Assembly: GCA_026936335.1 (NCBI GenBank) | Contig: JAPMXV010000022.1 | Location: 62,001-126,000, forward strand | Source of the DNA: Mantamonas sphyraenae STR306 | Taxonomy: Eukaryota > Protista > CRuMs | DNA length: 64,000 nucleotides | Reading direction: 5' to 3' | Shown here: one piece after another, positions 1 to 64,000 of the stretch | How positions within the stretch are numbered: position 1 is the stretch's first letter | Layout of the letters: every line of letters begins with the position of its first letter | The notes under the pieces: generated by a model | Databases searched by the model: none | Seen by the model: the letters and a program-made list of their open reading frames with translations, nothing else | Told to the model about the DNA's origin: nothing | Position numbers and translations under genes: made by a program

Positions 1-2238
1 AGTGGACGAGGAAAGACCACCCGCCAGTTTGGCACACAGGACGACCGTGCCCAAGGTGACCACGAGGATGACGACGATGATGATGACATCGAACCGCCCT
101 CGTTTGAGGCGCCGCAGCTCAACGAGGCCCCGCCGCCTGTGCCTCCGCCTCGCAAACAACAAACACAGGAGGACGACTCCGCAGCCAACACAGAGACTCG
201 TGACAACGCCAACGACAGTGACCCCAAGGAGCAGAGCCAACCAGCACAAGGAAACACAGGCAAAGGTGAGCTTGCGCCTTGCAGGCGATCCAGACACGAG
301 AGGGCAAAGGATTCTCCACCCACCATTTTCACTGACACATTCTCCGCACCCACGTTTTTGGGCCGCCTGCACGCACACCCTGACCCGCACACGCCCCACC
401 TGTCTCTCTCTGTCTGCGTGTGTACGCACAGCCAACGCCCTTGCCAAGATCCAGGCCCAAGGGTTCAACCCGATGATGATGGCACCGTAAGTTTGTTTGG
501 GAGCAGCACCTACACGAAATTGGAGACACGCCCCCCTCTGGGGCCATGTTTGGCACAGCCACTGACAGCACAGTGTGTTTGCACGTGTATGGGCAACACC
601 AGAGGGCAAGCCATGCCCAAGAAGAAACCCGCGCAGACACAGGAGTCGCAGGATGCTGAAGCCAAGGAGCAGGAGCCACAGGAGACGACAACGGTGGCAC
701 AGGACAAAAAGGTGACCAGCGTGCAAAGTGGAGCCAAACCGCGTGTGAACAGCTGGGGGGCGAGCATGGGTGGAGGAGGGGTCAGTTCGAGCAGCAGCGG
801 GGCAGGAGGAGGAGAGGTGACGCAGGTGGCGCTGGATCAGGTGGAAGGGTTCCAGGGGGGCAACACACGTGTGGTGTCGAATGAGATGCAGATGCTGAGG
901 GCAGAGATTGCACAGTTGAAGAATGTGTTGCGGGAGGAGGTTGAGCAGCGGCAGGAGATGGCAGACCAGCACCTTGCGTTGATGGAGGTGCTGTTGAGCA
1001 GCAAGGTGATCCGCTACAACGACATGGAGCAGCAAATCGAGGGCAAAAAGACAATCATGCAGGACGACGACTCGCGTGTGCTCAAACGTGGCTTCATGGA
1101 GAAGGAGGGCCAAATGCGCAAGAACTGGAAGAAGCGCTACTTTGTGCTGCAGGGCGACTCGCTGCGCTATTTTGCCACGCGAGGCGACTCCAAACCCAAG
1201 GGCACGCTGGATCTGAGCACAAGCATCCTTCGCAAGACACGCAAGGCCAAGGGCAAAGGGGAGCCCGAACTGGACATGTTTGAGCTGGTCACAGACGGCC
1301 GCAAGCTGTACTTTCTGCCTCCCGAAGCCGAAGCCGAGGCGTGGATGTGTGCCATCCAGAACCGCATCTCGTACCTTCAGTACAAGAAGAAGATGAACCT
1401 GGCCGGGCAGGAGCTGGACCCGCGTGTGGTGGGATTCCTGCAGGATCCGGTGTGCAGCTTTGTGGACTTTGAGGACGACTTTACGCCCGACGCCTGTGTG
1501 GCTATTTCCGTGGCGTTTGAGTTCCACAACACCCTGCGCAGGCTCAACCTGAAGAATGCCCAGATTGGTTCATTGGGTATGCAGGCGCTGGCCGACTCGT
1601 TGGCTCGCAACACCTCCATCGAGGAGCTGTGTCTGGAACGCTGTGCCCTCGAGGAGAGCGACGCCGAGCATGTGGCTCAGATCATTGTCAGCCACCCGAC
1701 GCTGGTCATGCTCAACGTCGATGGCAACGAGTTTGGCACTCGCGGATGCAGTGTCATTTGTGAGTCACTGGGCGAGGCTGACCACGGCTACGTGCGCCTG
1801 TCCATGTCTGCATGCAAGATGGGCGACGCAGCCATTGGTGCACTGACGCAGGCGTTGAACGGACCCAACGCAAAGGGCCTGTCGCAGCTGGTGGTGTCTG
1901 CCAACGAGCTGAGTGACCAGAGCCTGCAGCTGCTCGCCTACTACATGTCCACCTGCAAGACGTTCAACATGAACGAACTCAACGTGTCGGGCAACCGCAT
2001 GACTGATGCGGGTGTCTGTGTGCTTGCAAACGCCCTGCTGCGCAACGAGACGCTGGAGACTCTGGACATGAGTCTGATGCAGCTTGGCTCCGAGGCGGTC
2101 ATGGCACTGACTCACGTCGTGCAGCAGAATTACAGGCTCAAGCGCCTCGAAATGGGAAGCTACAAGCTGGACCAGAGTGCCATGAACCTTGTGCGTGTGC
2201 TCGGTGCCAGCGGATTTGTTGTGCCGAAACCGATGTGA
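1..2238 (+). CDS. PH-domain and RNI-like leucine-rich-repeat protein with coiled coil (5' part runs off the window)
   Basis: PH motif (LKRGFMEKEGQMRKNWKKRYFVL...EAEAWMCAIQ) followed by RNI-type LRRs (LRRLNLKNAQIG, LNVDGNEFG, LNVSGNRMTDAG). GT-AG introns at about 266-430 and 487-602. Confidence 0.8.
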   Translation, partial: SGRGKTTRQFGTQDDRAQGDHEDDDDDDDIEPPSFEAPQLNEAPPPVPPPRKQQTQEDDSAANTETRDNANDSDPKEQSQPAQGNTGKGELAPCRRSRHERAKDSPPTIFTDTFSAPTFLGRLHAHPDPHTPHLSLSVCVCTHSQRPCQDPGPRVQPDDDGTVSLFGSSTYTKLETRPPLGPCLAQPLTAQCVCTCMGNTRGQAMPKKKPAQTQESQDAEAKEQEPQETTTVAQDKKVTSVQSGAKPRVNSWGASMGGGGVSSSSSGAGGGEVTQVALDQVEGFQGGNTRVVSNEMQMLRAEIAQLKNVLREEVEQRQEMADQHLALMEVLLSSKVIRYNDMEQQIEGKKTIMQDDDSRVLKRGFMEKEGQMRKNWKKRYFVLQGDSLRYFATRGDSKPKGTLDLSTSILRKTRKAKGKGEPELDMFELVTDGRKLYFLPPEAEAEAWMCAIQNRISYLQYKKKMNLAGQELDPRVVGFLQDPVCSFVDFEDDFTPDACVAISVAFEFHNTLRRLNLKNAQIGSLGMQALADSLARNTSIEELCLERCALEESDAEHVAQIIVSHPTLVMLNVDGNEFGTRGCSVICESLGEADHGYVRLSMSACKMGDAAIGALTQALNGPNAKGLSQLVVSANELSDQSLQLLAYYMSTCKTFNMNELNVSGNRMTDAGVCVLANALLRNETLETLDMSLMQLGSEAVMALTHVVQQNYRLKRLEMGSYKLDQSAMNLVRVLGASGFVVPKPM

Positions 2239-2259
2239 ATGATGACGAATGGAGTGGGT

Positions 2260-2587
2260 TCATTTCCACCGAATCTCTGCCTTGACGGACGGATGTTGCA
2301 GTTGCAAGTGTGTGGCCATGGCGGCCAGCAGTTTGTTGAGTGTTTCGTCTTGCTTGAGGGCGGCTGGCATACGTGTGTGGCTGATGGGTGGGCTGTCCTC
2401 CTCTTCCTCCTCCTCCTCTTCCTCTACAAAGCTGGCGTGGAAGGACGCCGGGACTTGGTCGTACTTTCCCCACTTGCGCTCAAGAAAGTGCAGCTCCAGG
2501 TGGTCCAGCAGATCGTCCTTGTTGACAAACGTCTGCGGGCACTTTTTGCAAGCAAACGCACCACCGCCACGTGAGGGCGCAGGCCTG

Positions 2588-2626
<39 letters not shown>

Positions 2627-3787
2627 ACGTCGTCGTTGTCCCTGTTTGCTTGCGATGACGACGCAGACGAGGCTTTGGCATTGGCAGCCGGTCGTTTCCT
2701 CTGCGCCAACACCTCCACATCGTCGACCTCGACCTCATCGTCGACGTCGTCCACATCGTCCAAATCATCCTCATCCATATCATCGCTGCTTCCATGTGCA
2801 TCCGAACCCGACGCATGTTGGGCGAGAATCTCGTCCAAGGCGGCGTCGTGCAGTGGATCGGCGTCCACCGCCACCAAGGCTGTGCTGTGGCCGGCCTCCA
2901 TGAGCCTGTCTGTGTCTTTGCGCTCAGCACGCCCCTGCATTTTGATGTGATAGCCCATGCCGGCCATGGGCCCGTCGTCACTGCACATCACAGCCAGATT
3001 CGCGGCCATTTCTGCGATTTCCTCGTCGGTCGGGTTCAGATTCACATTGTCCAGGTCAAAGTCTCCCATGTCACCACCCCCCATGCCCATGCCCATGCCC
3101 ATGCCCATCATGTCCATGGCATCCAGAAACTCTTCTGCAGAGAGCCCTGCCGAGGCGGCAATGTGGTCGAGTTGGGATGGATGAAACTCGCCCGTTTCCA
3201 TCATCATGGTCATCTGGTCCATGGCCATCATGACCCCCATCATCTTGTCGCCGTACTTGTCCATCATTTGCATCATGCCCATTTCGCTGGGTCCGCCCAT
3301 GCCGCCCATCATCGCCTGCAGCGGATCCTGGCCGCCTGACCCGCTGAGCATCGCCAACATTTCCGTGTTCCCTTCGCGCAGCTGCGTTTTGATGAACGCC
3401 ACGTAGTCCAGATACTCATCAAAGGACACAGCCATACCGTCTGCAGCCTCGAATTCCTCGTCGTCGGCTGCGTCCGGGTGCAGCAGCCTCTGGTAGGCCT
3501 TGCTGATCTCCTGGAAGCGTTCTGGCGACGAGCCCTTCTTGTCCCTGGAGGGAATGGAGACGGTCAGGGGCGTGACCGAGGGACAAACCACATCATGTCC
3601 CCGTGTGGGCAGAGGGAGGAGGAGGAGACGTGTGTCAGCAGAGTGAAGACGTCAAAAAGCGCCACTCCGGAACGCGCCAAACCCACGGGTGGTGTTTCAG
3701 TGCCAGCTTGTGGTATGCCTTGCGCACGGCGTCGAGAGACGCATCTGCAGGCACACCCAAGATGGCAGATGCCTCGTCTAGCTTCAT
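2260..3787 (-). CDS. DnaJ/Hsp40 J-domain protein with Met/Gly-rich and acidic regions and a C2H2 zinc finger
   Basis: Exon 1 reads MKLDEASAILGVPADASLDAVRKAYHKLALKHHP and splices to DKKGSSPERFQEISKAYQRL, so the HPD motif spans the intron. C-terminal CKKCPQTFVNKDDLLDHLELH. Confidence 0.85.
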
Positions 3788-3835
3788 TACGGAGCTGTAT
3801 TGGATTGTGGTGGCTGCGTCGTCGCTCGAACCACG

Positions 3836-4838
3836 CTACACCTTTGTCAGTCCCTCCTCTCGCACAAACGATTGCATGCGCTTCTCCGTCTCGGATCGAG
3901 ACAGCTCTGTCTCCACAAGGATCTGTGTGTCGTCCACAACCGAATCGTCTTCGGCAGGCAATTCGTCGCCGGTGTCGCCCTCTTCGCCTTGTCCTCCCTG
4001 TTGTGTGTTGCCACTCATCTGGCCCTTCTCGGCGGAGTCGGTGAGGCGAGTCACCACAGGCTTGAGGGCCACGCCGTCCTGGTCGCTGTCTTCGCCAAGC
4101 TCCAGACGCATGGTTTGGGCCTGTTTGGTGCCCTCCTCAATGTCGGTAAACACGTGCACAGCAATAGCCACCACGTAGAGGGCAGCAAGACCAAGAAAAG
4201 AGGCACGTGCCGAACCGGTGAGATCAATGATGATGCCAAACAGCAGGGTGCCGCTCCAGGAGGTGATTTTGCCAAAAAGGCTAAAGATGCCCATAAACTC
4301 GGCTTCCATGCCACGAGGGATGAGGGTGGCAAACAAGGCACGATACAGAGCAATGCAAGTGCCCAGACACAGACCAATGAGGGCACCCACGAGGTAGGCA
4401 AAGGGGCGAGCCTGTACGCCGGTGAGGGTGGCGTAGGCGAGGACAATGACACCCACCCAGCCCAGCAGAGCCACAGTGATCAAATGCTTGGTGTGGAAGC
4501 GTTTGGAGAGCTGGTAACCGATGCCTGCACCGATGATTCCGACAACCTGGGCCATGAGGAGAACAATGCCAATCTCCGAAGCTGGCATGTTGACCTCACG
4601 CACAAGGAAAATGCCCACGTTGGACACAATGCCCGCGTATGCGTTGCTGTAGAACATGTAGGACAGACACATGCGGAATGCTTGCGGAAAGGCACGCACC
4701 TGCCTGAGAGTGGCGTACGTCTGCAGGAAACCCGTTTGCACAAGCGTTCTGTTCGCAGGCTTCTTGCGTGCTGCCTCCCGCTTATCAATCAGACTGAAAG
4801 AGTACACAGAGAACAGCAGCCACCAAAGACCGGCAATC

Positions 4839-4877
<39 letters not shown>

Positions 4878-6014
4878 AATCCTTTCACCCAAAAAGGAAT
4901 GATACAAATGGAAGTTGAACAATGGCCGAATTGGGCGCAGCTTACGCAGCAGTTGACTCGAAGAGCCCACAGATCGTCCCACACAGTGGAAATGCCGATC
5001 TGGACGATGATGACCAGAACTTGGGCGCCGTTGGTGTACAGGACACTCTCTGAGCTCAGCTTGTTCTTCATCCGCTGGTCGGTGGCAATCTCTGGGATGT
5101 AGGCGTACAAAAAGACAAGGCTGTTTGTCGGATGGGTGGCACATGGGGTGGCGAGTGGTGGTTCCAGGCGGCAAGATGTCAGCAGCCATTCGACGTGGCT
5201 CCCTCGCACCACTTTGGCGTGCATCGAGACTAGGACGCAGCACACATAGGTGTGCACAGACATCACAGACTCGTTTGCGCGGTTGTCTTTCTCGTGCACG
5301 GTCCTTGGGAGCGGGAATCGTGCGCAGAGGACAAAAAAGGGGGCCAAAAACGCACCTTGCTTCATAGCCCATTGCGCCAATAACCAGAAAGATGCCAGCA
5401 AGCCACCATGTCTCGGCAAAGGAGACGATCATGAGGATGGTGGCGATGGCGCCGACGTAACCGCAGATCTCCATGCCGAGTTTGCTGTGGACATGAGGGA
5501 GGAGGAGGTTAGCAGGAACTCTGGGAAATGATGGCGCGGCTTTGCGTTTTGGGCGGCCCACAGAGCAGGAGTGGCACACATGTGGCAAAACAGGGAACAG
5601 ACAGTGTGTCCAATGGGCATGGGAATGGGTATGGGAGACGATACACGCACCGGAAGCTGCTGTAGTCGCTGATTGCGCCGAGGACAGGGCTGGCAACGGC
5701 GATGAGCATGCCACCAATGGTGGCCATGTAGGACATGAAGGAAGCCGGAGCGCCGTTGGCAAGGAGCAAAGGCGCAAGAAAGGCACTGTGGAGGCAGGGG
5801 AGCATTTGGGTACGAGAGCATGTCAGAGCAAAGAGGACAACAACAACGATGAGTGAGTGCGCTGGTGCTGGTGCTGGGGCGTGAAGCAAGGACTACGCGT
5901 GGGACAGGCAACGCACGAGGTGGTGGTGTAGAAGGGTGCACGGGCAGTGCCATAGAGCACCCAGCCACGGTACTCGTCAGAGACGTCGTCACTTGCTTTG
6001 CACCGGATCTTCAT
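3836..6014 (-). CDS. MFS transporter, Atg22/UMF1-like (multi-exon)
   Basis: N-terminal GWVLYGTARAPF, SPVLGAISDY, LYRALFATLIPRGMEAEFMGIFSLFGK and many TM segments spread over several exons. Confidence 0.75.
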
Positions 6015-6136
6015 GCAGGACGGATGCGACTTTTGGTCTGGATGGATGGGAGCGATTGGTCGTCATTCATGATTTTCTCTCTCTTGGGCTTCACTTGCCC
6101 CCCTCCCCCCTCCCACACACTCTTTCCCCTTTCCCG

Positions 6137-6720
6137 TCATCGCATCTGGACCTTGAAGAACCAAACCGAGGCTATTTGGAACACTTCGAGGACGGCTGGC
6201 ACGAGCGAAAAGAATCCCCACAGGTACCAGATCCAGGCGGCGTGCCAGCTTTCCAGCAGGAAGAAGCTGACGAGGACGCCGCCGCAAAAGTGAAAAATGG
6301 TATCTGTGCACAAAAGGCATGGTCAGTGGCAGAGGACGGCTGTGTTGGGGGGGCTTTCTCTGGGGCAACGCACAGATTAGGTTCAGGAAAGGCTTGAACA
6401 TGGAGTAGCCGCCAAAGAGACCAATAAACTCGATGAGAAAGCAGACCCAGGAGCACCAAAGGGCGGCTTCGACACTGTGGGAAAGGGGACGAGGGCGAGG
6501 AGAGGAGAGGAGTGAGCGCGCCAAGCGTTTTTCGTTTTGGCGCCATTTGCACGTGTGGGCAGGCCTACCTGGAGTCCAACTCTGCATACTGGGCGGTGGA
6601 GTAGGATTTGGGCAGAGAGGCAATGACATTGTCTGCCTTGGCGTAAGAGGCAAGCACAGTGGCAATAAAGTGGCCCACGGTTGTAAGGAACCGAGCCGGC
6701 AGCAGTGTGTCCAGCATCAT
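6137..6720 (-). CDS. TMEM107: Transmembrane protein 107 (ciliary transition zone), 3 exons
   Basis: Spliced product LLPARFLTTVGHF...DNVIASLP...Y...; FLIEFIGLFGGYSMF; HFCGGVLVSFFLLESW...WYLWGFFSLVPAVLE matches the TMEM107 pattern. Confidence 0.85.
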
Positions 6721-6863
6721 GGTTGTTTCGTGGCTGTGATGCGCTTCAAATTGGCAATGACACCGGAACCAAGGAGCAACTGCACACGGGCCTTTCTTGG
6801 GGGGGGTTGGTTGGGTTGCATTGAATGGCGCACAGGGCACTGCGCACTCGTCACAGAAAGGCT

Positions 6864-7047
6864 TCAGTCCACTCGCTTGGCCTTGGCACGTCCACTGCGA
6901 CGACGCACAGTCACGTTCTCCATGCTCATGGACGGCACAGGCTCAGTGGTGGGGCCTCCAGGCGGCGTGCTTGCTGCAGGCAGCTCGGTCTCCTTGGCAG
7001 CGGTGTCGTTTGTGGGTGCCACAGGTGCACTGGGCTTCACACTGCTG

Positions 7048-7082
<35 letters not shown>

Positions 7083-8337
7083 GGTGGTTGTGTCCTGAGG
7101 CATGGGCTGTCCCTTGAGCTCTGCACTCTTGCGCTGCAAGGCCGACTTGGCCTGCATCATCTTGTCCATGATCTTATCCCACAGGCTGCCCATAAGCTGC
7201 TTGACCGTGTCTTTGGCCTTTTCCAGCAGCGGCTGCACACGGTTCCACAGTTGCGTGTGCACGTTCCTGGTCAGCAGCGGCAACGGCAGCAAGGCCAGGT
7301 GCACTGCAAGGGTGTGTTTGTGAGTGTGAGGAACAACGCGCTCTGCATGCTCTTCCCCTTTCCTTTCTACACTTACGTGTGATGTATGTCATGAGGGCAA
7401 GGGAATGGGTACCCATGTAGCCAATCACCAGAAAGATGACGCACAGACGCGTGGTGAACTGGCGGCGGTCGCGGGTGTACAGCACCTGCATAAACTCCAC
7501 CTGATCCCTCAGCACAAAGTAGGCGTCCACACAAACCTCCACTGTGCGCTCCATGTTGGGTTTCCACTCTGGTTGGCTGTCGTTGCGTGCAGTGCGTGAG
7601 TGCGCTGCGTTTGGTGCGCCGCCGAATTGAATGGCGCCAAGGACCGTTTTCCCTCGAAAACTATGTGTGCCCGTGCAAACTCACCTCACGTATTCGAGCA
7701 GCGGATCATACTCGCTGGCCTGACTGTCTGAGAGCAGCTTGTCAAAGTCCAGCATGTAGTGAGCCAGGGTCAGCGAGAAGCCGGCAAAGCCAAAGAAGCT
7801 CAGCAGATTGAGACGGAACAGATGGCCGATTCTGTGTGAGATCTCGAGCGTCAGTGTTTTTGCTTGCCAGCCTCCCACACAAGCACACACGCACGGCACA
7901 ACGTCGTCTGGGCTTTACAAGAGCATGGATGACGCACAACACAATCCCATGGAAGGTGTGCATGGTGTGGTATGGAGTGACGTGCGGTGGGACTGCGACG
8001 GGAATCGACGTCATCAACGTCCGCTCCCGGAACGGAAGCAGCAAATGACGTACACAAACACAACCTGGATGGCAGCCAGGAAGACGACAAAGTGGAGGGG
8101 GCGAGCCACAAGGAGCACGTCCTGCAGGTACAGGTAGCGGGACTGGTGCTGTTGAAGGTAGGCCACCCAAGAAGCCACAAGTTCGGCTCGCTCCAGCTCC
8201 TCCTGTTCCTCATAGTCAATCTCGTCCATGGGCTGCTGCTGCGGATACGACGACGGCGTCGAAACCAAGGACACGTCGCTGGCGGGTGTCCCGCGCGGCT
8301 GCGGCCCAGAAAAGGAAGCCAAACCCGTGGTGGTCAT
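6864..8337 (-). CDS. Reticulon-homology ER-shaping protein, RETREG/FAM134- or ARL6IP1-like (multi-exon)
   Basis: Two long hydrophobic hairpins (LQDVLLVARPLHFVVFLAAIQVVF...; LCVIFLVIGYMG...LMTYI...LALLPLPLL), then an amphipathic helix and a disordered tail. Confidence 0.55.
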
Positions 8338-8400
8338 CGTCTGGATCGTCTGCGTTGCTTGCGCAAGCGCAGGACAAAATGGATCAACCAAACACTGCAA

Positions 8401-11400
8401 TCAAATCCCTGCATTGCTCAACGCCATGGACACTCGCATCTCTCCCGTGTCGAGCATGCTGGCGTGCATGCGGTGGCCCACCCGTTTGGAGCGCACAAAG
8501 GGCCGAGCTGCACGCGATCGCACCACGTACTCCTTGCGGTTGGGGGTGCTCATTGACTCGCCTTCGTAGTCGCTGGCTCGCATAAACATCTGCTTGACCA
8601 CTCGCCGATGGGAGGGATCGTCCAACACCACCTGGTCTTGGCTCATCAGCAACTGCACCAGATCGCTGTTACCCCCCAGCTTCTCCAGCAATGAGTTGGC
8701 CGTCGCCATTTGCATCTCCACACTTCCCATGAAGCTGCACATGCGATCATACGCCACATGGTCCTGTGCAAAGTCCACTGGCAGATTCGCCACAGCCTCT
8801 CGCAGTTGCCCCAATTGCTCGGCCACTGCTGGCACACGGCTCGCTTCGCTGGCCGCAAGCACGTGCAGCTGTACGTTGCACGCCACTCGAAACACGTCCT
8901 GCAACACCTCCACTGGACGACACGTCTCCAGGTAGTGCAGCACCGCCTCCGCCTCCTTGTTGTGGTCAAACAGCGGCGCCTGCGACTCGATGGGCCGCGC
9001 CTTGGCACTTGTCCACAGTTCCTCCCAAATGTTGCCTTCCTCCGTCATGCGCACACTCAGGTGGCCGCGTACCTCTTCTGCTTCCTCGCCTTTGTCCTCG
9101 CCCTCTTCTGCAATCCAGTCTCGCGGCGAGTACCACCGCACAAAGTCGCCCAAGGTGCATCCGGGATTGGCCGCCTTGAATGCCTCCATGTCCGAGCGCA
9201 GAAACTCGGCCTGCAGACGCGCACGCACTTTGCTCCCCTGTTCATCGCTACCAAGTTGTGCAAACATCATCTGCTGCTGCTCCGCCATGTCTTCCGTCAT
9301 CAGTTGTGCATCTTGTGTCCGTGGTGCAAACAACTCATGTCCGCTGGCCATACTCTTCATAAACAGCGGTCTTCGCCTGCCTTGACCTCGTCCGTCGTCG
9401 TGTTCAGCCATCAACGCAGCCGCCTCCTGGTCCTCCATCTCAAAGTCAAATCCTTCCAAACTGTCGGACGCAAGCACAAATGCATCATCATCGTCGTCGT
9501 CGTCGTCATCTTCGTCGTCATCATCCTCGACGACATCATCGCCATCCATCCCGCCCTCAGGGTTGGCAGGTTGCACCATGATCACGTCTGTGGCTGTGGC
9601 GCTGGAGCTGGCCAGAGCATCCTGCCACTGCTCGTCGTCGACGTCGAGATCCAGGGCCTCCCATCCGCTCTCTTCCTCCTCTGCCTCGATGGGCTTCTGC
9701 GTCAACAGCTGCCGCTTCTTGGCAATGCGTTTGCCGATGCAGATGTTGAGCAGCTGCAACTTTTGCTGCAGCAGACAGGAATCAAACGAAGGGCCTCTGC
9801 GCTCCACAAACGGAATGGGTGTGCCGTGTTCCCAGTACCAGCGCAGCTCAGACACAAACTCCGTCCACAGCAGCGCCATGCTGCTTGCGTTCTGCATTTG
9901 GCACAGTTGTTGGCTCAGCCGCGCCAACAGGGTGGTCGGATGGCTGGTCTTGCCCACCATGCACAGCTCCTCTTTGGGTGTGCATTCAACCCATTCCTGA
10001 GCATCAAAGCTGCTCAACATCCCCTGTTCACTTGCAAACAGGTCCACCATCACGTCGTGGACCTCCTGAGCAGATGGTTCCTGTTGTAGTTGCTGCAACA
10101 CCCTGCTGGCACTCACCTTTCTGTGTGTGCCCACACGCAAACCCGCCATTGTGTCTTCAGATCTGTTTTCAGCCAGCACGTCGTGCAAGTCGCGCAGTTT
10201 GCAGGTCAGTCGACCCTCGTCCAATTCCGGATCCACAAACGACTGCACCGCCCACACAGGCGCATCAAACGGATTCAAATCCGAATGGACTGCGTTGTCT
10301 GTCACTTCGTTCACATTGCGCTCTGGCCAAACCGCCATCAGCTGCACCTCCTGGATGGGATCGAAGCGCGGTCCGTACGCATCTGCACCTGCCACCAGCA
10401 ATCCGTCCAACGCATTGCCACCCATACCGCCTTGTGAACCTTCGTTCAAGTCTCCCAACGCATACTTCCATCCCATCTGCTGTGCCTGCTTCCTCACTTC
10501 GTCCAGCTGTTCGTTGGATGCTGGCAGCCAGGCCGAACGCAGTAGCGTGCGTGTGTATGTGAAGCGCACAGCAACAGTCATGCTCGGGTCTGGCGCTGCC
10601 ACTTTCGACACAAACATGTCCAGCAGCGTGCTGAGGTTGCGTGTGTCCGGTTCAACGTAGCGCAGCCACTCGGAATCGAAGCGAGTGCTCGTTCCACACG
10701 CATGGTTCGCCGTGTACCCGCAGTATCGCCCATCCACAGAGTCACTCATGGTCACCAACGCGGGAAGCCAGTCCAATTGTGTGTTTTGTGTCGCCATGGT
10801 CAATGCAGACAGCAGGACGGTGGCACACTCGGCCGAGCAGTTGTCCATCACGGGGCTCACCAGCAAGAACCATCCCAGTCCATACCAGTTTTGCACCACG
10901 TGACCCTGTGCATCGCTTCTACCCACCCAAAAGTCGTCCCTACTGTCCAGCAGAGAGTCCATGTACGCTGGGAACGCCTCGGTGAGTGATCCATCTCCGC
11001 GCCCTTCCCCCACTTCCGCTCTGTAGAACGACAGCCGAAAGTATTGCTGACGGAACGAAAGCATTTCTGAGCGCTGGATGGGCGTGTATACGTCGGGAGG
11101 GTGGTGCACAGGTGTCAGCACGCTGTGGGGTGCACCCGCGAGGCGCAGTTGTAGAATGACTCACCCGTTCCGACACTGGGCCACACCCTGTCGTGGACGA
11201 GGCTGCCGAGCTGCTGGAACTGCTCGATGTCAACACAGCGCTGTGTTTGCTGCTTCCTGCGCTGCTGCTTGCCGAAGTCTCGCTGGCGCGGATGTCGCCT
11301 CCTCCAGGCGGCTGGAGGTTCCACGTGCGCAAGACGCTTTCAATCTTGCTGACCAGCCTGCGAGATGGCAACGTTGTGAGCAAACACACACACACACACA

Positions 11401-11484
11401 CAATCACACACACTCATCAACCCACTTTTCCAACGCCGACGCGTTGGTGTGGTCGTGGATCTCAAACACGTCGTCGTCACCCAT
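8401..11484 (-). CDS. RAB3GAP1: Rab3 GTPase-activating protein catalytic subunit
   Basis: N-terminal FEIHDHTNASALEK...LVSKIESVLRTW. Signatures LRSDMEAFKAANPGCTLGDFVRWYSPRDW, LWTEFVSELRWYWE and CLLQQKLQLLN. Confidence 0.93.
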
Positions 11485-11561
11485 GCCCTTTGGGTTCGCT
11501 CGCGCTCGAGACGCCAAACCAAGCCGCACATCCAAATCCACATCATCATCACACAGGCACC

Positions 11562-14024
11562 ATGACCAGCATCGGCTCCGCAAGCATGCTGGGCAAGCAA
11601 CAATCCGGTAGTGCCATCTCCCGAGGCGGCGGACGGCAGTGAGTTTTTCTGGATGGGACCGTTGCACTTGGCTGCGCCGGCAACACTCAGCCACACATCA
11701 CTCACCCGCCACACTCCGCCCCACGCACACCTAAACTGTTCCGTCACACTGGACACACAGGAACGTGAAGCTGGATGAGATCAAACAGATGGAAGGGCTG
11801 GGCCGAGCGCGAGGAGGTTTGGAACGTAGCAACACCGTCATGTTTGAGAACCTCATGCAGGAGGTGGAGGACTTTGAGATGTCCACCAGCAATGACGGCA
11901 ACTCTCGCTCCTCCTCAGCCGCTTCCACCCACTCCAGCCCCGCAGGTGTCAGCCGGTCGCAGCCCACCTCGCCTTCACTGCTCCGCAACGACGCCTGGGC
12001 CTCTGTCAGCACAGGCAACATGAAACCGGCCCAGGGAAACCGTCGCCACACTGAAGACATGTCCTCTGGACGCAAAACTGCGCGCATTGCACCCATGGCT
12101 GGCGTGCAAGCTACAGGTATGTGTTTCCTTGTCTCGCAATCTTCACTCTCGTCGTCTCGCTCTGCCGTTTTCTTTCCGGCTCACCAGTCGACCTGTGTCA
12201 CACCCGTCACAGCTCCCAAAACACCAAACGCACGCGTGCCATACAAGGAACGCGTGCCCACACAGGCCGATCTGCTCAGCATGGCCACGTCCTTCTCCAC
12301 GGCGGACCACGCTGCCGAGGACGGCATTCCCAGTGCCAACCTGCCCAGCGTAAGTGTGCGCGTGTGTTCTCATCCCGTTCTCTCTGATGTCACGTCGCCG
12401 ATACTAACCGAAGCACAACTCATCCCCACACCTACAGTATCTGCTGTCGTGGAAGCTCTTGATCCATGGCGGCAACCACACGCCTGGAAACGTCACTGAG
12501 AATCAATTCATTGCCCTGAGTGGACGGTACAAGAAAGCCATGACGTTTCTGGTGGACATGACGGCGTTGTTCGCCTTTTTGGGGGTGGTGGCGGTGTTGG
12601 TTGAGCAGGAGGTGTTGTTTGCCAACGACAACAAGCACACCCTGACCACCCTTGTGCTCAAGTACATTGTGTCCTGTTCCACCGTTGTGGCCATTCTCTT
12701 CAACACCCTCTACTACGTGCTCAAGGTCCATCTGGACATTCTGGTGGGCAAGACTCCGCTTGGCACTCGTCTGCCAGGCTCCTCCCTGGCTTCAGTCTGG
12801 CTCCTGGAGTCCTTTGTGCTGCTCGTGCACGTGCCTCCTTACGTGGATTATACGTTTGAGATTGAGGCGCTGGGAAGCCTGGTGCCCTTTACGGTGGACA
12901 TGCTGGGAGGGTTGACCATCCTGCGCTTCTACCTCGTGCTGCGCCTCCTACTCTACCACTCCGCCTACTACGGCACGCAGCACTTGTTTGTGCGCGTGAT
13001 CAGCAACATCCACGTCAACACCTCCTTTGTCATCAAAACCATCCTGCACTACCACCCGTTTATGTCCCTCACGGCCGCCTTTCTCTTTGTCGCCCTCGTC
13101 GGCGCCTACAGCGTCCGCATCTGTGAGCGGCTCATCGACCCAAACTTTGCGTACTTCTGGAACGCTCTGTGGCTGTCCACTGTGACCATGACCACGGTGG
13201 GCTACGGTGATCTGTCGCCCAGCACCCACTGCGGCCGCCTCTTTGCCCTCTTTGCCGCCATGATGGGCATTCTCATCACCTCGCTGAGCATTGTAGTCAT
13301 ATCCAACAAGCTCCAGCTGGGCGGAGACGAGCTTCGTGTGGTCAACATGCTGCACAAGGACTCGGAACACCGTGAGTTTCGTCGGTTGGCTGCAGTGGTC
13401 ATGCAGCGATCCTGGCGGAGCACAGCCCGCTACCAGGAGCTTGACCTGGGCAATTGCGTCACCCACGTCCAACTCTTCCAGGCTGTGGGTGACTTTCGCC
13501 AGGGCAAGCGTCGCTACTTTCAGGCCATCCAAACGTACAACCAGTCCCTGGCACCCAACCGCCTCGACGAGCTCTTTTTTCGCAATCAAACCATCGAATC
13601 GCGCCTGGGGCGCATTGGTCAGGCATCGGTGTTGCTGCAGAAGCGCACCGCAGAGGAAATGCAGCGTGTGCAGCGTCGTGTAAACAAGATCCTGCAGAAG
13701 CTCGACCGCATGGGTGGTATCTCGTCTTCTGCAAGTGCAGGTGGCACAGGCAACGACACACGCAAGAGCACACAGATGCAACGGCGCGACAGTGGTGACT
13801 ACAGCGAACTGCGCACAGATGAAGGCATGGTGGGCGACGACATGGACGAGGAGAACGATGCTGTGGACGAGGTGCTCGCAGACACAGACATCAGCGAGGA
13901 GGACGAACTCGCTGCCCTGAAGGAGCATGTCAACCAGATGTTGAACATGGTTGAGGTGCTGGAGGCCAAGCAGGCCCGGAGGAGGGAGAAAGCCAAGAAG
14001 GAACGCAAAGGGTCGTCGAAATGA
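11562..14024 (+). CDS. Small-conductance Ca2+-activated K+ channel-like (SK/KCNN family), multi-exon 5' part
   Basis: Six TM segments, pore TMTTVGYGD, INTSFVIKT-type S4-S5 linker and a calmodulin-binding-like AAVVMQRSWR. The start is inferred from ATG 11562 and an intron at about 11639-11760. Confidence 0.85.
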
Positions 14025-14045
14025 AGAATTCAAGGATTGGCAGCA

Positions 14046-15797
14046 TCACTCAGAGTCAGAGTCGTCCGCGGGGCCGGTTAGGGTGTTGGCCATTTGCGAA
14101 CGGATGAGGAGGGAGTGGAGGGAGGTGAGGATGAGGATGAGGGTGGGTCCGACGAGGAAGCCTCCCAGGCCGTAAACATACAAGCCGGCGGCAATGGCGA
14201 TACCGTTGACAAAGGGAGAGAAGCCCGAAATACTGTCGTAGATGTGCGAGTCGAGAAAGACGTTGATGATGAGGTGTGTGGAAAACAGGGCGATTCCCAA
14301 GGCTGTGTGGTCGCGTTTGGCGAGTGCCACCAGCGAGCTGACGCCGACCAGGAGTGTGTGAGAGTAGGGAACGACGGGGATGAGGCTGAAGAACACGTTG
14401 AAGAGGGTGGTGATGCCAACAAAGGGAATGCCGACAAGGTCAAAGGTGAGCCAGGTGAGGGTGGCATGGCAGACAGCCACCTTGCTGGCTGATCCAAAGA
14501 TGCTGTTGATACCCTTTGTGAGCTGCTCGGCCACATCCGTTTGGCTGTCTGAATCCATGGGAAGGAGGGCAATGAGGGCCCACAGGGGATCGTCCTCGAG
14601 AGCCAGCAGGTACCAGAGGGTGGTGAGCAACACAAGGAGGGAGGAAAAGGTGTCGATGAGGGATATGAGCACTCGCAACAGGCTGAAGGAGAGCATGGAG
14701 GTGGAGGCAAGCAGGGACCCGCCGAGGTCGCCCACCTGCTCGGCGTAGTCCCACATGGAAAACGCCTCGATGGCTGACGGGTCACTGACGAGGTGGGTGA
14801 GATTGAACAGTTCCATCATTTGGGCAGCGACACTCTTGTTGCTGTGTGTGACGCCCCAGACGTCGACTTTGGTCCGGCCCTGTATGACGCCGGATGCAAC
14901 ATCGACAATGTGGGTGGCATTGACGCCGGAACGCTTGAGCATGGAACGCACCTGTTCCATGCGGTTGGCGACCATGTCTGCGACCTCTGGAGCCTGCATG
15001 GTGTCGTTGAGGTAGACACGTAGTTGGGTGGCAGCGTCGGCGCCCTCCATGGTGACGACACTGGCGAAAAAGATGGAGACAAAGAGGGCGGTGCAGACGA
15101 GGGTGATAAGGACGGTGGTGGCACAGAGGGAGTGCATGTGGGGTTGGATGCGGTAGCGGTAGAAGGAGTGGGAGGGGTCGAGGGTGTTGACGAGGCTGAG
15201 GAGGACGAGGAGGACAAAGGTGCACACAAAGAGGGCGACGACAACCACGGCCGCAATGTTGGGAAAGGTGATGGTGACCATGGTGCCGAGAATGAGCTGG
15301 ATGAGCAACCAGTAGCCAAAGCGTAGACGCGCCTGCTGCTGGCCCACAAAGGCAGTCACAGGGGTGTCCGACATGCCCAACTCGTCGGCCTCACGCACCA
15401 GGCGCTGTTTGATGGGACGCAGGGCCACGCCAAGGAGGAGGGCCCAGAGCAGGGGACCGCTATACGGGGCCACGAGCTTGAAGTTGAGGTAGGCGACGGC
15501 AAGGATGGCCACTGTGGTGAGATTGGCAAGAACAATGAGCATGCCGCTTTGCAGAGAGTCTTGGTCGGCAATGGTCTCCAGGAAGGAGTCGTTTCGAGTG
15601 AGACTGCGGCCCAGACTGAAGGCCGGTGAGTCGAGAAGCGTGGGCGGCGAGTCGATGCGTTCCACCTGCTCGTCGTCCAGGTGTGCACGCGACACACGTC
15701 TTGCGGCAGCCTCACGCGCAGCATGCGCCATGCCACGCGGCTTTTTGGCTCCGCTGCCCGGGGGTGGGTGTCGAGCAGAGGCTGATTTGGCAGGCAT
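14046..15797 (-). CDS. TMEM245: TMEM245 / AI-2E family membrane protein
   Basis: PYSGPLLWALLLGVALRPIK; SASKVAVCHATLTWLTF; GIAIAAGLYVYGLGGFLVGPTLI. The first in-frame ATG is 15797; the ORF track starts at a GTG at 15836. Confidence 0.8.
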   Translation of the reverse strand: MPAKSASARHPPPGSGAKKPRGMAHAAREAAARRVSRAHLDDEQVERIDSPPTLLDSPAFSLGRSLTRNDSFLETIADQDSLQSGMLIVLANLTTVAILAVAYLNFKLVAPYSGPLLWALLLGVALRPIKQRLVREADELGMSDTPVTAFVGQQQARLRFGYWLLIQLILGTMVTITFPNIAAVVVVALFVCTFVLLVLLSLVNTLDPSHSFYRYRIQPHMHSLCATTVLITLVCTALFVSIFFASVVTMEGADAATQLRVYLNDTMQAPEVADMVANRMEQVRSMLKRSGVNATHIVDVASGVIQGRTKVDVWGVTHSNKSVAAQMMELFNLTHLVSDPSAIEAFSMWDYAEQVGDLGGSLLASTSMLSFSLLRVLISLIDTFSSLLVLLTTLWYLLALEDDPLWALIALLPMDSDSQTDVAEQLTKGINSIFGSASKVAVCHATLTWLTFDLVGIPFVGITTLFNVFFSLIPVVPYSHTLLVGVSSLVALAKRDHTALGIALFSTHLIINVFLDSHIYDSISGFSPFVNGIAIAAGLYVYGLGGFLVGPTLILILTSLHSLLIRSQMANTLTGPADDSDSE

Positions 15798-15886
15798 GTG
15801 GGGCAAAAACGTTGGTTGTGCCGGCGCAGGCTCCACCAGCGATACGTGTGTTTGTCTTTTTGTGTGTGACTGTTCTTGAGGGTTGC

Positions 15887-17521
15887 ATGAGTGTCAAGGA
15901 GAAAGTGCGGGAGCTGCGTCAGCAGGCAGCCAAGGCGTTGCTTGTGTCGTACACGTTGAGCCAATGGGGAGACCGGATGTGGCAGTTTGGGGTGATTGTG
16001 TTCACCATGGAGGTGTTCAAGTCGTCGCTGCTGGCCGTGTCGCTGTATGGCATGCTGACAAATGTGTTTGGAGTTGTGATGGGCCCACGGTTGGGCAATT
16101 GGATCGACAACATGGACCGGTTGGGCCTGGTCACCACAGCTCTGGTGACCCAGAACTTGTCGGTGGCTGTGTCCGCCGTCATCTTCTACCTGCTTCTGTC
16201 ACCAGCCGTGGGCTTCACCCCCGAGTGGACTTGGGTGTTGTACAGCGCTGTGATTCTGATTGGATGTGTGCAGTGGCTGGGGTCGAGTGCCTCTGCCATT
16301 GTGGTGGAGAAAGACTGGCTGGTGGCGCTGTGCACAGGCGATGCTGCACGCCTGACACGGCTCAACACAACCATCCGTCGCATTTCGTTGTGTTGCAAAG
16401 TGCTTGCGCCGTTGCTGGTGGGATATGTGTCCACCTTTACAGGGGTGCCTGTGGCAGTGCTTCTGGTGGCCTCGTGGAATGTGCTCTCCTTGCTGGTGGA
16501 GTACACGATGCTGCGCAAGGTGCACACCTGCATCCACGATCTCAAGGAGTATCGCAAGCACAACAGCCCTGAAACGTTGGAGCTGGGACGCGTGGTGGCT
16601 CCCAAGGAGCAGAGTCTCGACGGGACAACCACCTCCGACGGCGGCGGCGAGCCGGCCACAGCCACGGCCGCCGCCGCTGCTGCTGAGACCACACAGGAGA
16701 GGGAGACGCACACGCCACAAAGCAGGGCGGTTGCGTACGAGGTGGAGCAGGGAAACAATGAGCAAGAGCAAGAATATGTGCAGGAGGCAGACGACTGGAG
16801 AGAGCGGGAAGCGGAGGAGGAGGAAGAAGAGTTGCACGACGGCAAGGAGAGTCTGCTGCAAGAGCAGCAAAGGGCATGGCGCAACTACTTTGCCTCGCCA
16901 GTGGCGCTGGTGTCTATTTCGTATGCACTGCTGTTCTGCAACATCATGAACGCGACGTCGATGTACGCGTACCTGCGTTGGTACGGCTACGAAGATGCAG
17001 CGTTGAGCAGCGGGGGTGCGGTGGCGGCACTGTTTGGCATCGCTGCCACAGTGATGCTTCCCCGCCTTGCAGAACGGTTGGGAGACAGTGCATTGCCACG
17101 CATCTCCCTGTGGGCCATATGGTTCCTGCTTGCGTGTCTGGTGCCCATCACGCTTGCGTTTGTGCCTGGTCTCGAGCGATTGGATGCCACCCAGCTGTTC
17201 TTCACCGTCTACGTCTGTCTGGCCTTCTCTCGCTTTGGTCTGTGGACGTACGATTGCGTGCAAACTCAAATCCTGCAGATGGAAGTGCCGGAGAGGCGCA
17301 TCGGCCAGTTCAACGCCTGCCAATTGTCCCTCATCAACGTGGCCACCATCGTCTCCTCTGCTCTCACGGTCGTGTTTCCAGACCCTCGTGATTATGTGTA
17401 CCCCGTTCTGTTTTCATTTGCCTGTGTGGCCGCCGCAACCCTGCTGCACAGCATCTGGGTCAGCCGACGCCGTCGCCATCTCTGCCACGGCCCCGGAGGC
17501 CGTCAGTGCTGCGCCTGTTGA
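15887..17521 (+). CDS. SLC40A1: Ferroportin (SLC40 family) transporter
   Basis: SYTLSQWGDRMWQF, IVVEKDW, LNTTIRRISLCCKVLAP, SRFGLWTYD...QTQILQ. Confidence 0.9.
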   Translation: MSVKEKVRELRQQAAKALLVSYTLSQWGDRMWQFGVIVFTMEVFKSSLLAVSLYGMLTNVFGVVMGPRLGNWIDNMDRLGLVTTALVTQNLSVAVSAVIFYLLLSPAVGFTPEWTWVLYSAVILIGCVQWLGSSASAIVVEKDWLVALCTGDAARLTRLNTTIRRISLCCKVLAPLLVGYVSTFTGVPVAVLLVASWNVLSLLVEYTMLRKVHTCIHDLKEYRKHNSPETLELGRVVAPKEQSLDGTTTSDGGGEPATATAAAAAAETTQERETHTPQSRAVAYEVEQGNNEQEQEYVQEADDWREREAEEEEEELHDGKESLLQEQQRAWRNYFASPVALVSISYALLFCNIMNATSMYAYLRWYGYEDAALSSGGAVAALFGIAATVMLPRLAERLGDSALPRISLWAIWFLLACLVPITLAFVPGLERLDATQLFFTVYVCLAFSRFGLWTYDCVQTQILQMEVPERRIGQFNACQLSLINVATIVSSALTVVFPDPRDYVYPVLFSFACVAAATLLHSIWVSRRRRHLCHGPGGRQCCAC

Positions 17522-17552
17522 CGCACACACACACACACACAGTGGTGGCCCT

Positions 17553-18464
17553 CTACGATGACGTGGACGATGCCATGGACGACGAACTGCCTGATCGGCC
17601 CAGCAACGAACGCGAGCGTGACTGCTTCCCTTCGCTGCCCCCAACCACCAGACCAAATTTCGCCGCCTGAATCACGATGTTGTCGAATGCGTCGTCGCGT
17701 GCCGCAATAGAATCATACTGTGTGCTGGCGCCTTCAGTGGTCGATATGACCAGGCTGTGGCCCTTGGAAGGCAGGAGACCGATCAGCTTTGCCTTCCGCA
17801 CCTCGGCCAGCTCCTTGATGCTCACCGTGGTGAAGTCGCTCCCAATGGTTGGGTCAAACACAATGTAGCCCGGCGTGATGATGAGCGACCCCGGGGTCCA
17901 CTCGCGCACACATCCGTACTGTGCCACGAGGAATTCGGTGTCGGGCAAGTCGTACTTTGCGCGAAAGGCATCGTCGGCCTTTTGCGCCGCCACATCGCGG
18001 CTCAAGACAGCCATGCTTTCGGCGACGTCCTCTGCCAGCGACGCCTCTTCAATCTTGTGCGACAGAGTCTGTGTGTGTGCTTCAAACGCCTCCACGGTGG
18101 CCTTGAGCTGCTGGTTTTCACGTTCAAGGTCGGAGATCTGGTGCAGCAGCACCTCGCGGTCTTGCGAGAGGACAGCCAGGCGTTTGTTGAGAATGGCCAC
18201 CACGTGGTCCTGCTTCTCCTGCTTCTCTTGCTTCTCGCCGGACGACTCTTCGCTTGCGTTGGGTCCTGCAGAGGAGGAGGAGGCGGAGGTTGAGGAGGAG
18301 GAGGAGGTGGAGGAAAGGCTTTTGCTCTTGTCGTTCAGTTTGCCCTTGAGCTGCTTGACCTGCACTGCAAGCACATCCCTGTCCTCTGTCACCTCCATCA
18401 GCTTGTCCTCCAGCTCACCATACGCCTTGCGCAGGCGCTCCAGCTCGGATTGGCTGTTGCTCAT
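17553..18464 (-). CDS. Coiled-coil plus GRAM-domain protein
   Basis: N-terminal heptads. FRAKYDLPDTEFLVAQYGC...PGSLIITPGYIVF is GRAM/PH-like. Confidence 0.7.
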   Translation of the reverse strand: MSNSQSELERLRKAYGELEDKLMEVTEDRDVLAVQVKQLKGKLNDKSKSLSSTSSSSSTSASSSSAGPNASEESSGEKQEKQEKQDHVVAILNKRLAVLSQDREVLLHQISDLERENQQLKATVEAFEAHTQTLSHKIEEASLAEDVAESMAVLSRDVAAQKADDAFRAKYDLPDTEFLVAQYGCVREWTPGSLIITPGYIVFDPTIGSDFTTVSIKELAEVRKAKLIGLLPSKGHSLVISTTEGASTQYDSIAARDDAFDNIVIQAAKFGLVVGGSEGKQSRSRSLLGRSGSSSSMASSTSS

Positions 18465-18521
18465 GCGCGCGCTGCGTTTGTGTTGCGTCCGCTGCGCCAA
18501 CACCCAACAACCTCGTTTGCA

Positions 18522-19172
18522 ATGAGCGACGAGCAGGCAGGCGAACGTCAGTTTGACTCGAGCAAGCTGGGCACAAAGGAACACTGGGAGGCAGTGTATG
18601 TGCGGGAACAGGAGAACTTCAAGGAGTTTGGAGACACGGGCGAAGAGTGGTTCACCAGCGTGTCGGACTGGGTGGCAGACACGCTTCAGCTGGACAAGGA
18701 TGCACGCACAGTGGACCTGGGCACAGGCAACGGCATGACGTTGATCGAACTGGCGGCCCTGGGTTACACCAATCTGACGGGCACCGACTACAGCCCAGCG
18801 GCGGTGGAGCTGGCTCAGCAGATTGCACAGGCACAGGACGCCGACGTGACCTTTGTGGTGGACGACATCATGGACACGGCGTTGGAAAAGGGCACCTTTG
18901 ATCTGGTGCTGGACAAGGGCACCTTTGACGCCATCTGCCTGGCCGAAGACGTGGACGAGAGCGTGTACGTGCGCACCGTGGTGGAACTCCTGGCACCCAA
19001 GGCTTCCAGTCGCTTTGTCATCACTTCATGCAATTGGACCCAACAGGAACTGGAGGACAAGTTCAAAGACGTGTTTACTCTCGACGCCGTGGCTGAATAC
19101 CCAACCTTCTCCTTTGGCGGTGTCTCGGGTGCCCAATACTGCACCCTGGCCTTTGGCCTGGCCAACCTGTGA
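18522..19172 (+). CDS. EEF1AKMT2: EF1A lysine N-methyltransferase (METTL10/Efm4)
   Basis: SKLGTKEHWEAVY, GEEWF, VDLGTGNG, DKGTFDAI, ITSCNWT, PTFSFGG. Confidence 0.92.
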   Translation: MSDEQAGERQFDSSKLGTKEHWEAVYVREQENFKEFGDTGEEWFTSVSDWVADTLQLDKDARTVDLGTGNGMTLIELAALGYTNLTGTDYSPAAVELAQQIAQAQDADVTFVVDDIMDTALEKGTFDLVLDKGTFDAICLAEDVDESVYVRTVVELLAPKASSRFVITSCNWTQQELEDKFKDVFTLDAVAEYPTFSFGGVSGAQYCTLAFGLANL

Positions 19173-19223
19173 AAGGGCTGGCAGAAATCAACCACCAGTC
19201 GGGCTGCCGCCACTGCAGTCGCC

Positions 19224-19945
19224 TTAGCCTTGCGGCACACCGCTCATTGCCGAACGGATAATCTGCACAAGAGCTGAGGGAGGCGAAAACGGCACACACC
19301 GGGACGGAGGATTGGACACGCACACATACACACAGAGAGAGACAGCAATGAATGGACATGGACACAGGCGTTTGGGGGTCAGCGGGCTTGGTGTGCACAT
19401 GGGGGGGTAACGCGGGCGAAGGAGGCAAGGCTGAGGGCGGGGTGGGAGAAGGGGGGGACACCATGAAAGATTATCCGGAGGGCATGCGTTGGAAACGTAC
19501 CGCTGCCAACGACAATGAACAAGAAGAACGCAAGCAGCATGGGACCCACGGGCTTGGCCTTGTCGGCTCGATCCTGGATGGTGTATAGGAGTCAGTGGGA
19601 TGCTGGGCAGCACGCTGGACGCTCGGCAAGCGAACCGAGAGGGAAATCGGAAAGGCACCGAAGGAGTGAGAGAGCAGTGCTGGGGCGGCACAGGCCACAA
19701 CTCACCACAGATGTCTCGCTCTTCACCGAGCCTCGCTTCTCGATGTTGTTGTCAAACTTGGCGGTCTTGGCCATACGTGCTCGCTGCGACTGTGAGGTGG
19801 TGCTGGTGTCAGACGCCGTTGATGGGAGTGGTGACGTGTCTTTGTGGTTTTCTTCGGCCCCACTTTACAACAAGACTCTTGCATGGGTGTCACACATCCC
19901 AGTGTTGTCTTCACTGTCCCTTCTCCCACCTGTCCAACCTACCAT
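19224..19945 (-). CDS. SERP1: Stress-associated ER protein SERP1/RAMP4 (4 exons, ~69 aa; not shown as one ORF in the track)
   Basis: Spliced product M|SQRARMAKTAKFDNNIEKRGSVKSETSV|DRADKAKPVGPMLLAFFLFIVVGS|ALVQIIRSAMSGVPQG*, with canonical GT-AG junctions. Confidence 0.88.
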
Positions 19946-20057
19946 GATTCCGAATGAGTTGTTGTGCTGCTGCCAGCGCGTTCCGTCATGCAAATCCATT
20001 TCCATTCGATCCACATCGTACGAAAACGTACACGCCCCCTCCCCACTCATCACCTCA

Positions 20058-23000
20058 TCAGAAGAAGCAGTTGCCACGGCCTTCGCCTTGGTTGTAGCCA
20101 ATGGTGTCCATAAACACGGACATCATGCCCTTGGAGCCGGTCTGCGAAGCAAAGATGCCCTTGACGTCGTCGTACTTGAAGCTTGCCACCTTGGCAGGCA
20201 GGTTGATGTCGCCTGCAGACACAACCTCGGTGACATCCGAGGGCCAGGTGACGGGCGGCTTGAGGCCGACGCCGCGCATGGCCACCAACCACGGTTCGGT
20301 GCCCTGGTACACGCCGGTCATGTACTTGGACACAAAGGGCTGGATGGAGTCAAACACCTGCTGGTCAATATCTGCACGCATGGCTGCATGCACGGCCCCG
20401 CTGCTGGCCTGCATGTTGAGCGGGTCCCCAGCACGCGGCGCAGGGTAGTCTCCAGGCGCCCAGATGATCACATACGCACCTGTGCCGGGGAACATGATGT
20501 TGTGCACGGGGCGAGTGATGGCAAAGTAGCCGTATCCGTGGAGGATGCGCACCGTCTTGAACATGGCAAAGTTGAGCAGGTTGTTCTCCAGGGTGAACCA
20601 CTGGTCGGCACGGTGAGCACGGAAGTCCTGCGCTGGGGCCACCACAGCCACGTAGCCACGGTTGGGGTCGGCGCTCTTGAGACTGCAGTTGTAGTATGCG
20701 TCTGCCGCGGGCCAGGTGATGGTGAAGTTGCCCTTGTCGTTGTCCTCGTAGGGGCTGTAGCCCACGCGCTGTTGCTGCAGCTTCGGCATGGAGCCAAACA
20801 CCTGGTTGAGGGTCTTGAGCAGGTCGTCCGTGCTGTACACGTCACCCACCACGTTGATCACGACGCGGTCCACGGGCTGGAACTGTTCGCGCACCCAGCG
20901 CGACACCTCGAGCGGGTTCAGGGAGAACAGGTCGCTGGACGTCACCAATCCAAACCGGTGGTCGTTGAAGTAGCTGCCCAGGGCCTTGCGCAGCATGTAG
21001 TATTCCATCTGCGGCAGCGGCTCGTTCACGGCCTTCATCTGGTCCTCCAGGTCGCCGTACGCACGTGCCGTCTCCCACATCTTGGGCTGGTCAAAGAACG
21101 GGAACATGTGCAGACGCACGGCCTGCAGCACCTGGGGCGCCGCGCTCGCGTACGAAGCCGTGCAGTTCTTCAACTCGGGGAAGTTTACGCACTGCGCACC
21201 CAGCGGCGCGGTGATGGTGGTAAAGTCGGTGCTGCAGCTCATGGACACCGGCACGCTGCCCAGAGCCTTGGCGTAGGTGCTGGCCGTGTAGTCTGTGTAG
21301 TTGCTGTCGCTGTAGTACACGCTGAAGCCTGCAAACTTGCCTGCGTTGAGCACCTCACAGGCGCCCTTGAGCTTGGCAGGCAGGGTGGAGGCACCACCCA
21401 GCGACACAACCTCCATGTACGCCTTGCCGTACGCATCCTTAGGGTTCTTGCCCTTGCCCGACGCATACGGCTTGTGGTTCACCTTGATGCCGTTGTCCAG
21501 CGTGTAGGTGACAATGCCCGTCTCTGCGTCTGTGCTCGATGCCTTGGGTGCCTTGTCCTTCTTGGCTGCCAGCTTGACGAGCTGTCCGTCGGCAGGCATG
21601 CTGGCACTGGCGGCGCTGGAGGCACCCGAGGTGGCAGAGGCGGAGGACGAGGTCAGCGAGGCCAGCGTGAGGCCACCCGCGGCACTGGGCGGGTCGTCGG
21701 CAAGCACCTTCTTGATGACCGACTTGATGGCGTTCTCGTTGATGGTTTTGAGAAAGTCCGGAGAAGAGTCGCGGCCCACGTACACGTTGAGGGAGTACAC
21801 GGGGTTGACGAGCTTGGTGTACGGGTCGCCCTCGGGTCCGATCTCGTACTTGCCCGTGGCGTAGTGCACAAAGCTCAACCACAGGTGCTGTGCCATGGCA
21901 CGCACGTCGCGCATGGTGACGCCGGCGAAGCCCGGGCGCAGGTACTGTTCGCTCATCTTGACCTGCTGCTCCAGATCCTGAAAGACGTAGTTGGGTCCGT
22001 CCATGCCCATGAGCAGCTCGGCCCACAGGGTGCTGTCCATCTTGCCACTGTAAGCAAGCTGCGTGGAAGGCAGCGTGCCCAGGAGGGTGAGGAGCAAACC
22101 GGTGAGGACCCTGTCCGGGCCGTGGCGAGCCAGGCGCCGCAGCTCGACAAGTCCGGTCTCAAAGTCACGTCTCCATGCACTCTGCTGCGGGGCGCCCGGA
22201 GAGGCGGTGGCAAACAGGTGCAGGGTGGTGTTCATCTCGTAGAACGGCTGCACGACGGCGGAGCTCATGTGGCGCGCGAGCTCGGCCTGGTCCAATTGCG
22301 GGTACTCGGCCGAGAGGTGGGAGAGCACCGAGAGCGCGTGCACAAGCGTAAACACGAGGTAATTGGAGCGGCGACGGTGGTCGTTGTAGGTGAACGGCGG
22401 TGCGTTGTAGTCGGTGGTGGCCAACAGGTTGAAGGTGACGCCGTCCATGCCGTCAATCTGCTCCATGGTAAAGGTCTTTGCCGGTTTGGGGGTGCCGATG
22501 GCCACGTTGTCCACGTAGCCGTCGTTGCTCTTGCCCTCGTACACCGTCTTGATGGTCTTTTCCAGCTTGGCGGTGTCTGCAATGTCGCCCACCACCATCA
22601 GTCGCATGCGCTTCGGGTGGTACCATTTGTCATGGTAGGCCTTGGAGTTGGCGCTGCCGTAGTCCATCTCCTTGGGCTTGCCGATAGGGAAGCGCAGCGG
22701 GATGCGCCACTGGCCGCCGCCGTGGTTCTTCAGCATGCGCACGAGTCCCATGAACGCAGTGCTGTTGCGGAAGCGATCCTCACCCTCGACTGCACCCTTC
22801 TCGAGCACCAGGTTGGGCTGGAGGAACTCGGGGCCAAACACCTCGTTCTCGAGGTAGTGCAGCGGGGTGTTGGTTTCGGCTGCCAGCGTGCTGTTTGGCA
22901 TGTCCCAAATCTGGTAGCAGGTGGTGCGCCAGGTGGTGAATGCGTTGAACAATGCTCCCTGGCTCAGCAGAGACCAGATGAGGCCGTTGCGGCCCTGGTG

Positions 23001-23629
23001 GTCGCGGGTCGAGTCGAAAGCACAGTGCTCCACAAAGTGGGCAATGCCCAGCTGGTTGTCGGCCTCGTTGGACGAGCCGGTGTCCACGCACAGGTACGCC
23101 GTCACCTTGCCTTCCTTGTACTGGTTCTTCCAAATCGTATACTTGAACCCGTTGCTGAAGGAACCGGTGATGGCCTTGGGGCTGACCACCTCGACCTTCT
23201 GGTACTCCATGTGGTAGGGAATACTGCGTCGGGACACACATGGACGCGGTCCATGTGTGTGCGTGTGTGTGTGTGACACGTGGAACACAATGGCAGGCGT
23301 GTGTGGGCTGTGTGTGAGCGAGACGGGACGCAAGGAGTAAAAAAGGGTGGGCGGCGGAAGAGAGGGCAAAGCGAAAGCGTCCCACGGGGACGTACCCTTC
23401 CTCTGCAATGAACACAGAGAGCAGCACAAGCACAGCGATGCCCCAAAAGATGGCGCAGCACCACTTGCAGCATCGCAGGCAGCCGTTGTTCTTTCGCTGT
23501 GGCGTGCAGGGCGGGAGAAAACGTCGGGGTCAGCCTCTGAAGAACGATGCAAGATTTGTGGGTTTCGGCAAAACCTCACTTACAGCCAACAGGGCCTGAC
23601 GCTCGTACTGCGTTGCATACTGCGAGTTG

Positions 23630-23662
<33 letters not shown>

Positions 23663-23850
23663 GGGTTGCCCTGCGTAGCATACTGCTGGCCAGCGTTCAT
23701 CGAGTACTGCTGCTGCGGGGCCTGCGCGTACGTGGGGATGCTCTGGTTGGCGTATGCAGCGTTGGCTCCGTTGGACGTGTCAAACGTTTGCATGGGAGTG
23801 CCAGGCGACGTAGGCGGCTCGTATCCGCCGTCTCCTTCCTTGCTCGCCAT
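20058..23850 (-). CDS. M16 family (PqqL/insulinase-like) zinc metallopeptidase with an N-terminal type II membrane anchor (3 exons)
   Basis: Inverted zinc motif HFVEH in VDTGSSNEADNQLGIAHFVEHCAF; FNAFTT; EKGAVEGE; RFPIGK; YHDKWYHPKRMRLMVVGD; second half begins TLDNGIKV. Upstream exons encode a Q/Y/P-rich tail and a Cys-rich segment plus TM helix. Confidence 0.85.
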
Positions 23851-23999
23851 CGCGTTTCGACGGGCGTTGGTGTTTTGGTCTTGGGTCGGTGTGGTTTGCG
23901 CTGCGCAGTGCTGCATGCAGAGGTTTGCGAATGCGACATGGCACTGGGCATGAATGTCCCGTGTCCCGTTTTTGTGTTTGTGTTATTTGTTCCCATTGT

Positions 24000-26047
24000 T
24001 CACGCCTCCACATCCAGCGGCAGGCCGACCAGGTGCTGGACGTCAGCCGAACGCTCGATGGCCTGCAACTGGGTGACGATTTCGCCAAAGGTGGGTCGCT
24101 CCTGGGCAGTTCGCTCCAGCAAGCTTGGATGAGATGGACGACAGACATGGGACAGCATTCGGGGCTGATGAGCGGGAGGCGTGGACGCAGGGTGGCCGAA
24201 CCTTGCATCATCACCTGGATCACCTGCGCCTCGTCCAGCTCCTGGTGTGGAGGACGACGAGTCACCAGTTCGTTCAGAAGGATGCCAAAGGCGTAGACGT
24301 CGGAAGGACGCGTGCACTCTGAACCACGCACAACCTCGGGTGCCATGTACACGGCTGTACCGCACGCACGGTCCTCGTCTTTGTCACGTAGTGCCTCGTC
24401 GTCGCCTCCATGTGCCTGCACACCAGAGCCATGCTTATTCACAGCTTTGTCCTTGCCGTTGTGTGTGTGTGCCATCAGTGGCATGCCGTCTTCGTCCAAC
24501 GGCGGGGCAACACTGGCCATACTAAAGTCGGCGAGTTTGCAGGCGCCGCGTGCGTCTACGAGGACGTTGCTGGCTTTTAGGTCACGATGGAGCATGCCGA
24601 GGCTGTGAAGATAGGCCATGCCACGTGCGATGCCCTTGGCGGCACTAAACACAAAGGACCAGTTGTAGACGGGCAGCTGGTCGTACAGGGTCGTGCCCAG
24701 ACCCGCACGCCGGTGGATGGCAGTTTCCAGGGAACACAGGCACAGTTCCATGCCAATGCCCAGGTAGGGGAGATTGACAAGGGCACCGTAGAACATGACC
24801 ACGTTTGGATGGCGAGCGCGATTGAGCAGCGTCAGTTCGTCCCGGTACATACGCAGCAACGAGTCTTCCAACACGCCCCCCTTGTCCACCTCAAACTGCT
24901 TCAGGGCCATTTCCGTGCCATTCCACTCTGCCCGCATGACAACGGCATAGGCGCCCTGGCCGATGTGTTCGTGCACCAGCAGGTCGTCCACACGCAGCAC
25001 GGTGATCTTTCGCGTGCGCAGCTGAGCACGCAGCTCCTCGCTGGCCTCATCAAACTGCGCCTGGCTCATGCCCTGGTCAAAGTCAAACACCAGCGACGTG
25101 GCATCGCCCCAGGACACCATGTGTGTGTTGTCCGACGACGACGTCCCAGCCCCTTGCTGCTGCTGCTGGTGCTCACGCCGTGCCGTACGCCCTCCCAACA
25201 GTGGGTTGGTCTCACGCAGCAGGTTGAGATACGCCAAATCGATGAGTTTGCTGTCGTAGCGAAGGGTGAAAAACACGGCGGGGCCGTACGTGAGCTCAAA
25301 GGTGAGGTCCCCCAAAAAGTTCCAACAATCGCCACGGCCCGGGTTGTTGGTCAGTTGCACAGCAATGGTAACCACGCCCATGGTAAACACAATGAGTTGC
25401 ACGGTACACAGCACCAGAATACTTTGCCGCGGTTGGAAGCCGCTACGGCGACCGGCACCGCGCAGGACGGCGGGGCCCACAAGCACCACCAGCATGGCCA
25501 GCGCATATACAATGTAAAAGACAAGGTAATAAATGAGACGAGGGGTTGCTGTGGTGGACGCAGCCTCGACAATGGCCTCGGATAGGGCGAGGAGGAGGGA
25601 AAAGGGCAGGGCAACACGTGTGCTTCGGCGAATGCCCACCTCTTCCACGTTAAAGGTAAAGATACAGATGATGAGGGTGAGGGTAATAAAGTGCTCGAGG
25701 GCGTGGTGGACCACTCGCAGGACAGCGCCCCAAACGGTGGGACGGTCGAGGAGGAGGGAGAGGGAGTAGAAGAAGAGGATGAAGTAGTCGAGCACAAGCA
25801 ACTGCAGAAGGTGGAAATACATGGGAATGATGCGGGATTCGCTGGCTGCGTTCTCCGCCTGACGAATGGCATCGGAAAGGGTGGTGCTGAAGAAGCTCTC
25901 CTTGTGCTGGCGCTGCGAGTACTGCGTCAGCTTGAAGATGAGGTACAGGCACACCAGCAACATGATGGAGCTCAGCACGGCGCTAGGCGTGGTGGAGTCT
26001 GTAAACAGGGTGCACTCCACCCAATTGTGTGTGTGCCCAACGGTCAT
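24000..26047 (-). CDS. Seven-transmembrane (GPCR-like) domain fused to a TKL protein kinase; 1-nt frameshift near the 3' end
   Basis: About 7 hydrophobic helices, then IGQGAYAVV, MALK, HPNVVMFYG, HRDLKASN, ADF, GTAVYMAPE, SDVYAFG. The subdomain XI sequence ERPTF continues in another frame to the stop at 24000. Confidence 0.85.
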
Positions 26048-26116
26048 TGTGGCCGGACGCAGACGAGAGAGAAGGAACAGCGCTGGCAGCGACGGCGCCG
26101 ACAAGACTTTCCCCCC

Positions 26117-27949
26117 ATGGCGTCGACACTGGACCTGGAGGAACCGGCAAGCAACAGCATCCCAGGCGGAGGCGAGGAGGTTGTGGACGGCGATGGAGTG
26201 GAGGAGAGTAGGAACGGGACAGTGGGTGAAGCGGGAGAGGAGGACGAGGAAGACGAGGAAGACGAGGAGGAGGAAGAGCTTGCTGAAGCGGATGTGTTGG
26301 ACCAAGGCGACGGGATCGTGGAGATTGGGCGCAGCTCCTCGGTGATTGTATCGGACACCGAGGGCGATGGTGGCACACGGTCGCACAGCAACAGCGTGGC
26401 GTCGTCCACGGTGCAGGAGGACGGAAGCGGGTCGGAATTTGGTAAGGGAGGGACGAGGAGGAACACAGGCCACGGATGAACGTGTGCGAGAGCGCTGTGT
26501 GTGTGTGTCTGTGTCTGTGTCTGAGAGGAGACACATGTGTGTGTGTGTGTATGCGTGAGGGAGGAGGCTGGTGCACCCAATAGGAAGGATGTATGGGGAG
26601 GGAGACCGGGTGGGAGAGGGCTGACGCGTGGTTGGGTGCAAATTTGGACAGAGTTGCCGCTGTTTGTGGTGCTGCGCAACAAGTACCAGGACCTGGACTC
26701 GACATCCAAGGAGTGGCAGAATCTGGAGAAGCACGTGTTCATCCTGAGCAACGCAGGGAAGCCTGTATACACGCGGCACGGGAACGAAGGGGACCTGAGT
26801 GCGTTCATGTGTGTGATCCAGGCCATCATCTCGTTTGTGGAGGACACCAATGATGTGGTACGGCATCTGGTTGCAGGCAAACACCGCTTTGTGTTTGGCA
26901 TCAAGGGACCTCTCTTTATGGCCGCTGTGGCCTCCACAGGCGAGCCGGTACAGCAGCTGGAGAGGCAACTGGACGACGTTCACAAGCAAATCTACAGCGT
27001 GTTGACCGCGTCTGTGGATCGGATCTTTGAGCGGAATGCGACGTTTGACGTGCGGCGGCTGCTGGGCGGTTCGGATCGGTTCCTGGACTCGCTGTTGTAC
27101 GACGAGGAACGGTGTGCACGTTATCTGCTGGAAGCGTTCCAGTGCATGCGACTGGAGAGCAACACACGCAGCGCAATCGGCAACATTATTCAGAAAAGCA
27201 GTGCGGCAGGGGATCTCATGTACGGCCTGCTGTGCCACGGTCACCTGGTGGTCAACGCCGTGCGGCACAAGCGACACAAGCTGCAGGCAGGCGACGTGCA
27301 TTTGATCACCAACTTTGTGACGGCGTCGACGAGCTTCCGGGGCAACGAGACGTGGACGCCCATCTGCCTGCCACACTTCAACAACAAGGGCTTCCTTCAC
27401 GCGTACATCTGCTACGTGGACCCTGAAGTGTGTCCCGAGCTGTACTTGCTGCTTCTGAGCACAAAGCCAGACCAGATCATGGAGGTGGCGGAAAGCAAGA
27501 CGGCGATTGTGGAGCAGCTGCAGGAAAGCGGATCGATCCAGGCCATTGCGGACGCAGTGTCGCGACAGGCGTACAGCGTGCGCTCGGTCAGCGAGGAGCT
27601 GTTGCATTTCATGTACAAGAACCAGGGCACGAGCCAGTTTACAATGTCGAGGTACGAGGCCCCATACGACAAGGACGAGGAGGCGGCGACGACGCTGTTT
27701 CGCAAGTATCAGAACCTGCGCAGTTGGATGTACGGCAAGCAGAAGGACGTACAAGAGGCACACAAGATCTGCTTCAGGGTGACAGACACGGAATCCATGC
27801 TGGGTTGGGTCACCAACGGCTTTGAGCTGTACGCCACATTTGGGCCGCTCGTGGGCAAGCAGGTGGCCATTGCCGCGTGCAACCGATTGCTCAGGTGGAT
27901 CAAGAGGGAAGAGGACGATCTGTTTGTGAAGCAGTTTGGGTCGTGGTGA
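26117..27949 (+). CDS. MON1: Vacuolar fusion protein Mon1 (Rab7 GEF subunit)
   Basis: KHVFILSNAGKPVYTRHG, FDVRRLLGG, ETWTPICLPHFNNKGFLHAY, FELYATFGP, WIKREEDDLF. An acidic first exon starts at ATG 26117. Confidence 0.95.
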
Positions 27950-28030
27950 AGGGGAAGGGATGGCGCGAGATGCTTGCGCGATGTGGGAGGCAGCAAAAAC
28001 AAGGAGTTCCATCTGCTCACTGCACCTGCA

Positions 28031-29179
28031 ATGTCGTCCAGGCCTCTTGCTGCGCTGCCGTGGTTGTGTCTCGCGTTGTTGGTGGTGATGTTGGCGTGTG
28101 GAGTGGCCGGTGGGGAGCTGGGCGAGGAGCCCAAGTACACAGTGTCCATCTACAAGAAGGCCACCGAGCTTCCCAAGATCCCAAATGCCAAGATTGTGTC
28201 CATGTCCAACAAGCGGGGCAAACGCTATCGCTGTCTGGTGCCGCCTCCCATCGAGGAGTACGCCGAATACGTGGAGCAGGAACAGGTGGCTGCCAGCGAG
28301 AGCGTGGAGAGCATCCTGGCCAGGATGGCCAAGACATGCTATTATAGGGTAAGCACACCAGGGCCGGCTGTTGGGAGATGCTGTTGGCAAGACGGCGACG
28401 CTGTGAGAAGCCAGACGCATGCAGTAGAAGCGTGTACACATGGGAGGTCGCTGCGGCGAAATGTGGGCGTGGGAGCAGAGTGGAAATTTGCAGAGGCCGG
28501 AATGGCGTCATCAGGAAAACTGACCCGGCCGAAAAACGTTGCCCTCCACACGCAGATTGAGGGATGGTGGACGTACGAGCTGTGCATCAACAAGGGAGTG
28601 CGACAGTTCCATGAACAGCAGGCAGAGTTTATGCTTGGCCGAGTGGTCAGCAACAAGGGCGGGCAACCTGCGGACGGGGCGAGCAGCAGCGCAGGCGGAG
28701 GGGCCAAACGGCCGCGCAAGCCACGCAAGACACACTATGTGCAATCGTACGACGGAGGACAAGACTGCGACATGACAGGCAAGCCGAGGCAGGTGGAGGT
28801 GCACTACAAGTGCGACCCGGACAAGCCGAGCTCGATTGTCAGCATCACCGAGCCGGCGACGTGCCAGTACGTGTTGACCTTTGTGACACCCGAGCTGTGT
28901 AAACACCCGGACTATGCGGTGCAGGAAACGCCTGCACAGACCATTGTGTGTGTGCCTGTGGCCAGCGAGACAGCCGCAGCGACCAAACAGGAGAGCGGAG
29001 CAGCTGTGGCCAAGAAGAAGAAGGCAAGCGCCTCTGCCGCTGCCGCCGATGAGGCCCAGGTGCACATTGACGACGACGACGTGGATGCAGCGATGGGTGA
29101 GGACGACGACGATGTGGATTTGGGAGTGGGTGTGGACGACGACGTCGACGACGACGATCACATGCATGATGAACTCTGA
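28031..29179 (+). CDS. OS9: OS-9/ERLEC1-like ER lectin (MRH/PRKCSH domain)
   Basis: Signal peptide; GWWTYELC...VRQFH; GQDCDMTGKPRQVEVHYKC; ITEPATCQY; C-terminal HDEL. Intron at about 28349-28555. Confidence 0.88.
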   Translation: MSSRPLAALPWLCLALLVVMLACGVAGGELGEEPKYTVSIYKKATELPKIPNAKIVSMSNKRGKRYRCLVPPPIEEYAEYVEQEQVAASESVESILARMAKTCYYRVSTPGPAVGRCCWQDGDAVRSQTHAVEACTHGRSLRRNVGVGAEWKFAEAGMASSGKLTRPKNVALHTQIEGWWTYELCINKGVRQFHEQQAEFMLGRVVSNKGGQPADGASSSAGGGAKRPRKPRKTHYVQSYDGGQDCDMTGKPRQVEVHYKCDPDKPSSIVSITEPATCQYVLTFVTPELCKHPDYAVQETPAQTIVCVPVASETAAATKQESGAAVAKKKKASASAAAADEAQVHIDDDDVDAAMGEDDDDVDLGVGVDDDVDDDDHMHDEL

Positions 29180-29234
29180 TGTGATGAACTCTGATGATTG
29201 ATGAAATTGTGGATTGATGTACGTAAACTCCAGT

Positions 29235-32200
29235 TTAGTTTGCTGCGCCTCCCTGCCTGCGCAGCTCACGCTGTCTCTTTCGCTCCTCCAGTTGCCGTTT
29301 GCGTTCCTCCAGCTGTGCTTTCTTTGCGGCATTCTTTGCACGCACTGCATCCAGGGTCATTCCTGCGTCACTTGCGTTTGAGCCTGCTCGCGAACGAGTG
29401 CGAGGTGACGCTTCGCCCAGATCACTCTGCGATGCATTGCTGGCCGTACGTGCCTGTCGAGTCGCCAACAGGTTGCGCACTGCCAAGGAGGAGGCCTCCC
29501 CTTCCTCTCCTGTGTCGCCCGGTGCAGATGCATTGCTGGCCGTGCGTGCCTGGCGCGTAGCAAGCAGATTCGCAACCGTCAGCGGTTGCGCAGCGTTGTT
29601 GTCGCTACTGTCGTCGTCACCCACTTGGATGTTTGGCACTACAGCTGCGTCACTGTCGCTGCTTGTGCTTGTGCTTGTGCTGGTGCTGGTGCTGGTGCTG
29701 GTTGTCGCCGTCACATCGGCCGTCTGTTGCTGCGCTGCAGCGGCTGCTTCCTCGGCTGCCTGAAGCGAGTCTTGCAACTGTGTGATCTGGTCGACCAGCG
29801 CGTTGCGTTCCTCCTCCCATTCTTGTTCGTCGCTGCCGTGCTGAGCCACGCGTGTGTCCAGAGACGCCACCTTGTCTTCCAACGCCTGCTTTTCGGTCTG
29901 CCATTGCGCCTGTGCGGTCTCGTGTGCGGTGGCCTGCAATTCAAGCTGTTCTTGCACATGTTTCAACATCGCTCGCACCTCGTCCAGCGCTTCTTGCTGC
30001 TGTTGCTGCCCTGCCTCCGCTGCCTCTGCAACCGCTGCTCCTTGCTCCTCCTCCATCGCCTCCAGTGCCTCGGACATCACCTGCAGCTCTGCCGCGTGCT
30101 CTTCCTCCATCGCCGCAATCCGTGCCAGCAGATCCTCCACCTCTTGGCTCTTGTCGGCGACTGGAGGTGCGGTAGCAGCCGAGGCTTCAGCCAACGATGC
30201 TGCGGCGGTTGCTGCCTGAGCTTCCTCTGCCGCTGCAATTGCCGCTGCTTGTGCCGTTGCCACTTCGTTGGCCGCTCGTGCCGCGTGTTCCTTCAACACA
30301 TTGACTTCCTCTTGCAACGCGTCGATCTTGCCTTGGCGCACCTCGGATTCCGTCATGGCCTCCTTGCAGCTCTGTTCCAACTCCACAATGGCCTTGTCAC
30401 GCACCAAGCGCCCTTCTTCCAAACGAGCAACCACTTCCTGCGCTTCTGCTGCCTTGTTCTCTGCTGCCTCCACCGCGCTACGCAGTCCCTCCATCTCTTC
30501 GCGCATGGCATCTGCATCCACCTCCATGGCCTCCCGTTCGGCTTGCATGTTGCCCTGCATCTCCTCCAGTTGGGCTTGCACGCTTGCAAGCTCCTTTTCC
30601 AAAGCCCGTTCGCGATCTTTGGCCTCGGCATTGGCTGCACTCAGCGCCGCACGCGTCTCCTCCAGCTGCGCCGTCACCTTTTCCACTTCACTGCCCTTCT
30701 CCTGGCTGGCTGCCAGTGTGGTTGTAAGCTCTTCCACGTGCTGCTTTGCCTCCTCCAGCTCTGCGGCCATCTGGTCCATTTGCTCCACCAGCACCTCTGT
30801 TTCCGCCTCGTGCTCCGCGTTCTGCGACTCCAGAGCCGCCTCCAGATTGCCCACCTCGGTTTGAAGGGTGCTCACAAGCTGCGAGTCTGCCTTGGACGAC
30901 TCCACACTCGCCTCGGTCAGCTGTGCTTGCAGTGTGTTGATCTGCGCACGCTGCGTGTCGATTGTCTCTTGCGCCTGTGCCAGCTCCTTTTGCACCTCGT
31001 CCAACACTTGCACCTTGCCCTCCAGTGTGCTGATGTGCGACCGTGCCTCTTCCAGCTCGTTGTTCACTCCATCCAGAGCTGCGTTTGCCTCGCCCAACGC
31101 GGTCGCACGCGCTTCTGCCTCTGCCTGTGCTTCTGCAACCAACCCTTGCTGTCGTTCCACCTCGGCTGCCTGTTCTTGCCGTGCTTTTGTCACTGTGTGC
31201 TCCGCTGCAGCTACACTTGCCTCCAGCGACGCCTTTTCCGCCGCCCACCGTTCACGCTCCTCCTCCGCCTCGTCTTGTGCCATCTGAAGCTTCATCTCCA
31301 GTGCGTCCTTTTCACGTTCCAGCGCATCGCGCAACTCGTCCGTCTCCGCCGCAGCTTGTGTGTTCAGGGCAGCCTTGCGTGCTTCGGCCTCCGCCACCTT
31401 GAGTTTCGCCTGCAGCTGTGCGTTCTGAAGCTTCAGGCTTTCCTTGGCTTCCAGTGCTTCCGCACGCTCTGTGCTTGCCCTTTCCACTGCCGCGTCCATT
31501 TCGTCCAGCGACTCCTGTGTTTCCCGCACGCGTCAGTTTGTGCCCTTTTGCACAAAATCGAGCTCCGATCTTTCATCCGAGAGGGTTGCTGCCTCTTTTG
31601 AGCGCCCAAACACGGCCACGGCGTCGACGTACACACCCTCCATCGCACCCAGCTTACCGACATGAGGTCCAGTTCCTGTTTGTGCATCTGCTCCATGGTT
31701 TCCATCTCTGCTTGGGTCTCCTTGAGCTGTTGGAAGGTCTGTTCCTGGAGAGCAAGATGCTCCTGCTTGTCAGCCTGCAGGCCCGCCACCAGGCTCTGCA
31801 GGCGCTCCTGCTCCCGTGCCATCCCGTGCATGTCCTGAGTTTGGCTCTTGAGCTCGCGCACCTCGCGTTCCAACCGCTGCACCTGGCTGGTCAGCTCGTC
31901 GTTGCTGGCCACCAGTTCCTTCTCCCTGCTTTGCGCCGCTTCCAGCTTGGCTGTCACGTTCTTCAGCTTTGCGTCGCTCACCACAGTGCTTCCGGCTCGG
32001 CTGCGGCTCGGCATGCGCCCTCCATGTGCTGACAGCGTGTTGGTGGTGCTGCTCGCCGTGCTCGTCGTCGTCCTTGCAGCAGACGTCGTTGTCGAGCGTG
32101 AGTTGCTCGGCTTTGCCGTCACCTCGGCTCCGCCTCCGCCGTCCAGGGCCAGGAACTTGGCCTGTGTGCATTTGTGCAAGAGGGACCGTGTGTGAGGAGG

Positions 32201-32468
32201 ATATACAAGGTCTGTGTGGTGTGTGTGTGTGTGTGTGTGTGTCGTTTTCATCTTGTATTCTCACCATCGAGGCCGAATTGAGCACCGGGACATCTGCTTC
32301 CCCGTCGTCGTCGCCGCTGCTGCTGATAGAGCTGCCAGTGGACCGTGTGTTGGTGCTCGGTCGACGATTGCCGCTTGTGCCAATGTTGTTCTTCTTTCCC
32401 AGGTCGCCAGCGCGTGCTGCAGCGTCACGCTGCTCAGCTTGTCGGATTCGCTCGAGGATCGAGGACAT
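29235..32468 (-). CDS. Large coiled-coil protein of unknown function (multi-exon)
   Basis: Begins MSSILERIRQAEQ. The long exon is E/A/Q-rich heptad sequence, joined to the upstream exons through GT-AG introns. Confidence 0.7.
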
Positions 32469-32711
32469 CTTTGCGTTTGCCACACCGCCGCTAGACCACC
32501 ATTCGTCAATTCCTGTTTGCAAAACAGCGCGCCGTCGTACACAATCGTCACCCCACGCACATACGACACACACACATCAAATGAAGTCACGATCAGGTCA
32601 CAACGTTGTTAGTGACGGCTAGGGGGAGGGGGGAAAGGGGGGAAGTCCATGGACGGGGCACAAACTCACATTTAGAATGTGTTTGGAACGTGTGTTTCGA
32701 ACCAAAGCGCT

Positions 32712-32745
<34 letters not shown>

Positions 32746-32763
32746 ATAAAGACGTGGTTGTTC

Positions 32764-35700
32764 TCAGGCTTTGACCTTCTGAAGGTGCGGGGGACGATGA
32801 CCAAGGAGGATGTAGAACAAGCCCACAAGGCCCATGTTGAGAGCAGCGTTTGCATCACGGTCAACACAGCGTCGACGGTAGTCGATGGTTGGGTTGATAT
32901 TGCTTGCAAGTGACATGGCCGTGCCATTCACGGTGGTCTGGTGTGTTCGGAGAAACGAGTTCGAGGAGCAGGAACATCGCTTCTGCCGGCCCAATGGGGC
33001 ATGCGAGCCGAGATCTGGTGCATAGTCCATCTCTGCACCACAGTTGGCACACGTCTTGGAGGTGTAAAACTCGTTACAGCGCAGCACGATGTGCGAGCGG
33101 GCGATGTACTGGACAGTCTTCTTGAAACCGCCGCTCTCGCCACGCCACGATACGCTCCCGACAATGTAGATGACCATCCTTGGGTTCTGGTTGTCTCGAG
33201 GGCGGGATGCGTTCGCCATGAGCTGCTGAGTGTGTGCGTGTCGTCGTGTTCGATGCTTCTTGCCGACGCGGCCGTCCGGGTCTCTCCCTGCAGCTGTGTG
33301 CCTTGCTAGGCTGTGCGTGTGATCGTTGATCTTTCGCTCGTGGTGTGGCACAGTCGGTACTTTCCACCACCGCCCAAGGACAGCGTCTGCCCCTCCGCTC
33401 GACGACTCAATCTGTGCGCAGAGTGTGTTGGTTGCAAGTTTTCCCGGATCGATCAGGCAGAGTTGGATGCGTGTCTCCAGCAGTGCCTTGGTCTCCAGAG
33501 TTTCCTCGTCCGTGAGTGTGGGTCGTAGCCGCAGCGTGTGCAGATCAACGGCGACAGGGTCCCCTGCAGGCAAGGCAACTCCGGCTTCACCCATCCCCTG
33601 CAACACCTCCCGTCCGCCAAGGAGGGTGCCAACGCGCTCGTGGCCGAGCAGATGGCACAAGCGTAGCACTGTGATGAGTTGTGTCTGGTGTGTGGCCTCG
33701 TCTTTAAGCGCTTTCTGCAGCAACGGGATGGCGTACGAGGCACTGCGTCGCTCAGGCACCACGAGCTCCAACAGCGAGAAGAGTGGCTGATCCCGGCCCA
33801 TGTACTTGGACCAGAACGACCTGAGCATGGCCATTGATCCCTGGGTATGCCATCCTTGTGCTTTGGCGATTTCACCAGCAACCACCAACGTACCGGTCAT
33901 TGTAGCCAGCTTCCTCTGCGACAAGTTCGCTACACGTGGACACAGCAGAAACGACAACACCGGCGCGGCTGTTGCACGTGCTTCTTGTGCATCATGCGAC
34001 AGTGCGTCGCCCAGCAAGTTGTGCTTGGAGAACCGATCGATCTGCGTGACCACTTGCTGGGCAAGCCTGCTCGTGCCCTTCGATGTGAATGCCCACTTTG
34101 CGATGGCCTTGTTGGCATCAAGCACTCTGTCGCCGGCCTCTTGCACTTTCTGCGCGACGCCAGCGTACTCACTGCCCAGCAGTGCCGCCACCGGTTTGGA
34201 TCGCAGGATCTTCAACTGCGCGTGCGGGGCGATGTAGATATCTGGAGATAGCGAGCGCCCTTTCTTGGGAAGGCCAACGCTGTGTCCTTGTGCAGCAGCT
34301 TTTGAAAAAGCGCCCCAGGCTTGATGGCGGTTTGGGCGTCGTTTCCGGCCAAAGAAGGTGTCTGCATCGCTTAGGTGCGAGCGTTGCAGCTGCTCGCGCA
34401 ACAAGGCAACTGCATCATCAAATTCGCTGTCTTCTTTGCCGTCCCGATTGCCAAAATGGACGCCCAGCTTCAATAGTCTCTGTTCGACCGCAATCTCGCC
34501 TTCGCCGAGCAATGTCGCAATAGCTGACACAGCGAGATCCTGGGGAACTTTGTCGATTGTAGCCAGTGATTGGATGTCTTTGGCGAGTAGATAACGCGTC
34601 AGCATCCCTTCAAGCTCGCCCAAAACGCTCTTGGACGACTCATCCAGGATCTTGGTCACAACAGGCCACATCGCTGTGTCTCCACTTGACCACATGTGAT
34701 CGTTGCTGTGTGGATAGAGAGCCAGCAGAACGCTGTCGTTCTCATCCGGTTCGTCCACAGTATCAAACACGCCTGGTGTTGACCAGGACGTGTCCCATGT
34801 GCTCGTTGTGTCGACTCGCAGCACGAGGAAGCGATGGGTGGGTTCTGCTCCTCGCAACACCATGCAGATTTCTCTCATGAAAGACAGCATCAGCTTGTCG
34901 TTGTCGTAAAAGTACTGGTCAGGCAAGATCACTTCGTCAACGGACGTCGGGGATTGCACGCTGCTGGTTGCCTCGTCGCTGGTAGTGGTTGTGGTGGTGG
35001 TGGTTGTGGTGCTGTTGTTGCTGGTGCTGTTGTTGCTGTTGGTGCTGCTGCTGGTGCTGCTGCTGGTGCTGCTGCTGGTGCTGCTGCTGGTGCTGCTGCT
35101 GGTGCTGCTGCTGGTGCTGCTGCTGGTGCTGCTGCTGGTGCTGCTGCTGGTGCTGCTGCTGGTGCTGCTGCTGGTGCTGCTGCTGGTGCTGCTGGTGTTG
35201 CGAGCCGAACGTCGAGGCCCCTCCTGCGGGGCGTTGTACCCCAGCTCTCTCAAGCCACGCTGCACATACGCAATACCCGACGCAGCGTACACTGCGTGCT
35301 CCACCATGGCGGTCAGCTTTGCACCACGTGCAAGCACGCTCATCGCCCCGAAGTCATCGCCTTTGTGGCCAGAGAGCTCCACCGTCCGTCTGGAGTCAAA
35401 GGAGTGCATACCGAATGGGAAAATGTCCTCTTTGGGCCCTTGTGGTGTGGCTGACAGGCTCACGATTTCCTTGGCCACCTCCTCCTTCAGCTGCGCTGAT
35501 TTCGCCTTGCGGTAGTGACCGACCAAAGTGTCACCCAGTCGCTGTGTCAGATCACGGCCGAGTCGGTGAGCCTCGGCTTCCTGGTTCAACAGATCGTCTG
35601 CCTGCTCACGTGCGGTCTCCAAGCGTACGAGAGCCTCGCTCTCAGCGTGACTTCGTTGCCCCATGGACGAAACGTACGCCGTCGCGATGCGCGCAGCGCT

Positions 35701-38294
35701 GTGTGTCCAGAAGCGGGCGATTCCCACCAACACGTCCTTGTTGGTGTCCTCCCCGTGGACGTGCAGGCGCACGTCGTTGCGGCCTTGCTGGGTCACGCGA
35801 ACCATGGCGTACCCACACACCGTCTGGTAGAACTGCTCGTTCAGCGTCGCCTTCAGCCAGTCTAGTCCTTCCAATGGGAATGGCTCGTTGTACAGTAGCA
35901 CGTAGTCTGCCTTCTCGTATCCGGCTGAGAAGAACACCCGCTGTTCCCCCCCCTCTGCCTCATCTGCTTCCTCCCCGGGCTCGTGGGCCCCATCACTGCC
36001 CTCGTTCTCACCCACTGCTTCCACCCCGGGCTCGTGGGCCCCATCACTGCCCTCGTTCTCACCCACTGCTTCCTCCCCGGGCTCGTGGGCCCCATCACTG
36101 CCCTCGTTCTCACCCACTGCTTCCTCCCCGGGCTCGTGGGCCCCATCACTGCCCTCGTTCTCACCCACTGCTTCCTCCCCGGGCTCGTGGGCCCCATCAC
36201 TGCCCTCGTTCTCATCCACTGCTTCATCCCCGGGCTCGTGGGCCGCCTCACTGCCCTCGTTCTCACCCACTGCTTCATCCCCGGGCTCGTGGGCCGCCTC
36301 ACTGCCAGCGTCCTCCTCGCCTGCCACCTCGCTTTCCGCCCCGTCGTCCTGTAGCTCCACGGGCTGATCCACAGAACTTGGGTTCAAAAGAACACGTGCA
36401 AGCGGATTGCTGGGTGCGACTGTCCATGTGCGTACAGAAACGCGCTTCAGACGCGGCGCTTTTCCCTTCCGCAGGCCTGGTTGTAGCATCATGATGCTCT
36501 CCACCGGCATTTTCGCACCTGCACCATCGGCAAACTGCAAATTGGGGCCATCTTCAATGAAGGCCTTCGCATTTCCCTTCAGCGAGACCATCATGCGGGA
36601 CACGGAGGTTGCGGTGTTGAGCACTTGGATCAGCTGCTGCAATTCGGAAAGCGTGTACGCAGACCCAAAGTATGTCCTCGCTGCAATCATTTTGACCAGG
36701 GTGGCGCTCCGGTAGCCCAGTTTTGACACAGACTTCCACAGTTTGTCGTACTGAGTCTGATTCCATGCCTTCCTGTCGTCCACGTACTGATCGTCCAGAC
36801 CCAACTGGCCCTTGGCCGCCGCAAAGCATGACTGCCAGAGTACCATGTCGCCCGTTTCCTTTGCTAGTTCCACATGCTTGTCCAGCCAGGCGAAGGTGTG
36901 CGGCTTTTTCTGCTGCTTCAGCTTCATGAGCTCCTCCCAAAACGTTTCGGCATCGTTCAACAACCCAGCCTCCTGCGCCATACGAGCAATGGGGAGCGGA
37001 GCTCGCAGCCAGGTTGTGCAGATGTCGCCTCGGCCAGCTGCCAGTGCCACCTCGGCACCTTCTCGGCGACTTGCAGGCACAAGCGCGTGCCAGGTGTATG
37101 TCGTTGGGTGCACGATGTACAGAGTCTTGGGTGTGCGTGGGGCACAGAAGAAGAAATCTGAATCCACAGCGATGACCACAAAAATCTTGGTGCTCTCCTG
37201 GAACGCCGCGACGATGGTGTCGTCTGCGGGGAATCCGGGAAGGGACACAACACTGATAGTGTTTTCACTCTTGAAGCGGTCGTTCAGTGCTTCAGTAAGC
37301 TTCACATACGCCTCCTCCTTCGACAGTGGCTTCTGCGAGTGTGTGTGTGTGTGTGTGTGTCAAGTCAGCCATGCGCAATCCTCTAATCCCACCAACTCGC
37401 CTTCACTTACATCCAACTCTTTGGCCGTGTGACGGGCCATTTGTCGCACAGTGTACATCATGTGCGATGGCCTTTTGGGGTCCTTGACATCGAACAACGA
37501 CCGGTGGCGATCTACGTGCACAGTGAGAGTCGCCGTAACACCGGAGGACAAAACGCCCGTTTGCAAGGTGTTGACGGCATCTCCAACTGCTGTGCATGCA
37601 TTCTCAAGTGACCCACTGCTTGGTGGCTTGCCTGCGTAGCCATGGAGCCCAGTGGGATAGTCTGTGATGCGTGCGTGTCCTTTGTGTGAGCGCCCGCCCC
37701 ATCTCCTCTCCGTCGCGCGCAGCTCGGCAAATATGCCCTCTTCATCGTTGAAACTGCAGGGTTGGGTGCTCGTGCAGTTGCAACGTGTCCAAGTACACTT
37801 ATAGACGTTGAAGCCCACATTTACATGCAGACGTCAAACGGCTATTTTAAATTCGCGCGCGCGCTGGGCGTTGCCAGACCCAGTACGCACCCATAATCAA
37901 TAGTCCACTCACATTGAGGCCCGAGATCCAATGCCACGTGCATGCCGCTATTCGTGCTGCTGCTTTCCATGGCGGTGTTGGCATCTGCGTGCATCTTGAT
38001 TTGCTGCAGAGCATCAGCGACGCTAGATGCCGCTGAGGAGTGCGACTGGGCAATCACTTGGTCCCTGATGCCGGTTTTCTGTTGGCTGTACCTCTTGCGG
38101 GGATACACCTGTCCCCAGAGGCCCAGCTCAGCCTGCTCATGATTGACAACGGCAACATCGAGTGCGGCAAACTTGTGGCCGAGACGGGTCACCGGCTCGT
38201 CCTGAATCGTGACACTTGCCACATGTGGTAGTGACAACACACTGCGTTGTGCCGACTTGGCGACCTTCTCTTCACTCCTCGTGAGTGAAACCAT
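32764..38294 (-). CDS. Giant (~1770 aa) Fanzor/TnpB-like RNA-guided nuclease with an N-terminal FEN1/XPG-like 5' nuclease (PIN) domain; predicted exons 38294-37891, 37753-37411, 37332-32764
   Basis: C-terminus has RuvC-I LIDPG (D at ~33450), IYIVG, Fanzor-type RuvC-II NEFYTSKTCANC (E at ~33072), a second Cys pair, and RuvC-III VDRDANAALNM. N-terminus has VALDLG, VHVDR, PGFPADD, VIAVDSDFF and ALAAGRGD. Intron 37410-37333 (GTAAGT...GCTGAC...(CA)n...CAG) joins in frame. Intron 37890-37754 (GTGCGT...TGCAG) also joins in frame but is less certain. Confidence 0.85.
35021..35198 (-). repeat. 12-bp coding tandem repeat (CTGGTGCTGCTG on +) encoding (STSS)n inside the Fanzor-like ORF
   Basis: Directly visible; translates as TSSSTSSSTSSS... 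Confidence 0.95.
35964..36306 (-). repeat. 51-bp coding minisatellite, ~7 copies, encoding the acidic 17-aa unit GSDGAHEPGEEAVGENE
   Basis: CCCCGGGCTCGTGGG recurs every 51 bp (35973, 36024, 36075, 36126, 36177, 36228, 36279). Confidence 0.95.
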
Positions 38295-38319
38295 AACGAA
38301 GATCGATCTAGTTGCTTCC

Positions 38320-38770
38320 GACCGGGCTTCTTGTAGCCCAGTCAGCGAGAGACACCCGGGTAGACACGAGAGTCAACACACTCGTCAGTCACGGTGTGGG
38401 GTGTTCGCGCGATCACATCAATCCGTATCACTGGGAGAAACCATTCCTGGCAAAGTCTGCACAGCGCATCCGCACATTCTCCTTCTATCGAATTCTGCGC
38501 ACTCCGAGAGTGTGACTGGACAAGCGGCTTGTACACATTGTACACGTTGTGGACGACATTTGTCTGGATTGGGCTGCCACTGTGCGATGCAATGGATAAC
38601 GGTGTTTGGGAGAGCGCGAAGGGTGGCAGCGCAGGCAGCTATTGACGGGGGTGACGCGAGCAGTGGGAGCAGATGCAGGATTGATTCGTTTATCGCAAGA
38701 TATCATGGCCATCTTGGATCTCACTGGCAAATAGCTGCGCAGTCGACCGCCAAAGGAGTTCGTCGGACGC
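38320..38770. ncRNA. Candidate structured RNA upstream of the Fanzor-like gene
   Basis: Complementary segments: 38573-38580/38623-38630; 38635-38643/38730-38738 enclosing 38661-38668/38719-38726 and 38696-38701/38711-38716; small hairpins at 38324-38339 and 38366-38385. Confidence 0.3.
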
Positions 38771-38806
38771 ACGCTCAATTGAAAACCCCTGAACCTCCAA
38801 GCAAAA

Positions 38807-40054
38807 TCACACCTCGTCATGGTTACCGCTAAAGCTGTCTGTGTCCCTGTCCGTGAATGTGCTGTTGCTGTTGCAGTTGCTGCTGCTGCTGCTGCTGCTG
38901 CTGCTTCCTGCGCTGCACTCCACTTCCTCCAGCGCCTCGGCGTGAACTTGAACTTGGCCCTCCTTTTTGCCACCCTGCAACGCTTCCTGCACCCACGCAG
39001 TCTCCCGTAGGTCGTCGATGGTCGCTCGTTCATCCGGTTCGATGCGCAGACACATCTGCAGCACCTGCCTGCACTCTGCAGACAATTGTTGGTTCAGCTC
39101 CTTGTCAAAGACGTAGCTGCCTGTGCGCATCAATTCGAGAAACTCGGGGGTGCGACGCAACGTGGTGCGCACCTGAAATGGAAAGAAACCAGCAAGGGAA
39201 GCAAAGAGCAGCACTCCCAGAGCCCAGATGTCGGCTGCCCTAGAGTAGAATCGGTCGCCGCGCCACACCTCGGGCGCAGCATAGGGCTTGGAGCCGACAA
39301 ACACGGCTGTGCTCGAGTGCAACACATGTTCCTCCTCCACAGCCAGGCCAAAGTCGCAGATGATGGCACGCAGCTTGTCATGGCGGTCGTCCAAAAGGAC
39401 ATTCTCCAGCTTCAGATCGCGATGCACAAGACCCTGGCCGTGGATATACTCCAGGCCACAGAGAAGTTGGACAAACACGCTCTGCATGGTGGCTTCGTCC
39501 ATGCTGCCCTTGCTCATGGCCATTTCCAGCAGATCCCCCTGGTTGGCCAATTCGCTCACCACAAACGCGGTCTCATGTTCCTCTTCCACCACAATGCGAT
39601 GCACATGCAGCACGTTCTCGTGCCTCATCTTGCTCAGCAATTTCAGCTCCGCCTGCGCATGAGCGATGTTGTCCGCCCCGCGGATGATCTTCACCGCCAC
39701 CGAGTTTGTGATTTTCCCATCTTCCTTTTCCACGTGCCCCGCAGACACCTCCTTGGCCCCTGTGCCACAAGCGTCTGCACATCCCTTGTTCGATACACTT
39801 TGCACAAATGTGTTTTCGTCTCCGACGCTGTTGCTGTCGCTGCTCAGCTCACTGGCTCCTTGCCCACCCTTGGTGTTGCCGTTGCTGCTCGAGACCCATT
39901 TCCCGAGAACAACCTGTGCGAACGAGCCCTGTCCCAGCACGCGCTGTGCAAAAATGGTCCGTCCCGCACCAATATCCACATGAGTAGGCATGGGAAAGCG
40001 CAAGAACTGCTCGCTGGTTGCCTCCAGCAGCTCAACTTCCGCGTTGATTTTCAT
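38807..40054 (-). CDS. Ser/Thr protein kinase, CAMK-like group (intronless)
   Basis: LGQGSFAQV, VAVKII, HENV, HRDLKLENVLL, CDFGLA, GSKPYAAPE, ADIWALGV. Confidence 0.9.
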   Translation of the reverse strand: MKINAEVELLEATSEQFLRFPMPTHVDIGAGRTIFAQRVLGQGSFAQVVLGKWVSSSNGNTKGGQGASELSSDSNSVGDENTFVQSVSNKGCADACGTGAKEVSAGHVEKEDGKITNSVAVKIIRGADNIAHAQAELKLLSKMRHENVLHVHRIVVEEEHETAFVVSELANQGDLLEMAMSKGSMDEATMQSVFVQLLCGLEYIHGQGLVHRDLKLENVLLDDRHDKLRAIICDFGLAVEEEHVLHSSTAVFVGSKPYAAPEVWRGDRFYSRAADIWALGVLLFASLAGFFPFQVRTTLRRTPEFLELMRTGSYVFDKELNQQLSAECRQVLQMCLRIEPDERATIDDLRETAWVQEALQGGKKEGQVQVHAEALEEVECSAGSSSSSSSSSNCNSNSTFTDRDTDSFSGNHDEV

Positions 40055-40220
40055 GATCTTATTTGTCAAACGTCCCTTGCTCCCCGCGTTGATTGTGTGT
40101 CTCCTCTCTGGTGATAGACAAGTGCGCCTTGGTGATTGGTTGAAGATGATGTGTTTCTATCTGCTGATGCTGGTGCAGCGATGACGGTGTGGAGACCCTG
40201 CGCGCGCGTGTACGGGGGAG

Positions 40221-40257
40221 GTTGAATTCGAAGGCCGTTGAATTTTTGGCGCCAGAA
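40221..40257. promoter_or_regulatory. Cluster of cell-cycle-like motifs (E2F-like TTTGGCGC, MYB/MSA-like CAACGG on the - strand, CHR-like TTCGAA) in the divergent kinase/PRC1 promoter
   Basis: TTTGGCGC at 40245-40252, CCGTTG at 40235-40240 and TTCGAA at 40227-40232, upstream of a mitotic gene. These are short motifs and function is not shown. Confidence 0.25.
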
Positions 40258-40524
40258 GCGCACTTTGTGTTTCCATCTCCATGCCAACTCGCGACGCTTT
40301 CACACTGCACAAACCCGGCTGCAAAGACACAAAATACACACACAAACACAATTGCACACGCATGACGAACCGCGGCAGCTCTGCATGCGCTGGGACGACC
40401 AAGACACATTCGATTTTGCACACATCGACACACACACACACACAAGCACACACCTAGACACCCAATCAACACCGCACCCAACCAAAACACCATACAACCC
40501 GTGGATACTAAAACACACGCAAAA

Positions 40525-42482
40525 ATGGAAACCATTCAACATCAGTACGAAACCACGCTGACGATTCTGCAGGACTTGTGGGGTCAGATCGGCCTGAACG
40601 AGGACGAGCAACAGCAAGAGACGCACACACTGCACGCAAACGTGATGGAAGCGTTCCAGAAGCACATCGCAAGCACGCGGGAGCAAGTGGACGAGCTCAA
40701 CGCGGCTGTGCTGGACAACGACCAGCAGCTGCAAACCATTGCCAGCCGACTTGGCCAGAAGATCACGCCAGAGTCCCAGAATTTCGCCACGCTTCTGCAG
40801 CAGTGTGAAGCATCACAACAACAGCTGCAAGAGTGGGAAGGCGTAAGTGGAATCACAGCCCATGGCCGCCGCAGGCAAACGCTGCACAGAAAGCGCGGGC
40901 CGGCCGTTGCCTTTTCCAGATTTTAAACACCGATTGCACACACGCGCTGACACCGCCCCTCTACGTGACACAGAAACGCGACGAACGGATGGAGGAGCTT
41001 CAATTTGCCCTGGACGAGCTGTCGGCCGTGTGGGATGAGCTGGAGTGGCCTGCCGACAAGCGTGAGGGCCTCACGGAGCTGGGCGACGATCTGAGCGACA
41101 ACTTCCACACCCTGGTCCAGAAGGAAGTCAGCAAGGCGTACGAGGAACGTTCGACACGCCAACGCACAGTCAAGGCTCTGTACCTGCAGATCACGGCACT
41201 GTGGGCAGAATTGCAGCAGGAGCCAGAGAGCGCGTTTGAAAAGACCATTGCGCACGAACGCACCGAGATTGGCGTGACTGCAACCACGATGGCATCGTTG
41301 CAGGACACGCTGAGTGCCCTGTCCAAGGTGAAGCAAGAGCGTGAAGAGCAGGTGCGTGACTACGCCGTGGCCATCACCAAGCTGTGGGATCTGTTGCAGG
41401 TGGACGAAGACCACCGCGAACACTTTTTCTCGCACCACACGGGCCTGGGCAAGGCCGTGCTCGACGCCTGTCAGAAGGAACTGGACAGCATGACTGAACT
41501 CAAGGACCTCAAGATGCGCGAGCTGGTAGAACAGGCACGCGGCCAGCTGGTGGAGCTGTGGGACGCCATGCACCTGAGCCAGCCCGAACGCGACGCCTTT
41601 GCAGCCTTTTCCGTGACCGATGGCTACGACGAGGCGCTGCTGCAGACGCACCAGGCAGAGATTGAGGCCACACGGGAGAAGCTGATGGCCATGCAACCGC
41701 TGCTGAAGCTGATTCATCGCCGCGAGGACATCCGCTCGCAGGCCAAGGAGATGAAGCGAAAGGCGGCCGACCCGCAACGGCTGCTCAGCAAGAAGAGCGA
41801 CGCAGGACGGCTGCTGCGTGAAGAGAAGATCCGCGCCATGATTCGCAAGGACCTTCCGCGCATCGAGGCCAAGCTGGAGAAGGAGTGTGCCGCGTGGGCA
41901 GAGGAGTACGGAAGCCCCTTTGTGTACGCAGGCGTGCCCTTTATCGACTTTATGCAGGCTCAGAAGAAGGCCGAGGAGGAGGAGGCCGAGGCTGAGAAGC
42001 GTCGCAAGGAGGAGGAGAAAAAGGCTCGCCTGGCCGACGAGATGATGATGGGCACCACGGCGTCGTCGTCGTCGTCAGCAAGGACTCCGGGCAAGGCTCT
42101 CAAGACACCCGGCAGGCGCACGGTGGGACGCACGCCGCGAAGCAGCGTCAAGAAACCGCGAGCGGGCGCCGTGAGCTCCATCCGTTCGGCGCCGTCTGAC
42201 ACGCTGCGGTCGCCTCTGGTGGAGCGCAGTGGAGCAGGCGGAGCACGATCGCTCAACTCGGCCCACAAGCGAGCTCGCACGCCGCTGTCCAAGGCCACGT
42301 TTGTGTCCATGCAGCAGGACGAGGAGAACCAGGTGGAGAACACGCCGGGCAACAACGCAGGCCGCTCCACCCGCAGCAGCACCAAGGCTGCCCTCAAGAA
42401 GAGCAAGCTGTCCTTTGATGAGCAGCAGGTCACTGAGGACGTGTCATTTGTGGAGGAGGATCTGGAGCTGAGTTTCGCATGA
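40525..42482 (+). CDS. PRC1: PRC1/MAP65/Ase1 microtubule cross-linker
   Basis: LQDLWGQIG; ITKLWDLL; ADPQRLL...RLLREEK...LPRIE...W...FVYAG; basic TP-rich tail. Intron at about 40843-40973. Confidence 0.9.
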
Positions 42483-42584
42483 TCTGGATCGACTGAACAG
42501 AACCCGCGTGTCATCGACACAATGAAAGCGTTTGCATTCCCCTCGCCATGATGGCACACACTGTTTCGGGTGTTGGGTGACCCG

Positions 42585-45079
42585 TCAAAGAAACTCGTTC
42601 TCCGGGTCTCTGTTGTTGCGCGCACGGAAGGTGGAGTAGGCGATGGCGCACCAGAACATGCAGTAGCACAGGCCGAGCGATGTCCAGATGGGGGAAAATA
42701 CAACGGCGTAGGTGATGTCAAGAGAACCAGTGGCCTTGAGAGAGGCAAGCAGGGCACAGAGCACAGGACACAGGACACCACACAGGTAGAAGAAGAAGGC
42801 CTCAGGGGCCTGGTAGACAGGAATCACAGAGCATGAGATCAATGCAAGTAGATACAGAGGCATGATGACGAGGTGGATGGACCACAGAGGCATGAGACCG
42901 TCGAGCCAGATGGGCCACATGATGAGGGTGGCGGTGATGCACTGGGAGGCGAAGCAGAGTGAGGAGTAGAACGCGTTGAAGAAGGGCGACCGCTCCACCT
43001 CGCTGGAGCACCAGTAGTAGGCAATGCCCGACGTGGCGGACATGCAGTAGGCCGCAAGCCATATGTACACGGGCACAAACAAGGCGGTCCAGGGCGCGTC
43101 GAGCTGGCCGTCCAGTTTGAGTGTGGCCAGCATGGGGAACATGAGAATGAGGATGGACATGCAGAGGGGAAACGCCACGTAGGATTTCCAGTCAAAGTCG
43201 GAAAAGTCAAAGCGACTGAGACCATTGAAGAAGATGCTGGTTGCGACAAGGCACACCCAGAGCCAGGTTGGCAGAAAGACAAGTGCCCATGAGATGCCCG
43301 GGCCCAGGATGCCATCCATCTTGAGAGAGAAGAGCACAAACTGCATGAGGGGCCCAAACACAACCACGAGAAAGGCCGCCAGAAAAAGGAGACCCGAAAG
43401 AGTGTAGAGCCAGTACTTGGGCGTGATGCAGCAATTCTTTGTGGCAACGCACGCCTTGCGAGCCTTTGTGCTCCACAGGGCGTTGTACCGTGCCTCTGCT
43501 TCCCGTTCCTCTCGTAGCCTCGTCTCTGCAAGGCGACGTAGCGTCTCTGTGCGATACTCATTGCGCCAGTCGCGCTCGTGGGGTAGGTGGTACTGTGCCG
43601 ACGCCACCAGCACGGGTTTGCGGTACAAATCGTCGAATTCGGGCAGGTTGCGAAACAGCACGAGCCAGGTGAGCGAGTCGGCGGTCATGCGCAGCAGTTG
43701 CCTGCATGTCATGCCCAGCCGCGCTAGTGAGCGGTAGTCCAGGAAGGAAAAGATAAACAGGAGGATTTCTGTGGGCAACAAGAGCAGAGGAGGTGGCTCT
43801 TCCGACGCATACACATCCTCCGCCTCCTCCTCTTCGATGCGCTCCGTTGCGTCGCCTTTGTCTGTTTTCACAATGTCGTCGTCGTTGTCGTCGTCATCAT
43901 CGTCGGCCTCGTGCAGGACCACTTCGTTCAAGTCCGCCGAGGGGGAGGATGAGGAGGAGGAGGAAGACGCCGTGGGACGTGCCGCACTCACCATGGCCAT
44001 GGTATCCAGTGAATTGGAACGTGTGCGTTCACGTGATTCCACAGCGGCGGCTGTGACGGCAACATGTGGATGCAAGTGTGGGGAAGACTCTGAGTCCAAG
44101 GTTCGCGAACGTCTGCGCTTGTCCAGAGGCTCTGCAGGAGGCTCTGTGTCATCGGCAGCCATGTCTGCGGCTGTATCTGTGTCTGCGGTCTCTGATGCCA
44201 AACTGGCCACAGAGGCGTCAGAGTGCGTACGGTTGTGTTCGGACGCATTCTTGACCCCGCTTGCACTGGCACTGGCCGACGTGGCCGAAAGGGTGTCCAC
44301 TGTGTCGATGTCTGCGTCCAATGTGTGATCCGAGTGCAATGTGGCCGCCTCGTGCTCCTCGTCGCTGCTATACTCCAACATTGCGCCGGCGGAGCTGGGC
44401 ACCGGCGTTTCGCCTCCGCCCCTGCCATCTCCAGTCGCACTGAGGTCCGAGGTACGACGTGCGCCCCCTGCGGAGGTTGAGGTGGATGTTTGGTGCGGCA
44501 GGGTGCCCTCGGAGCTGGTGCTGCTACTTTGCCGCAGCGGGATCATTGTCAAGCGCACGCCGTTGCTTTCCATCGCTGTACTCCGGCGCATGTCCAGCTC
44601 CATGTCCAGTGAATCAAGCAAATGGCTTGTGGCTGCTCGTAGGTCGCTCGCAGTTGCCGAACGCTCCTCGCTGCCCTTGGCACTGCCCACACCGCGTCCA
44701 AGATGAGCCCGGCCCGACGCCGTCTGTGGAGTTCGCGTTTGCTCTTCCAAGCACCTATTCACGTGTTCCTGTGTCATTGTGCGGCAATCACATGTGATGT
44801 GTGACACGTTGTGTGGGTGTGTGGGGGGTGGGTGAGTGGGTGATGTGAGCCCGAGTCGGATGTCTTGGTGGGAAGCGGACCGGGGAGTGGCGAAAGGGCG
44901 GGGATCTTTGCTGCTGCGTGTGCCGAACGGACTGCAGTACGGCACAGGGGAACACGAGAGGGACGCTCGCAGACACACACACACACACACAGAGAGAGAG
45001 CAAGCAAACGCACCTGGATGACATCCTCGTGGTAGTACCAGTCACACACTGGGCAGCGTACTTGGTTGCCCTCCTCCAT
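42585..45079 (-). CDS. UBZ4-type zinc finger + F-box + TMEM185/FAM11-like multipass membrane protein
   Basis: Exon 1 VRCPVCDWYYHEDVIQ splices to EHVNRCL. F-box LLLLPTEILLFIFSFLDYRSLARLGMTCRQL. Repeated LKxDG...W..xFxPxW/Y TM hairpins. Confidence 0.78.
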
Positions 45080-45202
45080 GGCAGGAACCGCGAGTTGCCC
45101 TGGATGGGGCGCTGGCTCACCCACACATACACACCCTCATCACCCATCCCAAACACAAACATCAGACTGCACCGCACACAACAACACGAAAAAAAGTCAA
45201 TC

Positions 45203-48200
45203 ATGAGCACAGTCGATGCAAAGGGCAAAGGCAAAGTGGAACGAAACAACGAGGAGACGAAACACGGTGGGATGGACGACGGCTACGCAAGCATCGGGGC
45301 CATTGTGACCGACGAGGGAGAATTTCTGCATGAAGAGTACCAACGGGAAGGATACAGTGAGGCATTGAGTCTGGAGAGCCGGGAGCCGACACAGGTTCCA
45401 CCGCACACGTACATCTACCTGCTGGAATTGAAAACGGGGGTGGAACGCGTGGTGCTGGGTCCAGATTTTGTGCAGCCGGGAGAAGAGTTTGTCATTACGC
45501 GACAGCCTTCGCCCATGATCAGCGTGCCTGTTGGGTGAGTGACGAAACGAAGAAAGCACGAGGAATTGGGCAGGACCCAAACACACAAACACCATGGCGG
45601 AGGCTGACACGAAGCGCTACATGCACACGCACACATACAGCCACTACTGTGTGGTGGCCAATCCTGTGGTTTACAAGGACGGGAAGGCACAGATGGATGA
45701 CAGGGGAGTGGCGGAACAGCTGTGGGGCAGACAAGAAGTGCGCACCTATCCGTGGCCCCCGTTTGCGGTGTTTCCTGGTGAACAGCTGGTCAAGAGTGTG
45801 TCTGCCATGCCACAGCTGTATGGGGACGAGGCTCTGCTGCTGTTGGCCAAGGAGGATGTGGAGGAGGAGACTGGCGAGACGGACGAGGACGGCAAGATGG
45901 TCACTCGTCTGCGAAGGGCAGGCGAAGAGTGGATGGTGTACGGTCCGGTGATGTACACGCCCCGTGTGGAAGTGGAGATTCTGGAACAGCGGCGTGCAGT
46001 GTCATTGACCCAACACCAGGGCCTGTTGTTGGAAGCCCGAAGCAGCGGAGTCGACGCAAGCGGCCAGCAACGCTACCAAGGTGACCGATGGCTTGTGCGT
46101 GGCGAAACCACGTATCTGCCCAATGAGAACGAGGCGGTGGTGCGAGTGGTGGAGGCCTTGGATGTCACCTGGGAGCGTGGTTTGTGGCTGCGAGCAACAG
46201 AGTCGTTCACCGATGCGTTTGGCGTGTCCAGGCGCATTGGCGACGAGTGGGGCCTGACGTTGGGCACTTTGGAAGAGTTGGATCCAATGGGGGTTGATGT
46301 GAAACAGGTCAGTGCCGAGCTGCTGTCTGTGCGCAGGCGCTACCTCCCGAGTGCGAGTGAGGTCGTCGTCGACGACGCCATGCCCGTTGCCATTCTCTCT
46401 TCACGTCACCACTGCATCAAACTGGACCGTTTCCAGCAGGCAACCCTCGTGCGTGGGCCGTGCGAGGTGTACGTGGCGCCTGGCGAGAAACTGGACGCCC
46501 GAGTGGAAGGCTCGGCCGTGCGCTACGACGACGCCTATCTGATTCCGGGCGTGCGACACAACTACGTGTGCACCGCAGAGGATACGTTGCTTCTTTGTGC
46601 GTTGGAGTCCCACACAGACGATATGGGTGTCTTTCGTCGCGCAGGCGAACAGTGGCTGCATGGAGGGCCGTGCAACTACGTGCCATCGGAGCAGGTGCGT
46701 GTGTTGGAACGTCGCAGTGGCCTTTGGATTAGCCAAGGACGCGGTGTGTATGTGCGCAACCTGGACACCATGCAGGTGCGCCTGGAACGAGGACCGCAGG
46801 TGCTGCAGCTGGGTGCTCAGGACGAGTACTGGCAGAAGGACACGTCCGCGCAGCTTACTCAGTGTCTTCAAGCGACCCCAGGGTGGAAGCCAGGATGCCA
46901 CGGCCAGGAGGAGGAGGGCGAGGAGGAGGAGGCGGCGTGGTTGGCGATTCCAGTCGATGCCATTGCCCTCACGTTTGCCCTGCCTGCGGGATGTGTGTGC
47001 CACGTGGTCGACTTTGCCACCAAGGAGGAGCGTGTGACGCGTGGGCCGTGTGTGATGATGTTGGGTCCGCACGAACAGCCCACGCTGATGAACCTGGGTG
47101 CAGTGTTGGGCATGCAGCCACCGGTGCTCTGTGCCATCCCAGACGGTGCAGACAGAGCCAGCATGCAAACAGTGGCCCCTTGGGTTCCCGTTGGGCCGGG
47201 TGTCATGATTGATCAGTTTCGTGCACGTACCAGCGAGGGCGTCGTGTGGGATCTCAAGCTGGTGTACCACTGGCAGGTGCAGGACTCGCTCACGCGCACT
47301 TTCAAGGACAGTGACTTTGTCGACCACGTTTGTGCCTACCTGCACAGCCGCCTGCGTGTACACATGGAAAGTCTGACCCTGGAGCAGGTGTTTGCGGACA
47401 GCGCCGCCACCGTGCTGCAGGGCGTCTTTCTCGGCGATGCACAGCAGCTTCCGCTGATAGACAGGGCCAGTGGGTCCATCCAAGACATCACAGCACTGCA
47501 GTTGCCCAGCAACGGCGTGTGTGTCACCTCCGTGGAGATTCTGGCCATTGTGCCGCACGTGGAGCCGTCCGTGCTGGCCCGATTGCAGCAAACTGCCGCT
47601 GCGGAAGAGGAGCTGGAACTCAGCAGTGCTCAGGTGCAGGAACAGACGACGCAGGCAGCACAGGCAGCAGCACAGGAGAGCAGGGAAGAGATGGACGAAA
47701 TCACAAGGCAGCTGAACGAGGAAAAGGCTGCGCTGCAGGCCCGATTGGAGCAGGCATTGGCAGAGAGCAAAGAGGAAGAGGAAAGGCTACGTGCAAAGGC
47801 TGAGCATCGAGCAGAGAGTGCGCTCATGGAGGGACGTGCAGCGCTGCAGCGTGCACAAATGCTGGCGGAAGCCAAACGGCTGGAAACGCAGGCGATTGTG
47901 GAGCAGATGGAAGCAATCAACGCACTGGAGAAGGAGCAAAAGCGTGCGCTGGTGGAAATGGAAGTGGAAAGAGCAGAGCGATTGGGAGCACTGGAGGTCG
48001 AACATCTCAAGGCTGTCGCAGCGGCACAGGTGCTCGCTCTTGAGGCGGAGCAGCGGGAGCACGCACAAATCGACGACGTGGTGGTGGTGGTGGGCGAGTC
48101 GAGCAGCACTGGGAGCGGCGAGGGCAGCTCAAAGGGGAAACGGCAGCGCAGTGAGGCCGACGAAGCCTTGGCCAAGGAAGGCAAGGAGATGCTGGCTGGT

Positions 48201-48464
48201 GAGATCAACAAGGATCTGACCATGCGTCTCTTCTTGCTGGCACGCAAGATGGACGGTGTGATCGGTGCTATGACGTCGCACATGACCGGGGTGGGCACTC
48301 GCCTCGAAGTACGTGTGCAATCGCTGCACAAGGAGCTCGAAACACTGCAGGGGCAGGTGGAGAACGCCTTTGGCATGCGCTACGACCCCGGCCAGGGCAG
48401 ATTTGCCTCAATTTCAGAGATTGTGCGGCGTGTGGAAGGGGCAGGACCCGCAGGCACAGGGTGA
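45203..48464 (+). CDS. MVP: Major vault protein-like
   Basis: VPPHTYIY, HYCVVANPV, PFAVFPGEQL, repeated RxAGEEW/GDRWLVRG vault repeats, GVYVRNLDT, shoulder domain and C-terminal cap coiled coil. Short intron near 45536. Confidence 0.9.
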
Positions 48465-48513
48465 TTGGCAGTATGTACATTTGTTCCACTCTCTCCTTCC
48501 CCCCCCTTGTCAC

Positions 48514-49722
48514 TCACTCTATTTTCTCCTGAACCCGCTTTGCCTCCACCTTCCTGAGATGATCCTCGACCTCATTGGCCACTTTCTTCGCTGCCAAACC
48601 GCCCACAATGGCCCCACCGGCCATCCAACCGACCAGCGACGAAGACGACGTTGCTCCAAAGTAGGCACCGACAGGTCCTCCCGTGAGTCCACCTGCAATG
48701 GCACCAACCACAGCTGCACCTGCTGTGGCCAGCACGCTTGTCTCGGCCAGATTGGAAGTTCCTTCTTCCACGTCCTCCTGTGCCTTGTTGATCAAACTCT
48801 CCAGCGTTTCCACTTCCTCTCCCTGCTCTTTAACAAGCTGTGCCACCGTGTGGAATGCACTCAGCAACTCCACCATCGCCGTTTCCGTCTCCTTCAGCTC
48901 CTCCTCATTCAGGGCAATCTGCGCCTGCCGCCGTTGCAGAATCGATTCGCTCAGCTCGTCATCCTCACTCACTTCCACCTTGAGTGCTGTGCAAACATGC
49001 GCCAAAACAAATGTGTCAGGTTCGTCCAGTGTGTGCTCGTGCATCCCCCGTTTTCCTGCGCTCGCTCACCTTTTCCGCTCTCAAACGCAAACTCCAGCTG
49101 CTCGTCGTAGCTCGGCGTCGGCGAATGCACCTCTGCAAACGACGACGCCCCTTCCATCACAGCGCTTGTTCGGCGTCCCCCACCATTCCCAGAGTCCAGC
49201 TCATCGTCGTCCAACACCGCAAACAACGCTTGACTTTCCTCATTCTTTTCCACTGGCGTGAAATCCGCCACAATCCCGCTCGGCATGTTGCGCACGCATT
49301 CATCAAAAACACACTTGATCCTACCAAAAGGTAGCTTAATGTGCAGCTTTACGTAGTCAAACTGGGCGCTCGTGCTCACCAGGTTGCTGCGCGGGTTCGT
49401 CAGATCCGCCAGCTTCTGCCTCCCACGAAAATGACCCCATCGCTGTCTGTGTCAGTTTCAAGCACCTCCCAAATCGTGTCAAGTTGGACTTTGTCCACCG
49501 CACAGTATCTCCATGCCCTTTACTCACATCTTCAAGCTCCCTCTTCAGCTTGCTGGCGATCACAAACTCGTCGATGAGCCGTTCCTTCAGCAGGGCGCTG
49601 ATCTTGCTCGAGCTCACAATCCGCGTCAACAGCCTCGCCAGGTTGTTCACAGCTGCATGGAACTTGCTCAACACCTCTTCCGTCTCCTCCAGAGCGACTG
49701 GTTTGTGCTCGCCAACACTCAT
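48514..49722 (-). CDS. STX17: Syntaxin-17-like Qa-SNARE
   Basis: SNARE motif VKEQGEEVETLESLINKAQEDVEEGTSNL followed by a glycine-rich hairpin TM (VVGAIAGGLTGGPVG...GGAIVGGLAAKK). The Habc region is in upstream exon(s). Confidence 0.78.
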
Positions 49723-49880
49723 TGTTTGATTACCCTTGGCGGAGCGGCCGAATTCCGCGCCCCTCTGCTCCATCACCACCGAGAGCAACCTCGACTCACA
49801 CCACTGCTACACCACCTGTGCACACATTGCCACATGCAGCACACGCCTCTCAACACCCCTGCGCGGTGCCTGCACCAACA

Positions 49881-52800
49881 ATGTTGCCCGAAAACTCCTC
49901 ATCCGACACAGACTCCATCCCAGACGACCACCGGATCCACGATTTTGTGGATTTGACGCAATCGTTGTATGTCCGCGCTCGGGATTATCATCTCGTTCCC
50001 CTTCCACATCCTCTCCAATCGACTGCTGCTGACACCCATTTTTCCCTTGCCACCGAACACAGCGTCATCCCTGCCACCCGCAGCCCGCGCACCTCCTTCC
50101 CCAGCACCACCATCACCACCAGTGTCTACCCCGCCCATGAACCCGCCGAAGATGCATACACAGGCACCGCCACCACCTCCTCCAAGGCATTTTCCGGCGC
50201 CCTCGCAGAATCCGCACTCTTTGGCGAGACCATTCCTGACGATGAGCCGCCCACAGAGGCCGTGGCCCACCACCACCACGCCACAAACGTGTACAATCTC
50301 CCCTCCAGTGCTCTTGTCACCACACAACCAGCCTCGACTGCACAAAAGCCCTCCTCGGTGACCAAGGTCGACCCACCCGAGGACGATCTCCTCATCAACC
50401 TCGTTGAGGGCACCCTCACGGGCGTCGACGCTGCCTACAAGGGCATGAGCAGCCTGGTGTCTTCCTGGTGGAGCACTGGCACCACCTCGACACCCGACGA
50501 TGGAACAGACACAGGCACAGACGCAGACACAGACACCGCTCCACAACCACAGCCAACACCACAAACACCGTTGTCCAAACAGCCCCAAGAGCCACAGGAC
50601 GACTACGTGTACGACCCACGCATGGGCACCGTCACCACCGTCACCGGGGACGTCGTCAGTCCCTACCACGTCAGTTCAGGCCAGCCCTCTGCCGGCCAGA
50701 AGCAGCAGCTGCTTGCCCTGGAGAAGAATCCCATTTCTCGCCAACTCAAGCTCCACATCCGTGTCGGCACTCATAAGCACTACGTTTTCGCCCTCGCCTC
50801 GGCCATTGACAGGCCTGTTGATCTCCAGTCCTCCGCCTACCGTGGCTTCCTCTGTCAACAATGCGGGTTCAAGATCCGTCTCCTCGATCGCGAACTCAAC
50901 CCGCACAACCTCCATCTCGCCGACGACATTGTCGACAACTACGTCTTTGACACCCATTCCTCCCAGCTCCACGACTCGTGGTCTCCTCACACATCTGACT
51001 CCACCACCACCTCCTCCGCACCCCTGACCGGTGCAGACCTCGTCGAAATCGACGCTCTCCAATCCGTCCGCTTCATGGAATCCCTCGGAGCAGAGGCTTT
51101 CGAGAGCGTCACCCTCAACTTGAACTCCTCCTCCTCCTCCTCCTCCTCCTCCTCTTCATCATCGTCATCATCCACCGGCTCCTCCTCATCCTCGTCAGCG
51201 CTCCTCCAACAGCTCGCCGACTCGGTCACCCTCACCTCCTCCTCGCAATCCCTTTCACTTATCGATGCCATCGAAGAGTGCCTCGTCCACATCTTCAAGC
51301 TTCACTCCAACCACCACGAGACCGCACGCAGAGACCAACCCATCTCCGTTTCTCTCGAGCTCGTTTCTCTTCTCTCTGTCGTTGACAAGCGCATGCCCGC
51401 CTCTCCCAACGGTTCTTCGCCGTTGTCATCCTCCTCCTCCTCCTCCTCCTCCTCAAAACCCACAGAGTACACAGAGATCGACCACCGCACCATCGATCTC
51501 CACTCCTTCCAGGCCCGCGAGTGGCTCACAAACGCCGTCAAGCAGCGACTGGACAACCTCCTCCTCCTGGACGGCTCCCAACAGCGTCAGGACACACATC
51601 TCGACACAGGTGCTCGTTGGAAGCCCGAGCCAGGCGCACATGCCTTCTGGACACACACATTGCGCCAGGACACGTACTGCCGCACCTCCATTGCCCTCCT
51701 CAGCGAGGATTTTTGCTTATTTCCCTTTATTCGCCAGTTTGCAGTCGATCTCATGGCCAACATGGACGATACCCTGCTCGACTGCTACCTCATGCCTCTC
51801 GTCCACGCTGTCCGCTTCGATCACAGCACAGACTCTGCTCTCGCACACTACCTGTACACACGTTGCCTCACAAGCACTCTCCTCCTCCACCAACTGTTTT
51901 GGATCCTCCGTGTCTGCACCGAAGACCCCGTCTTTGGCTCCTTCTACACCCAGGTCCTCGCGCGCTTCACAGACGCCATCCGCAGCGCCGGCGCAGCAGA
52001 CACCGACCTCGTCGCCCTGGAGATGCAACAGGTGTTTTTCGATCTCTACGAAGAGCTCACAGAAAGCATTGCTGGCCTGCCCAACGATGAGCAAAAGGCC
52101 TTTCTCGACCGCTTCATGATCTCCAAAATCGACACGTTTGCGTTTTTCTTCCGCGAACCCTACCTCTGCACACCGCTCGACCCACACATTCGCGTCAACA
52201 AGATTGCCAAGCAGAAATGCTTCAGCTCCGCCACCGTGCCCGTCCGCCTCACCTTTGACACCGTCGATCCACAGCTCCCGCCCTACCAGATTATGTTCAA
52301 GCGCGGCGACGACATGCGCAATGACCAGCTTGTCCTCCGTCTCATTGTCCTCATGGATGTCATCCTCAAGCAGCACGGCCTCGACCTTCACCTGACCCCG
52401 TACCGTGCCATGGCCCTCAGCACAAACGTCGGCCTCCTCCAATTCATGCCCGACTCCCCCAGCCTCGGTTCCATCTTTCGCGACCCTCAGTACAACACCG
52501 TCGACGACTCGTCATCCACCACTTCCAACTCAAGCAGCGGGGACTCCTCCTCCTCGACGGGCGCATCCTCCACCTCCACGACTCCAATCCTCAACTTTCT
52601 CCGTGAATTCTCCCCTAGCCAGGATCACGACGCCGTTCAGGGCGTCAGTGCAGACGCTGTCAAGCTGTACTACGAGTCTCTGGCCGGCTACTGTGCGATC
52701 ACGTACATCCTGGGCATCGGAGACCGCCATTTCGACAACCTGCTGCTCAAACACGACGGACACCTCTTTCACATCGACTTTGGATACATCTTCGACGCCA

Positions 52801-53186
52801 ATCCCCTCGTCTCCAACTATCTCTCCACCCCAATGCGTCTCAACTACCAGATGATTGAGGGTATGGGCGGCGTCGAACACGAAAACTACAAGCAGTTTCG
52901 CATCCTGACCATGGAGGCTTTCCTTGTGCTTCGCGAACACGCACCTCTCATCCTCAACCTTCTCAAGCTTGTCGAGGGAGGCCTCAGTGAGGATGTGCCC
53001 AAGGGTGTCACAGACCGCGTGCGCCGCAAGTTTGATCTCGACAACGACCGCGAAGCTGTCGGCCAGCATATTCAGGACATGATTGAACAGTGCCATCGCA
53101 ACACCACGCAAACCGTCGTCGACATCAAACACGAGTGGGCCCAGCAGCTCAAGAAGCTGCAGAGTGAGTTTGCCAAGCTGATTTGA
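49881..53186 (+). CDS. Class III (Vps34-like) phosphatidylinositol 3-kinase with a divergent N-terminus
   Basis: Helical PIK region (YLMPLVHAVRFD), FKRGDDMRNDQLV, LAGYCAITYILGIGDRHFDNLL, FHIDFGYIF, C-terminal KHEWAQ. Confidence 0.87.
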   Translation: MLPENSSSDTDSIPDDHRIHDFVDLTQSLYVRARDYHLVPLPHPLQSTAADTHFSLATEHSVIPATRSPRTSFPSTTITTSVYPAHEPAEDAYTGTATTSSKAFSGALAESALFGETIPDDEPPTEAVAHHHHATNVYNLPSSALVTTQPASTAQKPSSVTKVDPPEDDLLINLVEGTLTGVDAAYKGMSSLVSSWWSTGTTSTPDDGTDTGTDADTDTAPQPQPTPQTPLSKQPQEPQDDYVYDPRMGTVTTVTGDVVSPYHVSSGQPSAGQKQQLLALEKNPISRQLKLHIRVGTHKHYVFALASAIDRPVDLQSSAYRGFLCQQCGFKIRLLDRELNPHNLHLADDIVDNYVFDTHSSQLHDSWSPHTSDSTTTSSAPLTGADLVEIDALQSVRFMESLGAEAFESVTLNLNSSSSSSSSSSSSSSSSTGSSSSSSALLQQLADSVTLTSSSQSLSLIDAIEECLVHIFKLHSNHHETARRDQPISVSLELVSLLSVVDKRMPASPNGSSPLSSSSSSSSSSKPTEYTEIDHRTIDLHSFQAREWLTNAVKQRLDNLLLLDGSQQRQDTHLDTGARWKPEPGAHAFWTHTLRQDTYCRTSIALLSEDFCLFPFIRQFAVDLMANMDDTLLDCYLMPLVHAVRFDHSTDSALAHYLYTRCLTSTLLLHQLFWILRVCTEDPVFGSFYTQVLARFTDAIRSAGAADTDLVALEMQQVFFDLYEELTESIAGLPNDEQKAFLDRFMISKIDTFAFFFREPYLCTPLDPHIRVNKIAKQKCFSSATVPVRLTFDTVDPQLPPYQIMFKRGDDMRNDQLVLRLIVLMDVILKQHGLDLHLTPYRAMALSTNVGLLQFMPDSPSLGSIFRDPQYNTVDDSSSTTSNSSSGDSSSSTGASSTSTTPILNFLREFSPSQDHDAVQGVSADAVKLYYESLAGYCAITYILGIGDRHFDNLLLKHDGHLFHIDFGYIFDANPLVSNYLSTPMRLNYQMIEGMGGVEHENYKQFRILTMEAFLVLREHAPLILNLLKLVEGGLSEDVPKGVTDRVRRKFDLDNDREAVGQHIQDMIEQCHRNTTQTVVDIKHEWAQQLKKLQSEFAKLI

Positions 53187-53223
53187 AAATGTTTGATTTG
53201 ATGTGCCTCCACTCCGCACAACC

Positions 53224-54331
53224 TCACTTTCCCTTTCCCTTCTTGCTCCCGAAACGGCTTCCCTTTTTGCCACCTGCACCACCCGCGGCCCCGCTGCTGC
53301 TGCTGCTCGCAGCCCCTGCTTGTGCTGCCACCTTTTTGCTTTGCTGCAACTTCTCCTTGCGCAGCTGAAACACCTCGTCGGCAGAAGGCAACACGTGGCC
53401 TCCGTGCAACGAGTTGAGTCGCTTGAGCTCCGCCAAGTTTTCCCGCACTCCGGATGCATTTGCACTCACGCTTTGCAGGGCCTCCTTGAGCGATTTGTCC
53501 TCCTCTTTGCCGGCCTCCAAGGCTTGCACATCCTTCTGTCGCTCCTTCCACACCTCCAACTCGCTGTCCAGCTGCTTTTCTTCCTCCTCCAGCGCCAGCT
53601 GCGTGTACCGAGCTGCTGCTAGCTGAGCGCGTGCATCTGCGATCTGCCTGCACAGCTCTTCCACTGCAGAGTCGCCAGCGGCTGTGTTTGCAGCTGCATC
53701 TGCACTTTCCTGCACTTTTGCAGGCACCTTGAAGATATTTGAACGCACGTACGCCTCGAATCGGTCCAGTGCCTTGTTCAGCTGCGGCTCCAACTCTTGC
53801 TGCAAACGTGCCACCCCGTTGCTCACATGCACCATCTTTGCCTTTGCTCGGCTTCCAGACCCCTGTATAAACACGCCATGCACATGTCCCGCACGTGTGC
53901 GAGTGTGTCAGTTCCTTCTGCCGTGCCCGCTGACACCTTGGCGCGTAAAATCGGGGAACGGCTAAAAATCCAAAAATCCGCCGCCCGCTCGCCCTCACCT
54001 TTGTTTTCGCAATCGTCTTGAGAGCCCGCTCCACATCGTCCAGCGTATCATCCATGCTGACGCTTCCCACGTCGCTGACGGCGTCCAGATAGAACTGCAC
54101 CTGCACGCCAAACATGCGCTCTTGTACGTTGTCCGGAACTGAGTCGAGCTGTGTGATCGCCGTCTCGTTTACGCCGCTCAACACTGACATCTGAGTCTGG
54201 TTGTTCTCTTTCTCCTCGGCGAGGAAACTGGAGGAAGACGACGACGACGACGACGACGAGGATGATGAAGCAGCCTGCCTACCCTTCGACCTCCCTCGAG
54301 ATCGCTTGGTCAGATCAATAAAGTCCGACAT
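53224..54331 (-). CDS. MIS12: Kinetochore protein Mis12
   Basis: ERMFGVQVQFYLDAV...; LNKALDRFEAYVRSNIFKVP, then coiled coil. One intron at about 53865-53998. Confidence 0.72.
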
Positions 54332-54382
54332 GTCTTTGTGTGTCTCTTCGTTGGCTGCGCCAGCGCTGGCAGCTGCGACGAA

Positions 54383-56470
54383 ATGGTTCGATTCGACGAG
54401 CACGACACGGACGACACCGAGACGTGCTCCGAGGCCACTGATCGCATCTTTTGGTGGGGCGTGGGCAAGCTCATCGACTGGACCACCGTCCTGTTGTGTG
54501 CGTTTGCGCTGTGAGAATTCCCCTTGTCGACCCTCACACACTGCCTGCTCACACCCCGGCCCCGCTCTCCCCACCCGGCCGTATGCCATCTGTCCACTCC
54601 TCCCGCCTCGCCTTGTCACGCAGATCTTGCCGACATCATCACAGATCTCATGGTCATCGTCTCGTACTACGAACTGGGCCTGAACCAGTTTGGCGACATT
54701 GCGCTCGGCTTCTTCCTCATCACGCCGGGCTTCTCCATCCTCCTCGTCATCATTCAGTGGTGGGATTTCTACGACATGAGGGTCCGATACAACTACGGCT
54801 GTGCGTGTAAATGTCCACTCCCATTTCATTCGTCTCCCCTCCGTCTGTAGTCGCCATGGGTTGCTCACCCCTGCAAATCCCCTCTCCGCTCACCCGGCCC
54901 ACATCGACACCGGCCACCCTACCCACAGACTACGACAGAGAAGCCAACTGGAAACAGGCCAAGCGACTCATGGTCATGACAGTCACCTTTCCCGTGCTGC
55001 CGCTGTACATGTGGGGTGAGTTTTTTGTGTGTGTGGAACACGGATGATGCGTTCCTCCTTCCTCCAACGTCACTCACACTTTGACTCAACCACACACAAA
55101 CGACGACAGCTGTCAACTACTTTGAGATGCGAGAGTGGCCCATGTACGCCTCGGAAAGCGATTCGGGCTTTGGTGACGAGCTGAAACAGTACAGCAAACA
55201 GCTGGCCGCAGTGAACAAGGGACGTCGCAGGGGCGGCAAGCAAAACGCAAACCTGTTTCAGAATCTGATGAAGAGGGCGGTGCGTGAGAGTGGACTGTTT
55301 GTGGAAACCATCTTTGAGAGCATCCCGCAGAGTGTGCTGCAGTTTTACGTGCAACTCCAGCTGGGTCAGTTTGACGCCGTCAGCATCATCAGCATCATCA
55401 TCTCCCTGCTGCAGATCTTTAGCAAAACCTACGTGCTGGGCATGGACAAAATCGACCGTCTCAAGGTGTATCTCAGCATGAACGCCATGTCGCTGGACAT
55501 CCTGTACATGTTTACCGCCTGCCTGGCCACCTATCTGTCGCCCACAGGCGTGTACACGCTGCTGTTTTGGGCACCTTTGCTCCTGCGTGCCGCCATCAAT
55601 GTCATCAGCAGCATCGTCTTTGCGGTCGTGGTCACCTACGTCGAGTGGCAGGAAACAAGGCGATACAATCCGCAGTGGTGGACACAATTCAAGCAGCGTA
55701 CCATTCGCAAAATCAAGGAGTTTCGACCCAGGTGGAAGCATGTGCGCAAGTTCTTTGCTGCCATCTTCATTTTCATCAGCGCCGCGCTGGTGTGGGTCTT
55801 TGGCAACTTTTTCAACAGCGCCTTTTCGCTGCAGTGCTTCACCATCTTTGTGCGTCTGATTGTCATGCGCGACGGCGAACGCAAGTCGGACGTGGAGCTG
55901 ATGGCGTACTACACAGACTTGGGCGTGCACAAGACTCACCTCGGCGCGTTTTACGGCTCCATCGAGCGGTCGTTCTGCCGTAGCCGTGCGCAGTACAACC
56001 ACCGCTGCTTCACCATCAGCGACAGTGTACGCCAGGAACTCACCACCTTCAAGACGCGCCACATAGAGGCGTTCTACGCCTCGATTGTGTGGACGTGCGT
56101 GTATGTGACGACCCACACGCTCCTGAACGTCGTTATGGTCTATCTGTTCCTGTTTACGTACCACAACGACTTTGGCACATACTGGGCAGAGAATCCTGGT
56201 GCGTTGGCACGCCAGCCCGTGGGTGCCATCGTGATCAAGGACTGCTTCATGTACGGAACCTGCATCCTGTGGCTCACGTACATCTTCCTCCTCGTGTACA
56301 CCATCATACGCACCAACCAGCGCGTCGACATGGACGAAGACCAGCGCCAGAAGGCCATGCATGCCAAGGACGCACGTGCCGCAGCGATGAAGCTTGCCGG
56401 CGAACGAACACCCATCCAGCGCAACATGAGCCTGTACCCGTACATGACGTACAACTATGGATACTACTGA
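54383..56470 (+). CDS. XK-related (XKR) multipass membrane protein, putative lipid scramblase
   Basis: LADIITDLMVIVSYY and ETIFESIPQSVLQFYV match XK-family motifs. Multi-exon 5' part. Confidence 0.7.
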
Positions 56471-56513
56471 TGATGATGATGATGAATGTTTGATTGTTCA
56501 TTTGCATTTTGTT

Positions 56514-58456
56514 TCACCACCAACCGCTCTTCTTGGCCTGTTTTCGAGGCGTCAGGTGATCGCCCGTTCCCACAAAGCCTTCAACTGCATCTTTGTCCTT
56601 GACAAGCTCGCCCAGCTCCGGATGCTGCTCGAGGTTGGCACGCAAGCGTTGCAGCTCCCGTTCTGTTTGCACCCGCCCCTGCTCCTCGTACTCCTCGCGA
56701 GTGAGACGCCGACGCTGGACACACGGACGTTGCGCGTGCGGATATGTGCATATGGGGTGTGCTCTCGTGTGTGTCAGCGCTGGGCTGGATGCGAACCCTC
56801 TCAATCACTGTCTGCATTGTCGTTGTCATCCATGTCATCATCGGACACGTCCTCAATGCCTCGCCGCCTCCTTGCGCCTACCTGGATTGGCAGCCCCGCG
56901 CGGATGCGCTCCTCGTTGGACATGCGAAAGTTGCCGCTGCCACGCGAGGCGGACATGGTCGAAGCGGCCGATAGGGGAGTCACCTGATACGCACGTCCCT
57001 GGCTGTCAAACAGAATGCCCGGGGTGGGTGCACCGTCGGGCGTTGCCGGAGAGAACATCCCAGCCTCTGGGTTGTACATGGGATTGATAACCCCCCCGTG
57101 CATTTGTGTGGGCGTGGATGGCTCACTGCCCTGTCCAGCGGCGCTGGCGGAGGAGGCGGCAGCGGCAGCAGCAGCAGCAGCAGCCGCGCGCGCAGCCTGT
57201 GCCTGTTGCCGGAGCTGGCGATCGCGGTTGACGGCCCCAATGCTTGGCAGCAACAGGGTGAGGAGGAGACTGGCGGCGAGATTGAGGTACCACACATAGT
57301 TGTTGCTGTGGTAGAAGCAAGCAGTGCCCACGAGGTAGCGCAGCACCACGTAGAGGATCTGTTCGCTGCGTTCGTCCTCAAACACACGTTGCTGGTAGAC
57401 GAGTCCCATGCCCACCAGCCCAAACACAACCACCATGACAGCAACCACGAGAGCCAGCTGCTCCTGCCACTCGGCCCCCAGAAACGCCTGGGCCATGGAA
57501 CGCGCAGAAAACGCGGCCACCGAGCCGCCCACACCCACCACACCCAAACCCTTGGCGCCAAAACGACGCGACACAAAGTACATCACCAGCAGGATGGCCA
57601 GCAGGGTGCCAAAGCTAAACCCTGCGGCAAGGTGAAAGGCCATCCACGAGCTGAGTTTGCGTGCCAACAACACCAGGAGCAGCCCCGTGACCGCCGCCAC
57701 CGCATAGCGCATGTACATGTTGCGCGTGGGAGGCTCCAACCCGGCCTTGATTTTGACCTGGCCCCGGTTGGTGATGTCCAGACGCACACACTGGGCTGCA
57801 TACGGCTGGCCGTGCAACTCGCAGGTGGCGGCCACCGCCCCGTTGTTGCCGTTGCGACACGGCGTCACGCGGTGGTAAAGGTTCAACAACTCGGCCAAAG
57901 CGTCGACGGCATTGAGGAGCAGTGGCGAGTTGGGCAGTTTCACCACCTGGTCTTTGGCGGAGAAGTGGAGGTGCATCGTACGCGTCCTCCACAGCCCTTG
58001 CGTCTCGTTCCACAGCAGCGGGGACACGCAAAACTCAAATTGCGAGTTGCCGTCGGGCACATCCACCACGCACGATGCATTCACCGCCCCAGACACCCTC
58101 AGCGTGTTGTCTGTACGCGCCCAGCAGCGTATTGTGTGTGACGCGGAAAAATGGCGCGCGCACACGTGTCAGCTCTCGATTGCACGACCCTTCCCACCGC
58201 ACGCACGCGTCACACACGGCACACATCAGGACGAACCTGAGAGGGCAAGCGGGTGGTGTGTGGGATGGGGATCCGACAAGGGTGATTCCGTGTGCATGTG
58301 CACACCGGCATGCCACTTACCCGGAAGCCGTTCCACCGTGCACGGCGGGCCCTCGAAGCGTCGTGCATGGGCCCCTTTTGCACACAGCGTCAACACACAG
58401 GCCATCACCAGTGTGACCACAAGCGTCGTGCACCCTCTCTCTCTTTGTCGGTGCAT
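56514..58456 (-). CDS. NEMP1: Nuclear envelope integral membrane protein NEMP/TMEM194
   Basis: Signal peptide; FHLAAGFSFGTLLAILLVMYFVSR; C-terminal RRRLTREEYEEQGRVQTERELQRL. Confidence 0.8.
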
Positions 58457-58532
58457 GGTTGCCGGAGTGTGTTGGGCTGGTGGCGTCTGGGGCGCTTGCT
58501 CGACCACACCATCTCCCACACCCTTCACTCAC

Positions 58533-60876
58533 ATGATCGCTGACGAATCCGACCCGCTTGGTGTAACCTTGGCTGTTGGCGCTGCAGTTGTGGTCGTCGT
58601 CGCTGTATTCTATGTAAGGGTCCGGCCACGGGGCGAGCGAGAGAGTCCGCGCACATCCCCCCCGGCCATCACCACCCTCCTCGTTGTACCTGTCGCCCCC
58701 TCTCTGACCCCTCGTTCCACCTCCTCTGGTCCACAGCACTACATCATGCCACGCTTCAAGTATGCGTCCCTGTCCAAGGTGGCGCAGCCTGTGAAGCCCT
58801 TTGCGGTGACCCGGGTCCTTAACGACGAGGAAGCCACCCTCCGTGCTCATCTTGTCGGCATGGCCCGCAAGAACAAGTTCTACTTGTCATGGTACGTACC
58901 ACCCTTGCTCACAGCACACCCATGCATCGTGGCCACACTCGACACTGCATGGGGGCTGTGCATCTGTGCTGTTTGCGTTGTCCCAGAGTCGAGTTTAGCC
59001 GCAATCAGACCTGCACGCGCCCTTCCCCCACACTCGATGGACACCCTCGTGGCCAAGGAAGTGTGTCCCTGCTGACACCATCCACCCCACCCATTCGGCG
59101 TGCGTGGCACAGGAACTGTACGGCGTGGCCCACCATCTACGTGAGCAATGTTGCGCTGATCGAGCAGGTTCTGCGCACTGAACAGCTGCCCTCTGGTTGG
59201 TTTGGCCCCGTGTGCAGGCACACCGTCATCCCAAGCGTCCGCCTCTCACACCCATCCGCACCGCCATGTCCTTTTACATCACCACACAGGTCGCGAGCAG
59301 CGTTTTCTCAAGGCATGGATTGGCAAGGGCGTCAGCACACTGTGGGTTGCAATCACTCAGCAACTTAACATCGTCCCCAGCACACACCGGCTCACACAAC
59401 CCCACGCCCCACCGTCGCTGCCATGCACAACCATGCTACGGGTGAACATTCATCCCCTCCCTTCCCCCCCACCCCTTCCCAAACTGCATTCACACAGCAC
59501 ATCGGACGAGTGGCGCGAGAGACGAAACGTGATGCGCGAGGCGTTCCACGACAAACTGCTGCGCAAGTATCTGCGCGTTGTCAACGAACGTTGCTCGGAA
59601 ATGCTTCGGCACTGGGGCGAACGCAACAACCGCAGTGCGCCCGTGGACATCCGGGATTGGAGTTCGCGGTTGTGCGCAGACATCATCACGCTCACCTCGT
59701 GCAGCTATCCGCTGGACTCGATTAACAAGCCCGGCGTGGAATACTACCGCACCCTCAACGAAACCTATGAGCTGCTCAACAAGCGCCTGTTTCAAGCAGA
59801 CCTGGCCCTGTCGTACGATTCGGTGTACGCCCTCACCGGCGACGGACGCCGCTTCCGCAAGAACTGCAAAACTCTGCGCCGCATGGCACGCATCGGCGTG
59901 AACAAGAGGAGAACTGGCAACAAGCGCACCACAAAGTCCTTCCTCAACAAGAGCAAGCGTGTGCGCTCCATCGACTCGAGCACCGACGAGGACGGCGAGC
60001 AAATCGACCTCCTCGAATACCTCAGCGCATCGCCCGACATTGACGACAACCAAATCGTCGACGAGCTTTGCGGGACCATTGTACGTGTGTGTGTGTGAGT
60101 GTGTGTGTGTTCTCCTTCGTTCTGTGCATACTTACCCCGCTGTCCCTTGCCCTGCCTATGCTTGCACAGCTTCAAGGTCATCGTCCCACTGCTTCGGCTG
60201 TGATGTGGACACTGTATTTGATTGCACAGCACGTGGCGGTGGAAGAACGTGTGCTGGAGGAGGTGAACAGGCTGATGGGCAGCCGAGACACTCCCACATA
60301 TGCCGACCTCAAGGGCATGACCTACCTCAGCATGGTCCTCAAGGAATCTATGCGTCTCTACCCTCCTGTGGCCTCCATCGAACGCCAGCTGACTCAGAGC
60401 ACTGATCTCAACGGCGTCGAGGTCCGCTCGGGCGTCGACCTGTGCATTCTCCCCTGGGTTGTCCATCGTAACCCCAAGCTCTGGGATGCCCCTGAAACTT
60501 TTGATCCGGAGCGTTTCTCCCTGCAGAACACCCGTGGACGTGAACCCTTTGCCTATCTGGCATTCTCGGCCGGCATGCGCAAGTGAGTGGTCTGCGCCTT
60601 CTCCCCTGACGCCCGCCATCCACACCCATTCCCTGCCTCCGTTTCCCTGTTGCTCACACGCGTCACTTGTCTTTGCACCCAACCTCAACCCACCCCACGT
60701 GGCACAGCTGCGTGGGTCAGCCGTTTGTCTTTGTAGAAGTGAAGGCCATCCTGGCCATGGTGCTCAAGCGCTACCGTCTGCGAGTGGACCCTGCCAGCGT
60801 CAACCTGAAACTGGCCACAGACACAGTCACATGGCCTGCATCTGAGATGCTCATGACTGTGGATGCGCGTGCCTGA
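58533..60876 (+). CDS. Cytochrome P450 (CYP4-clan-like), multi-exon, atypical I-helix
   Basis: N-terminal TM anchor; WRERR; KESMRLYPPV (ExxR); DPERF; heme motif FSAGMRNCVG assembled across an intron; I-helix LQGHRPTASA. Confidence 0.9.
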
Positions 60877-60961
60877 ACGAACGAAAATGAATGGACACGG
60901 AGCCCCCCAAGTCGCGCCAACCAAAAAAACAATCCACAGAGAGCGACGGAGTTGACCCACA

Positions 60962-63900
60962 ATGGATAGAAGATCCACATACAGATCCAGCTATTCCACA
61001 GGATCGCGCACGGGTCGTCGATCCTATGCACAATACAGCAGCAGTAGCAGTCCGCTGCGCGGCAGCAGCGGAAGCGGCATCGGCGGCAGTGGCTACGGCA
61101 CCAGCAGCAGCAGTAGCTACAGTAGCGCCGGCTCGGGCTTTAGCACCCCAGGAGCATCGGGATACACACACACGGCGTCGCGCAGATCGCCCAGTGATTA
61201 CCTTGCGAGCAGCACGCCACGCACATCGGCAAGTGCCGGCAGCAGCGAGTACAGTGGCTCGCAAACCAGCCGCTCGCTGCTGGCCCAGCAGATCCAGTAT
61301 CGGCAGCAAATGGAGCAGGAGGAGCAGAATGCCGCCATGAAGGAATTCATGGAGAGTCAAAAGGGTAGGTCGGATCCACATCTCTCTCCCTGTCTCCCTG
61401 TTTCTCTCTGTGTGTCAACGTCGAGACCAAAAACTGACACCACCATCGCGACCCTCCTCCCGCAGCCCTCATTACCAAGCTCGAAAGCGAGCAACAGAAG
61501 ATCCAGGACGAGCTGATGCAGGAACGCAGCAAGAACCAAGATGCAACCAAACGCATGGAGGAGATGAGCAATGGTGAGTGTGTCTGCACAGCGCGCATGG
61601 AGTCCTGGCCAGCGGACGACGGATTTGGCCAACTGCTTCCACCGCCTCCCATTATGACGCGAACTTTGACGCGCGTCCACGCACGCTGACGACCCACTGA
61701 CACCACCGCACTGCACACAACCGCGCCATCCACAGCCATGCGCGATCTGAAGACCGAAGCTGAGCTCAAGATGGCACTGCAATCCCAGCAGCTGACCTTT
61801 CTGGAGACGCGCGTAAACAACGGCTCGTTTTCGGATGACACGACACATCGTTCGCGCCGCAGCAGAGACCACGACGACGTGGACACATCCAACACGTCGT
61901 CATCCTCGTCCACAAGCACCTCTACAGCCCCACAGGCGCCATCCACACCCGCTGCAACTGCTCAGCAGACGCAGGGGGCAGCACAGGGCATGCAGGCACC
62001 ATACCCGGAAGCCCAACCGGCCTACGCCATGCCCATGGCCAACAGCCCCTACCACCAAACACCCCAACCGCAGCATCCATACATGCAGCAGCAGTACATG
62101 ACCTCGCCTGCAGTCCAAGTGGAGCAGCAGCAGCTCGAAGCGCTGAAGAAGATCAGTGAGATTCAAGCAAACGTACGTGGCCCACGCACCACGCACCACG
62201 CACCACCCATCCACGCAGGAGCGCTCTCCATTTCCAATCATCCCCCTCATTCCTCATGGCTTGAAGCCACAACGTCACACACTCACACACTCACCCACAC
62301 TGTACAACATCGTTCCACAGGCGCGCTCCATCGCGGCGTCAGCCAACTCTGCGGTGGAGGAGGCACAACGCAAGGCAGAAACGGAGCGACTGAAGCGGAA
62401 GCTGGAGGACGCAGAGCGGGAAAAGTTTGAATGCGAATCGCGCTTGTCATTGCAGGTGCAGGAGCTGCAGGGCAAGAACAAGATGCTGAGCAAGCAGAAT
62501 CACTGGTTGGAGCAGGAGTTGCAGGAAAAGAGCCACCAGGCGGACCAGCACCTGGGTCAGGTGGACATGCTGGAGAGCAACATTGCCCAATTGCAGAAGG
62601 AACTGGAGCAGCGCAAGGAACACGTGGACACGCTGCGCAACAAGGTGCAGGAGTTGCAACTGGCCAAGCAGGCAGAGGTGGGCCAGAGCAGCAGTGCACG
62701 CGAGGCATACCAGGAAATGGAACGCAAACTGAGCGAGGAGACGCGGAAGCGGTTTGAGGCGGAGGAAAAGGTGCATCGGGCGTCCATTGAGCTGGACCAA
62801 AAGGTGCAGGAGTTGAACCGGGCCACGGGACACAACAAGGACCTGGAACACGCGGCGATGCAGCACGAGAGTGCGCTCAACAGGCTCAAGTACGAGTTGC
62901 AACAAAAGACGAACGAGCTGGAGCGAGTGCAGATGACTGCCAACGAGCAGGCGCAACGCCTGGTCCAGTTTGAGGGCGTGCAGGCCACGGCGGAACGCAC
63001 ACGCTTGGAACTGGACGAAATGAGCAAACGGTTCCGTTTGGCGGACCGTGAGAGGTCGCAACTGGAGGCAACGTTGCAGGAGGTGCAGCGGGATTTGGAG
63101 CAGGCGCGCGGCAGCGGCAAGAACACGCTGGCCAAGCTGAAGGCCAAGGAGCGTGCACACGAAACGGAGGTGAAGGAGCTGCAGCGTGAGCTGGAGCAGA
63201 CGCGCACGGACGGCGAGGCGGCGCTGCGGGAAAAGAGCGCAGATTTGAACCGTGCCACCGAGCGTCTGCGGGTGCTGGAAAAGAAGGTGGACACGCTGAC
63301 TGCGGAAAAGGTGCAGATGGAGCGGGAGATGATTGTGATGCACAACGGCAAGAGCGATGCAGAGCGACAGCGGCAGGAGATGGAGCGCAAGCTGCGCGAG
63401 GCTGTGCAGAAGCGCGAAAAGGCGGAGCAGAACCAGCGCATGGCCGAAGAGCAGCTGAGGCAGAAGGGCACTGCGTTGCAAGAGTTGCAGATGCAGCTGA
63501 GCAAGGCAGGGGTGGCGTCGAAGCAGAGTGAACGGGACGCAGCCAACAAGTTGGAGAAGCTGACGCAGGAGGCTGCACGTGTGCGCAAGGAGATGGAGAG
63601 CAAGCTGTTGGGACGCAGCCAGGAGGTGGATCAGCTCACCGCCAGCGTGGCGCAGCTCACACGGCAGCGTCAGCAGGAACGTGAACGCCTGGCCAAGCTG
63701 GAACAGGACAACCGCGTGTTGAAGGAACGTGCCCAACAGGAAGAAGGCAACGCGTCGCAGCTGGCCGACGTGGTTGCCCAGCTGGACGCACAGCTCAAGG
63801 CCAAGGAGGGCGAGCTGGCACGCGTCAGCAACACGGTGAACGAACTGGTGCTTGTCAGGCAGCAGGAGGCGGCCCAGCGATGGCAGCTGCAGGAGGAGCT

Positions 63901-64000
63901 GAACAACAGCAGCACGCGGCTGGACAGCGAGGAGAGTGCGCGCCGCGAGGCGCAGGAGGCTGTGGAGGAGGCACGTCGTGAGACCACGCGTGTCACAGAC
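60962..64000 (+). CDS. Large coiled-coil protein with a Ser/Gly-rich N-terminus (3' end beyond the window)
   Basis: Several exons, then an open E/Q/K/R-rich heptad frame from about 62321 to the window end with no stop. Confidence 0.75.

Follow-up and report, generated by a model that had tools for sequence, protein, structure and literature searches.

A gene on the minus strand of the 64,000-nucleotide stretch of Mantamonas sphyraenae DNA analysed here (the window) is predicted to encode, in a single 1733-aa spliced product, a Fanzor1-type RuvC/zinc-finger nuclease with a complete catalytic triad and an N-terminal domain that very probably has a FEN/XPG-like fold. The gene travels as cargo in a large IS630/Tc1-type family that has been mobile in the recent past, which the earlier note on this DNA had not mentioned, and the copy in the window is a non-autonomous derivative of an IS630/Tc1/mariner-type transposon. 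That the element is a transposon of this type with a Fanzor1 cargo seems to us almost certain.

Fanzors are eukaryotic cousins of CRISPR-Cas12 and cut DNA under RNA guidance. The Fanzor identity proposed in the earlier note is well supported. The RuvC and zinc-finger region (32767..33561, minus strand) matches PF07282 with E=1e-5, just below the curated cut-off, which the paralogs exceed. A family profile searched against the PDB recovers 9b0l (TnpB-like L79, E=1.2e-4) and 8gkh (SpuFz1, E=1.2e-3), the longest alignment being that with SpuFz1. Searches with the spliced model used its exons one at a time, and residue numbers follow arithmetically from the coordinates. The catalytic residues are D1506 within DPG (codon 33450-33448), E1632 (33072-33070) and D1704 within RD (32856-32854), of which the glutamate and the last aspartate are unchanged in 21 paralogs. 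The D-to-E distance is 126 aa, six residues separate the glutamate from the first of the zinc-finger cysteines (C1639, C1642, C1664 and C1666), and the last cysteine lies 38 aa from D1704, so that the Fanzor motif D...[TS][TS]xx-C4-X(5,50)-RD is present with its D/E/D triad intact. Fanzors are defined by DPG at RuvC-I and a glutamate six residues ahead of the first CxxC (PMC10711439, PMC13565253), and the window protein has both. It also has two attributes of a Fanzor1, residence in a eukaryotic non-IS607 transposon (through the IS630/Tc1 linkage) and similarity to a Fanzor1 structure (the SpuFz1 alignment). It differs from SpuFz1, GtFz1 and PpFz1 (PMC10432273, PMC11423790) in that its second cysteine pair is CxC and a 38-aa insert precedes RD. 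Fanzor1s are further marked by a TDG motif in the WED domain and a REC2 with a kinked helix; a possible counterpart of TDG, at a plausible position, is conserved as TG(T/S) in the window clade and reads NDG in other subfamilies.

The three open reading frames and every motif quoted in the earlier note are present in the window. The splice model that joined them was arithmetically in frame (5316 nt, 1771 aa) and its second intron (37333..37410, minus strand; 78 nt, phase 0, GT-AG) stands, since three paralogs share its position and phase. Its first intron, placed at 37890-37754, is at odds with paralog conservation and with the spacing of the acidic motifs, and we reject it. In all three paralogs checked (L049, L050 and L051), a phase-1 donor GT(A/G)AGT lies a few codons past the first acidic motif and the acceptor is CAG followed by ACTA; the window counterparts are at 37912 and 37662, giving a phase-1 GT-AG intron of 251 nt (37662..37912, minus strand). 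The 38 residues added by the earlier junction are unconserved in L049 and L050, both of which have an in-frame stop immediately upstream of the counterpart of these residues. The distance between the first two aspartates of the FEN-like domain, 93 aa in the earlier model, becomes 55 aa, and thus the corrected intron regains the spacing seen in FEN1s (53-57), while the predicted product shortens from 1771 to 1733 aa. Exon 1 (37913..38294, minus strand) comprises 127 codons and 1 nt and ends just past VALD, whose aspartate is D123 (codon 37928-37926). Exon 2 (37411..37661, minus strand) carries VHVD, with D178 (codon 37512-37510), and a predicted helical-arch region. Compared with paralogs, exon 1 is 64-67% identical in amino acids (dN/dS 0.12-0.20) and exon 2 57-60% (dN/dS 0.21-0.26).

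Exon 3 (32764..37332, minus strand) is a single open frame of 1522 codons plus stop that holds the second half of the FEN-like domain, two repeats, a central region and the RuvC-zinc finger. The repeats are in frame on the minus strand: an acidic tandem repeat of 7 x 51 nt, or 17 aa per unit (35913..36371), which is probably a flexible linker, and a Ser/Thr repeat with a 12-nt unit (34985..35200), probably a linker as well. The conserved central region (33562..34941, minus strand) is 55-59% identical in amino acids to two paralogs (L002 and L003; dN/dS 0.19-0.22) and has no Pfam match; we tentatively assign it to the Fanzor REC/WED domains from its position, where these would be expected. Across all exons and domains compared, dN/dS is 0.11-0.27, indicating purifying selection.

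The probable FEN/XPG-superfamily 5' nuclease domain (PIN plus H3TH-like; 37000..37950, minus strand) extends across the three exons. The conserved acidic residues of human FEN1 are D34, D86, E158, E160, D179, D181 and D233. Six of these seven have counterparts in order and at matching spacing in the window protein (D123, D178, D248, D268, D270 and D314), the intervals being 55/70/20/2/44 compared with 53-57/71-74/19/2/52-56 in FEN1s and 42/62/23/2/49 in T5 D15. The E158 equivalent, a glutamate that should lie two residues ahead of D248, is missing in the window clade (Pro in the window protein, Pro/Ser at the equivalent position). The six acidic residues are invariant among four paralogs at 40-60% identity. 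In the ESM Atlas, the top named matches of the window domain are 5'-3' exonuclease clusters (0.93); clusters of Pox G5 and XPG type are also among the Atlas matches. A combined half-domain profile scored 31 against T5-type FEN (E=4.6e-4; shuffled maximum 18) and 15.3 against FEN1, below decoys at 15.5; leave-one-out tests of the profile were significant for L046 only.

It is highly improbable that the N-terminal region is something other than FEN/XPG, with acidic motifs that are part of a different fold, known or new. Such a reading would account for the lack of any Pfam, NCBIfam or PDB sequence match to the domain, including with the PF00752, PF00867 and PF02739 profiles, and for profile probabilities that are all <60%. 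Against it stand the order and spacing of the six motifs and the agreement among the language-model matches, and also the alignment of six of the tested proteins with the T5-FEN profile at the ADD/DSD site, although mostly not at a significant level. AlphaFold models of two relatives, L038 and the environmental protein P0117, are of low confidence (pLDDT 40 and 45); the latter has a FEN-like strand/helix order and FEN-family top ranks in Foldseek, the former no clear fold match. Neither model matched a FEN in VIA-align, and an Atlas shape search returned no match. The FEN/XPG-like N-terminus claimed in the earlier note is thus backed by spacing, selection, Atlas matches and the T5-FEN profile, but not by Pfam or a confident structure. 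With FEN1/EXO1/XPG/GEN1, T5 D15 and Xni the domain shares the six acidic residues and an H3TH-like G..D motif; unlike them, this putative nuclease is too divergent for Pfam, lacks the E158 equivalent and is joined, in a transposon-borne protein, to an RNA-guided nuclease. A PF00867 search of the genome found only five canonical XPG_I host genes, all separate from the element, so the host has no need of the transposon domain for FEN housekeeping.

The fusion itself, also claimed earlier, is supported by ten single-exon paralogs in which the FEN-like and RuvC motif sets lie within one open frame, and is therefore independent of the splice model. That the PIN and RuvC parts are separate genes is unlikely, given these paralogs and given that exon 3 holds most of the PIN motifs together with RuvC.

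The whole element (32510..38793, minus strand), a transposase-less member of the IS630/Tc1-type family, has a kinase gene on one side, the upstream Pkinase gene ending at 38807, and the next host gene on the other. Similarity to paralogs stops sharply at 32510 (right end) and approximately at 38793 (left end). The HTH + DDE transposase, intact in sister elements, is absent from this copy, and tblastn found no transposase remnant in the window. The right terminus has TT, and there is no clean TA duplication or recognisable left inverted repeat. The non-coding leader (38295..38793, minus strand), the left-end and promoter region, is 69-72% identical in aligned columns to three paralogs (L048, L049 and L050), while intron 1 reaches 62-64% and shuffled sequences 51%; its folding is unremarkable (z +0.7) and it has no Rfam match. 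At the DNA level, the window copy and the copies nearest to it are ~80% identical.

Elsewhere in the genome, the C-terminal 265 aa have 57 matches and a profile search finds at least 72, of which 60 lie in open frames of at least 1400 aa. Eighteen of the 19 IS630/Tc1 transposase (DDE_3) matches lie 5.8-10.7 kb upstream of a giant Fanzor gene in the same orientation. A close relative (L005/L051) has an apparently intact IS630 transposase (NF033545, E=3e-38), the same two introns as the window gene and TA-flanked TTCC...GGAA ends. Another subfamily includes five 98%-identical copies with different flanks and TA|CAG...CTG|TA ends. The right end is followed by TA in ~27 of the 33 family copies read, and TA precedes the left end in L031, L035, L037-L043 and L051. 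Recent insertions, their ends flanked by TA, account for many of the family copies. These data bear on whether the window copy is no selfish element but has been domesticated by the host, for RNA-guided defence or for the repair of DNA, which we regard as most improbable. Its lack of a transposase, degraded ends, host-style introns, distance from its nearest copies and strong purifying selection would fit domestication, as would the many intact copies within a compact genome; but sister copies with the same introns lie in complete transposons, flanks are unrelated at each copy, near-identical recent insertions exist, and homing would also produce selection.

Other giant subfamilies have different N-termini, and hence the FEN-like domain is not necessary for spread of the family. 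This variation, the missing E158 equivalent and the chimeric nature of the copies, whose identity is much higher at the 3' end, could all reflect a domain that is catalytically weak or dead, or that serves a transposase step by binding or cleaning excision ends, as one of a set of N-terminal accessory modules that can replace one another. We consider this decidedly unlikely in view of the invariance of the six acidic residues and a dN/dS of ~0.2-0.27 even among copies without a transposase.

Two proteins from environmental sequence data, P0007 (1224 aa, Logan SRR7244345) and P0117 (1300 aa, JGI 3300072388), show the same domain pairing: in each, a single exon encodes both an N-terminus of XPG type and the C-terminus of a Fanzor. 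Their N-termini match FEN1 (HHalign E=1.2e-4) and Xni (E=0.0012), rank EXO1/FEN1/GEN1 at the top in Foldseek (best E=7e-3) and are linked by profile to exon 3 of the window gene (E=1e-3). Unlike that of the window protein, their RuvC belongs to another clade, among ordinary-size Fanzors. Transcript proteins of Mantamonas plastica (P0151, P0153 and P0154) are Fanzors of 943-1836 aa, so long Fanzors are transcribed in the genus; P0153 clusters with the window radiation, and its N-terminus has a suggestive EAD/DTD/GKTD pattern, a match without significance. All five proteins are unannotated. Scans of metagenome and viral contigs, word-index homolog searches and single-domain PDB sequence searches returned no matches.

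The conserved 254-nt 3' tail (32510..32763, minus strand) is likely to be a guide-RNA scaffold, a candidate omegaRNA with a small terminal hairpin at the right end. In aligned columns it shares 87% of positions with L002/L003, it has a sharp right end, and its terminal 23-mer occurs at 6 genomic sites and at 0 in the control; its structure has no significant stability (z -0.5) and covariation was uninformative. The 500-nt gap upstream was judged a less likely guide RNA, being 70% conserved compared with 87%, and Fanzor guides are 3'. The right flank differs at each copy, and from the 14-15 nt guides of described Fanzors (PMC13565253) we predict the guide segment at 32495..32509 (minus strand).

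The predicted guide and the FEN/PIN-like domain belong to one transcription unit, the guide lying in its 3' tail, and the domain could act on RNA, maturing omegaRNA from the element transcript or degrading host RNA. Some members of the superfamily do act on RNA, and XPG-family virion host shutoff proteins degrade host RNA; Atlas look-alikes of the L038 domain include virion host shutoff, asteroid/FAM120 and MKT1 clusters. We nevertheless think a role on RNA unlikely: the window domain most resembles DNA 5'-3' exonucleases, and ordinary Fanzors, which are 600-800 aa long and have no domain of this kind, still produce their guide (PMC10711439).

The mechanism that we propose, on which we are evenly divided, is that of a homing Fanzor whose second domain trims cut ends. 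The cargo of the non-autonomous element would be one protein in which repeat linkers join the FEN/XPG-like domain to Fanzor1. An RNA from the 3' tail, running ~15 nt beyond the right end as in known Fanzor biology, would guide RuvC to the site that excision has emptied, or to the vacant one in the homologous chromosome, and repair off the occupied copy would restore the element; homing by OMEGA systems has been described (PMC13565253). The tethered 5' nuclease may trim or resect the cut ends, or remove flaps, and such processing would favour homology-directed copying over end joining. We hold more tentatively, and lean slightly against, the fuller version: a single-chain 'cut and resect' machine whose active FEN/EXO1-like domain steers its own break towards homing, which arose more than once in eukaryotes and is part of a giant-Fanzor radiation with exchangeable N-terminal effector modules.

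Fanzor1 proteins in Tc1/mariner elements are already known from PGv-1, PUl-1 and PUl-4 (Bao and Jurka 2013, PMC3627910). These share with the present family TA target duplications, a DDE transposase together with Fanzor, Fanzor-only non-autonomous copies and the D-X(125,275)-[TS][TS]-XX-C4-X(5,50)-RD motif; they differ in that the window protein, at 1733 aa, carries an additional domain fused at its N-terminus and the terminal inverted repeats of its clade are only ~4 bp. PGv-1 encodes a GIY-YIG nuclease as a separate protein, whereas here the second domain is fused. Described Fanzor1s reach ~800 aa (PMC10711439), and a word search of the SpuFz1/GtFz1/PpFz1 papers (Saito 2023, PMC10432273; Xu 2024, PMC11423790) found no PIN, exonuclease or fusion domain. 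No description of a FEN-like fusion was found in the literature searched, Fanzor/TnpB papers included; most subscription papers and Repbase lay outside this search.

The family roughly doubles the described size range of Fanzors and extends them to CRuMs, a deep-branching protist group. Why eukaryotic transposons retain Fanzors is unsettled, homing having been shown mainly for bacterial TnpB/IscB. The present protist is in culture and has dozens of intact copies, recent insertions and what looks like an intact cognate transposase, so that the question can be put to the test in the native host. If the fused 5' nuclease is real, an OMEGA system would control the route by which its break is repaired as well as the site of the cut, and would be a natural counterpart to engineered nuclease-exonuclease fusions.

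The open reading frames and motifs quoted in the earlier note are present in the window sequence, on the minus strand, and the splice model built from them, a protein of 1771 aa, is in frame. Only one of its two introns was borne out by paralogs of the giant Fanzor family in the same genome: intron 2 was found in all three whose 5' region was read (L049, L050 and L051), whereas all three agree on another place for intron 1, with a phase-1 donor a few codons past the first acidic motif and a CAG acceptor followed by ACTA. Based on this donor and acceptor conservation, we moved intron 1 from 37890-37754 to 37912-37662; the three exons then measure 382, 251 and 4569 nt and encode 1733 aa. The original intron 1 was rejected: the 38 residues that it adds are not conserved and it sets the first two aspartates 93 residues apart, compared with 55 under the revised intron and 53-57 in FEN1. 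Paralog conservation thus argues that the window gene is spliced as in the revised model.

The C-terminus is, at the level of sequence, securely a Fanzor, as had been proposed. The last 265 aa match PF07282 (E=1e-5), and the top solved structures for a 21-paralog profile were TnpB-like L79 (E=1.2e-4) and SpuFz1 (E=1.2e-3). The RuvC residues are D1506 within DPG, E1632 six residues ahead of the first CxxC and D1704 within RD, the same layout as in the published definition of the Fanzor RuvC and zinc finger (PMC10711439, PMC13565253); the catalytic glutamate and the last aspartate are invariant in all 21 aligned paralog sequences. The window zinc finger has CxC as its second cysteine pair, and RD comes after an insert of 38 aa.

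The earlier note had also read a FEN/XPG-type nuclease in the N-terminal part. With each exon used separately as query, no library searched gave a significant direct match for this domain; the indirect lines, on the other hand, agree with one another. Six acidic residues are kept in four paralogs at 40-60% identity, and their spacing is 55/70/20/2/44 in the window, compared with 53-57/71-74/19/2/52-56 in the FEN1s that we fetched and 42/62/23/2/49 in T5 D15. By ESM Atlas features, which are few in common, the start of exon 3 scored 0.93 with clusters of 5'-3' exonucleases, and the ten named matches at the top all belong to one clan; the corresponding domain of the paralog L038 fell with Pox G5, virion host shutoff and XPG clusters. 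A combined half-domain alignment matched T5-type FENs with a score of 31 (E=4.6e-4), compared with 26.7 for genome-only rows and a maximum of 18 after shuffling, and gave no match to the FEN1 profile. The two AlphaFold models of relatives' domains were both poor, VIA-align on AlphaFold models of relatives did not find FEN, and most leave-one-out profile tests of the domain were not significant. Weighing the acidic spacing, the Atlas clusters and the T5-type FEN profile, which speak for the domain, against the missing library match, confident model and FEN1 profile match, we consider a FEN-like fold very probable and a mistaken fold assignment very unlikely. Relative to FEN1, the window domain lacks the glutamate ahead of ADD. 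On balance it is probably catalytically active; that it is inactive, or an accessory module serving the transposase, appears improbable.

In ten paralogs with a single exon, the motifs follow in the same order and share one frame with the RuvC, so the fusion is independent of splicing; the profile match linking these paralogs to the window domain is weak (E=0.005). The domain is carried by at least 13 copies of the window's clade and by 13-14 of the L038 clade, and the host genome also holds five ordinary XPG_I genes. Searching the whole library with the RuvC profile brought up two environmental proteins (1224 and 1300 aa) whose N-terminus is more clearly XPG-like. These fusions matched FEN1 (HHalign, E=1.2e-4) and Xni (E=0.0012), they align to the window's ADD, DSD and GRGD motifs at E=1e-3, and when one of them was modelled, at low confidence, EXO1, FEN1 and GEN1 came up within the top 20 Foldseek ranks (best E=7e-3). 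A quick RuvC tree with long branches places them in another, well-supported clade, among Fanzors of ordinary size; this tree, with N-termini labelled for part of the rows only, allows independent fusions of the domain pair. Transcriptome assemblies of Mantamonas plastica contain long Fanzors of 943-1836 aa, indicating that the genus does transcribe genes of this kind, and one of its proteins, P0153, clusters with the window's radiation.

At least 72 matches to the Fanzor RuvC were found in the genome, and 60 of these lie in open frames that are at least 1400 aa long. One subfamily has five copies, 98% identical across 5.83 kb, with unrelated flanks and CAG...CTG ends directly bordered by TA on both sides, which shows recent transposition. 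Eighteen of the 19 DDE_3 matches lie on the same strand as a giant gene, 5.8-10.7 kb upstream of that gene's 3' end. In L005/L051, a close relative of the window copy (56% identity in the RuvC region), an intact IS630-family transposase (E=3e-38) is followed by a giant gene with the window's two introns, the whole being bounded by TA-flanked TTCC...GGAA ends. The window element has its right end at 32510 and its left end at about 38793, 14 nt past the stop of a protein kinase gene (38807-40069) which, like the MAP65/ASE1 family gene beyond it (40833-42482), is an ordinary host neighbour. Its terminal 23-mer is common to five further sites, four of which are Fanzor copies of the window's clade. 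A transposase trace was looked for in the window copy and none was found; the right flank is TT, not TA, and the left repeat is not clear, which points to a non-autonomous copy that is older or has been rearranged. Purifying selection acts on all coding parts of the gene that were compared (dN/dS 0.11-0.27). Domestication of this copy also has to be weighed, and we regard it as highly unlikely.

Some loci are ghost-like: at G000:C46:127782-127804 the 23-mer from the right end of the window element stands without a RuvC match in the vicinity, L047:2100-2950 is an internally deleted copy keeping parts of both ends, and L048 is a 618-nt 5' fragment, 99% identical to the copy on contig C54. CTA precedes the left end in four of five recent insertions (L038-L042), a possible hint of a TAM or target preference. 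At L035:7660-9460, the L035 element starts exactly where an L034-type IS630 element in the opposite orientation terminates, as if one element had inserted at another's end.

The 254 nt from the stop to the right end are 87% identical over aligned columns to two paralogs, more than the leader (69-72%) or intron 1 (62-64%), and paralog similarity stops sharply at the right end. Fanzor omegaRNAs occupy the same place, between gene and right end (PMC10432273), and by this position the tail is a candidate omegaRNA scaffold. It did not fold better than shuffles, and three close sequences gave no covariation. At fourfold sites, identity to the paralogs L002/L003 drops from 0.63-0.64 over the last 120 codons to 0.26-0.38 more than 240 codons upstream; other copy pairs have the same gradient, the whole 3' part of the elements being homogenised. 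Consequently, part of the tail conservation may reflect gene conversion between copies, not RNA function. Judged by sequence comparison, the copies are chimeric or 3'-homogenised. In L032/L034, L031/L033, L038/L031 and the window versus L002/L003, identity, at fourfold sites too, climbs steeply over the last 120-450 codons, and L032/L034 reach 95-97% aa identity at the end versus ~50% upstream. At L009:1-1491 (G000:C68, downstream of a RuvC match at 191908), the stop of a broken giant Fanzor copy is directly followed by at least nine tandem units of ~169 nt; at the candidate omegaRNA position, these may be an amplified scaffold array.

Element anatomy, transposase linkage, an intact triad and selection are all directly observed. 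In the mechanism that we propose, the guide would direct a cut at the empty site and gene conversion would restore the element, as described in PMC13565253; we infer a further step, in which the tethered 5' nuclease would trim or resect the cut, favouring copying. The complete chain from cut to copying could equally well hold or fail. That the domain's role is RNA processing instead is a reading that we think unlikely. Fanzor1 is already known from Tc1/mariner elements, among them copies that have TA duplications and carry Fanzor only (PMC3627910), and described Fanzor1s reach about 800 aa (PMC10711439), whereas the window protein has 1733. A Fanzor fused to XPG, FEN1, a flap endonuclease or PIN was not found in the literature, including the main Fanzor papers, within an incomplete coverage that left Repbase outside the search.

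Two other giant subfamilies deserve mention. In L034:2875-3800 and L032 the N-terminus is of another kind, resembling a Cys...His...Asp arrangement, and a Pfam scan gave no match to it. L044:2414-7846 and L045 (1810 aa) lack clear FEN motifs, differ in their ends and have a long leader, and are related to M. plastica P0151 and P0154 in the RuvC tree. Since the N-termini of other giant subfamilies in the genome differ from the window's, the window's domain is not needed for spread. These comparisons suggest that the N-terminal parts of giant Fanzors are exchangeable modules.
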